From positions 124,001-188,000 of the forward strand of contig JAPEUD010000023.1 in NCBI GenBank assembly GCA_026026165.1: a stretch of 64,000 bases of DNA, in the 5' to 3' direction. Within the stretch, counting starts at the first letter, position 1. Each line of letters begins with the position of its first letter. Origin of the DNA: Sarea resinae (lineage: Eukaryota). The notes under the pieces were generated by a model. The model worked only from the letters and a program-made list of their open reading frames with translations. It was not told where the DNA came from and did no database searches. Shown here in pieces: positions 1-64,000 of the stretch. The translations under genes and the position numbers were made by a program.

Positions 1-259
1 AATAGTTGGACATGTCTGCGCTGATTGGGCACGATGAGCAGGTCGAAGCACGAGCTTGGTCGTACGTCATGTTGAAACCGAAGCCGTCGCCTCCCATGAT
101 GGCGTGGACATGGGCCGAAACCTCACCAGGTTCAATGATGGGGTCAGCACGTTCTTGAACGAGCGTAGCGGGACATGGCATGCGCCAGAAGGCCTGGGCC
201 GGCGAGGCGAGAGAGACAATCACGCCCAGCGCAAGAGCTTGAATACCGTGAGCATGCAT
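1..259 (-). CDS. DUF1996-family secreted protein, 5' part (runs off the window edge)
   Basis: Not in the ORF track. Manual translation from ATG at 259 gives MHAHGIQALALGVIVSLASPAQA-FWRMPCPATLVQERADPIIEPGEVSAHVHAIMGGDGFGFNMTYDQARASTCSSCPISADMSNY. This is a signal peptide followed by the DPI..PG..S.H.H...GG and C.SC...D.SNY motifs of DUF1996. Confidence 0.9.
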   Translation of the reverse strand, partial: MHAHGIQALALGVIVSLASPAQAFWRMPCPATLVQERADPIIEPGEVSAHVHAIMGGDGFGFNMTYDQARASTCSSCPISADMSNY

Positions 260-3200
260 CTTCGAAAATGGGCTCTCAATTTGATGGGCTCTGTAGGAGT
301 GGCTGGTCTATGTGGTCGAGCTCGGGTCGAGAGTGAAGATGATGCTTGAGGCGAAAAAAAGGGCAGTCGATCAAGACCACGAAAAGAACGAATCAGAAGA
401 GAATGAAGCCAGGCCGAAAAGATTGTGAACGCGTAACAAAGTCGCAGACTCTGCTGCGTGAAAGTAAATGAAAGCGAATGTAGATGCTGGTTGCAGATGA
501 GGAAAGGAAAGAGAGTGCATCCAGATTCGGAAGACGAAGTAGGAGTGGAGGTCGTGGGGTAGATATAACAAAATCCTCAATGTGTCTGGGACCATGCACG
601 CACACATCCACGATCCATGCCATATGCACGGTCTTTTCTTCTTCTCACATCAGTTTCCCCAAATCTTATGAGCTCGCCAAAAAGCTTGAGTTGTTAGAAC
701 GCTGTACAGTAGCATCGGGAATCTAGCCCCTCGATCAAGCCCGTGATGGATTCGTCGTAGTATCTGCAGGCGTATGGGACGCATTTCCCAGGATGCAGTG
801 TGATGCCTGCACCTGTAGGCAGTAGGCATGTAGCATGTGGCAGCAAGCAAATACGCACCGACAGCACCATCAGAGGCAAGACCAGGCCACCACCACCATC
901 ATCATGATCGCCATTTCCATTCAATCTCCGATCCGGGAAACATTGAGAAAACAAAGAATAAGAGCGCAGAGGCGCCCACCTCCGGCTGTTCCACCTTCCC
1001 TTGATCCTTGCATTCTCACACACCTATATGCTGTAGCTGCTATGATTCCTCATCATCTCCCGTCTATGTCCTGAATCAGTCCGCCCTGTTGGACGAGGCG
1101 GGCGTTCCTGGGCGGCTCCGAGTGGGGAATTTCTTTGTGCGGTGGTGGCCAGTTGATCTGGACTAGGCGGGCCACCGTCCGGTAGCTTCGTACCTAAACG
1201 CCTTCTCCGGGAGGGAGGAAACACGGCGGTTTCAAGATCGTCGCCAGATGCACGTGTGGGACCAGGGTCTCTCTCAAGCTACCCGATAGGGTCGATGTGC
1301 GGACTTCCCATGTTGATTCATCTACCAATGTGAGGAATGCGAGCTTCGCAAAAGAGAGTAGCTCGAGAGTGCATACTTCCATTTCGGTCGACGGACGGGG
1401 ATGCAAACCTGCCTCTGTCTGAATTGATCTCTTGCCTTGATCTGCCTTCTCTCACCTCGGGCTACTCGATCCCCATTATTACGCAATGAGTTCCATCATT
1501 CGGTTGCTCGTTGCTCTTCCCTGAGCTTCGTCTGAATGGATCTGGGAGGGTACGCCGAGTAGCTAGGTGTTGTGATACCATATACTCTGGCAGATCACGA
1601 TACTCGCTCTATGAACTAGGGAGCTCGGTCTGCTTTACAACTTTTCCAATGACTTCAACACGGACACAGCAAACATCGAACATCATAGGGGAAGTGTATC
1701 CGTCCGTCCCTGAGCTGTGCGCGACTAGACGCGAGCCTTCCAATGCTGCAGCAAATGCTGCAGCTGCCCGTGTGTCTTGTGCCGAAAAGAGACAGGTACA
1801 GAACAGTGGCAGGGGCACGTCGAGTCGAGTAGCAGCTAACCCCTCAACCAGCGAGGAAACGGACGTAGCCTGTATGCGCGCGGAAAAGTCTGGCCGGATA
1901 TGTCATGCAGCGAAGACGTGGCGCATTGTCTGTGAATCTTGCCGCATAGCGGAAATGATCATAAAGAAAGATTTCGATTTCTCATTTCTCGTCGCGTGTA
2001 GAAACGGAAACAGACAGGGCAGGGCGCGAATCAGGTCGAAGTGGATGTCGAAGTCCTTAATCAATCTGCCGTTTGACGTGTCTCGCCAGTACCGCTAGCC
2101 CCTGACGAGGAACTTCGTAATTCGTACCTGAGATCGCTAGATGGCCCTAGACGGACCCTAGAACAGGCGCTACGAAGTGTACAGTACTCCAGAGTAGGTC
2201 ATCTACCCCCCAATGCATTTAGCTCGACTCTAGAAAACCGCCTGGTCCAGGGGCTCGCAAGCAGAGAAGGCGTCCACTGCAGCACCAATTGGCCCAACTC
2301 TATCTGGCTCTGGATTGAAACGTCCATCAATATCCGGATGATGGGCGACGAAGGGTATATCACCACGATTATTGCATGTTTGTAAATCAATTGCGGCAGA
2401 CTTCTCAGAGGGCATTGAGAGAGACACTTCGGGCACATGCAGTCTCCTTCTCAAGATGGATCTGATATCAACTCCTACTCAGTCCAGCAAATAGCAAACA
2501 CACAGAAACTCCACTTCTTACCGTCTGCCTATGATCGTCTCTATCCCGGATCATGCTGGTGGCAGTAGTGTCGAGCCCTAGACCGGCCTTGAAGCTCTCT
2601 TCTGGCTCGCTCGCTCGCTTCTGGATGGCATCGTAGTGTATCTAGGAGTAGCAGGCAGCTGGTGAAACAATAGCATCTCGTGAAGCAGTGAATCACCCCA
2701 TTGAGGCCGTGAGCGTGGAACTGCTACCACTACAACGTTACTACGATCACAGCTCGTCTACCGACCTCTCTAGAGTTCGACGTTACATAGTCTCGGGCCC
2801 AAGCTCTGATTCTTCTTCTCTTGCAATCAATCGGTCGTAACCATCCTATGAGAGGGGGCACCAATGATCGGGCTGGCGTAGGTCATTCGATGAGCAGAAA
2901 GGTCTGTGATGCTTTGCTCAACAACTTACAGAAAAGCAAAATGGCCGCCGGGCTTCTAGACCTGGTCCCGTTTTCGTCTCAGCTTGGATCCCGAAAGAAA
3001 GCCATGTTGAGTCGGAACGATCCCGATGGCGCCGAGATGAGCCGACGCCCTGCCATGGGTCTTAGGTCATCGAAGGTCTGAATTGCCTTCATCATCACCA
3101 TGTGTAGCTGACCTTTTGTCATGTGGTCACTTCATGGACTAGTAAGATAAACATTACCGCGATCAGGATATCGTTGTATCAATGGTGCGAGCCTAAAATA

Positions 3201-3416
3201 TGGAATTGCTGAGACGCTCCAGGGCTGTGCCGCAAAGTCGGTCCAGCAATGTAGCTATCTGCCATCTTACTTGTCCGCAAAGTGAGCGTGGAGAAGGACA
3301 GGACAGGACAGGACAAGACAGCACGCTGAGAGAGGGCGTGCGTGCATGCCTGGGGCAAAAAGCCAAAGTCAAATTCCAAAGTAAGTTCCCTCCTGTCCTA
3401 TCTCTGTCCGCTGCAC

Positions 3417-4137
3417 AGGTTTGGGTCCTCTTAACTATTGCAAGACCCGGGTAAACCTTGACGCGCGCGCTTCCTCTTTCCGTGGCGTCGGGCTGCGTGG
3501 CTTGAAGAGGGGCGACTGAGGGGGTGGGGGGGAAGTACTATTATGTAGATGAAAGCCGAGCATCTCTGGTCTTCCACCATTGTCGGGCATATTAAGTACG
3601 ATTCAGCTATCTTCCACGAGATTTTGAAATTTGCATTGAAATGCAGAAAAATCTATGTGGCCGTATCTGCCTATCAGTCACACCTCAATCTAAATGATGC
3701 CAACCTAAGCTCGCTGGTCTACCTTACCTCTCTTTCCCTGGCACGCATTACCGCGCGCCTTGTGGATTGTTGACAAAGATGTTTATCCCAAAAGGCTGGC
3801 GAATTATTCCACAGGTCGAGCCCGCTGCACCTCGAACACAGCAGCGGCGCCCTCAACGCCTCGGGAGCACCTGGGGTCGCACCGAACTTCTCACGGCCCC
3901 GGGGCCCGAAGCGGCCGAGAGAGGGGAGGGACGGGGAGAGACGGGCGTACCGCACTCCCATCTCATCTGACAGGATTAATGTCTCAGATAAGCCTTACTG
4001 ATAGTTCAAGTCGGTCTTTTGGGATGAGGGGCATTCAAAAGTCTGGACCGCTTTTTGTTTCTCCCTCAAAACCCGTCCTTCGGCCTTCATCTTTATTCCC
4101 CGAGACAGTGGGATTGTGGAGAAACCGGGGAAAGCGG
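3417..4137 (+). ncRNA. Candidate structured non-coding RNA of unknown class (boundaries uncertain)
   Basis: Run of helices that rely on G-U pairs on the + strand, including a 17-bp helix 3783-3799/4011-4027. No credible ORF. Confidence 0.45.
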
Positions 4138-5158
4138 CGACGGTTTTGCCCCGCCTATGCACAACGTTTGGAGTGCGCGTGATGCAGCTTTTGCTTTGAA
4201 TCTTCTATTCTTTCTTGGGGTCGTGGAAGAACAGACATGATATGAAGTCCGTCGACGGTTTCGAGGCTTCACTTCCACTCACTTGCTTGCCGGGGAACTC
4301 GGAAGCCTGTCCGGAGCTCGAGAAACGCGAATGCTATGAGTTGAGTCTCAGCCATTAGCAGTCTCCGTTATCGCTTCAAGCGACCGAGAAAGAAAGGCGA
4401 GAGGTTGAAATAGCGGCGCTCAAGGCGACAGAGAGGCGCACAGAGGAGTAAGGGCCCTGTTTGGGTCCAGCGCTGGGGGACAAGATGAATAAGTCGAAAC
4501 CCAAATTCGGGCTTCTGAGTCTTCCCTCGACTCGCACTTCCAAGTGGGAATCGGAACATGGCTTGCAACAGACACACAAGGGAACGCTGTATCCTTGGAG
4601 ATGATTCGGTCAATTGTAGCTTGATACGCAGTAGCTCCGTCGGTCAGCCGGTCTGCAAACCTCAGGTTCATGTGAAGAAAATTCAAAAAAAAAGCTTATG
4701 ATATCGGCGAAATCCTTGGGACGAATGTAAAGTCACAAATACACCTTCATCCCACCATTGCAATAATCACAGACCCGGAGCTTGAATGTCTAAGAAGCGG
4801 TGAGTAAGCCAGAAGCCACCCCCGCTCCCAGATCCGAGCAGCTGGGAAGTGAAGACGTAGGAAGATTCCCATAACGAATGGAGTAAGCGGAGCGAGGCAT
4901 GTATACAAATGTCGACTGAGTGTGTGAGAGGAGCTTTAGCAGGCCGGATGCATATCTAGAATTTCACTTCAAGCTAGATCAGTCGTTCCGGTCGACGTGT
5001 AATAAGATCATACCACAGGAGATATTGACATGTTTGAGACGTATCATTTTATTTAGCACACCGATCAACTAGCAAGAAGAAGTCAATCCTACCAAACGCC
5101 AGCCGAATTCCATCTAGATGAATCATTTTCTTCACTTCCAGACCCCCAGACCACCCCC

Positions 5159-5982
5159 TCAAGCAGCAGCATCATCGTCGACGTCCATCTCTCCCTCCAC
5201 TTTCCTCCCCGCCTTCGTCTTCTTCCATCGTGCCACTCTCCTCTTGAGATCACCCTCGGCCTGCTGCATTGGGTTTAATTTGCGGTCCCTCACCATCTTT
5301 CCAAAATCATCCCCATATTTCTCCACCAGTCTCTCTACCCACTCCTCCTCCCTCGCACTCTGTTTCCTTGGTGCCTTCCGCACACCCTTCCTTGCCTGCC
5401 GCTCCAGCTCTGCTACAATTCCCGTAGGTGCAGATGCGGCACCAATGGCACCGTCGGAGGTGCGATTGACAATCACGTCTGTGTCTTCTGTGACATCGTT
5501 CAAGGGGTCGTTGAGCGGGTTGGGGTTTGGGGGAGGACTGTCGTGGATGACGCGTAAGATGGCGCCAGTGGTTGGGTCCCGCTCGATGCGGGCTGTGCCG
5601 GGGGTGAGAGTCGAGGGAAATGCAGAGGAGATGGTAAGGGCGTCGGAGGGAGCTGGAGCGGTTGCGGAGGCTGTAGCCGGGTCCTTCTCGATGCCGCCAG
5701 TTGACCGATTGAGCTTGGCGGTCAGGCCCAGACGGCGGTAGTTTTGCGATAGAGTCTCGTTTTGTCGCCTATGAGGGGTCTGTTAACTCTGAAAACTCAT
5801 GAGAGGAAAGGGGCGAGAGGTGAAAAGAAGAAGGCGAAAATATTGTCTGCGGGCGCGAGCGCAACTTACCAATTGGCTGCGATGATAGGATTTCCTAGGA
5901 CGTTGAGCTTCTTGGACTTTGGCTTGCGCCTGACCTTGGGTATCGACGAGCGATTCTTTTTCTTCTGGAGTTCTCTGCCCAT
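5159..5982 (-). CDS. NOP16: Ribosome biogenesis protein Nop16
   Basis: Exons 5982-5870 and 5768-5159 (GTAAGT...TAG intron). MGRELQKKKNRSS...GNPIIAANW-RQNETLSQNYRRLGL, with C-terminal RLVEKYGDDFGKMVRDRKLNPMQQ. Confidence 0.95.
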
Positions 5983-6252
5983 GGCTTCGTTCGAAGTCGT
6001 GAATTGGGATGGATGCGGAGAGTTCAAATGCTCTCGCAGGTGGAATAACGAGTATGCAGAGATAATTAGGATGTTGCACTTCGTTAACGTTTTTTGTGTT
6101 TGCATCTGTTTGCATTGGCCCGCAACCGATAACCTTAGATAATCTCCTCCCACTCGGTACGTACCTGTACTCTGCACAATTCCGTCACATCGAGGAGTCC
6201 ATCCATCCCTTAACCGCCCGAAGAGACCAGACAATAACAACAACATCACAAG

Positions 6253-7856
6253 ATGCCTCGCCTCTCCTTGCGCCCATCCGGGCGATCATTGCTCGTCTTC
6301 ACTGTCCTGTTCCTCATCGCAGTGCATGCAGTGGCGGGAGAGAAAGTCTCAGGAGGTCTCCCAGTTGGCCAATTGACCGTCCCCGAAATCGAGGAGAAGC
6401 TTCAGGTACAGTGCTATCATGAACCCAAACCCCCTCCCCTCTTCAACACGAGAAGGGCCGAGCGCATAGAATCATGCAATGCGAATTTGTGCCTAGGTAG
6501 TCAAGAGAAAGGACCCAAGCTGAAGATCGACCATTCTAGGAATGTCCGTTGGTCCAATCTCTAAACCAACACAAAGTGCAAACCAACCCGCAGACTTCCA
6601 GCATCACCTCGCGCCTCTTCGCCGTACTCTTCCCCGGCAGTGCCGCCGTCAACTCCCTACTAGCCACGCTCTATATCTCCGGTCCTCCAAGTGCGTTCCG
6701 TTAAGCCAATGCCAAACTCGTATCAATCTGTCTCCCCGGCCGGCTAATCGCTCTCGTGTGGCCTAGATTTCCTCCTGGCGCTATGTCCTCCAAACATAGA
6801 CCCCTCCTCCCTATCAGTCATGGTCGCCTTTGCCGTCGGCGGGCTTCTAGGAGACACATTGTTCCACCTCCTCCCGGAGATATTCCTCGGTGAAGACAGC
6901 CCCGAACACGTCCGCTTCGTCATGGTCGAGCCCAATAAGAATCTCCTTCTGGGCGTCGCCATCATGGTCGGATTCATCACGTTCGTGGCCATGGACAAGA
7001 CCCTAAGAATCGCCACTGGTGGAGCCGGCGGACACGATCACGGCCACGCTCATTCCCACGATCATGACGAGAAACCAAGCGACGAAACCAATTCCTCCAA
7101 GGGCAAGACATCCTCTTTAGAAGCCAGCGCTTCGCCGTCCTCGTCCAAATCTCGAAAGAACAAATCCAAATCTCCAGCACCCAAACCCTCGCCCAGTCCC
7201 TCTACTTCCACGGCTAAGCCCAACGACCCATCCGCCTCCGTAAAGCTCGGCGGCCTGCTCAACCTCATAGCAGACTTCACACATAACATCACTGACGGGC
7301 TCGCGCTCTCGTCCTCATTCTACGCCTCGCCCACCATCGGCGCCACCACGACCGTCGCCGTCTTCTTCCACGAGATCCCGCACGAAGTAGGCGACTTTGC
7401 GCTCCTGGTCCAATCCGGATTCTCCAAAAAGGCAGCCATGGGCGCGCAATTCGTCACAGCCGTCGGCGCATTCCTGGGCACGTTCATCGGCATCGCGGTC
7501 CAGGAGTTCGGGGGAAACAGCAGTAGCAGTGTCGAGGGCGCAGCAGCGGGCACAGCAGGAGCGGGACTCCTGGGTACGAGTCTCAGCTGGGGCGACCTCC
7601 TGCTTCCCTTCACCGCCGGCACCTTCCTCTACGTCGGCACCGTCAGCGTCATCCCCGAATTGCTCGAGACTTCGGGATCCGGGACCGGGCCCGAGGTGCG
7701 CAAGACGCTGTACCAGTTCGTGGCCATGGCCGCCGGAGCCGCCATCATGCTTGCGTATGTATCCCTTCTGACCCCTTGTTTCCGACTCTCTACAAAGCAC
7801 CAATGGCTGACTTCACGTGTGCGTGCGTCTGTGTATGCAGGATCTCGTGGTCGTGA
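6253..7856 (+). CDS. YKE4: ZIP-family zinc transporter, ZIP7/Yke4 (LIV-1) type
   Basis: Exons 6253-6405, 6540-6689, 6767-7754, 7841-7856. Motifs FAVGGLLGDTLFHLLPE, His-rich loop, NLIADFTHNITDGLAL and HEIPHEVGDFALL. Confidence 0.93.
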
Positions 7857-8685
7857 TCTCCCCTCCTTATTCTTACTTGCTCTCTAAGCGGGTTTTCTAC
7901 CCCTCCATTCATCCGCATATTCTCCTCGTGTCAAAAGATATAAAACCATTAAAAGTACGATACTAGAGATAGATGTATAGATAATACCACGGAAGCGAGA
8001 CCATCTTTCCGAATCTCCGCGAGCCCATCATTACTATCTCACCCTACTACATACTCAACTCATACTCATACAACATGCGCATTCGGTCATGAGACGACCT
8101 TTACATCTCATCACATAGAATGAACAACCTTCACTCAATATCAATCACACATTTCTCGCGATGCAAACTTCCTAAATCACTATCGACAACCCATCTCATC
8201 TAAAATCAAGTATATGTAAAAAAAAATCATCCAATATATTATTTTCTCTTTAAAAAAAACCCAGTCTATGAATACATCCCAGATTCCATTAAGTGACAGA
8301 GAGAGAGAGAGAGAGCGACTGATATGAAATAAGAAGATAAGAGTAAAATTAAACATTAGAAAGCAGCCATAGAGTGTTGTGCTTTGGGAGGTTTCTGAGA
8401 TTTTCGTCGAGGTGCGTACGCCTCCAGCCGGGGACTGCTTTGCTTTGCTTTGCTTTGCCTTGCCTTGAGTTGCCAAAGGAAAATAAGGAAATGCGGGCTG
8501 AGTGAGAAAAGAGAAAAGCCCAACCAAGGAAATGCGACCGAGTAGCGAGATGCTTGAACCGCTAGATAGCTGGCTAGCTGGCAGGATGAGGTTGTATGAA
8601 ACCACCACTGCTGCCAGAAAGAGAGAGAGAGAGAGAGAGAGATCGATAAGGTGGAAAAAGAATATTTCCAATCTCACACTCCCAC

Positions 8686-10317
8686 TCACAGGAAAGCGAC
8701 GACAACGGCACCAACGAGAGCCATGGCGCTGCCGACCTTGGGCATAGCGGCTCCGCCAGTGAATTCTGGCATGGAGCTTTCGGTAGCGGTGGGAGACGCG
8801 ACGGTGCCTGATGTAGGCGCCTCGGTCCCGCCGGGGGCAGGTGCTGTGGAGGCCTCGCCCGGAGCAGCGGTCTCGCCCGGAGCAGCGGTCTCGCCCGGAG
8901 CAGCAGTCTCGCCGGGAACAGATGCTGTTGAAGCCTCACCTGGGGCAGCGGTCTCGCCTGGTGCGGCAGTCGCTGTCTCGCCAGGCGCAGCGGTCTCGGT
9001 CTCGCCTGGAGCGACAGTCGCTGTTTCGCCTGGCAAGACGGTTGAACCGCCAGGAAGAACAGTGGTTTCGCCGGGAAGGACGGTAGTACCTCCTGGAAGG
9101 ACGGTGGTACTACCTGGAAGGACTGTGGTCTCGCCAGGCAGGATGGTGGTGCCACCAGGGAGAACAGTGGTGCCGCCGGGAAGGGTGGTAGTCAAGCCTG
9201 TTGCGACGGTGACTGAGCCGGGGAGGACTGTGGTTGAGCCCGGTAGGACTGTCGTACCGCCTGGTAGAACTGTGGTCTCGCCAGGTAGCACTGTGGTTCC
9301 ACCCGGAAGGACAGTCGTTCCGCCTGGAAGGACAGTTGCTCCGCCAGGGAGAGTGGTGGTCAAACCTGTCGGGACAGTAGTTCCGCCAGGTAGGACTGTG
9401 GTCTCGCCAGGCAGGACAGTGGTTCCGCCGGGTAGAACGGTAGTTCCCCCTGGCAAGACAGTTGTCCCACCCGGAAGGACGGTGACAGGAATAACAGTAG
9501 TACTCGGTATCGAGGTCACCACTCCAGAGGACGTTGTTGGTATGGTCACAACCTCGGTAAAGTTCGACGGGATCGGGAACGGGACACTGCTCGTGCCGAC
9601 GGAAGATGGGGGGCAGGTAGTAGTGATAATCGTAGTACTACCGTTTGGCAAAACTGAGGTCAATGTTGTCTTCGTCTTCGTCTTGATCGTGGTAATGACC
9701 GTAGTGGAGTTGGTTCCAGGGATGACTGAAGTGATTGTGGCATTGCCAGCGGAGGTTATGGTGCCCGTGGAGAAAACGGATGTTTTCTTGGTCTTGGTCG
9801 TAGTAGCATTAGTTGGCAAGATTGACGTCGAGTTAATGGTGACAGTAATAGTGCTAGAGGGCTTAGACTTTGGCGGCTTGGTGGTCGCATTGGTTGAGAA
9901 GATAGAGCCCGTCGAAAATCCCGAGGACGGCTTAGACTTTGGCGGCTTGGTGGTCGCATTCGTTGAGAAGATAGAGCCTGTGGAGAACCCCGAGGACGGT
10001 GACGACTTTGGCGGCTTGGTTGTCGAGTTCTTTGAGAAAGAAGGGGAGCCTGAGATCGAAGAGGTAGAGGTTCCGGGGAAGGAAGTCGTCGAATTGCTCG
10101 AGATGATCGGAGCTGATGAAACCGTGGAGGTTAAGATCGATGTTGGATAGACGAAAGTGGTCGTATTTCCTGAAACTGGAAACCCGCCAGAGGAACTATC
10201 AAAGCATCAGTAACGAGCGCCATATCAAGTCCCGCGAAGAAAATGAAGCGCTTACCCCTGGGCGGAAACGAGCGAGACCCAGCCGACCACAACGGTCACA
10301 GCAGCGAGGGACTTCAT
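8686..10317 (-). CDS. GPI-anchored Ser/Thr/Pro-rich cell-surface repeat protein (adhesin-like)
   Basis: Signal-peptide exon [21 protein letters not shown] from 10317, intron about 10255-10196, then a long exon with many N-x-S/T sites and TTVLPGG/E and TAAPGE repeats. C-terminal [25 protein letters not shown] is a typical GPI signal. Confidence 0.9.
8840..9483 (-). repeat. Coding tandem repeats: 21-bp TTVLPG(G/E) units followed by 18-24-bp TAAPGE units
   Basis: Visible in the translation. Codons vary between units while the peptide is conserved. Confidence 0.9.
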
Positions 10318-11574
10318 GGTAGAGCAGGAAACGTGAAGGTTCTTCCGGTAGCAGTAATCGCCGTGGTGATGGTAGTTGCAATTGATAGACGGACCGTACT
10401 GTTGAGACGCGATTTCCTTTCTCCGGTACGTCTCTTACTCAATCAGAAGTTCAAACGAGCGTGTCTTCTTGGTGGAGCAACAGCGAATGTAATGCCGACT
10501 AGGTGTAGAAATTTGCCAAAAGAATCCGAAGACCTCGAGGGGAGGGGGCGATTTTAACATCGTCCTCCTGCCAGCGCTTTGGTAGCGGCCCAGCTCCAGT
10601 CTGGACCAAGATGCTACATCATGAGGAAGAAAAAACGCCATCCTCTTCAAAGTTTGGTGGTGATATTGCAGCTCACTTGCCGGCCTCTGAGTTTGCTCAT
10701 CGTTCATCCCCTTGAGCAGTGAGCCATTATTCCTCATTCGACGCAAATTAGTCCCTTGGAAGTAGTTGAGCTGTTTAGACAGAGGTTGAGCCCAAGCGCA
10801 GGGGGCAATGCGATCGAATCACTAGAGTGTTCGAGCAACGAGCAACCCTCTATACTCCATGGGGCATCCGGACTAACTTGGCTGAGGCTGGATCTTTGCG
10901 GTGGCCGTGGTTCACGGCGGGCGCTTCCCGTCAATTGGATTGCCGCCACCGCTCCGACCTGATGTATTTGGAGGCATTGTTCAGTGCGATGCTCTAGATT
11001 AGTTGGATCTAAATGAGATGATTGCGAGATCTGAGAGGGAAGTTCGTCGAGATCAATAGGGCTAGACCGAAAGGGTGCTTAGGGAGAGGGGACGAGGGGA
11101 GAACGAGGGGAGAACGAGGTGGGAACGCGGTCGATTAGTCGGTACTTGGGGACCGTTAGAGCGGCCACTAAACCGACCGCAGTAGACTCGACCGTGGTCC
11201 AGATTAGCATCCGCCCCGCTCCTCTCTCTGTGTCGCTTCGCCTCCGCTTTCCCTGCTCCACCGCCCTCCCGCTACGCTACCGCCGCCGCTCTATTCTGCG
11301 TAGTACCCAAGTCTCCGCCTCCTGCGCAGTAGGCCAGCATCGTTCCCGCCTCCCTGCCTCCCCGCCTCTCGCTTGATCCCCCTCCCCCGATCTATCTACT
11401 CTATTGCGCGCAGGGCAAGTGAGGAGCGGGGTGGATCGACCTCTATCCGTACTTTACGTTACTAATCTGCTCGACAGCTTGCTGTAAATACTCTCTCATC
11501 CATATCATCCTTCTCACTTTACGATATAATTCTGCTCATCTCTGACTGATCATCTCCAACTCCAATCCGCCGTC

Positions 11575-13617
11575 ATGCCCTACGAGTCGCAGATCTCCTT
11601 CACTCTAGACACCATATGTCCATGGTAAGTAGAACAATCATGCCCGCTTCTGCGCATCGGCTGGCGGCTAACCTAGGCCGCTACTATGGCATCGGCAACT
11701 GACAGAACGCCGCAATGGGCATCCAGGACATACCTAGCGAAGAGAAGGTGCCCAACATGCCATCATCTAGACGATGGGCTATGCTGATGCGAAAGCGCAT
11801 GTCGCAATGCGAAAAGACTCGATGAAGGTCTGTGGCCTTTGCCCTGGTTCTGCTGTCATGCATGTATTGGCGCGTCGTTCTGGTTTGCGACGAAAGAGTT
11901 TTCCCATGCTTCATACCCTTTCTGGACACGCTTTGGCTGTCAGTTCACTTCACAAGAGAAGAATCTTCTAGTGCCGCTCTCACGCTTTGGCTGGCTTGTT
12001 GCCTCTGCCTATTTTTATCCCTGTATCCAAGCGTCAACGCAGTAGTCCTTACCGTACTCTTCGATCCCTTTCAGAACCTCTATACCATTTCCGGCGATTT
12101 CCTCCCCTTGAACAGATATCTCCCCTACAGAAGTCCTCTGCTATCCCCTATGGCCCTATTGCAGTCTACGCTCAAACACCCGCCTTGATTCCACAGAGCA
12201 CAGTCCCTTCTCTGTCTTTCATCATGGCCCCTGTCAACATTGCAATCCCAACCCATCATGACTGCATCGCGACGACAGAGCAGAATCCCCAGCTGGAGAT
12301 CCAATCTATCTAACAGCATCCGCAGCCCTCCGTATCGTTCGCGCCGGCGCCGGAAAAGACAGAGTGGTCTTCACGGAAAGATACCTCCCCTTCCAGCTCT
12401 ACCCTGCGATGAGCCAGGAGGGCGAAGACAAATACGAATGGTAAGGGAAATGCAAAATCGAGAACGCGGCCACACTATGATTCCTTATGCCCGGCATTGC
12501 GCAGCCCTCCCCAACCTAACCATGCTTCTTCCTGCGCTGCACGCCGTTCTCTCCAGCACATGCACAGCCCTCCCCAACCAGTGTCTAACCATACGCTCTT
12601 TGCAATGCATCATACGTCCTTCTCCACGCCTTCATCACACTACGACTGTCTTCCCCTCAACCCCCACCGACCCATCCTCGTCACGGACATGACTCTATCG
12701 TCCATCTCCCAAGACCAGCTACCTACCTACCCACCCACCCACCCGCCTACCTGCACAGCCCCTCTCACCCACTCTCTGTCCCTCCCCACCCCGGGAATAG
12801 CATCGCCCCCGATTCTCACAGCGACCAGGTACCTCACGACCAAACACCTCTCCAACCCGCGCCTGATGGAAGCGCACGAAGCCCGCATGAGCCAGCTCTT
12901 CTCCCGCCTCGGCCTCTCCATCACGCACGCCGGCACCATCGCCAACACCCTCCCCGCGCACGTGACGATCCAGCATTACCAGACCCTGTACGGGGGCGAA
13001 GTGGCCGGGAGGCTTGTCGATGGTATGTCCCACCTAGCTGTCTGTCCTTGGTCGTTCTTGCCACCTGTTGTGCCTGTAGATAGGATCGTCGTTGGTCCGT
13101 AGATTGGTAGATGCAGATGATGATGGATTTGTTTATTCCTCTTCTTTTTCTTCTATAACACAACAATCCCACACCCCTCCCCCTTTCCCTTCTACACCCT
13201 CGTCCGCCCCCCTGAAAAAGGGCAGAAAAAAACTCCCCAACTAACCACCTCTCCGCCCCCCCTTGTCCTCCCACCGCAGAGCTATACACCCTTTACTTCT
13301 CTTCCGCGCACCACCCCTCATCGCGAAGTACTCTCCTGACCGCGGCCCGCGCCGCACACCTCCCGGCGCCCGACGCCGAAACCGAAGCCTACATCACCCG
13401 CATCACCGACAACGACGCCAACAACAACGACAACGACAAATCGCGCGAGAAGCGCGCCGTCGGCGACACCATCAAGACGCAACGGATGGACGGCGTCGAC
13501 AGCGTGCCGTATGTGGTGATCGAGGGCCGCCGCAGGGATTTCTCGCTCGTCGGCGCCAAGGAGGTCGACGAGTATGTCAAGGTGCTTGAGCAGGTCGTTG
13601 CCGAGTCGGGGGCTTGA
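11575..13617 (+). CDS. DSBA-like thioredoxin-fold protein (FrnE / HCCA isomerase-like)
   Basis: Six exons: 11575-11624, 11727-11747, 11817-11827, 12326-12440, 12829-13022, 13280-13617. Spliced product MPYESQISFTLDTICPWTYLAKRRLDEALRIVR...YLPFQLYP...EDKYEWY...GTIANTLPAH...GVDSVPYVVIEGRRRDFSLVGAKEVDEYVKVLEQVVAESGA*. All junctions are GT-AG and in phase. Confidence 0.88.
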
Positions 13618-14414
13618 ATGGATATAGAGAGGCGGGGGGGAGGGGGAGCGGAGGATTCAGGAAAAATAAATAGTTCTGTACGTATATATATGTTCGATGG
13701 GTTCAGGTAGCAAGCATTCGGCAAAGCAGAATGAAGGGGGGGTTCTGCTATCAGACCAACGGGCGTATCGGTAGGGCACTGCTAGAACCGTTTTATTCAA
13801 ATCTAGTAGGATAAAAGACAAACAGCCGGTCCGCAACGGGCCTTGACTCTTGAGCCACAAGAGCAGCTCATCGCATGCGCTCCTTCATCTTGCTCATACG
13901 TTTTGCCCCTTTCGCAACCAATGTATTCGGTTAAGAAGAATGGAAATAAGACGCCTAATAGAATCGATTCAGAGCAAGCAATACGCGAAGCCTCCATCAT
14001 CCCCTGAAAGTCTGCTATCATGACAAATAATCTAGTAAAGAAAATACCCAGCGAAGACAAAACCCCCAAGCTCACTTTCGTACTTTCTCTATCGTCTCTT
14101 GCCCATTCGAGGAGACTTTTATCCAATGCAAAGTATGCTATAAACAGGAGAGCAAAACAGAGCCGGTTCTTTATAGCACATTGGCATCGTTCTCTTCTCT
14201 TCTCTTCGATTCGAATAGAATGGGTATAATGGTATCGCTGCGGATCGTGAAGAAGAATATTTTCAGCGTTGCGCCAGAGATGCAAGGAATTCTCAGAATG
14301 AATGTCGTGAAAGAAACGGATACACATGAAGGTTTTCGACAAGTTTTCGTATCTTTGCCGCGAATAGAACAGATATATGAAGCAATCAAGACCTTGAGGC
14401 GTAAGATCGGGCAA

Positions 14415-17400
14415 TCAACGCGTCTTCTAGGCTTGTGTTAGTATTTCACCCAAATGAGGAGACAGGGAGCAGTCATACCAAGCTGGTAGCAGCAGCGGCT
14501 GAAGCCAGATCGGGTTTCCCTGATACACTCCTAGTCGCTACGCGAGGCAAATTGGATGCCAAGGCCGTGCCTGTAGAAGACCTTTTGACGCCGATAGTCG
14601 GTTGCAGACCGTTGACGGTAGAGTGTCTCTTGGGCGCCGCTGGCTTGTTCGGGGAGCTACTTGGTATATTGGTCCGAACTGCGGTACCATTTTTGAAACT
14701 CGTAGCTGGAGGTTCAGGAAGCGGTCGAACTCCAGAAGGCGTGTGGGTTGTGTTAAAACGCTTCATCGGCGAATCCGTCGAAGTAGCCCCTTGAGGACGA
14801 CTACGTACTGAGGACTTTTTGATGCCGGTGATGAACTCATGATGAATGGCTTCATCTGGCTTCAAACGTCTGTCGGGGTCCCATCTCAGACAGCGGCCGA
14901 TGAAGTCTAAGAAGGCGTCATCATCGCATTTCAATGCCTGCTGCAGCGACTTGGAACTAGGTCGACGTCGTCTTCCCTTCGAAGAGACGTTAAGCCGTGG
15001 CTTGCCTAGAGAGTCAAAGAACAACTTCTTGCGCGTGCTCTTCTCGATCAGATGCTTCTCAGGAGGACCGAAAACTTCCATGATACACGCCAATTGCTCT
15101 TGCTCGTTCTCTCCCGGGAAAATCGGATAGCCAGTGAAAAGCTCGGCAAGAATGCAGCCTAAACTCCACATGTCGATTGGCATGCCATAAGTCATACCTA
15201 ATATAACTTCGGGTGACCTATAGAAACGTGATTGGATGTACGTGTAGACCTTCTCATTCTCAAAGCAACTCGAGCCAAAATCAATGACTTTGATCTCGGA
15301 ATGGACAGGATGAGCTAAGAGGATATTTTCCGGTTTTAGATCGCAATGTATAACGCGATGGCGTTTCAGAAGTACCAAGCTACTCAGAAGCTGTTTCGTG
15401 AAGCGCCGAATGAGTTTGAGAGAGAAGCCGCGGAAGTCGTGACACTTGATGAACTCGTAAAGGTTCATGCCAAGAAGCTCGGTAGAGATACAGAGATGTC
15501 CTCGGAAATAGAAGCTTTGTGTAAAGCTGACCATGCTGTGCTCATTGTTGGGGTCCTGCCGGCCACATATTAGCACATCACATGTCCCGCAAGCTCGTAT
15601 CAAGTCCTTACCCATTCGCGCAACTTCTGCAGTATGTTGACTTCCACTAACGCTTGCTGATGAAATCTCTTCTTATTTCTGATGATCTTGATGGCCACCA
15701 GAGTACCGTTCTTGTGGTCAACGCATCTCACTACCTGTCCAAAACTACCCTTGCCCAGCACATTGAGAATCTCATAACGGTAGGCGAGATGATCTCCTTC
15801 AACAATGTTGTAATCTCCCCGCTCATCGTCGTATCCGAAATTCGCCGACTGGGTATTCAGATCACCCACGTGTTTCTTGGCCTTGCTTGTACCGGTGAAG
15901 TATACTTCCTTGTAATCGATTATCTCTCCTCTTTCGAAGATGTTGAGATTGGCCGTACGCAGTGCTTGTGCTGCTGACACTCGATCTTTTGGAGATGCCT
16001 TCCTCCTTAGTTCATCAAGCTCTCTTGCGGCAACTTCGAAGTCCTTTCGTTTCGAGGCAAGCTTTTTCATTTCCTCCTCAGCGACCAGATCATCACGGTC
16101 AAGATGAGAGTCCACAGTGACTTTGGCCCTGAGATTCATAGAGCTCTTGGAGCCAAGTATCCTATGCATAGGTGACAGAATAGACGAGCCAGTTCGTCCG
16201 GTAGTATGAGCTTGGCTAGAAAGCTCAGGTGGGGGGATCGTTTCTTTCTTCTGGCTGTGGTTGCCCAGAAGGGTGCCCCAACTGTCACTCTTTGTCCTAT
16301 CATGGCCATTGACTAACGTTGCACTAGATGCGGAACTCTTTCGTCGTCTCGAATCAAGATGACTTGTAGATTTCAGCGACGGACTGGGGCTGAAACCTGC
16401 TGCACCAGACGTTGCAGAGGCAGGGTATTTCGGCGGGGGCATGTTGTTGTGTTTAGGAGGTTGCGGTGGATACTCTGCGTCACGCTCTGCTGCTGCATGG
16501 GACGCTTTCGACGAGCTGCGCTTCCAGCTGAGACTCAATTTGCGACGCAAAGACGATCCAGAGGAAGGCGTATCGGGTTCGGTCGGGCTTGATGCCTGGG
16601 TAGGAGTCTCCTCGCTGGCTGCCTTGGTAGGAACTTGAGATCGTGGCCCCATTAATTTGGAGCTTCGGAGCTCTGATCCAAAATTGATAGTGTTGTAATC
16701 ACCACTTTGCTTTGGTTTCATATAAGTGGCGTCTCCGCTTCCCTTCGGAAGAGAAGTTGACATGTATGGAGACATATGGCCATAGGGATTATTCGACTCT
16801 AGTGGTATGTTTGAGTTCGAGCTCGAGCTTGCCGCACTGATTGAAGGTGACTCCGTCCTCAAGGCTTGATGTGTATTGCTACGGAAAGGAACAGCGGATG
16901 GTAGATCATCATCGTCGCCGTTGCTCCTAAAGAAAGTGGTCGCTTTGGAGGCCGTCATCGGTGTACTGGGAGTCTTCGGGGGAGCACGCGTTGGCGGCGG
17001 AGTGACCCTGCCCTCCTGAACCTCGGACGAGGATCCTGGCAAAGCTGCTATTCTTGCCGCAGTTGGCGTACTCAAAGGCAAGAGATTGATTGGCGGCAAT
17101 CGTAGAGGCTGCAGATTCTTCTTAGATAGATTTGAAGGATTGCTCGTCTTCCGTTCCCCCTCAGAGCCCACCCCAATGGCGGCAACTCTCCTCTCTCGTG
17201 GATCTACATTCAGTGGTTCGTCCTTTTCAGCCACGGGACCGTCTGGCATCGGCATAGCGCTACCAATTGTAGCCTCCAGAGGTAGACTTGATTTTCTTCT
17301 GGGTAAAGGCGCTGTCTCGTGCTGCTCTTTGGGGGATTCGTAAGCCTTGGGTATGGCAGGAACAGGTGGTACCTCCTCTTCTCCAGCGGCAGAGCCAGCA

Positions 17401-19167
17401 GAGCTATGGACATTTCGTGGTTTCGGTGCCGGCAGCCTCGATGCTGTCAGGTTTGTACTTAGCCGAGGCTGGAGAGATGAGGTCGAAGTGCGGGCAGATG
17501 CAAAGCTAGTATTCGAAGAGACTGAGATCCCTGAACTGTAGGATTTGCGATTGTGCTCGGGCGTCGTACGAGAGGATGAGGGAGTCACGCTCTTTCGCGG
17601 TATATAGGATGGAGATTCTACAGTCGATCGAGCAGCTGGTAACGCCTCTGGCTGAGGGGTTGGGGGAGTCGCTGGCATGGGAGGAGCGGTGGGCATCGTC
17701 GAAAGTCGCTTCATCCTTCGCGCATCCGTGGGGCTTATTGTGCGAGCGCCTAAGCCAGTGGCATGAGACGGCATGACAGAGTGTCGCTTGCTAGACGACG
17801 AAGGAGTGATTGTCCGCGGGTCGGGGGACCTGAGAGGAGATCGAGCTACACTCGACCGCCTGCCCTGATCAGGAGTCGCAGTAGCTGCCAAGTGACCTTC
17901 CGCTTCTTTCGGTGGCGGCTGCAGGGACTTGGCCTTGACGTTCCGGGGGGCCACCGAGAGCTGGGAGGCTTCCGCACCACCCACGATGGCTCTACCACCA
18001 ATGCTCATCCGACCGACCGACGGCCTTCTCGACTCCGTTTGGGAACTAAGCGTATTGGTAGAATTACTAGAGGTCAGACTTGGACGTCGCCATTGTGGTG
18101 TTTTATCGTCGGACTCGGGAACTAGAATACCAGGGCCGACAGATTTACGCGGCTGGCGTGCTGCTGCTGCCATAGTCGTTGGAGTCGGGAAGTGGCTCTG
18201 GCGGCGTGTCCGTACCGGTAACGGGGCGTTTGGAGGGCCCATTGATTCTGGCGCAGCCTGAGCCATTGTCAAACTAGCCTGACGTTGGGCAGAAGCAGCA
18301 CTTTGACGCCTAAGGAGAGAGTCATTCCTTCCTATACGGGTGGTGCGCATTGAAGTACCGGAACCTTCAGTACCGCTCTGCTCATCTTTTTCGTAGTTTC
18401 TACCCATATCGGACCCCAAACTCTTATTTGCCAGTATCCCCCCGCCACCTCCAGGCGCAGGAAACTGACTCAGGGTCTGATCATCCGAAATTAAGCTGGA
18501 CTGTAGTTCATCGAAACTGACTTGGGGGAGGAAGTCGAAGGATCCGGAAGTGTTCTCGATATTCTCTCGGTAGCCTTCTGAGGCGTCCGCAGACGTGGAT
18601 GGTGCGGCGCCGCGGGCAGGCAGCTGTCCGAATAGGGCTGGCTCGCTGGTGGAGCTGGGAAGGAACGACTGTGTTGACGGCTTGGTTGTGCTTTTAAGGT
18701 TGTCACTAGCAACCCTGATCAGTTAGGCCACAACGTATCTCTCTCAATGTCTACGAGCCACACTTACCGTTTCGATGGCGCGAAGTCGGGCTGGCGAGGA
18801 CCTAACGGCGCCTTCTGGTCCCTCAAAGACTTTCTTCTACTGGCAAAGCTGGGCCTAGCCTCAGCAATGCCCTTCGCCGAGGGTGCAAAGGCGGTTGATC
18901 GCCTTGTTCTTGCATCGTTGTCGGCATTACTGTGCTGAAACCGCTTTCTCGCGCGTCCTTCGGCTGTTGCATCTATTAGCATCTTGATGCCATGTGGCTG
19001 ACTGCGGCTTCCCGCACAACACCCTAGCCGGAGGGATGGGGAGTGTGAGACAGCTGCATACCTCCTGAACTTGAGTCGTCCGCTCGGGAATTATTCGAAG
19101 CCCGCGAGTTGAGCGAATGGGTCGACCCATTTCCCGTGTGCATCTGAGGCATTACCTTGGTCGACAT
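14415..19167 (-). CDS. pom1: DYRK-family dual-specificity kinase, Pom1/DYRK2 type, with long disordered N-terminus
   Basis: DH box NFGYDDERGDY, GKGSFGQV, HCDLKPEN and activation loop YTYIQSRFYRSPE. Start MSTKVMPQ at 19167 with two upstream introns. Probable terminal micro-exon 14426-14415 (KTR*); otherwise the stop is at 14473. Confidence 0.93.
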
Positions 19168-20493
19168 GATGATGTGATATAATGGACCAGTCCGGATTGG
19201 GCGATCGGACGATGGATCGATGGCGGTGGAGCGGTGTGCCACTAGAGAGAGTGAAGTTGAGGGCAAGGGTGAAGAGATTCGATCTCCGACGACGCCGGAT
19301 CCAAAGGATGCAGACTGGTGGTTACGGCCTGAGCTCGGTCCGTCTCGCAGGCTGAGGCGGACTGCAACAGGACCTCATCTCAGCAGTATGCCATTTCATG
19401 GAGCGAGGGACGAAGAAGGGAGGACCTCGATACGGTCAATTCGAAGTGCGAGATGGAGCCGAAGGAATGAGAAGCTTGGGGGTCTCGCCGTCGTTGTCGT
19501 GAAAGAATAGCGGTCGTTTGCTCGTCATGCTCCAGGGCAGCTGGAGAGGTCGCGAGGACTGGAGGTCGTCGATTGAGGACTACGCCGGAGTACTGGGCAG
19601 CATTTGTTGTTTCGCCCGAAGCAGAAGAAACCGTTGACGGGGCTCGCCAGGTTCGCCAGGGGAAACGAGCGAACGGACGGTGGAGGGACGAGGTACCAGT
19701 ACGGGCAGGACGGCGGGTGTCGCGGCGGGGAGCCCGGTATCCGCTACCTGGAGTAGCCGTTGCAGGGCAATCTGCCAGGCAAGCCCCCCGTTTACGGTTA
19801 CGCTATTGGCTGTGCCGCTGGCTGATTTCCGCATGCAGAGGGCCCCTAAGCCTCTTCGGAGCGGTACCTGTGATCCGGGCAGACTGAGCGCCGCCATCGA
19901 GGTACCGGTCGAGGGCTTGGCCACGGCTTGACCTACTTGCCGGACGGATGCAGCAGTCCTCTCTTTCCTGCGGTCCCCACATGAAATGAGCTGTACTATG
20001 TATCATTCGAAATGGGGAGAAATGAAAGCAAATGATCCTCGAGATTGATATTGAGCTTCATCTCCCTTCGATGCACGTGCCGCTACACAGTACACAGTGC
20101 AGGCAGGGACGGAGTACTTCTACTGCAGAGTAGATACCTCGTACCCCTCCACCATCACACTGACCACCAGGTACCAGGTATCGCACTACCGACGGGCTAC
20201 TGCTGCATACCTCCATGTACTCTGACTGCAGGTAATCAGATGCCGTACGCACTACCATGGTATGTACCCCGAGTATGGGAGGTGCTCGATCCGTACTCAT
20301 TGAATCCGGATCGTGCTACCTACCAGACACCATCCAGCAGCAGCAGCAAATGCAGATGCTTCATCTCCATAATCACACATAATCACAACTCCTCTTCCTT
20401 GGTGAGATACGCCATGTCGTGTTCTCCTCTGAAACTGTAAATTCTTCAGAGACATCCTGTCCCAGCTCTCCTGCATCTCTATGAATGCCCAGC

Positions 20494-22151
20494 ATGGACG
20501 AATACACGGCGGATGCCTTTGTGAATCGTGATGAGCCCATCCCCATCATCTCCGTCGGCGGCAAAGATGGTGCTGGTACTGCCTCCGACGGCAACGGCAG
20601 CCGTGGCAATCCGCCTCAATCGCGCACCTCTGCTGCTGCTTCCAAGATGAAGGGGAAGTTCCAACAGCACGTGAGAGACAAGAAGAGCGAGTCTGGGCGC
20701 AGCTTGCAAGAACGCCTGTTCTCCACGTACGTCGGAGTGATCGATCCTTGAGAGAGCTTCAAGGGCGTACTGATCGTTCGTCAGCCTCATGGCACAGCTC
20801 ATCCCGGAAGACATGGCTGGCGTTATTGAGACACCGGGCAAACGATCCCCACAGATGCCCTCGGATCGGCCTGGATTCAGCCTTCCGTTGATGACAAACA
20901 ACTTCCGCAGATTCAATGCAAGGTATGCATCGATCAGTGGCCTCTCTCCCAGGTAGAATCCAGCAAGTCTGACTGATCTTTAGAATCGGGGTCGTCTTCG
21001 TCTTCCAAAATCGAGTAATCCACCTTCTGTCATGGAAAATCCCCTCCCATACGATCTCCTTCCTGGCCGTCTACAGCTTTATATGTCTCAACCCATACCT
21101 ACTCGCCGTCGTACCGGTGACGATCCTCCTCTTCGCCATCATGGTTCCCGCATACCTAGCCCGTCATCCCCCTCCGCCCACCAGTCTGCCCACGGATACC
21201 TACTCGATCCGCGGTCCACCTCTAGCACCTCCATCCAGCATCAAGCCTGCCACGGAGATGAGCAAGGATTTCTTCAGAAACATGCGTGATATCCAAAACA
21301 GTATGGAGGACTTTACGCGTGTCCACGATAAACTCGTCGCGACGATAGCACCACCCAGTAACTTTACTGACGAACGTCTCTCCTCGGCGCTTTTCCTGGT
21401 CCTCTTCATCATCGCTTGCTTCATGTTTATCGCTTCGCATATCGTACCCTGGCGCTTATTTTTCCTCGTTGCCGGCTGGGCGAGCATCTGCCTCGGCCAC
21501 CCCTGGGTTCAAGAAACCTATGTCTCGCCCACCCAGAATCAAATCCTCTCCCGCGAAGAGGAAGCCCATTCGCGAATCGGCAGCTGGGTCGAACGCGACA
21601 TCGTGCTCGACTCTGCCCCGGAAATTCGCGAAGTCGAGATCTTTGAGCTGCAGCGTCTGAGCGGTAGCCTTCACGAGTGGGAGGACTGGATTTTCAGTCC
21701 GTCACCATACGATCCGCTCACGCCGATTCGGATCTCGGGGGACAAGCCGAAGGGTACAAGGTTCTTCGAGGACGTGCAGCCGCCGAATGGCTGGGAATGG
21801 AGCGATAAGAAATGGACGCTCGATCTGGCGAGCTTGGACTGGGTGGAGGAGCGCATGATCACGCGGGTCGAGATCGAGACCGAGGGCGAGCGATGGGTGT
21901 ACGATATCCCGACGCACGACGATCATGATCGCGGGCACGAGCATGAGCACGAGCCTGGTCTAGATGATGATGATGATGATGATGATGATGACGACGACGA
22001 TGACGAAGAGGATGACGAGGCGAAAGGGAAGGAGAAAGAAAAGAAGCCCGATTGGGAGGAGGGGACCGGCTCGATGGGCGCAGCAAAAAAGGGTATCTGG
22101 CGCCGACGACGGTGGCTCCGGACCGTGAAGAGGCGGGTGGTTAGGGAATGA
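20494..22151 (+). CDS. PEX29: Pex23/Pex24-family integral membrane peroxin (Pex28/Pex29-like) with dysferlin motif
   Basis: Exons 20494-20726, 20785-20922, 20984-22151 (alternative ATG at 20485). FSLPLMTNNFRRFNARIG, FFRNMRDIQNSM, EVEIFELQR and C-terminal WRRRRWLR. Confidence 0.88.
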
Positions 22152-22799
22152 TTGATTAATGAAATGACATGGGCGTCTTTGCGTTTGCATTTCAGGCGTC
22201 TAGGGGATGGGTTCCGGTTTTCAGGCCATGGAGGGTGCATTACATGAATTATGCTTGTTTCTCTGGAATACCTCTTTTGCTTATGAACATGAAATTGGCT
22301 GTCGGTTTTGAACATCGTCATCATGTTCCCTCGCGTGTCTTGTGTCCTCGCACCTCGCACCTCGCACCTCGCACCCTACCATAGCATGGATCCTCTGCAA
22401 TCAAATTAACATGCATCACACATCCGAGCTTGCTGGATCCCACTTTTGCTTGCACCGTCATGTCTACTTCCACTTCCACCTCCACCTCTACTCCGTCGCC
22501 AATCGCCCGCTCGCACCCACTTATCTCCTCGACGACAGATATATCTCTCTTATTTGGCCTCTTTCCCCCTTTTCGCCCTTCCCCCCCTTTCTCCCTCCCT
22601 TTCTCTAGCCCCTCTAACAAGATCACACCAGCCATCCCGCACCCCACCGACGCTTTTCCCTACATACCCAACCCTACCCATTCTGTTTTCTTCCCTTTCC
22701 CCTCTCCTCTCTCCTATCTCCCCTCTCCTGTCTCCTGTTTCCCTTCTCCTCTCCTCTCTCTCCTGTCTCTTTCTTCCCTCTCCTTGTTTCTCTTTTCCT

Positions 22800-23650
22800 T
22801 AGCCTTTCTTCTTCTTCTTCTTTCTTCTCTTTCGCTCTGCAGCACTTATAAGTGTTTGATCTATAGAGGTGTTAGAGAGGCAATGTAGAGCAGCTCCTGC
22901 ACCTCTGTGTTAAGTATAAGTATAAGTACAAGTACAAGTATCTCTGTCTGTGTCTATGTCTGTGTTTTAGCTAGGTGTTATAGGTAAGGAGAGGTAGGTG
23001 CTAGAGGTGCTAGAGGTGCTAGAGGTGTAAAGAGAAGAGGAAAAGAAGAGGAAAGAGAGAAGAGTTGTCTATATACTTACTAGACAATCTCTAGATCTAC
23101 TGACCTACCTAATATTCCTCTGAAGAAAAGGCCTCTCTAGTAGTATTAGTAGTAGTAGTCTACTTACCTAACTAGACATCTACTAAATTTGTTTTTTCTA
23201 AAAAAAGAAAGGAGTATCTTATAAGATTTTCTCTAGGTCTTTAGTTATTACCTCTACTATTTATTAGTTATAGAGTTTTTAATAGGTGACGCTCTTTTTT
23301 TCTTCTAGAGAGGAAGTTTCTACTAGCTGTAGCTAGGAGCTAAGAGAGAGTATAGAGGGTCTAGAGAGTAAGATAAGATTAAGTAGATTAGAGTAGAGTA
23401 GAGTTATTTATTTTTTATTCTGGAGAGAGAAGAGAGGATTAGGCTTTATCTTATAATAAGGGATAAGAGAGGTGCTTTTCTAGTCTTTTATTCTTTAATA
23501 CTTCTTCCCTTAAAGTCTTCTCCTCTTTTAGTCTCTTTCTAGTCTTCTAGTCCTCTAGTCTTTTAATCTTTTTATCTTCTCCCTCTCTAATCTCTTAGAT
23601 AATATCAAGAGCTAGGTAGGCACCTTATATAGAGCAAGTCTACCTAGGTA
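22800..23650. pseudogene. RIP-like hypermutated AT-rich relic
   Basis: Sharp drop in GC, strong TpA excess and almost no CpG. Minus-strand remnant RCRSCSTLPL*HLYRSNTYKCCRAKEKKEEEEERL. Confidence 0.7.
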
Positions 23651-24410
23651 AACAACAACAACAACAACATCAAAAAGCGCCCGCCCGCCCGCCCGCAACA
23701 AAGGGTAAGCAGGCTGAGCTTGCATAATGTTATCTGTACATGCACACACTGCTGCTGCAGTAAGATACAGTGGAGGTTCTATTTTACCTTTTGAGGTCGA
23801 TATCTACCTCCCTTAGGTACCGCTGTAGATTTACTGCGAGCCAAGACCGAGAGGGTAAGGTACTCGTACTCCTTACTCACACTCTCTTCTTTCTCCCTCC
23901 GCAGATCGGAGCATACCGGGACCGGCCCTTCTCACGTCCTCGTCCTCGTACTCGTACACAGTAGTAGCTCGACTACAGAGTACTGCTCCAGAGTACTGTC
24001 CCCAAGACCAAAGGTAAGGAAAACCTTAGGTAGAAGACACCTCAACACCGCCGCCTTACCCTCCCCGTACTAGTCCCTCCAACGAGTATCCGAGTACCTG
24101 AGTACCAAGACCGTTATCCGATCGATCGGCCGAGATACCCCGATCAGCGGGATGTCCGAATCGAGAAATCCCCCGAAGACATCCAATGGAGAGCCCGAGA
24201 GCTGGAGGGTGGGTGAGGTGGGGAGAAATCGATGAGTACCTCACCCGCAGAAGCGGCCGTGGTTGGGGTCGTCTCTGTTTCTTTTGCTGATATCACTCTA
24301 TGTACGAAGAACCTACTGCGGTGTGCAGAGAGGGTATGGATCAACGTGTGCGTGCTGTGGATGGGGTGCTTCATACATAGGTATGTAGGTAGTACTGACT
24401 AAGGGTAAGG

Positions 24411-24435
24411 TAGGGTAGGGTAGGGTAGGGTAGGG
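24411..24435 (+). repeat. (TAGGG)5 microsatellite, potential G-quadruplex
   Basis: tagggtagggtagggtagggtaggg read directly. Confidence 0.9.
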
Positions 24436-25725
24436 TTATGTGATTTTGGCTGACGTTGACGTTTTTGCTTCTCCACATGGAAAGCATGGGATTCTTTATC
24501 CTGGGATACTGCCACGGATATGCACAGTCGAGTGCTGTGGAGGATGTGTTTCTTGCCCGACGGGGACGGGGCCGGGGCCGGGGCCGACGGCGTGATACGC
24601 CCTGTAGAGCAGAGCAGAGCAGTGTACGGATCGGCCCTGATCTACCCTGAAATAGAGTTAGGTATGCTCTGTATGGCCCATGTAACGATTCCGTTGCATC
24701 AGCTGCAGCACTTAATCATGACCATATGTACTCTAGAAACGGCAACGAGAAGCAGGAGGGTTGAACCTCGCCGTCTGTATCGAGCTATAGAGTATTCAGC
24801 GCTGGCTGGCAGACCGCGCGGTGGCGCGGTGTGCTCTGTGGCCATGGTTTTTTTTTCATCGAATAATAGACAAAAGCAGTGGGGAGATACGAAGCGTAGA
24901 CGGTCGTTCGTTGGCTTAGAGTAATGTGCTAACAGAATCCCGTACCCTACTTCAGGACATCGGAAATACTCTATGTAGTCGATGAACTGTTTGGCGGGGA
25001 AAACAGTGGGGAACGAATGGGGCCGGGGGGGACTCGGGAGCCGGGACTCTGGGGATCGTGTGAAGGAGACGAGATGGGAGGCGGGCTCTCGTTGGTGGGG
25101 TGAAGTGAGTGGTCAGTGGGCACAGAGAGCAAGTCGGAAACCACGAGATTTATTTGCCATGTTTACATCAGATAGATCACCAAAAAGATCTGTTCAGGAA
25201 ATCTGTCTTGGAGACAGATACCGTCTATCTGGGAGGTCGAGGTCTTCATTCTCGCATCTATGCCTAATGGTTTTGACAATGCATACAAAGAAGAGATATT
25301 CAAGTTTCTCCCTCTGCAGATGATATAGAATCTCAATCTGATCTCAAGTATAACACAACAGAGAACGTAAGTACTGTGAAAGAAGTGAAAGTAGTCCGTC
25401 AGATCCCCATTGGCTTTTCTCAGATATAAACGCTAGCTAAGAATCCTATTGGACTTGCCAGCCAGCCAACCAGCCAGCCAGAATAGAATATGTGAGATCT
25501 GAAAAGCGTTTGAAAAGCGTTCGCTTCGTGGGCTGTAATATCGCAATGGTATCCAACCCGAGGAACGCCAGGGTCCTGTTCCTGTCCAACGCCGTTATCC
25601 TGCCAGGGGTGTTACATGCAATAGGGGTTTCGTGAGTGTGGTTTCATACAAGTCGTTGGGAGAGTGATAATGAGAGTAACGAGAGAAGTGGGAAAACAAT
25701 CAAGACGAAGGTCTGTTCGGATACG

Positions 25726-27068
25726 CTATTCCGCGATCGAGACTGTGGCCGCATGAGCATCCTCCTGCTTTTTGTTCAGGCGAGCATGTTCACGCCTGAT
25801 GCCATAGTTGACGGCGTCGAGGACAGTATCAACCGTCATCTTGGGCTGGTACGCGGGCACCGTGCCATCCTGGAAGACACCAGTGCGGACGAGGATGGAA
25901 TACCAGGTGTTCTCGGAAGAATCGTTGAACTCGTTGGTGCCGCGAACATCAGATTCAGGGGTGTCGCCGACGAAATAGACGGTCTCTGGGGGCTTATTGA
26001 TGCCGTGAGTATCCTTGCGCCATTGTTGAAGGAGACGAGTGGCGAATTGGAAGGTGCCAATTTGGGGCTTGCCGAAAGCGGTCGTCTCGAGCTCCTTGCC
26101 GGTAACGGCCTTGTACATGGCCTCTAATGAGGCTCGTAGAGCGCCCATGCCGATTCTCGTCAGCTCGTGGGATGCGGACCAGACGACGTCGTTGTGGGAG
26201 AAGAAGAGTGGGGGCCCCTCTTGGAAGCTCTGCGATCGGGTACCAAGTCTGCCATTCTTCGACATAAGCAAGTCCAAGATAATCTGCTGGTCACCAGCCC
26301 AGTCGCGGCTATCGGCAAAGACGAAGATGGCCTCGATGTTGACCTTGGAGAAATCCCGATCCCTCGAATTGTTCCACTCCTCCTCGGTAAGTTTTCGGAA
26401 TGGAGTGGTATCAGAGTTGTGTTTGATGATGTCTCCGGGGGTGACGACATCCTTGAACCCATAGCCCTCAGCGACATGTCGGCACTTTTCTCCCTCACCG
26501 CCAACGACCAGGACGGTGCCAAATTTCTCGGCCATTTCCCGCATCGGCGTGTGACCGCAGATGAATTGGCCAGGAGAGACATCAATGTCCAACTGCTTGC
26601 TCAGATCGAGGCAGCGTTCCTGCTCGGTCTTTCCGCCACCATTCGTGACGAAAATGTAGGGACTGAAATCATTAGCTTTGGAGGCCAAGACACATCTACA
26701 ATGACTTACATTTTGATGCCGAATTCGTTCTCACCATTGAGGACTTTCATCGCCTCGATGGCTTCTGGGATCGGCCTTCCGCCACGGATCAAAACGCCGT
26801 CGATATCGAAAGCAAAAGCGTAATTGTCGGTGACACTCGTCTCACGGGGGGTTTGGGGCTCAGTGTCTGACGACGAGTCGTCCATCTTCTGCCGAGCCAT
26901 TTCCATAGCCACAGCCGTCTCATGCTGGGCGTCGACTTTGGCCATGAATCGCCTGGGCGGCATGACCACCGAGGGTCCAAAGGCCAGATCCTCGCTCGTG
27001 GCATCGCGCGAGCTCAGCCGGCGGATATAGCCTGGCCTCTTGGGCGGAGCAAGCGTTTGAGTAGTCAT
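25726..27068 (-). CDS. HAD-superfamily subfamily IIA hydrolase, CECR5/HDHD5-like
   Basis: Exons 27068-26710 and 26662-25726. Motifs FAFDIDGVL, VTNGGG, FGKP and VGDTPESDVRG. Confidence 0.93.
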
Positions 27069-27218
27069 CTTGAAAGATGTGCGGTGATGATCAACCAATG
27101 AGTCTTTTTAGATGCAACAAGTGCTGTGTCGAAAGCCTAGTCACGGACTTTTGAATGATATAAAATATGGGATATTTGCGAGACTCCAGCCCCAGGCAGA
27201 TGAGGCCGTCCCTGGGTT

Positions 27219-27225
27219 CTTATAT
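27219..27225 (-). promoter_or_regulatory. Putative TATA box (TATATAA) of the HAD gene
   Basis: Reverse complement of ttatata, about 150 nt upstream of the ATG at 27068. Confidence 0.45.
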
Positions 27226-30200
27226 AGGAATGCCATGGTAGGGTTGATCGGGAGCGTAATCCTTAGTCACGGCTAGAGATAGAGGAAGTTACCGTATCCT
27301 CTTTGGTGATTTCCTAGATGGTTTAGTCTCGGCCATTCACGGTGACTTCGATGGAAGAGGTGTGAGCGGCTTCGGGGGAGGTGATCCGGGGCAGTGAGAC
27401 GGACGGGCTGCTGTAGAGTATGGCGAGAGAGGAGAAGAGGGCCTGGAGCCAGGGGAGGCAGGGGAGCGAGGGGACGAGGGGGGGGGTACGGGTAGGGTTG
27501 GAGGGGCCCTGCGTCATGATCGACTAGGGTAGGATAGAGTACAACGGACGGCTCAGCCAGACCAGTCGACAAGGAAGTAGGTAAGAAGTACTCCTTTTCC
27601 AGCAAAGCTAAGAAGGGCCGAGGGGGCCCAGATGGGCGATGAGGGTAAAAACGTCTCAAGGTTCACCCCAAAGGCGGCCAAAGACCAGTCCGCCGCACGG
27701 TACGACCGATGGGGTAAAGTAGGCGATAGCCCACTCGAAGTCTGGATGGCCACGGCCTCAACCGCGTATTACTAGTACATACAGAGTAGAGTACTCCGTA
27801 GTAAGAGTAATACGCAGTCTGCCGTGCTCGAGAGTACCATGGCGCTGCAGGCTGGGGCATGGGGCCGTGGCTGAGCATGACCCCAACGAATCTTCCCCAG
27901 CCCACACTCCTGACCCGTTGATACGGAGAGGGGTATCGGTACAGATGGTACAGATAGATCTAGTACCGAAGAGGTGCAGTGCCTCCCCGTGCTCTCTGCG
28001 CGTCTGCCTCTTGATGTCACTCTTCCCCCGATCCACCAATCATCTGGCCCACACCGGCGCACCCACACACATGGCGGGGCAGTCGACGTGCAGGCTGCAA
28101 ATGGGCACATTCTGGACAGAGATTCAGGGTCTTGGAGGGGTCGCCAGTGCTACAGTACAGCATTGTACCGCATCGTTCTGCATTACCCGTCTTCGCCATC
28201 GAGATACCGATGACGCCTACGACTATTGCCATACCGTTCGGAAGAGGCATCTGAGGGAAATTGCTTGATGGGGTACGTCAGCATGCAACCCCTCACCCTT
28301 CGAGCTCGCCCCTGGTCCCTACTATGTAAGTCCCTATCTCGACGCAGTACTCTACATAGGTAGCTAGTGAGGTGCCCTAGAGAGCACCTGCAAACTGTTT
28401 CCCCAGGAACGAGCCTCTCAGCGAATGAATTGGACCCCGTGTGTGGCACTTGGTGTGAAGACTGCGAGAACCGTATCGGCACAGATTACTGCTCTTCCCG
28501 GCTTTGGCCGACCATGTTCCTGAGGATCCCATGTGGTAGACTTCAGCACGAACCGCTCGCGGTTACAGACAGACGGCAGGCAGACTCGCAACCGAGGCTA
28601 CGTCTTGACAACCCCGAACAAGCCCAGGGCTTTGACCTGTTCGTGTTTTTGCAACAATACTCTACTATCCATGAGACTGCTTGGACCAAGCACATTGCTA
28701 GACGAGTAATCATAATGACAGGGGATCTAGTACCTGCAAGTGATATTCTCATACTCTAGGACGGTTCATTGGAAGCTGGAGGCTGTGACGATGACAATAA
28801 TAGCGCTCGTTGTGTCTTTCGCCGCCTCCCCACAATCAACCGAACGGTCAATGTCAATGGACGTTTCGTTGAGAGATAAGGTAAGCCCACGCCATCATGC
28901 AGATCATAGCTAAGCCCCAACTGCCGGCGGAGAAAAGAGAAAAAAGACGCAAAGCCAGCCTTTCGATTTCCATCTGAAGCGCTTCCACTGAGCACCCCTC
29001 CTCTCACTCCCATGTACTGTCCCGCGGCGCGAAGTCTATCTGCAGCGCTTTCACGTGCTGGGAACAACCTCACGCATGGATGTGCCATCCCATGTGCGAG
29101 GATCCTTTGAAGATGACAACGCTCGTAAAGATACCCTACAGTAATTGCCGTAAAACAAGGCCACCAGGAAGCTTAAGTTTAACTTTGGCAATATACCTGA
29201 TTCTGGCATCCCGCTCGTCCTTTTTGGTCAAGGCCCAAATTCTAAAAGCGCGCAACGCGGTAAGGCAGACGGTTACTTCAACAGTCAGAACCATGAGGCA
29301 GGGGATGCATCATCGACGGGAATAGGATCCGATCAGCGCCATCATCTCCTTCACCAGTCATGCATGCACTGCATGTCGCTCTGAGCCTGCGGAGGGCCAA
29401 CCGTCATGCCAAAACGCAACGCCGAATTGGATTATTCCCTTAGTCTCGATTATGCGAACCGCGCGTGTCGTCGACGTCACGGTTCGTTGCTGTGGCATGT
29501 GCCTGTCAATGTCAATACCTCAATCCATTCAGATGCAAGAAGGGCAAAAGGCTCGACGACAAGGCAGCCATCTGCGATGCTTAATGTTCCGTGATGTTGT
29601 CTGCAATGCAATGCTACCCCTTCTCGCCCATCTACTGATTTGACCACCGACTCATCTCAGCTAGCGCTATATCAGGCAGAGGGGTTCTCGTCTACATACC
29701 TACCATATCATCCCATGGATGCGTGTTCGGCTTTAATAGCTCATCTTCGACCTTTTCCTAATTCTCTCAAACCTCGAAATGACGAGAGGTGCTCGAGACG
29801 TTGCCCTTCCGCAGCCCTGGCGACAAGGCGGTCACAGACTCGACAAGTAAGCATCCAGTCAGCTGCCACCACCAGTAGACATCCATTCCCCTCCAGCATG
29901 CCGCTGAGAAAGAGACATCACATCAAATCATATCATATCAAATCATATCATATCATATCATGTTCGTCGAAGCCGAAACCATCAGCTGTCTTCGATCTTC
30001 ACAAGCACAGAACATGGAACAGTGCGCAGCCAACCTCCTTATGCAAGAAGGCGAACTCACTCGATCAGCCCTGTCGCCGATGGCATCTATCATACCGTGT
30101 TTCTCCGTCCCTCCCTGCCATCCATCCATCCATCCCGCAATCGTGCATGCAGGGTAAGATGCACTAGGCATCAGACGATATCCCATGCCATCCCATGAGA

Positions 30201-32771
30201 CCCCAGCCGCAATCGCAAACACATACTCTGCCTCGTGTCAGCGTCCCGATAGTTTGCCTCGAGGTCCCAATAACAACCTGACGCGGCGCATCACCGAAAC
30301 AATTCCCCGCATCGTAGCATAGCCGCCGTACTCTGGAGCAATGGCGTCGGCCATCAAGCCCCGGGACCGGCAATCTTCTCATGCACTCTAGTCCCTCTCT
30401 TTCTCTCGCTCTCTCACCACCGCGTCCCCGCCATCTCCCTCCTCCCCGCCATCTTGACTAGTGCTCGTGCTGCACGTCAAATGGCAACAGGAAATGATCC
30501 GCGCTATGCAGGAGCATCCAAAAATGACGACTCCGAAGCCGCCGTGAACGTGAGTAAGCATGAGAGTATTTGTATTAACCTCTTTCATCCATACATACAT
30601 CCATACATCGGGTGACTATCGCTTGCTTAACAATGAAGACATACCCTCCCTCACACTGATCTAGGGCGATGATAACATGGAAATAAAATGAATAGGATAT
30701 GGAAAGACGCAAAGTGAGGTGTAGTACAGCACTACGTACGTAGGTAGGCAAGGTAGACAGGCCGGCAGACGGACGTATCATGAGTACGAAAGCCCTAGCA
30801 GGGCAAATAGTAGTCGCAGGACGTAGATGAGGGAGCATAGTAAGTAAGTAATCAACCAAGCAAGCAAGCAATTTGAACAGCCCAGCAGACAGGCAAAGCA
30901 CCTAGACAAACAAACAGACGGGACTCCGTCACCACCACCACCCAGCCTCCTCTCACTCTACCTACCTTCCCCCTCAATGCAGCTACCCAGACCTCCATAA
31001 AGCAGCAGTGGTCAAAAGAGCGATGAAAAGAGGAGAAGGATAAAAGAAGCCAACAAGCAAATCCAAGCCCCAGACGCCTTTCAACAGACAGCCTTTGTCA
31101 CAGACGCCGCAATCGTTGGCCCTCATTTATCAGCGAACGTAATAAGTATCAAAGCAAACCGGGAGCCAGGCACTGTAGGAACAAACGACCACGCCTCCAC
31201 CGCTCTTCCAGCCGCCTCCCGTCCTCTATGTACGAGCAAAAGTCCGCTGCCGAAAAAGATGAATGGAAGCATGAACGTCACCCGGATCAGCCACAACTAC
31301 TCCACTCCAGCTATCACCATATCAATATCGATATCAATATCCCAAGATATCGCGCTTCCTAGGGCACAAAGCTGTTCTCTAAAATCTCAGCTCACTCACG
31401 TATTGACGAGACTTTTCTTCCTCTTCTCCGTGATGAGTAGGTAGGCAGTTCATAAACTCCGGACGCTCGTAGGAAACGTGTTGTCTGTCAATGAGGCGGG
31501 ACGAACGAGCGAGCGAACGAACGGTGCCTGGCTAGCTGGCTGGTTGGTGATCTAGGAGGTCTAGTAGTCAGCGCTCGATAGCATCGAAGTTATAATATGA
31601 TCCAATATCCTACCCTCTCTCTTTCTCCCCCATCCTTTCCCGCCCTATCCTGTCCCGTCCCGCCCTATCCCATCCCATCCCATCACCACGTCTTAGACAG
31701 TCGAACACCACGACATTCAGCCTTTCCCAGGAGATAGGTTTCATACCTAGCTACATTGGCAGCCATGACATGACATCCAATGCCATGGAATTCTCCACCT
31801 GCATCCCCAACGGCCTCGGAATCTCAGGTCTCAGTGGAGATCCGGACTCTCTGGTAGGAGATAGGTATGCGCACGTTTCCCGGAATCGACCAAGCCAGAC
31901 TTCCTCAGGCCTGGAGACGACGACATCGAAGACCTTCGGGCTTGCTTGCTTTGCCCTCGGACTCAAGCCTCAGCCATTCACTCACTCCCTCACTCACTCC
32001 CTCACTCACTCCCTCACTCACTCCCCCACTCCCGCTCGCCCGCCATCCTCTCGTCCCTCTCCACATTCGATCGAGACAGTCGAGACAGTCAAGCACGCCC
32101 GCATGCAGGGCGCAAGGACCAGAGACCTCCTAGCTGAATACTTCAGCACCAGCAGTATCAGGACGAAGGAGAAAAGCCGACACGACGCGACGCAACTGGA
32201 CAAACCCTCTCTAAGCAGAAGAAAACTGCTACCAGTACCCCAATAACCCAGACAACAGCTTCCCAGGAACCACTCAACCCAACCCATCTCCATCTCCATC
32301 TCTGTCTCCTCGTGGTCATGGTCCAGGGGGGGCTAGGGAACAGCCAACGCTCACCAAAGCCTCTCATCATCCTCCTCCCCATCTCCTCTCCTTAGTAGTA
32401 ATGAAAGCCACTTCTCTCACCCCCACCCACCCCGTCCCTCCCCTCAAAAACCATCGAGGACATCAATCAATCAATCAATCATATACCCATCTATCCAGCC
32501 GATCCATCGATATCAACCCCGAGAGAGTCAAGCCAAATACCTACCTTAAGCCCAGCTGCTGCATCGAATCCACGTGAGGGCATATCGGCTTTGTGAAGGG
32601 AATAGGACAGAGACGGTAAAGTAACGTGCCGTTTAGGTCGTCTGTGAAGTGATGCCAGATATACCACCAGCCATACCACCGAGACGGTGGAGATGATTAC
32701 CTTACCACCTCACGCTATCGGCCAACAGGATAACCCACGATCATCACATCCAGCTCCCCTCCTCTCTCCCC

Positions 32772-32772
<1 letters not shown>

Positions 32773-32814
<42 letters not shown>
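32773..32814. repeat. Poly(C)/poly(G) homopolymer, about 42 nt
   Basis: Read directly. Confidence 0.95.
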
Positions 32815-32817
<3 letters not shown>

Positions 32818-33839
32818 CCTCCTACCGCCCGTGGGTAACACAACAAAACACAACAAAACCAAACGCAGATCGAGCGAGCGCGCGACCTCCAGATCTCCAG
32901 AAAAACATCCGGTCCCATAGCCCAGATGGACTCATCCGCCGAACATCCACATGGTCAATCGATCGACCGACCGATCAATCGACCGAGCGTGTGGTGGATG
33001 CCCAATGGCCGGAATGACTTGAGCATTGGATTTCGCTCTGTAGAGCAGAACCCTGCTGCTGAAAGCCCGCTGCTGAAAGCCCGCTGAAGCTACGGGATGC
33101 TCCCTCCCTCACACTCTCTCTCTCCCAACGAGCCAAACGTTCTGTCCTATTTTTGTTTTTCATTTTTTTTGGGGCGGGGCGGGGCGCGTGATTAGCTGGG
33201 AGAGATCGAATCGAATCGATTCTCGACTATTGCTCGTTCCGTGGAAGACGATGGCCTCCACCAATCTACCTACCTGGAACGGATTAGACTGCTGGAATGG
33301 AGAGCCTGCTTGATGCTCTAGCAGTGGCTGGGAGAAGCTTCCACCAAATCGTCGTGGTTCCTGAAGCTTGATTGAGGATGCCAGAAACAGAAACAGCAAC
33401 GGCGTTGCGACACAGCAAGCAACATATCCCAAAGTCAGACTCAAACCCATCCAGGTACAGACAAAGGGGCAGATTCAACTCCGTTGATGACATTGCTAAA
33501 TTAAACATCAAAGGCGAAACAACAACGACGACAATGTCCCCCTCTCCATCCCTCCATCCGTCCATACTGCCCACAAAAGGAAAGAGACTAGGATACATAA
33601 ATGACCATTTTGAGCAATATCTAATACTGCACACCGCGCAACCCCCCTCGCTCACCAGTGGAAGATGATAATGTTATTGCGCATATGTTCTCTTCATGTA
33701 TATTGGTCCTGGCACTGCGTCTGGTCTGGTGTGCTTCGTCGCCTCCGTGCTAGTGGTTCGATGTCAAATTTCATCATGTCTTAAAACACAGCATGACTTC
33801 CCAAGTAGGCTAGCCGTGTCAAATCTCCTGAGAGGCTGT

Positions 33840-34693
33840 TCAGCACTTGACATCAAGGGCGGCCTTGGAGTTCATCAAGAGCGCCACGATAAGCCCGTAG
33901 AGACCTGTGAAATCAAGTCAGTAAGAGAAAAGAAGCGCTAGGCCTCGAGTACTGACCCAAAACTTCGGCGAAAATAAGAATCAAGATCATGCCGACGAAT
34001 AGTCTTGGTTGTTGAGCCGTTCCTCGGACACCCGCATCACCAACGATACCAATAGCGAATCTTGTGATGGTTAGTGAAGAAACTTTCACTGTGGAATATC
34101 ATGACACACCCAGCAGCCAAACCAGCCAAACCGACACTCAGCCCAGCCCCAAGCTGGATGAATCCAGTATACAAGGCCAGTTGTTGTTTCAGATTCGAGG
34201 AAATGAGGACCGACACGACGAGACCGTAGATGGCAATGATACCAGCCATAATGACGGGGACAATGTCTGTTCACGCATTAGGTGTGGAGTTCGGGAGCCC
34301 GGCGGCCCATGATGGTAGTAGACATACTCTTGACGATCAAGTCTGGTCGCAGAACACCCATAGCAGAGATACCGACGCCGGACTTGGCGGTACCGTATGC
34401 GGCGCCGAAGCAGGTGAAGACGATGGCTGAGGTGCAACCCATAGCGCCGAAGAAGGGCTAGAGGAATTGTTAGCTCGAGTAGATCCGCATTCGAGATCTC
34501 ATGTGAATCTCGCCGCCTGATGGGAATTGAAGGTCGAGATTTGATGAGATTGGAGTTGGGGAGTAGGCTTTTGTCGGATATACTGACAGCATAGACGGGG
34601 CTGGAAGGACAGAATGTTAGTAGATGTTCTCATTTCCAAGATATTGGGAACTTGTCCTCGGAGCCAAGCTCCGGCTTATCGAGGAAGGGAAAG

Positions 34694-34732
<39 letters not shown>

Positions 34733-34756
34733 AACTTACCAGAGATCTGAAGACAT
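33840..34756 (-). CDS. VMA3: V-ATPase 16-kDa proteolipid subunit c
   Basis: Multi-exon: [37 protein letters not shown]...[14 protein letters not shown]...[55 protein letters not shown]. Includes a 13-nt exon 34600-34588 and a (CAG)n tract in intron 1. Confidence 0.97.
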
Positions 34757-35986
34757 CTTGACGACGGTGAGGAGTAGCCTGAGCAGTAACAAGTGGAAAG
34801 ATAAGGAGAGAGAAATAGAATGAGGCTACTGATGAGGTCTTGAGGGTCGGTCAAGTTCGAAGTCGATATAGCTTTCTGCTTCTTCTGTTGATGATGCGGA
34901 GAGTCGTCGTTTGGAGGCGAAGAGAGCTCCCTGCCACGTGACCTGCAGACGAATCTCGCCAGCATCCATTTGATGGATCTTGGTAGTACCTCGTACCACG
35001 GGCGGGCCCATCGGACTGCATCACGGATCTTATTCATGGACGGCTCCAGGTCAACGAGATATATTGACTGGTATGAAGCTTCGCACCACTCTCAGGGTGC
35101 TGAACCAAGGCGACGGGTACTCGAAATATCAATGTCGAGGATATACATGGCCACCAACCATGGCCGGGTGGTCTACAAGTATCGCAAAGGCTAGGAAATG
35201 ATACTGCCGGCACTGATGCTGCTTCCTTTCAGGAGCTGATGGACCTTCAGAACGCTTGAGCAAATGTCCCTGGGCTTCAAGCCTTTTCCGAAGGATCCTC
35301 GAAGCAGTTGGACGCGTCAGGAGTATAGAGGGCATTCTCACGCAGAGACTACGAAGGGCATTCGTCTGCATTCGTCTCGTCTCTTGTTGTCAGCGAGGGC
35401 CCTCAGTACTACTTTGCTTGCCGTTGCACATCTTGGGGCCGTTCCATCCAGCCCACCGACCAGCTGTCTTGTGCCATGGCATGTGCGTCCTTGAGCAAGA
35501 TGCCTCCATGCAGACTATAGAACGAAGGCATCGAGATATCGTAGAACAGAATCGGGCTCCTTTGCAGGTATTTCTCGTATTTCTCTGGTGGCATGGCCTG
35601 CCAGAACATGGTCGCGAGTTCGTGATGATCATTGGAATAGCCATACCTTACCTCGCTTCACGGCCTGGGGCCTCTACGCAGTAAATGATGCTGCTCGAGA
35701 TACACTCCGAGTACAGTGACCTGCACGACTGCGCCGTCTCGCTATCCGTACTCCATGTCGCACTGGCGCCCCATCGCACCCGCACTAACGTACTAAATTT
35801 CATATCCATCGCCGACTGAGAACTTCAGATCTTTCATCCGTCGCAAATCCCATCCCGCCAGCACCAGCACCAGCACCAGCATCCAACCAAGTGCAAAAGG
35901 GCGAGCCAACGCAAGGAACCCTTTGCCCGACTCCAATTACATCTCTTCTCGCCACTTCCCGACATCACATCTCCGTCGCAGCACAG

Positions 35987-36584
35987 ATGGCCGACAATGG
36001 AGCAGGTACGACACCTCAAACGCCTTTCTCCCCATGCGCACACAGATAGACGAATTTGGACACAGTAATACTGACATGTCCTTTGCACCAACAGCATGGC
36101 CCGTGGCCGACCAGGCGCTGAGCCAAGAGATCCTCGACCTGGTGCAGCAAGCCTCGCACTTCCGCCAGCTGAAGAAGGGAGCCAACGAAGGTGCGTTCAC
36201 GCCCCGACCCCACCCCCCACAAATGTCCCAATGACTACTAAATCCTCTGCGACGACCAACAGCGACCAAGACGCTCAACCGCGGCATCTCCGAGATCATC
36301 ATCCTGGCCGCCGACACGTCCCCGCTCGCCATCCTACTGCATCTGCCCCTGGTCGCCGAAGACAAGAACGTTTGTCTCACCTCTCTCATCGATCCACCCT
36401 TCTTGCGATACTAACAACCCCCTCGCAGGTCCCATACGTGTACGTCCCTTCGAAAGCCGCTCTCGGCCGCGCCTGCGGTGTCAGCCGTGCCGTCATCGCC
36501 GCGAGCATCACCACGAACGAGGCCAGCGACCTGACGGCGCAGATCCGCGCGCTCAAGGACAAGGTGGAGAGACTGATGATCTAG
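35987..36584 (+). CDS. SNU13: Box C/D snoRNP and U4 snRNP K-turn-binding protein Snu13/15.5K
   Basis: Four exons. [50 protein letters not shown]...[24 protein letters not shown]. Confidence 0.97.
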
Positions 36585-37701
36585 GCCCGGGCCGGTTTTG
36601 GGGTTAGTCGAATGTATGCCGCAAGGAAGAGATAGAGGTGGCGAATAGCCGCTTCTCTTTCTGGGCGTGACAAGAAGAATTGGAATTGGAATCAAATGAG
36701 ATATATCAAAGACTTCTCAACATATCCCTCTGTGCACTCTCCCACTGCTTGAACGAATCGGGGATCGTGCCCGCATGCTGCTCAACCAACAAGAACTACA
36801 ATTTCTGCGATACGTTCAGATCTGAAAACCACTCATTCGACTACAGTCACAGGCAATGTCTTCGAAATCCTTGGGTCCTCCCCATAAACATGCACATACA
36901 CATAAAGTACACGCCTACCTAGACACCCCTGCCATTGCCATTATCATTAGCATTCCAATACTAATGCCCATACCGTTCCAATACCATTCCAATACCAATC
37001 ATCACCTTCCTTTCTGCTTTCAACCCCTATACAACCATCTCTCTCTCTCCCTTTCCTCCGCCCGCCCGCCCGCCCGCCCGCCTAACTAGTCATGATCAAT
37101 CACAACAGAACCACTAGACCATCCCAAAAAACACCCCAAAAAACACCCCAAACATATCCCCTTTCCTCTCGTCACCCATCCATCTCCTCTCCGCTCTTCA
37201 TGTTCCGCTTCCCCCTTTACTGTCCCCCATTTCCCTTTCCGTTTGCTTATCTCATCCAGCACATCTCTACGTCTCTATATCTCTACGTCTCCACGTCTCC
37301 ATCCACGCCCTCTCTATCCACGCCCTCTCCATACACGCCATCTCCATCTCTATCCACTCCGTCAACTCTATTACTTCTAGCCCATCCTCTCTCCCCTTTC
37401 CTCTCTCTCTACCCATCCCTCCCTTCCCTCACTCCTTTCCCTGTCCTGTTCCTGTCCTGTTCCTGTCCTGTTCCTGTCCTGTTTCTGTCCTGTTCCCCGT
37501 TCCGCTTCCTTGACTGTCCCCCTGTCTCATCTACCACGTCTCCATCTCCTCTATCCACTCTATCTACTCTACTACCTCACTTACCTGTCGACTTACTCAC
37601 CTACTATACCTACCTAGCAACGAGCGTACTTTGTGAAAGAAAATTAGCTAGCTACCTACCCACCCACCTACTCGTAGAAGAGCCATTGAAGAGATGTTCG
37701 G

Positions 37702-37762
37702 GTAAGAGCCGTTCAAGTAAGAGCCGTTCAAGTAAGAGCCGTTCAAGTAAGAGCCGTTCAAG
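37702..37762 (+). repeat. 15-bp tandem repeat (GTAAGAGCCGTTCAA) x4 inside a low-complexity intergenic tract
   Basis: Read directly. The surrounding 37.0-38.5 kb also carries (CT)n, (GT)n, (CCTGTT)n and (GACGTT)n. Confidence 0.9.
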
Positions 37763-38409
37763 AACCCTTGGGATCTAGATACAATGATACACAGATCCAC
37801 AGATACACAGACACACAGATACAAAATAGACGTTGGCATTGACGTTGACGTTGACGTTGACATTGACGAAAACATTTGTCTACCTACACATATCCACGCA
37901 TGCCTGCTCTATATTCCCTCTCATATATATCTCTCCCTTATCTCTCTCTTATATATGTACATCTCTCTCTCTCTCTTTCTCTCTCTCTCTTTCTCTCTCT
38001 CTCTTTCTCTCTCTCTCTCTTCCTGCGGCTGCTTAAAAACGTAGGTAGTTAGTTATTTCCGTCTCTTATGTGTGCTTGTGCGTGCTTGCATCTCTTCCCC
38101 TCCCTCCTCTCCCTCCCTCCCTCCCTCCCCTCCCACCATCCATCTGTTACTTGACCAATCCAATCGCTGGCCGAAAGGAGCTACCGCCAAAGAAAAAGCA
38201 AAAGCAAAAGCAGAAAGCATGTAAGAAAAGCCAGAACGAAAGCCCCGAACGAAAAAAAAAAAACCCCCCCAAAAAAACGAGAAAACAAATTAATAAGGGC
38301 GGCAAAGTTGGTTGGTTGGTTGCTGCTGGACGTATTATTCATCGATCTATCTTATCTACCTACCTACTCCGTGTCTAGTAAGCATTCGTTTTGCCGTGCG
38401 GGGCGTACG

Positions 38410-38446
<37 letters not shown>

Positions 38447-39050
38447 ATAGACCCAAGGACGCATGGACGTATGGATGTATGGAGGAACTAGGGATACAAT
38501 TCGAGTCGCGTCGAGTCGAGTCGAGTCGAGTCGATTCGATTCAAGCTTTTTGGACGGCTCATTGATCTGCCCGGCGACGGCCGGGTGGTGGTGGTGAGGT
38601 GGATGGTTGGCCGCGTGGCATCAAACGTAGGCGGCCGCGCGGCTGGAGCGGGGGCGAAGGGGTCGTGGCAGAGTGAGGACCTCTAGTCAATGGATATATT
38701 TCATCTACGAGGCGCGCACATCCCAATATCCGATTCACATTCAAGACACGGCATGGCATATACAAAAAAAAAAACAATCGTTAGGCAACACCAATCTAAA
38801 ATTCCGTTTCCTATTCTACCAACTCAAGACAGACGATCGACTCGTTCCGTCCACACCACACAGAAAGAGAGAAGACGACGACGCGGACGCATCAGCATCG
38901 AGAAAAAAGGAGAGTAAGAGCATGACAGAGAGCAGGAGAGAAGTCGAACCCTTCACATTGAACGCAAAGGTGAATATCAGGCGCTCAAATACAGGTATCC
39001 AAAAGAAATACCCTCCGCCGAAAGCGAGCTGGGGAATTACGACTTCAGAT

Positions 39051-40612
39051 TTACAAGAGGGTAGCGCCGAGGAAGGTAGAAGCAACGACAACGAGACCGC
39101 ACACAAGAGGAGCGAACTCAGGAGCGCGCATGGCACCAGCGGCGCTCTTTGCCGAGGCAGTCGAGGACGACGAGGACGACGTCGAGCTGCTGCCAGAGGA
39201 CGAAGCAGTGCCAGTGGCGGTGGCTTGACCAGATCCGGCCGAGGCAGTGCCACTGCTACCGGTACCAGCGTTCTGAGAACCGGAACCACCGAGACCAGCA
39301 CCCTTTCCAGCACCGGAGGTCATGTACTTCTTGGCTGGCGCAGGGATCTCAGGGAGAGCATCGCTGCTGACATCCCAGGTGTTAGACTTGGGCGGGCATT
39401 GGCTTGCGGTACCGTCATCAGTCTTGGCGCCACCAGATCCAGTGGGGTTGGGAGTGCCAGCATAGGCGGTCTTCAGCGCGTTGAAGTCGTCGAGTTCCTT
39501 GACGGTGTTGCCGCTAATCTGAACGAGACCGTAGTTGGAGCCCTCCTCGGCGTATTCGTAGACAAGACCACCAGAGTAGACACTGGTCATTTGGTCACCA
39601 TAGAGAGCAGCGACTTCCTGGAATTGACGCTTGTTGGTGTTGCAGCCATACTCGGAAAGGCTATCCGGCTGTTAGTTATGGTTCCGTGGCAGATGCGAGA
39701 TACTTGTACTTACAAGAGCGGGAGAGAGTAGTTGCTGAACAGCTTGACCTTGGTGTCCCAGCCAGATGTAGTGAACGAAGACGGGTCACACCATGAATAG
39801 TCGTTGAAGGCGAAGAAGTCAGAACGCTCGTCGTCAGTGCCGCAGTTCATATACTCGGCCATCTCTAGACGGTTAGAGTCGACATCGGCAGCAGAGTAAC
39901 CGACGGGGATCTGGCGGTATTTGCGGTTGCCAAGGTATTGTCTCATATCACGGGTGACAGCCTTGACGTAAGGAGCAGCAGAGGTAGAGTTGTCGCTGTT
40001 GATGACTTCGTTTCCGGAGAAGAAAGCGAGGGTGTTGTCGTACTTCTCGAACGCGTCAATGGTCGCGAAGATGTTCTGGAGGTAGACATCGTTGTAGGAC
40101 TCCTCGGGTTGGGCACGGTTGAGAGAATATTTGGGCGTGTTGACGTCCAAGACGAGATAGATGCCTGCATCTGCGAGTGCGTTCATGCACTCATCGTGGT
40201 CTTGAGTGTTGTCGACCGTGTAGACACGGACAGTGTTGATGCCGAGCTTGGTGAACTCAGCAATATCGCGTTTGCAGCCGTCGGCATCAGCAATGGGGTC
40301 CGCAACATTGGAAGAACCACCTGTGCAGATGTGTTAGCAATCCATCACACGTCCATCGAAACGAAACAGGCGCTCATTACCAGGTTGGTAGTCCACTCCA
40401 CGGATATAGAATCGGTCTTGGCCCGCGTAGAAAGCTATCACTTGTCAGAGAAAGATATCAACCGGAACAATCGCACTGGGACACTCACCGTTTCCTTTGA
40501 CCGTGACGGCCTGGAGAGAGGCTCGGGGAGCCAAGGGCTGGACGGCCGCAGAGAGAGCGGTACCAGCAGAAAGAGCCACCGTAGTGGACACGAAAGCTCC
40601 AACACCCTTCAT
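39051..40612 (-). CDS. gel1: GH72 1,3-beta-glucanosyltransferase, GPI-anchored, no CBM43 (Gel1/Gas5 type)
   Basis: Signal peptide [56 protein letters not shown], Ser-rich tail and hydrophobic GPI signal. Three introns. Confidence 0.96.
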
Positions 40613-42821
40613 TATGTCGAATATGTGGTCGTTAAACGGTAATTGAAGCAGGCTTTTTGATGGGGAAGAACGAATCACTGGATTGCTGCTGAGGAATGAT
40701 CCAAAGGGAAACGGGAAGAAGTTGTAACGATGGGATTGAGAGTCTCAAAGGAATGAGAGACTGTCAGCGAAGGAAGAATTAAGAATTGCTGTAAAAAGGA
40801 CAACCACGAACGAGTGCTGGTTGTTTGTTGGTGATGGATGAGATGGAAATGGAAATGGAGATGGAAAGAGTGAGAGTGAGAGAGAGACGGGGAGTAGAAG
40901 AAGGGAGGACGAGAGACAACGAGAGACGAGCGGACGGACAAGAATAGAGTGACAATGGGCCTGGGATGGGTTAGAGCACGCAGGAGCGAACCATCGAGAG
41001 GCAGCGACAGGCATCGGCCGAGCAGCCAAGTATCGACGTGTTTCTCCATTGCATCTGACACAGACTAGGACAGGTACGAAGTACACGCGCCCGCGCTGCG
41101 CCATACAAGAGCCGTAGCAGCGCGCGGTCTCGGGTACCTGGCACACGCAGGCACCGTCGTGCACTAGGGCCGAGGGTACTTCGGATACATGCGCCCACTA
41201 CGAGAAGCGAATGCGACGGGCGGCGGGTGCAAGAAAAAGGAGACTGGGGCTACTACTCGTAGTACGCCGTAGTAAAGCCACCGAACGCACCAGACAGGCA
41301 TCTCCTGAATCTGTCGCTCTTACCCCGGGCCTCTTTCTCCCCCCTCCCCCCCCCAAACCCACTCATCCATCTCTCTCGCTGGATGACAAGTATTCCTACC
41401 TGAGACATGCCCGCAGATACTATGCGAGCCAAAGGCACAGTACCTCCAGCTCGTGTCGCTTCTCTGACACGAGGGACGTACCCCATAGCGCCGCCTCGAT
41501 CGACTTGATGATATCCCCGCCCATCGCCCCATTCATCTGCCAGAGGAGCCGCCGTCCCTTCTAGGACGTCAAGGGCTCCTCCACTGTGACGAGGGTGGAG
41601 GAGAGCGCGCACCCTCCTCTCACGCTTGCCGCTTTCCAGTCAAGTATGAAGTATGAGCCGCCAAGTTCCTCTCCCAAGTCCCGTGCACCAGCACAGCCCC
41701 CCTCCGAAGAATTGTGGTAGCAGACAGCCATCATCCCATATGGCCTTTGCTGGTTGGCATGTCCATCGCAATCAAACGCCGCAACCGAAATTGCGTCCTG
41801 GAGCACGCGACAGGGTCTTTCTCTCCGCCGTCGCCAATGATAGAAGAGTACTGCAGTCGTGGGGTTTTCTTCGTTGACTCTCAAGTAACATACTCTGCGC
41901 AGTACACACTACTGCTGTCCTTGGTCGTCGTGATTGCCATCGTATTCGTTCGAGCCATCATATCATTACGTCGTGCATGGGAGAGCAAGCGGCAGCCGGG
42001 GCTCTCCCCTATCTCCTTAGGTAATTCGCATGGGTGGACGAGACATTCAGATGGGGCAAGCTGCTCGTCAACCAAAACACTCTAGAGGTACCCGACCGTA
42101 GGTACCAGACCAGCGGCCTTGAGCCATTCGCCTACGGAGTACACCCAGGGCGGCCCGCTTTTCAACATGAGCCCTGGTACTGATTCGAACAGGCGCGGCA
42201 AGAAGGCCAGGACAGAACAGACATTCATTGCATTCGCACCTAGGGTACGAAGTAGTTGCCTACCTCAGTTAAGGAGTACTGCGTACTCGTACTCTAGGGG
42301 GGTTGCCTTCTCTAGGAGCTTCTGCATTAGCGGCGCTCTAGAAAGCTTGTCTCGTCACCACGTCTTGTCAGAACCTGAAGGTTGGGAAATCTTAGACATG
42401 ACGAATGAAGAAGTTCTACGGGACGTACTTCTCTATGCCAGCAATCGCTGTGGTAGGAGGGAAGGAGTGGGTGTGGGGCCGCTGCTATGTTTATCACTCG
42501 ACATCATCAATGTCTCATCCGCTTTTCTTCCAGACTGTTTGGAACACGTAAATCTCCTACTCATGCACACACGCTGGCGAAGAGAATGTACAAAAAAAGG
42601 CTGAGACTGAACCGGCCTGCTTCGAAGAAAATGTGGAAGGGATCTCTATGCAGACTCACCGCCCCGCCCTAAAGATCACAAAGAAGCAAGGTGCCAACTC
42701 CAGACGTCCATGGCGATGCGTAGACCCCAATGTCGAATATGCACGCGAAGAGAGAATGATACAACGATAAACCATACGTCCGGCCTCAAGTAGTCATCGG
42801 CAGCCAACCTACCCCAGGCGC

Positions 42822-45409
42822 CTACGAGATTTCCTGGATGTAATTCGCAGGCACGCTCCTCGTCTCGCCGCCCTTTTCCACGTCGGCCCATCCATCTCCC
42901 GAATCTTTGTTTATGAGCACGAATCGATCGCCCTCCGCCATGTTCCACTCAGCTTCACTGCGAGCTTCGTAATCGTATAGAGCTTCGACGTATTTAAGCT
43001 TCTTAGCGCCCCTCTTAGGAGCTACTGCCGGGCCCTTCTTTTTGCCTCCTGTCGCGGCTACAGTACTGGAAAGGGAGGCTGAGGAGTTTGAATACGTCGA
43101 TGCAGGCCTCTCGGATAAGGGATTTGCTGAAGGGACGATTTCCGCGTAAGCTGCTGGAATCAGACCCTCCTCGGAACCAGCTCGAACTCGCATCCATCCT
43201 GAACCGTCTACACCCGATTATTAGCCGATATGACGATGGCATGGGCAATGGAAGAGGATTGGAGTAAATTACCGTCAGGTTCCACGACTACAATAGTCTG
43301 CCCCTCATCCACGGTGAGCTCACCATCGCCATTGGACTGATACGCATACATCATCTTTCCCCTCTGCTCCCCGGGCTTTAGACCACCACCGTTCAACTCG
43401 GCTCCTTGACTCACATACTGCGCCGGTGGTGGCGCCACAACTCTGTTCTTTTTCAATGCACCTGCGATCGGCTTGACCGTACCGCTTCGCTCTGGTCCCT
43501 CTTCTGTTGCGGTCTTCCCACTCAGCCCAGAAAGGGTTCTTTGCGCACTCGTAGCGTAACCAGAGCTCAAGGAATTCATTGTGTTGCTCCTACTCAGTTC
43601 TGGTCGTTCCGCTGCTCCGTTCGGTGGCGTCGCAGTAGTAGTATGATGGGCATGAGCAGCGTGCGCCGCATCTTGCCGCTCAACCTTTAATTTCTTCTTC
43701 TGCTCCTTTGTTTGCTCTCCCGGACATTCAGCAGGGACTTTCATTTCGCATTTACTGTGGCACGTGTAACCACAATCGCGGCAGTCGAAGCCTTTAGCCG
43801 AGAGACCCCATATTCGCTCGCCACATAGATCGCAATTTGTCGGTATCTTGAAGGTTTGAGACTTGAAATCGTGAGTGCTTGCACCTAACGTAACATCACC
43901 AACTGTCGAAGTGATAGTCGAAACTTCCACCTCGGCCGCCAGACGCTTGTGGTCGATTTGATGCAGGTCACCTTGCATCGAGAGAACTGCTTGAACGACC
44001 TCTACCTCGTCTCTTTTGTCTTTGCCGGCCTTTATATTTGTCCTCACTTGTTTCACGTTTTCCACCTCCTTTCGCTTCTTCTCAACTTCCCTTCGAAGTT
44101 CGGAGAGTTGACCTTTGCCTTTCCCAAGCACGTTTCGCAGAAATACTTTTGCCGCTTCATCCGTGACCATAACATCATCATCATGCCAAACAGGACTTGG
44201 TTCGAAAGCCATATCCGCAGGTTCTTGCCAGCCCCCAGCATTATGTTTCGCGAACATGGCTGAGTCCAGATGAGGACTGTTGCGAGGTATCTCCGCCGAA
44301 AGATGATTTAAGTGTTCAAGGCTCCTCGACAGTAGCGATGTCTCCAATTGTGCTGCTAAAGACCATACCGAGTTCAACTTTGCAGTCCTCGTTTCTGACA
44401 AGTCCTGCATGCTCTGCATAAACCGTCAGCATCGTCTTTAGGGTACTTTTAATCGTGCGGCCGTGCTTACATCTAACAATTCAGGTATGTACTCATGGTA
44501 ATACCTTTCCTTTAGCTTGTTGGTCACATTGATGCTTATGATGTAAGTATTCTGCGAGCGTTAGCGCTTGAGTTACGTGGCCCAGAAAACTAATGAGCCC
44601 ATACCTTCACATTGTGCATATCAAGCAGTTGCTGCTGATATGCATTTTGGGCTTTGCCCTTATTAGAATCGAACGATGAGTCAATCTTTTTTCTCCTGTT
44701 CTCCACCTCCTGGCATACAACATCGTAATTTGCCTTCACCTTCTTCAAGTCTGCGTAAGATCCATCTCGCTCCTTTTCCAGTAACGCTGCGTAGTCCGCA
44801 TGGCGCCTTCTTAGCTCTTCATACCGTGTTGCCACGGCTCGAAGAGGGTCGGCAACATGCGAGATTAGCTCTGTGGAAAAGCGGTCGTGCTCCGCCGCTC
44901 GAGATTCCAAAGTGGAAAGTTGAGTACCCCATGTGGTCAGAGAGGCACTAAGTGAAAGAGACAAGTCAGGACCGCCTCCTTTGAACCCGGAAACACATGC
45001 TTGCCATACCTTTCCAGCGAGCCAGGTGTCATAGTCGGCGTCTCACCAACGCTGAGACTACTCGTCTTCTTTGCCTTCTTCTCGAAATATTTTTTGGCCA
45101 AGCCATTGAGCTTGGCGGCATATTCTCTCTCAATGGCACTGCGCTCCCGGTAGAATTGTTGGATATCGTCCAGCCATAATATGCCGTTCGCGACCTATCG
45201 TGTGCACGATCAGTGTGTGTTCCACTCGCTTCCGCTGCTGAGGTTGATGTCATGGCGCAATGCGTACCCAGGCATTTACAGGCTTAAAGGCATCCTAGAA
45301 GATATGGCACGTCAGCTTCTCTCTCCTGTGCGCCTTGTGGAGGATCATTCGGCAGAATGTATACCTTCAATTCCGCCCCGAAGCTGGGCGCCACGTCCAC
45401 CTGCGCCAT
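42822..45409 (-). CDS. BZZ1: F-BAR / C1 / double-SH3 endocytic protein Bzz1
   Basis: MAQVDVAPSFGAELK-DAFKP...FYRERSAIEREYAAKL (F-BAR), HDFKSQTFKIPTNCDLC...CRDCGYTCHSKC (C1), two SH3 domains ending SVPANYIQEIS*. Confidence 0.95.
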
Positions 45410-45929
45410 TGACCTGGTTGGATTCCTCAGAAGATGGCTATCCTGAGGGCACTCACAGTAGAGTACAGTACGCGCTCGAGCAGACCCAGGAGTTCACAGG
45501 GCGCAATGCGTGTAGTTGGAGCAGTAATAACAGTATGAGGGCATCAGAGCATCAGAATGTGAGAGTATGAGCTCAGAGGTGACACTTGTGATAGGGCGGG
45601 GAGGGTTGCACGGTAGAAGGCGGGATTAGGATTAGGCAAGACAAGCCAACCCTGCCCTGTCCTTATGGATACGTTACGTACGACACTGGGCAGTAACAGC
45701 TTGGAAGCAGGAACTGCGGAACTGCAGGTGCACCATCCATATCATCAGGCAAGATCAGGTACGACAGTACGGTGACCTCTTCAACCATCGATGGTAGCTC
45801 ACTGGAGTGGAGACCCGTACCTTCATTGCCTACCGCAGTAGGTACCTCCCTAACCTACTACTACATTATACAGCACACATATCAAATTCATCATCGTCTG
45901 CGTGCGTGGGGAGCCTCACGTCCAACAAG

Positions 45930-46756
45930 ATGGCCATCAAGTAAGGACTCTCTGAGGATTTCCTCGTGCTCAGTGACAGCAATGCTAATGGGTTCATCTT
46001 CCCAGCTACCTCATCCTGCTCTCTCGGCAGGGCAAAGTTGTAAGTCCATCAATACCCCTCCCACGAGAACTCATTGTTTTGAACGCCGCTGACCGAGCCC
46101 TCAGCGTCTTGCCAAATGGTTCACCACCCTGTCCCCAAAGGAGAAGGCCAAGATCGTCAAGGACGTCTCGCAACTAGTCCTCTCTCGTCGGACTCGGATG
46201 TGTAATTTCCTCGAATACAAAGGTTCCCAGTCCCTCTGAGGCAATGGTCGATGGACGCAGCTAACAAAATGTTCCAATCAGATACCAAGGTCGTCTATCG
46301 GCGATACGCATCCCTCTTCTTCATTGCCGGCTGCTCTTCAACCGACAACGAATTGATCACGCTCGAGATTGTGCATCGCTACGTCGAGCAGATGGACAAG
46401 TACTACGGCAATGTCTGCGAGCTGGATATCATCTTCAACTTCCAGAAAGCCTACTTCATCCTTGATGAGCTATTGTTGGCCGGCGAGATGCAGGAGAGCA
46501 GCAAGAAGAACGTGCTGAGGTGTATCAGTCAGCAGGATAGTTTGGAAGACATGGAGGTAAGCAACATATGATTTCCGGAGGGTTTTCGAAAAGGGCGTAC
46601 TACACTGTGCGTCGTAGGTCCAGTTCAAGCTGTCTACCTCCCTCTGAAACCGTTCAAATCATGTCTTGGACGATGTGTATGATTATCGGAGGGCAGACTG
46701 ACATATTCTCCTCTCATCTCCAGGTCGAGGATGACGGGATTACCAAGATAGCTTGA
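45930..46756 (+). CDS. APS1: AP-1 adaptor complex sigma subunit
   Basis: Five exons. [17 protein letters not shown]...[10 protein letters not shown]...[15 protein letters not shown]...[19 protein letters not shown]. Confidence 0.95.
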
Positions 46757-48136
46757 GCCTGTTTAGCCAAGCAGCTTTTCCATTGTTATTAAGAGCGGAA
46801 CGTGTTTTCAACGGGCGTTTACGGTCCCGGATGGATTACCTATGGGAGAGGGGTATTTTTCGAGAAGCATGACTGCTAATTCGTTATCCACGTTTCGTCG
46901 AAACAGGAGCAGGACGATGTCGTTGAGAATCTTCGCACAAGTGGTGTACTCTGATCGGCATCGAAGACTGTCTGGTACTGGGAGAGGGGTACTCCAGATT
47001 TGAGGGGCACCTCTCTGGCGCATGGCGAATCCGGGAATATCATTTGAGCATCTTGTCTTTACTGTTTGCGGCTTCATCCACTGAGTGACCCTCGCCTTAG
47101 GCAGGGACCAGCGATCAATAGATCTTTACACTCGATGACTTCCGTGATGTTGATTGCATGTTGTCGTGCCCCGTGCTAATGCTATGATTGATCGAATGGA
47201 GATGGAGATGGAGATGAAGATGGAGATGGAGATGGAGAGATGGGGAAATGCTGGGGCATTTGAATCTACTGATGACGGGGCCTCTAGTGCGACTGGATGC
47301 TTGACCATTGACGATTCGAATCTCGCTCACGGACGCTCTCATCAATAACGCCGTCAGACATGGCATAGAGGCCTAAAGGGGCGCAATTCATTCATCCAGC
47401 ACAACCACCCCTCGTGGACTTCATCGGACTTCTGAGTGGTCATCGGCTCCCACGGTTGCCCTGTCGGCAATGCAACGGAAAGTCGTGGCGGACAGACTGT
47501 CCTCCATGCTGCTTAGTCACCCACCCCACCACCCGTGTTCCCGGTATCGCTATCGACGGTCAACGTGATTGATGGCCGCTGATCTCTTGGCTTGCTCCCT
47601 CCTCCGCATTCAGTCATCATCATCCCCTCCTGGCTTCACCTCCATCTTCTTTCATTCATCAATATCAACAACACCATATAGCTATCATTGCTATGTCTTT
47701 TTCTACTTCAGTTCAACCCATGTCCGCTTGCTAGACGTTCACCGTCTAGCTAGTACGAGCATCCTGAGTCCATTCTCTGCCGCCAGCTTAGAGTGACCTC
47801 ATCGTTTGCCCATCTTTGCTTCAACTCTTCTGCGACAGTGATTGCGACCGCGACGGCAACCATATCTAGTCCAGCCAACCTAGCGCATTACTTTCACAGG
47901 CCAATACTTGAAGCGCACGACGGACTCTTTTGAATTCCACCTTATCCAATACCCGACTTGCTCGCTCGCGAACAAGCTTGCGAAGCTCCTCGACATCTCA
48001 TCATCTCAACATCGCGCGTCGCGTCAATCGCCCTCAATTAACAATCGCACTCTCTCACGCCGAAAGCAACAAGAGCAGATCTCAAACGCTCAATCTTCTG
48101 TTCGACGGCTCGTCTGTCATTTTGCAATTGTTCAAG

Positions 48137-49340
48137 ATGAAGGTAAGCTCAATGTCCTGGAGAACGGAGTCGCGCGTCCAGAAGTCCTATCGAATAGGTT
48201 TTCTTATAATCATTCAACATCAAGCTGATCCGATGACATTAGTTCCTTCCACTTCGCGACTTTGACGACGTCACCAGCGCGCTCAACTTCGACACGCCCG
48301 ACTGCCACGTCATCGGCGGCTGCGACCTCTACACAACGAAGGCTGCCGGTTCCGACAAGAAATTGTACAAAACAATCGAGAATTCCCTCGAATCGCAGTA
48401 CGAATCCCTTCTACGCCTATCAGCTTCTCTCTCCCCGCCGCAAGCCACCTCGGCCGCCTCGTCGCTCAACCTGAGTCGCTCGAGTCCCTTTGGCCCTCTG
48501 AGCCAGATCTCAAGCCGTCGCACCTTCGCCTACCTAATCGCAACACTCAACGCAAGCCATCCAGATTACGACTTCAGCCATATCCTGCGGCCCACCGACT
48601 TCCGTCGCGAACGCACGCTGAGATCGGTCATGAATACCCTTGACTCAACCCTCTACAATCTGCGTCCACGCCCGTCGAATTCCTCTCTCGCGGCTCCACC
48701 TCCGTGGACTACCACAATCGCCCCAGCCAGCTGCCCACCAGCTCCAGGAGGGGGGCATATTTGGGGTCCGCGCATGTGGGGTCTGATCGACAAAGAGATG
48801 AACCTGAAGGAATGCAGCATCTACTGCTACGCGCCCGAAGAGGACCCTTATGACGGCGAAGATGGCGCCATCTGGAGCTTCAATTATTTCTTCTTCAACA
48901 AAGCGCGCAAGCGTGTCTGCTATCTCTATCTGCGCGGTTTGAGCGTTATGAGCCATTCCCCTGCGCAGCGATCTACCATGCTCGCGAGTGGCGGAAAGGG
49001 CAAAGGTATGGCTAGCAGCGCCGATTGGGGCGCGGATAAGCGGGCCAAGTACTGGCTGGGCGATCGCGCCGATGGAGGCGATGTCAGGGGAGGATGGGGC
49101 GAGGATGATGAAGAGGATGAAGTGCTGGGCGATTGGGATGATGACGAGGTCGACGAGGATGAGGTCATTGATGATGGGGATGAATTGGGGTATCACTTCA
49201 GCGAGGAAGACGACGATGACGAGGAAGAGAATGCCGCGAGCGTCGAGGCCAGGCACGAAGTTTTGAGAAAGGAGAGGGAGAGAAGGAAGAGTCATGTCAG
49301 GGGTATGAGTGAGGATATTGCCGAGTCTATGGAAGTGTAA
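48137..49340 (+). CDS. MAF1: RNA polymerase III repressor Maf1
   Basis: Two-codon first exon (ATGAAG|GTAAGC), exon 2 from 48243. GGCDLYTTKAAGSDKKLYK, YLIATLNASHPDYDFS, WSFNYFFFNKARKRV and an acidic tail. Confidence 0.97.
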
Positions 49341-50723
49341 ACTTTCTTTCTTTTCTATCCTTTCTCTCTGTTTCTCTCATCTTCATTCCCATTTTCCCTT
49401 CTCGATTCTTCGGTGTTGGTCCTTGTCCCACGTGTTCTATGAACCAGCCGTTCGCGCGTCGTTCTCCTTAGTTCTTCATCTGTTTTCCTAGGGCCGGGCT
49501 CTAGGTTCTCTTCTCCAAAGGATAATTTTCCGTCTTTCATCTACGCAGGCCTTCTTCTTATTGCATACTCGACCCGGTGGGAGCGGCTCGGTTTTGCGAT
49601 GATACCTGCATTTTGTTTTCTGTCTCATCTTTCCAATCTCTGTTCACTTCCTGGCCTACTTTTACGCAAATGGATTTGGAACGGCTGTGGAGGCGACCGC
49701 GACCGCGACCGCGCGGTAGCTTTGGGAATTAATACCCACGGCCGAGCAGACTCGTTCGCCGGGTAGGCGGTTGGTTGGTTTTTGTTTTCCGGATTGTCGG
49801 ATGGCGTGGCGTTTCCTTAATCCTCTCGTGTCCGGTGAGAGCGGATGGCGCGGCGCAACGCGGCGCGGCGCAGGATAGGATAGGATAGGACAGGACAGGA
49901 CAGGATAGGCAACCCTGTGGACGTTTGGTGTGGGAGGTTTCTTTCTTTGCCTGTCTGGGCAATATCGAGCAAATGCGCGGGCTGGGGGAGCGGGCGTCTT
50001 AGTACTTATTACGCTTGTCATTTTGTACATGAGTTCCTATTAATTCAGAATCGACTGAACTGAATTGAAAAGGCGATGAGAGCGCTGTGTTTGTGAGATT
50101 TGTTCGATGGAATGCATCTGTGGATATGCAAATTGAGGCTTGCGAGTGGTGTGAGGTTGGTATCTGTCTATCTATCTGTCTGATGGTGGATGATGACGAA
50201 AAGCATGAGCCCACGTGGAATATTTCTGTGTGCGTTCCCTGCTGCCCCTGTGCCGTTATGTGAGTGAGTGAGTGAGCGAGTGAGTGAGTATATTTCCATC
50301 CCACCCAGCTCCGATGTCTATGCCCTCGTAAAAACCCCCGTATGCCTCAAAGAATCCCATTTTGATGTCCATCCAGTCCGGTCCGAAACCCCCGTACCAC
50401 CACGCTCCGTGTCCCTCCTTGTCTCCGAGTCCTTTATTCTGCCCCGTTTTCGGGCACTTCTCGCTCTAACCTCTGGCAGATGTATTATATCTGCTCTTGA
50501 GTTGATTTCATCCCCACATATCCCCGACCCAGGACCTCGGATTTCATCTCATCTTGGCCGCGCGAACTCGTTCCTTCGCCAGCTGTATTGCTAGTTGGAG
50601 TGGAGTTCTGCCAGTCACTAAATCTATAGAGCAGAGGAGATCTCTGCTACTTTCCCGCACCGCAGAGCAAAGCCATTCTTCGCCCATTGTTCCTTTCGAG
50701 ACCCAATACTTCCCCCAAAGCTC

Positions 50724-51419
50724 TTATTCGCCTTCGTTCCGTCCGTCCTCTTCCCCTTCCCCCTCCCCATCCTCACCGTTCAATTCTCTCACCCACTCTT
50801 CCTGTAATCGTCTTGCCACGCCCTCGAGCTCCATCAACGCGGCTCTGACTTCTCCTCTGCTTCCTCCAGGCGCCACAACCGTTGCTATCATTGCTGGAGG
50901 GTTGGAGTCGTCTTCGGCCGCTGCCATTGTGGAAGCATTTCCGGTAGCGACAGAGACATCTCCGCGCCCAGCGACCCCTAGACTCCCCTCCCCATTCGCG
51001 GCACCCGCGGCATCCGGCACCTCCAATGTGGCTGATCCCTCTCCAGCTGGCCCGGAACCCTCGCTACCAGATGCTGCCGTCGGCGGAGCAACATAAGCCT
51101 GTGACAGCGTTGTGCCATCCTTCAGCTCAGCCCCGATGCGCAGCGCAGGGCCGAAACCTACGCGAGAGGTATTCTCGTGCGCGGTGAGGAAAGTGTTGGT
51201 GAGGTAGGTGAGGGAGGCCGAGGTGGTGTTCTCGTGATGGTTGTCATCGGCGTCACGGTTATGCGCGGAGGAAGAAGAGTCTGGCCGTGGAGAGGAAGAA
51301 GTGAGTGTTTGGGAATTGTCTGCAGCGGTCGAGGTTATGGGAAAAGTGGTCGAGTCCGTGAGGTGCAGTGAGAGGGTTGGGTGTGCGCGTGCTATCGGTG
51401 TTGGAGGGTCTGGCGACAT
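50724..51419 (-). CDS. Hypothetical protein; candidate LAMTOR3/MP1-like roadblock protein
   Basis: Intronless 231-aa ORF, divergent from the golgin gene. Ordered blocks separated by low-complexity inserts resemble LAMTOR3 (see findings). Confidence 0.75.
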   Translation of the reverse strand: MSPDPPTPIARAHPTLSLHLTDSTTFPITSTAADNSQTLTSSSPRPDSSSSAHNRDADDNHHENTTSASLTYLTNTFLTAHENTSRVGFGPALRIGAELKDGTTLSQAYVAPPTAASGSEGSGPAGEGSATLEVPDAAGAANGEGSLGVAGRGDVSVATGNASTMAAAEDDSNPPAMIATVVAPGGSRGEVRAALMELEGVARRLQEEWVRELNGEDGEGEGEEDGRNEGE

Positions 51420-51798
51420 GTTGAATGCTCCTTTGAGGCAGCTCGAGAGATCTTGGTGGACTAAATGCTATGGATTCATGAGGTTGTGAGGATTTGTGAG
51501 GATTCACGGGGATTGTGTGCAGAATTGAAGCTCTTCATGCTGTCTCTGCCTCTGTCTCAGCTGGAGCTCTTCTCTGCGTTGGAAAGCTTTCCATTATGAC
51601 CTAAACGAGCTCTCTGGTTCGCCTACGCCATAGGTGCCCCATTCGGTATGCTTAGCGAGAGCTCATCCGGGGGTCTGGTCTCGAGTACGCAGTATGTATG
51701 GGCGACCCGTCCAAGGGACCTGGAAGCTGAACAACAACCAACCGCGTCTCCGTTCAATGTCCATAGCATTGTGAAGCCTGCTGTCACCCCACTTCACC

Positions 51799-53949
51799 AT
51801 GGCTGACACCGAAGACAAGGAGAAGGCTGAGAAGCTTGCGGCTGCTAAGAAGAGGGTACGTCGGCCGACGGACGGCTTTACGCTCCTTTGATAGCCTCCC
51901 CAAGACGCGCATGGCCATCCTCGTGAGAGCTGCAGCTAACTGGGTCATTTCGACTAGTATGAACAACTGAAGAAGCAAAAGGGCAAGAAGGGCGGTGCGA
52001 AGAAGAAAGAAGTGGAGAAGGCCAAAGTTGAAGCAGCCGAAGCTGAAGCCGAAGCCGAAGCCGAAGCCTCTACCACCGCAGATCAAACCGAGGAGGCGCC
52101 AAAGGAAGAAGATGCAGACGCAGATGGCCCAGAGACTGAGAAGGACACTGATGTCGCCGAGGGTACTCACAAGGGCGAATCCGAGGACCAGGACGACGCG
52201 CCGTCTGAGCCCGAAGCCAAAGACAACGAAAAGGTCCCTTCTGGTTCGTCTTCGCACAACAGACAGCCTTCGCTATCGGTGCAATCGAAGATGCGATCAT
52301 CATCCTTCCGTCGAACGTCGCTCTCTCAGACGCCTCAATCACCCACGCTGCAGCCCTCCTGGGGTCCAGAGGGTGTGCCGGAGATATATCGAAAACAGGC
52401 AGCTCGGATCGATGAGATGGAGACTACGACGAAGCAATTGGAGAAGGAATGCAAAGAGTTCGAGAGGCGGTGGAAGAAGGCCGAGGAGGAGCTTGAGGAG
52501 CTTAGAGAAGCGAACGTTGAGGTTGCTGAATTGAAGACTCGGGCACAAAAGGCGGAGGAGAAAGGGGAAGAGATCGAAAAGCTGGTTTGTTCACCTGTTC
52601 TATTGATTCTACTATCCCTTCCTCGCTCGTCCACGTCTCTTTACTACAAGCCCCTTTGGAACGGCGATTTTTCCCTTTCAGGACGACTAACACCTCTTCA
52701 GAAGAATGAGATCACCTCTCTCCAGCGACATAATTCGCACCTTCAATCTCAAACATCCAGATCAGCCCGTCACGCTTCATCTCCAAGCCTTGCGGGCTCG
52801 TCGCCCCCATCCGACCTACAAGCCCAACTCGCCTCCAAGTCCTCTACCATCGAGTCCATGGAAATGGAAATCTCTAATCTCAGGACCCAAGTCACCAAAT
52901 CTTCTTCCTCTTCCGATGCCCACGTTGAACAGATAACGGCGCTCGAGGATAAGCTGTCTCGCGCCGAAAAGACGGCCGAGGCCTCAGCTCGCGAACTCGC
53001 AGACCTAAAGAAGAATCTCGACCGTGCCAGCGAGCGTGCCGTCAAGGAGGGTTCTGAGCGCACGTCTGCCGAGACGAAGATCCGGTCCCTGGAACGTGAT
53101 CTCGAAAACGCTGAACGGCGTGCCGACGAATCATCCGCAAAGTTAGAGAGCTTGGAGAAGAAAATTGCAACCCTCACAACCCTCCACAAAGAGTCCGATG
53201 CTCGTTCACATGCCCGTGAACGCGAGCGCGAACGCTTTGCTAGAGAGGCCGCGGACCTGATGACTCGACTCGCAGCCATGGAGAACGAGAACCTTGGTCT
53301 TCGCGAGGAGCGCGAGCGAAGGAGAAAAGCAGATGCGCATGGTGGCAGCGCAGACGACGACGCTGAGATCGATGAGCTGGAGGATGAAGAGAGGAATAAA
53401 CTCCAGGCTAAAATCCGCTCCCTCGAGGCCGAGAATTTCGATCTCCGGCGGGGTGTCTGGCGCGATAAGCGGAGGTCGCTGAGTCTGCGCCAGCGTGGCA
53501 GCAGCAATGTCGGTGGCAAGGCTCCTTTCGGCTCTGCTGCTCCCACTGGTAATAACGCAAGCAACAATAATTTCGACGACGTCGACCTCGGTGGTAACCC
53601 CTCGACGGCATCCAGCAACGCAAACCCGTTCCCGCCGCACCGCCCTCAGAGCAGTACTTCCCGTAATCCCATATCGAGTGTCTTCAACGCTTTCACGGGT
53701 AACCCCGGCGGTTCCAACGACAACAACGCAGATGATCTCCTCGACGACATGGACTTTGACGAAGAGGCGTTCCGCGCTGCGCAGGAAGAGGAGGCCCGCA
53801 AGCGTGTGGAGAGGGTCCGGGAGGTGAAGAGGGGACTCACGCAGTGGAAGAGTTGGAGACTGGATCTGGTTGATGTCCGGGCGGGCTACGGCGGCGGTGC
53901 AGGAGTCGGCAGTGGCGGCTACGGGGTCGGAGAGGTGTTTGATGTCTAG
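51799..53949 (+). CDS. Coiled-coil golgin, Bug1/GM130-like
   Basis: Exons 51799-51855, 51958-52584, 52702-53949. Basic N-terminus EKLAAAKKRYEQLKKQKGKK, long coiled coil, C-terminal WRLDLVD...GEVFDV*. Confidence 0.85.
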
Positions 53950-55275
53950 GGTCTTGCAATATCTGTGTTTGGTGTTAGCTAGGTAGGTTGGCAGGTAGGT
54001 AGGTAGGGAAAGCGGGTAGGGAAACCAGTGATAGGGGATGTGTACGAGATATGGAATCACTCTTGTTGAGTGAGGGTAAGTGCTTCTTCTAGAATAGTGC
54101 CTTTGAAGGTCATGTCAGAGGGTTCAATCAAAGCTTTGCTATGTATTTCTATACGAGTGTTCCATCCTATCATATTTTATCCCACGGGTGATATTGTACG
54201 AGGTTGGAGCTTTACGCACAGATGACGAGATATCGAAAGTCTCTTATGTTAGGTAGGCTTTATCATTTATTTCTTTGCAACAGAGAGTGAATATTCTTCA
54301 GATTCATTCTGAGGATTTACAGGCAAGATTTATCGAGCATTATTATTCTCTTTGATAGTTTATCAAGACAGTGAAGTCGGCAGTACGCAGTACATGACCA
54401 GAAGTACCTGATCACTTGTCTTCACCGGAACAATACGACGCATAAAGTACTCTTTCAAGCCTGGGGGCCTCGGCGCTTTGACCTTGCATACCAGTGAGAA
54501 ATCGGGACACACACATCCATACCCCCTAACCTCACCTCTTTGCATCGGTAGCTTTGGCAAAGAGCAGCGATGCCTCCAACGCACGGTGCGCACTTGTTGA
54601 TGTTTTCTTCTTCCTGTTGATGCCATGTCAGGCGATTCTGGCCTCTTGGGGCTCTTACGAACGGTCACCGTGTTCACTTCGGTAGCAAGAATGATAGTGC
54701 TGTTAGAAGAACAATACTAAGGATGTCCGCCCAGCGGACACTAATGAATGAGACAGATACAGGGAGATCCAAACATCGCCGCCATTCCCATATACCACTC
54801 GTCTGCAAATCAACATTGATGCTTCAAGAATGAGAAGTATCCTCCCGGCCTTCATATTGTTCTGCGTCTCTCATGTCCCAGAACTTCCCTTTCCGTCCGT
54901 CTTGGGCTGCATCTTCGTCTGTTATTCTTCCAACTGTCTCTGATTGTTTCCCATTCCCATGACATCGTTTCTGCTTCTATTCTTCTGTCATGACTGCTTC
55001 TCGTATCATGAGACCTATTGTCTCTGCATGGAGCCTTCGTATATCTTCCAAATTATCTCTCTTGCGGCTTTCATATTTTCATACCTTTCCACTTGCATAC
55101 CTCAGCATCTCCACTTCTTCCTCGATCCACCGAAGGAATTGGTCTGGATCATTCGTCTTCTCATATCACTCGTGCACTCTGCAAGACTTTACTTGGACAG
55201 TTCCTCTTTCTCTTCTGGGAACACATCATCATACACATCAGCAAATCCGTCATTTTCTCCGCCAGCTATATCAAG

Positions 55276-56439
55276 ATGGCTTCCTCTCAGGCTTTTAATC
55301 CTTTCAACCAAACCTTCACTCTTCTTCTCCCGGACGAGACGCCTATCAATGTCACCATGCAAGATCTGAACGCATACGTCAACTATGGCATTGAGATTTG
55401 TATCGACTACAGTGCCCAGTTTGGCGCCTCGCTGGTTTTGCTCGTAGTCTTGCTTCTTCTGACGAAGTCCGAAAAACGTCGGTCCATCATATTCGCCGTC
55501 AACGTGTTGTCACTGGCCCTCAACACTATCCGCTCCTTGTTGCAGTGCTTCTACTTCACCGGACCGTTCTATCAGCCATATGCGTACTTCTCTCAGGATT
55601 TCTCCAGAGTACCCCACTCAGAGTATGCAACAATGGTAGCCTCGATAGTGCTCACATTTCTTCTCCTGGTGTCGCTGGAGATGTCCTTGGTTTTCCAGAC
55701 GCGGGTCGTCTGCGTCACCTTGAGAGACATCCATCGCCGCTGTATCACGCTTGTTTCGGGCCAGATCGCCCTGTGTGCGATTGGCTTTCGCTTTGCTCTG
55801 ATGGTCGAAAACGCCATATACATCATGAATGCCGAAGATTTCGAGTCTTTTGCTTGGCTGGCAAGCGCCTCGAATATCACAACATCCATCAGCATATGCT
55901 TTTTCTGCGCCGTCTTCGTCATCAAACTTGGTTTCGCCATGAGCCAGCGGAGGAAGCTAGGCCTGCGGCAGTTTGGGCCAATGCAGGTCATTTTCATTAT
56001 GGGATGCCAGACCCTGATCATTCCTTGTAAGTCCCGCTCTGAACGCTTCTAGATATATGCTAACGATCTTCCAGCTATTTTTTCCATCCTCGAATACTTC
56101 ACCAGTGTCCCTGAGTTGGGATCTAACAGCCTTACCCTGGTTGCAATATTCCTTCCGCTTTCCTCAATGTGGGCGTCTGCCTCTATCCACGACCGTACCC
56201 AGCAGTTCGCCAGTCCACAGGGAAATGGCAAGCTGCTGAGTAGCTCTAACACGAATTCGGCTTCTTCTTCGTCGGCTGGATCTAGTCCTAAGTCCCTTGT
56301 TCATCCTAATGGTCGCAGATCGTATCTGCAGTCTCCCAACGTTCGGACGGATTGTGAAGGCCTTGGACCCGACATGGAGGCTCAGGGGACCGACATCAGA
56401 GTCGAACACAAGCTAAGTGTTACAAGCACATTGGCTTAG
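55276..56439 (+). CDS. STE2: Alpha-type pheromone receptor (class D GPCR)
   Basis: MASSQAFNPFNQTFTL, seven hydrophobic segments, RRKLGLRQFGPMQVIFIMGCQTLIIP, intron 56027-56074, LVAIFLPLSSMWA. Confidence 0.97.
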
Positions 56440-57097
56440 AAGGTGGACGAGATGGTGGTACTGGCGGAGAGAGATCGTCCTAAATTGATATGCTTTTTTC
56501 CTTGTGTCTGTGTTCTGAGCATTACGGAAGTCGTTCGGCGGACTGGTCAATTCAGCATACTTTTTCATTTAGCGTCTACATTATTTAGTCCCTTGTCTTT
56601 TCCTCTTGCGGGAGTCACATGTTTCCTGGCGTTCCTTCTTTCCTGGGTCGAAGGCACTCCCGACTTCTGGTGTGTTATGCTCATATAATGCGCGAACGCG
56701 GTCGAGGGACCGCGAGACTTTTTAGCGTTCTGGGTCTCCAAACGGCAACCGCTCCTTCCTCGATGAAGCTATTCAGAACACGCTACGCACAACAATGAGT
56801 GCCCTCGAGATCACCGACCGCGTCGGTCGGCTACTTAATGAGGCTGCGAGCTCGCGTCTCTTCTCTCTTGTTTTCTTTTTCTCTCCAGATTCAGATCTGA
56901 TTGCCTTGGACGGAACCGCTTTTTTTCGATCGAACACAGCTCTTCTCGATAGCATTCAAGTTCATCAGTCAAATACATTCTCCTCTCTTATTCAATCCAA
57001 GTCAATCAGTCAGATACATTCTCCTCTCTCATAGAAACCGAGTCATTCAATCAAACACATTCTCCTCTAACCCCGGCCCGCTCCTTTGATCCGCAAG

Positions 57098-58263
57098 ATG
57101 CCTCACTTCAAGGCTTTTGTCAAGAAGGTCAAATACAGCCTGAAGGCCTTCTTCAAGAAGGACAGGAGGGTCAACGGGCTTTTGGCTCGTAAGGAGAGAA
57201 AGCCTGTGCAAGGGCGATTCTACCTCCAGGAGGACGATGATAGTCTTGCGTCTTTGGGTCAGTGGTTTTCGTTTCTTGACGTTTTGCTGTGTGAGTCTTC
57301 TAACACGATGCAGGGGAGAGCGAGGCCGACACAGAGATGATCGGCGAGAGCAAAGAGGCCGAAGAGTCCGAAGAGGGCAAAGAGTCCGAAGACGCTGAAG
57401 ACGCCCAAGACGCCCAAGAGACCAAAGAAATCCAAGAGGCCAAAAAGGTCCAAGAGATCGAAGAGATGATCGGCGAGATCGAAAAGATGATTGGCGAGAT
57501 CGAAGAGGCTGAAGAGGCTGAAGAGGTCCAAGAAGTCCAACAGGCCGAAGAGGTCCAAGAGATGAAAGAGACTGAAGAGGTCGAAGAAATCCAAGAGGCC
57601 CAAGAGGTCGACAAGGCGGAGGAGGACGAGAACGAAGGGGACGACGACGAGGAAGAGGAACAGAAGGAGGAAAAGGAGGAGGAGAAGACGAAGGAGGCGG
57701 AGGAGGAAGACGAAGAGCCCCTGGCCAGCATCCTGGAGAGTGCCTCCTCAATCTTCGGTAAGTCACCTCCAGCCTTCCTCCAATCCTCGTCTCTTCATAG
57801 CATAACTAACACTGAACATGATACAGCCTCCCCTCCCACCACCACCATCACCACTCTCCCGCTCACCGCGGCGGCCTTGGGCCTTCTTGGTCTCGCGACC
57901 AGCACAACGGCCGCCGCCGCCTCACCACAGCTCTCCCCCTCCCCCTCCTCCTCCTCCTCCTCCTCATCCTCTCCCCCCCTCTCGTCCGCCCAGAACGGGA
58001 GCCCCACGCGCACCGCGCCCGCCCCCAAGGCCGACGACTCCGCCGACTCCGCCGACTCCGACGACCAGGCCGTCGATACCACGCCCAGCAAGGGCAGCAT
58101 CGTGTCGACTATCGTGTTCTCGGATGCGTACGTGTCGTCGGACGACTCGGAGTCGTCGGCCCTGCAGGGCGATGGGCCGCGCGTGGTGCTCCCGTTCTGG
58201 GACGAGCCGGACACGGACTCGATCCGTGGCGTGTATCTCTACCATCGTGGGGCCTATAAGTAG
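57098..58263 (+). CDS. Orphan protein with basic N-terminus, Glu-rich repeats and Ser/Pro-rich tail
   Basis: Exons 57098-57257, 57314-57757, 57827-58263, joined in phase by canonical introns (GTCAGT..CTAAC..CAG and GTAAGT..CTAAC..CAG). Confidence 0.65.
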
Positions 58264-58901
58264 GCGAGGGGAGTTGAGGGGAGGAGGGATGGGATGGGAT
58301 GGGATGAGACGGCATGACATGGCACCGAAGTTTATTTTTATTATTGGCTTATTCCTTTCTTTTGTCACAGGTCTTCGTCTCCGTCAGAGTTGTATTTTCT
58401 TACCCTTTATCTTTTCTTTCTATCTTTATCCTTTCCTTTGTCACAGGCCCTCGTCTCCGTCAGGGTTGTATTCTTACCCTTTATCTTTATCCTTTTTTCT
58501 TTTTGGGTGTCTGGAGTATTACTATCATTGCATCCTATACCCATGAATCATGATGCCATCGCGTCAGACAAGCAAGCAAACAAGCAAGCAAGCTATCTCG
58601 AGGCCTCAATTATCAAGGCATCAATATCAAGCTGCTTTCCCTTTTCTCCACGTGGGAAACAAAAAGATGCGACGAAGAATGAACAAAGTAGACGAAGAAG
58701 AAGAAGAGGGAGAAGGAGATATCATCTCGCCCATCTCGCCCCTCTCGCCCATACACTCTTCTCATCGCAGACTAAATCTTACCTCGCAAGCATCCCGTAT
58801 CCCGCATCCCGCATTTCGGTTTTCGCATCTTGCACTTTGCAGTTCATAGTCTGCGGTCTCTAGTCCCCAGTCCACAACCCAGTCGGCAGTCTTTGGCTCC
58901 A

Positions 58902-58905
58902 CACA

Positions 58906-58987
<82 letters not shown>

Positions 58988-58990
58988 GAC
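58902..58990. repeat. Compound (CA)n(GA)n microsatellite
   Basis: Read directly. Confidence 0.95.
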
Positions 58991-59993
58991 AGACAGACGG
59001 TTCATAAGAGGGTTCATACGGCGTTCTGTCACATTGACGTTTAACACCGCGAATGAATCCACCGATTCCTGTTTTCCCTTTCTTCTCTTCTTCCTTACCG
59101 AGCTGACCTCACTTGACCTATCCACCTATCCACCTATCCACCATTCCCAACCCATCCCATCCCAAGCCCTCTGATCCATCTGATCCATCTGATCCACCAT
59201 CCCATCTGACCTATTTGATCCCTATAGTCTGTATATCAACGACCCACAACCAGCGTACTACCTATGTAGATATCAACCATGTTTGAGTAGCGTAGTAGCG
59301 TAGTAGCGTACTACCTATGTAGACACCGACCACATCGACCCCGCTTGAATGGCGTAGTGGCGTAACAGCGTAGTAGCACAACCAAGGACAACCGGGGGTA
59401 AAAACGGAGAGGAGAAGAGAAAGAGAAGAGGGAGGTTCGCGGGGGGCGGGGCGGAAAGGGGAAGCGAGGAAGAGAATGTGAGGAAGAGAAAAGGGGGGGA
59501 AAAGGGGGGGAAGGGGGCAAGGGACTACACAACCAGTCACGCCCAGCTCAGCTCGGCTCGGCTCGGCTCGGCTCAGCCCATCTTCAGCTCAGCTCAGCTT
59601 TCATATAAAGCGAGTTGCGTTGCGATCCAGCGAGGTCTCGGGATAACGGGATAGCGACGGACAGACCAATGAGCGTCCGGAGCCGTCAGTCACAGGGGGC
59701 AAAGACTGTCAAGGGAAGTTCGCGAAAAGAAGAAGATGATGATGAAAAGGGGATTGATATTCTCGTGCTAAAAGAGGCTAGAGAGTAAGATCCGCAGGGA
59801 GAGAGAGAGCCAGCCAACTCCGGCACGCGCCGCAGCCGCCTGGCTGGGAAGAACACGATACGATACAATGCCAATGGAGAACGCTTTGCGCCAGAGATGC
59901 CGACACGATATGAGAGAAACGTAGGAAAAGAAAGAGAAAAATTGACAAGGACGAGTAAAGTAAAAGAAGACGACAACAGCAACGCCCGCAGCC

Positions 59994-61932
59994 TCACGGC
60001 CCCGAAGCCTCACCGGCCTTCCCGTCCGCGGCAGTGCCATTGCCCGGATCTAAATAATCCGCATCCTCAGCGGCCTCGTACTCGGCGATGAGGTCCGTGA
60101 CCACGCTCCGGGCCTCGTCGAATTCGCCCAGGCCGTCGGCGAACGGGGCTTCCTTCTTGTACTGCTCCAGGAACGCGTTGCGCTTCCGCAGCCGATCGTA
60201 CTGGCTCACGATCCGCTTGAACAGCGTGGCGATGCCCGTGTGGTTGGCGAGCATGAGCCCCGACACTCGGTGCGACATCGGGATGTAAGGTGACTTCTTG
60301 GTGAGCGCGACTTGGATCGAGGCCGGGCCCCAGGGGATGAAGGTTGCGAGGCGGCGTTCGCGGATGCGCAGAAGCGATTTGTGAACCTGGCAGTCCGTGT
60401 CAGCTGGGCTGCGAGGGTAGAGCAGAGGATGTTGTTTGAAGTAGAAGATGAGCAAATCATTTGGAGGCAGGGACAGTTAGTGATACATACATCGGTGGGA
60501 TCGGCCTCGCCCTGGATGATATTCAGGATCGAGATATAACAACTCTTCTTGCTCGGGTTCGTTGACACCATCCTGTTCTTCGGCTGCAGCAGGCGTCGCA
60601 TGACATCTAGCACGGTCGTCTTCCGTACCGTCTTGGCTTGCTCGACATTGTCTCCGGTGAAGGGCGTATACGACGTCATGAGGAAGTGGCATCGCGGAGT
60701 GGGAATCAGTGCTGCAATGATGCCGACGAGGTCGTTGTGCATATAGCCCGGATAGCGCAGGGGTGTTGTGGAGGCTGACATGACGGTGGATACTAATTGA
60801 TTCGTCTGCTGGAACGAGGGCTCTTGAACATGTAGCCTGTCCGCCGCTATCCTCGACAGGGCACCGTTATCCAGAACAACCTGTACGGCAACATTGCACG
60901 ATTCAGTCCAACAGTCCCGCTTAACATATAGGAGAGATACGCACCACCGAGTCGGCATTCTGCGTCAATCGACGCATAGCTAGCAGACTGTTATACGGCT
61001 GCACCACCACATCACCGGCATTCTGTGTGTCGGGAAAGACGGAATATGTTTGTATCAGCTTTTTGGGAAAGCGATCGTTGAGCCTCTCAAGTAGAAAGCT
61101 GCCGAGACCGGAGCCGGTGCCACCCGCTATGGAGTGGAGGAGCATGAAACCCTGTGACCACCGAGACCTCATCATTAGCGTTCATGGTATCCCTCTACGC
61201 AGCGAAAGACTATACCTCGAGAGAATCACTCCCATCAGCCTCTCGATCTATCATCTCAATCACTTCCTCGTGCACGGATTCTCCCGTAGCGTACCCGGCC
61301 GCCCAATTATTTCCGGCCCCTATGCCGTTCTTGCCCACGTAGAAGTTTTCAGGATTGTAGATGTTCTTGTAGGCGCCAGTCTGGATGCTGTTGATCACCT
61401 ATTTGACTTATCTCAGCAAGAAGTCACCTTCTCCAATACCCCCTCCTGGAATATGATTTGATTATAAACAAAAAAGAAAACGTACCCTGGGCTCCAAATC
61501 CAAGAGGATCGCGCGAGGAATATATCGAGTGTCATCGGACTACAAGCAAGTAATAATCCATATCGTCAGCAAAACTCTATACTCTCATGGTGGATGACTC
61601 CAGGCGATGAGTCGGGTTGAGGGAGCGCACCTGGTAGAAAAACACATCTTTTCGATCGCCGCCCTCCGTCGCAAAGTCCTCTAGGTTCCCATCTTGGCTG
61701 ATCCCATGCTCCTGGCATAGCTGCTGCCAGAATTGGCTACCCACTAAATATGTCAGTCTGGCAGAGGGTTTGTGATTTGGTCGTGGGAACGAGGGGTGCT
61801 CGGAGGTGGGGTTGGCGCGTCGATGGACTTACCGCTGTTGCCGCACTGGCCGGCTTGGATGGTAATAATCTCTCTGGAGAAGATTGTTAGAGCTTGGTAG
61901 AAGCTGAAGACTATGAGGGCATACCGAGGCAT
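59994..61932 (-). CDS. mipA: Gamma-tubulin
   Basis: [63 protein letters not shown] and [11 protein letters not shown]. Multiple introns. Confidence 0.98.
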
Positions 61933-62226
61933 TATTGCTGCGCAAGAATATCACGGTCCATGGAATTATGGAATAAAGTGGTCGTTGATAGACGCGTTGT
62001 GAGACCCTGCCAAGAGTCTCTCGCGTCGTGCGCTATGCTCGCTTGCGCCTATGACATGGACACAACCATGGTGAACTGGGCCCAACTTCATGTACCCCCA
62101 ATACGTTGATGTCTGAAATTACAGCGTCATAATATAGATATATTCTATTGACTGGGCTACCAGTGAGGAGGTGCTATGCCAGCGACGACGAAGCGCTCAA
62201 CTAAACTATGCTCGACACCATCTAAT

Positions 62227-63528
62227 TCAATCCTTTTTCTCGACAGCCCTAGACGACCAGCGCTTATCGAGCTGTTTTCCATGACGCCACTCGAAAACAA
62301 TGCTGAACAGAGTGGCGAAGATCATTATCCGGAGTATGCCTATGAGGCCCTTCAGAGTCAGCCGCTGTTTATCCGAGGACTCGTCGTAATGATCACAGAT
62401 CTCTAAGAATCGCTTTGGGTTATCAGTAATGACGCCGTCGAGCTTCTGTCTGATGCACCACTTCATCGCGTAATCACTGTTGACAGTCCATGAGAGTATG
62501 GGTCGCTGCATTGCCTGAACCTTCCTGGTGAATTTTCGGCCCGAGGGGGTCATGAGCGCATGCTGGAGGATGCTAAAGGACACATTTGGGATCGGGAGCA
62601 ATCGGTTGGCGTATTTGATGGAAACCCCAATATATGCAATCGGAAAGCCGGGCAAATATTCATTGCACAGCGCTACATACTGAGCCTATCAAGATATTAG
62701 CTTCAGAGCGAGATTGGGGAGTCAAACACAGTCTTGACTTACAGCCCAGCAACCAAGCACAATACGATCTTTCCAAGTCTTATCGCTCGGAGTGCACTCT
62801 TCGATCGTCTGCGCAATGAGTCTCACCATATCTCTCGGGTCATCATGCAGCTGAAAGCGCCGTCAGCGATATTCACCGCCGCTAGAGCAGGACGGACTAA
62901 CTTTGATGTCCAAAATAAGCCAGATATCCTCCAGACCGGGCTTTTGAAGGTAGTTCAGAACATCTTTCAGCCGGGGCATAGGCTCATGGGGCTCCGCAAC
63001 GGTCCGCACAGTACTGAGGAATTCCCAATCACAGTCGCTGATCTTCTCGTCGCGGCCAAAACATCGTTTGAGGTCGATATCCTGATAAGTTGCATTAGCC
63101 AAAGCACTCGGGGAAAAGTAGATTCGGGTCCAGCAAGAGCAATTGTACATGTGATAGCACGACCACTCCATCCCTCGATATATGCAGATCCATCTCGATG
63201 GCATGGGCACCCTCCTCCACGGCTCCCGCAAATGCAAGGAGGGTGTTCTCCGGGAACTTCGCTTTGTAGCCTCGGTGGGCAATAGCTTGAGGGGTTTGCC
63301 TACCATCTTCACCTCGCTTCGCACAGGCAAAGGGAGCTGCAGACACTGATCAGTAACAAGCTCTAAATGACGGGATGATATATCCTCACCGGGCGGAAAG
63401 GTTGGATGTTTTGGCATCTCCGGCGTCTCAGCCAATCTATCCATTAGAATCTTCACGGCCTTCCGCACGGCTGTCACGCCCTCCATGAAGGGCTTTTTCC
63501 CCTCTGGTGGTACACCTGGCGTCGACAT
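62227..63528 (-). CDS. Glycerophosphodiester phosphodiesterase-family protein, Pgc1-like phosphatidylglycerol phospholipase C
   Basis: IAHRGYKAKFPENTLLAF, AIEMDLHISRDGVVVLSH-D, ILLDIK, SWTVN, DGVITDNP and a C-terminal hydrophobic anchor. Start codon uncertain. Confidence 0.9.
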
Positions 63529-64000
63529 GATGTCCTGGATTCCGTGCCCTTGGTTCTGACAGAAAACTCTAGATCGCAGAAAGGTGCACTGTGCGAGCCT
63601 CGTGTCTTGTGGAATTCGATGAACAATCTCAGACGTCAGTCGGGCGGAAAGATGGAACCGGTAGGCAATACGTTGTGCCTGGCTAGCAAGGAGAAGGCAT
63701 CGCTCTATTCTATGGATGAAAGATCAAGTAGAAACGGCCTCCCGCACCAGGGTCTCCAGGAGATCCTCGATCCATGAAAAGGCAGAACATGATAAGAATG
63801 AGGTGATGGCAGAGCGGAACCCTGAGGGGATCCGAGCGACTCTCAGGTCTACGCCGAATGAGTAATGTTGTCGATGAAGATCAATGACCCGTGTCTCCAC
63901 TCGCCATTAGTGATTACTATCTACGTACATCAATCTCACGGAGTAGACGAAAGCAGCATAGAAGAGGGACGAACACAACACAAAGTGCCCGGCCGCGGGC

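Follow-up and report, generated by a model that had tools for sequence, protein, structure and literature searches.

A DUF5308 protein of Sarea resinae as a probable counterpart of the fission-yeast Ragulator subunit Lam3

Ragulator/EGO anchors the Rag GTPases, which report amino-acid status to TORC1. A first-pass annotation of a 64,000-nucleotide stretch of Sarea resinae DNA (the window) proposed that a hypothetical protein encoded next to MAF1 is a cryptic, divergent LAMTOR3/MP1 subunit of this scaffold. This raises the questions of whether the open reading frame is a real gene, whether its product has a roadblock fold, which roadblock protein it most resembles and whether its position beside MAF1 carries any meaning.

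The open reading frame is a genuine conserved gene of the Pfam family DUF5308. Its 231-aa product, P0001, is read from ATG to stop on the minus strand (50724..51419) as an unspliced single exon, as seen from the ORF list and translation. Pfam search places P0001 in PF17233 (DUF5308) at 70.9 bits, above the gathering cut-off of 30.8 bits, with residues 14-208 spanning the profile end to end (1-163 of 163). Because the E-value is 2e-19 across the full profile, the match is well above chance. An exhaustive phmmer search recovers 43 representatives at E ≤ 1e-3, and family profiles add 51 and 176 further matches, with PF17233 in all those listed; no Neurospora crassa entry occurs among the 120 family-profile matches listed. 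A word-index homologue search with P0001 as single query returns the self-match only. Among the source names seen, family members are called just "hypothetical" or DUF5308, and no paper in the literature searched mentions DUF5308 or PF17233.

The core of P0001 is predicted to be a roadblock domain made of a short α1, β1-β2, α2, β3-β4-β5 and α3, broken up by two disordered inserts whose lengths vary and ending in an acidic tail. The gene and its parts are as follows:

50724..51419, minus strand: complete single-exon CDS, 231 aa plus stop, for the DUF5308 / Lam3-like roadblock protein P0001 (translation; Pfam PF17233)
51327..51380, minus strand: residues 14-31, predicted strands β1 and β2 with the motif HPxLxLHLTD..P..S (AF2, pLDDT ~94)
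51246..51326, minus strand: residues 32-58, disordered Ser/Thr/Asp-rich insert 1 between β2 and helix α2 (pLDDT 57-62)
51090..51245, minus strand: residues 59-110, predicted helix α2, conserved R-[LV]-G-x-G loop and strands β3 and β4 (AF2; profile alignments)
50898..51089, minus strand: residues 111-174, disordered Gly/Ala/Ser-rich insert 2 between β4 and β5 (pLDDT ~48-50)
50763..50897, minus strand: residues 175-219, predicted strand β5 (PPxL[IV]ATVVAP) and long C-terminal helix α3 (EAR..A..LE..GR..Q..W) (AF2, pLDDT 91-97)
50727..50762, minus strand: residues 220-231, acidic Gly/Glu tail (translation; low pLDDT)

The AF2 model of P0001 has a pLDDT of 75.3 overall and 91-97 in the core blocks. 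Its topology is β-β-α-β-β-β-α, with a short helix at residues 9-12, strands at 17-22 and 27-30, a helix at 59-86, strands at 94-98, 104-110 and 177-183, and a helix at 188-219. The compact relative P0003 is modelled with pLDDT 88 and pTM 0.78 and has the full α-β-β-α-β-β-β-α order with a clear α1, and the roadblock topology is present in both models. Family alignments reveal that D22 is invariant and H19 and L20 are nearly invariant in the β1-β2 block, that G90 and R94 are invariant in the α2-β4 block, and that P175 is invariant and L177, V181, E199, Q206 and W209 are nearly invariant in the C-terminal block. Insert 1 (27 residues, 81% S/T/G/A/P/N/D/E) ranges from 5 to 80 residues in the family and insert 2 (64 residues, 88% of the same residue types) from 21 to 172 residues; the acidic tail is 92% S/T/G/A/P/N/D/E. 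The first-pass annotation had set low-complexity inserts aside and read three core segments, which it compared with LAMTOR3 and its roadblock order β-β-helix-β-β-β-helix. These segments lie at residues 16-32, 70-110 and 175-209, where they coincide with the confident parts of the AF2 model, and the model has the proposed order. The inserts, residues 32-58 and 111-174, are borne out both by the compositions given above and by pLDDT values of ~48-62.

Fold searches with the two models by Foldseek and VIA-align return roadblock proteins throughout the leading rows, and the check by AlphaFold plus Foldseek that had been suggested for this protein gives a roadblock fold and not another one. Solved roadblock domains (Lam3, MglB, Asgard roadblock, MP1-p14) superpose with VIA Z-scores of 10-13.6 and rmsd 2.2-3.0 over 104-118 aligned residues. 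With the P0003 model, Foldseek gives 12 rows at E ≤ 1e-3, of which the best 10 listed are roadblock proteins or a Gtr-Lam chain; with the P0001 model it gives no row at E ≤ 1e-3. The top Foldseek rows are prokaryotic/Asgard roadblock proteins (E 0.011 for the P0001 model, 7e-5 for P0003), which are homodimeric small-GTPase regulators from other domains of life. Members of this group (MglB, Streptomyces Roadblock/LC7, Prometheoarchaeum Roadblock3) share the fold at VIA Z 11.0-11.9, but have no sequence-level signal to DUF5308. P0001 might be a roadblock-fold protein outside Ragulator, for example a regulator or adaptor of another small GTPase or a dynein-associated LC7-like chain, with a likeness to Lam3 that reflects the ancient fold only. 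The closeness of VIA scores among functionally varied roadblock proteins (Asgard Z 11.9, MglB 11.0, dynein LC7 ~9) is consistent with this, as is the Foldseek ranking, in which Asgard roadblock and dynein chains come first.

Sequence profiles single out one chain. Against 177,635 PDB sequences, many other roadblock proteins among them, family profile A1 has a sole match at E ≤ 10, namely 8fw5_H at E 1.4e-4. Profile A5 finds 8fw5_H at E 1.8e-4, with the next matches at E ≥ 1, and profile A2 finds it first at E 1.2e-3, as the sole significant match. This chain is deposited in the PDB as "Schizosaccharomyces pombe LAM3, Human LAMTOR3 ortholog"; the structure paper on the S. pombe Gtr-Lam complex is reportedly Tettoni et al. 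2023. All three profile matches are limited to ~45 residues (α2-β3-β4) at 21.6-25 bits, and in the alignments residues 59-110 of P0001 correspond to Lam3 residues ~32-79. Sequence similarity to a characterised Lam3/LAMTOR3 member is found by the family profiles and not by P0001 alone, which has 0 phmmer matches at E ≤ 10 among the PDB sequences; phmmer with the relative P0028 gives nothing significant. Structural alignment by VIA-align against 48,161 chains also puts 8fw5_H at rank 1, both for the P0001 model (Z 13.4, rmsd 2.2, 112 of 117 residues) and for the P0003 model (Z 13.6, rmsd 2.4, 113 of 117 residues), with the next row at Z 11.9 in each case. Foldseek does not favour Lam3: 8fw5_H is at rank 18 (E 0.086) for the P0001 model and at rank 30 (E 2.6e-3) for P0003, after Asgard roadblock, dynein LC7, 8fw5_G and human Ragulator chains.

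Of the characterised proteins, S. pombe Lam3 comes closest to the DUF5308 protein in both sequence profile and structure. Lam3 (SPAC222.19; 8fw5_H) has the roadblock topology in common with P0001, and the structural alignments of the two models with it show 16-17% identity. It is a compact protein of 117 aa, whereas the 231-aa P0001 also has the two disordered inserts (27 and 64 residues) and the acidic tail, and sequence similarity between Lam3 and DUF5308 is detectable over α2-β3-β4 only. According to one report, Lam3 co-purifies with Gtr1-Gtr2 and Lam1/2/4, is vacuolar, and has a deletion phenotype like that of gtr mutants (PMC5752196); another tabulates it as the MP1/LAMTOR3 counterpart (PMC7828246). 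A role outside Ragulator is unlikely, given a Lam3-specific signal among so many PDB sequences, a full-length superposition on Lam3 that is the best of all chains searched for two models, and weak Pfam echoes that lead to LAMTOR3 alone.

These echoes come from PF08923 (MAPKK1_Int), whose cut-off is 25 bits. P0001 has no match to PF08923 at E ≤ 10. Matches occur in 2 of 40 A1 members and 7 of 147 A7 members of the DUF5308 family, nine in all and each sub-threshold. The profile check that the first-pass annotation had suggested gives weak matches in relatives and none for P0001 itself. In the best case, P0028, residues 16-78 align with positions 18-76 of the 119-position profile at E 0.0024 and 18.2 bits, and the register of this alignment, the one match printed in detail, is that proposed in the annotation. 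The family's PF08923 matches thereby lend indirect support to the residue-by-residue line-up with LAMTOR3 made there. PF08923 is the only recurring second family of relevant fold in the two tallies, that of the 40 members (15 families) and that of the 147 (25 of 61 families shown). Human LAMTOR3/MP1 itself resembles P0001 in its roadblock fold (VIA Z 10.2-11.1 and 16-19% identity to chains of MP1-p14 and Ragulator entries that are presumably MP1), but differs in that MP1 is without long inserts and P0001 without a PF08923 match.

The other half of the central Ragulator roadblock heterodimer has to be weighed as well. LAMTOR2-type proteins (LAMTOR2/p14, S. pombe Lam2 and S. cerevisiae Ego3; PF03259, SLM4 PF16818) share both the fold and the complex, and the low-identity chains of human Ragulator entries align at VIA Z 10.3-12.0. 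Human Ragulator chains of 10-11% identity, presumably LAMTOR2, reach Z 11.3-12.0, slightly above the Z 10.2-10.8 of chains of 16-17% identity, presumably MP1. Because the low-identity chains score slightly higher, structure alone fails to separate LAMTOR2 from LAMTOR3. Atlas features also place Ascomycota roadblock/Robl_LC7 clusters (0.89, 0.80) closer to P0001 than the LAMTOR3 cluster (0.77), and the nearest non-DUF5308 cluster (0.89) is auto-named 'Roadblock/LAMTOR2 domain-containing protein', a generic domain name. Equivalence of P0001 to LAMTOR2/p14 (Lam2, Ego3) is nevertheless very unlikely. The PDB profile matches from DUF5308 are to Lam3 and not to Lam2/LAMTOR2-type chains, whose identity to P0001 is 8-11%, and Lam3 leads the VIA-align matches of both models by more than 1.4 Z. 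PF03259 (Robl_LC7) has no match to P0001 at E ≤ 10; it is missing from the A1 tally of 15 families and from the part of the A7 tally that is shown, 25 of 61 families, against nine sub-threshold matches to the LAMTOR3 family. Separate Ascomycota clusters with Robl_LC7 (238 aa, 215 aa) exist in the Atlas, and according to a survey of fungal TORC1 components, Ascomycota have homologues of Ltor2 (PMC11836306). That survey defines Ltor3 by PF08923, and its column for this subunit carries no Lam3 alias (PMC11836306). A LAMTOR2-type protein is expected to be the partner of P0001, not the same subunit.

The LAMTOR3-like reading of the first-pass annotation is supported by the Lam3 matches by profile and structure, together with the recurring weak PF08923 matches, of which that of P0028 is in the proposed register; two models have the roadblock fold, and Lam3 is the best PDB match by profile and VIA-align. 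The open reading frame probably encodes a roadblock subunit of a Ragulator (Lam/EGO-like) scaffold, one that corresponds in filamentous ascomycetes (Pezizomycotina) to Lam3 of fission yeast and to LAMTOR3/MP1 of humans. Since the nearest characterised relative is Lam3, P0001 is probably a subunit that has so far gone unnamed in filamentous fungi. By analogy with published Ragulator work in mammals and S. pombe, P0001 would use its conserved α2/β3 edge to heterodimerise with a roadblock protein of the LAMTOR2/Lam2 type, and a lipidated LAMTOR1/Lam1/VTA-type protein would wrap around the pair. The heterodimer would then dock the Gtr1-Gtr2 (Rag) GTPases by their C-terminal roadblock domains, and this docking would hold Gtr1-Gtr2 on the vacuolar membrane, the site of TORC1 control. 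Both inserts probably serve as dispensable linkers or as regulatory regions.

Such a protein represents no new kind of system, and a specialist would expect a subunit of this type. In a 2023 review, the EGO/Ragulator scaffold is given for the two yeasts only. In filamentous ascomycetes, according to the Neurospora papers, the components described so far are the LAMTOR1-like anchor VTA and GTR1/GTR2, and no others of EGO/Ragulator. The same papers describe a 33-kDa 'unidentified hypothetical protein' of Neurospora crassa, NCU04811, that co-purifies with GTR1, GTR2 and the LAMTOR1-like VTA and remains GTR-bound without VTA (PMC8276340; bioRxiv 10.64898/2025.12.05.692677). We tentatively suggest, as a possibility well short of an even chance, that DUF5308 is an unrecognised Lam3/LAMTOR3 Ragulator subunit throughout the Pezizomycotina, perhaps including NCU04811. 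Domain-based surveys would then overlook DUF5308 because long disordered inserts split the roadblock core, and these lineage-specific inserts could give filamentous fungi regulatory handles on Rag/TORC1 signalling. If DUF5308 is the Lam3/LAMTOR3 equivalent, one domain of unknown function is retired, surveys that score the presence or absence of LAMTOR3 by PF08923 alone need correcting, and there is a concrete gene for deletion or tagging in model and pathogenic fungi.

The position of the gene is the remaining question. The neighbour had been correctly recognised as MAF1: the frame 48243..49340 on the plus strand matches Pfam Maf1 at E 1e-67. It is convergent with the DUF5308 ORF, with a stop-to-stop distance of 1,383 bp. 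MAF1 belongs to TORC1 biology, as would the product of the DUF5308 gene, and two such genes lying tail to tail could be a functional pair, kept together or co-regulated. We searched for the window's MAF1 by tblastn in 21 related loci, which were found with subgroup alignment A3 in metagenome records and encode relatives of a different family subgroup, ~26-29% identical to P0001; MAF1 is in none of the 21, 11 of which have at least 3 kb on its side. Because the two genes are convergent, they have no promoter in common, and the conserved neighbour is instead a coiled-coil gene on the opposite side. A functional pairing with MAF1 is highly improbable, and the adjacency looks like chance because MAF1 is found in 0 of the 21 loci; the synteny proposed as a check is absent there, and the caveat that it might be chance, voiced when the adjacency was first pointed out, fits.

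The coiled-coil gene starts at 51799 on the plus strand, head-to-head with the DUF5308 ORF, and the same arrangement is seen in 13 of the 21 related loci. Pfam and PDB sequence searches with its product give just generic coiled-coil similarities, below cut-off. Between the two genes lies one further feature:

51420..51798, no strand assigned: divergent intergenic region of 379 bp, presumed bidirectional promoter (sequence; 13 of 21 loci head-to-head)

Its function is presumed from this divergent arrangement.

The ORF that the first-pass annotation proposed to encode a cryptic LAMTOR3/MP1 (Ragulator) subunit is present as claimed:

50724..51419, minus strand: Lam3-like ORF, ATG to stop, 231 aa, with no intron needed

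Judged by its sequence, this is not a chance ORF, because the Pfam family DUF5308 (PF17233) matches its product with an E-value of 2e-19 and 70.9 bits (cut-off 30.8 bits), residues 14-208 covering profile positions 1-163/163. The three core segments quoted for the protein lie at residues 16-32, 70-110 and 175-209, and its low-complexity inserts were likewise found, at residues 32-58 and 111-174 (81% and 88% small, polar or acidic, respectively). Across the family, alignments reveal three conserved blocks:

Block 1: HPxLxLHLTD..P..S
Block 2: L..LT.T.L.A...A.RLGLG.P.RI.VE....GP..LQS.L
Block 3: PP.L[VI]ATVVAP......EAR.A...LE.VGR.FQ..W

The two inserts that separate these blocks measure 5-80 and 21-172 residues, as seen in 80 and 147 aligned proteins. 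When 1.84 billion representatives were searched exhaustively with phmmer, 43 proteins scored E<=1e-3 and 8 of them E<=1e-10, and at E<=1e-30 the query alone remained. With so few close relatives, the best at 34-44% identity, DUF5308 is at the sequence level a fast-evolving family. Family-alignment searches retrieved 51 proteins in one case and 176 in another (120 of the 176 matches listed), and PF17233 is present in every protein among the matches listed. Every source name given for them is a bare locus tag, "DUF5308" or a label of the type "hypothetical", "uncharacterized" or "unnamed protein product". The species named for family members belong to the Leotiomycetes and Sordariomycetes, for example Xylaria, Hypoxylon, Daldinia, Colletotrichum, Fusarium, Diaporthe, Podospora appendiculata, Gaeumannomyces, Chlorociboria and Scytalidium. 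Several database entries (P0084-P0089) are fragments, either N-terminal halves or starts at an internal Met (MIET...), suggesting that DUF5308 genes are frequently broken up or cut short by gene callers at the low-complexity inserts.

The AlphaFold2 model of the window protein, built from a 40-sequence alignment, has a mean pLDDT of 75.3 and a pTM of 0.65, with pLDDT 91-97 in the conserved blocks and ~48-62 in the inserts. It contains the following elements:

Residues 9-12: short helix
Residues 17-22 and 27-30: strands
Residues 59-86: helix
Residues 94-98, 104-110 and 177-183: strands
Residues 188-219: helix

This is the roadblock topology (short alpha1-bb-a-bbb-a), and the modelled protein almost certainly has the roadblock fold. 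VIA-align against 48,161 representative chains agrees, both for this model and for that of P0003, a compact relative: all rows above Z 9.5 are roadblock proteins, bar one Mon1-Ccz1 chain at Z 9.6. Foldseek gave no row at E<=1e-3 for the window model, a search handicapped by the inserts, and its top rows are nonetheless all roadblock proteins. For P0003 it gave 12 rows at E<=1e-3, and the ten listed are roadblock proteins except 8fw5_G, a chain of the S. pombe Gtr-Lam complex entry. The Atlas model of the window protein likewise matches roadblock models, and the nearest named Atlas clusters outside DUF5308 all fall in one family or clan (10/10).

The LAMTOR3/Ragulator reading gains support from S. 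pombe Lam3, which is both the best PDB match of the family profiles and the top VIA-align chain. Searched against 177,635 distinct PDB sequences, a 40-member profile has a sole match at E<=10, 8fw5 chain H (E 1.4e-4, 25 bits), deposited as "Schizosaccharomyces pombe LAM3, Human LAMTOR3 ortholog". The same chain is found by a profile of 27 compact members (E 1.8e-4, next matches E>=1) and comes first with an 80-member profile (E 1.2e-3, with a low-complexity match next at 0.011). The match is short, spanning helix alpha2, strand beta3 and strand beta4 (residues ~32-79 of Lam3). In VIA-align, 8fw5_H ranks 1/48,161 for the window model (Z 13.4, rmsd 2.2 Å, 112/117 residues, 16% identity) and for P0003 (Z 13.6, rmsd 2.4 Å, 113/117 residues, 17% identity), with the runner-up at Z 11.9 in both cases. 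With family members scanned individually against Pfam, MAPKK1_Int (PF08923, LAMTOR3) is the only fold-relevant second family that recurs, in 2/40 and 7/147 members. All of these matches fall under the 25-bit cut-off, including the best, in family member P0028 (E 0.0024), where residues 16-78 align to profile 18-76/119 in the register proposed by the first-pass annotation.

Other results weigh against the assignment. The window protein alone has no PDB sequence match (phmmer, E<=10) and no PF08923 match in Pfam. Foldseek places 8fw5_H only 18th for the window model (E 0.086) and 30th for P0003 (E 2.6e-3), below an Asgard roadblock protein, dynein LC7, 8fw5_G (160 residues) and human Ragulator chains. 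The two halves of the central heterodimer are inseparable by structure alone, since in the second VIA table human Ragulator chains at 10-11% identity, which we take to be LAMTOR2/p14, reach Z 11.3-12.0, compared with Z 10.2-10.8 for those at 16-17% identity, presumably LAMTOR3/MP1. Robl_LC7 (PF03259) is missing from the tally of 40 members and from the first 25 of 61 families for 147 members; it is borne by separate Ascomycota Atlas clusters of 238 aa and 215 aa, and a survey states "homologs of Ltor2 found in Ascomycota" (PMC11836306). The sequence profile, the top VIA-align rank and these separate Robl_LC7-bearing proteins together make the window protein probably the Lam3/LAMTOR3-equivalent Ragulator subunit.

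In roadblock dimers, the alpha2-loop-beta3 region forms the dimer interface. Within DUF5308 this region is also the most conserved block, and it is the part aligned to Lam3. By analogy with S. pombe, the conserved alpha2/beta3 edge in the window protein would pair with a Lam2-type roadblock protein, and a lipidated LAMTOR1-like anchor would wrap the pair, which would serve as the docking site for the Gtr1-Gtr2 roadblock domains and keep both GTPases at the vacuole for TORC1 control there. Neither the two disordered inserts nor the acidic tail is part of the fold, and their lengths vary freely; they would be either tolerated linkers or lineage-specific regulatory regions. As described for S. 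pombe in PMC5752196, Lam3 co-purifies with Gtr1-Gtr2, Lam1, Lam2 and Lam4, vacuolar membranes carry all four Lam proteins, localisation of Lam2 requires Lam3 and vice versa, and any lam deletion phenocopies gtr deletions. Reviews set Lam3 opposite MP1/LAMTOR3 (PMC7828246, Table 1).

A Ragulator roadblock subunit is a known kind of protein, and a Lam3-like one in filamentous fungi is unsurprising in principle. The link between DUF5308 and Lam3/LAMTOR3 appears new: in the literature searched, neither "DUF5308" nor "PF17233" occurs in any paper. In the 2025 survey of TORC1 components in fungi, PF08923 is what defines Ltor3, and the supplementary headers read "LTOR1/Lam1", "LTOR2/Lam2" and "LTOR4/Lam4", yet plain "LTOR3" (PMC11836306). 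In a 2023 review, only S. cerevisiae and S. pombe are listed with the EGO/Ragulator scaffold. The finding is of use in annotation and in studying TORC1 in filamentous fungi. One lead is NCU04811, a 33-kDa "hypothetical protein" from Neurospora crassa VTA-FLAG and GTR2-FLAG pull-downs (PMC8276340, Table 1), which co-purifies with VTA, GTR2 and GTR1 (same table; bioRxiv 10.64898/2025.12.05.692677). Its homologues are reported, in the account given in PMC8276340, only from related filamentous fungi, and the December 2025 preprint still calls it unidentified. NCU04811 is a candidate DUF5308/Lam3-like or Lam2-like subunit, or something else; there is no N. crassa entry among the 120 matches listed of the 176 family proteins.

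Two genes flank the Lam3-like ORF:

48243..49340, plus strand: MAF1 (Pfam Maf1 E 1e-67, profile 1-174/174), preceded by a short first exon and encoding a long acidic tail at the C-terminus
51799-53949, plus strand: gene for a coiled-coil protein, at least two introns visible by eye, starting 379 bp from the Lam3-like gene

MAF1 does adjoin the ORF, convergently, with 1,383 bp from stop to stop. This adjacency had been called suggestive, with chance allowed for. Using the neighbours of the ORF as queries, we searched 21 metagenome loci that encode relatives at 26-29% identity to the window protein. MAF1 was found in 0/21; on the side where it would lie, 11 of these loci extend for 3 kb or more. 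Within this more distant subgroup, at least, the adjacency is thus not conserved. The conserved neighbour is instead the coiled-coil protein gene, head-to-head with the Lam3-like relative in 13/21 loci. Upstream sequence longer than 1.3 kb is present in 14 loci, all but one of which show this arrangement. Pfam assigns the product of the coiled-coil gene to no family, and searches of Pfam and PDB sequences gave only sub-threshold generic coiled-coil matches (Filament, ATG16; myosin/tropomyosin chimeras).

The 1.4-kb gap between the convergent 3' ends holds short simple repeats at 49690-49910 and 50262-50295, with units CGCGAC, GGATAG/GGACAG and, further on, GAGTGA. An exon at 46206-46571 (plus strand) encodes a clathrin adaptor complex small (sigma) chain (Pfam Clat_adaptor_s E 5.6e-36). 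A multi-exon gene at 43208-45283 (minus strand) has a C1 (phorbol ester/DAG-type) domain (Pfam E 7e-17) and, by eye, an F-BAR-like N-terminal region and an SH3-like C-terminus, making it a candidate Bzz1-like protein.
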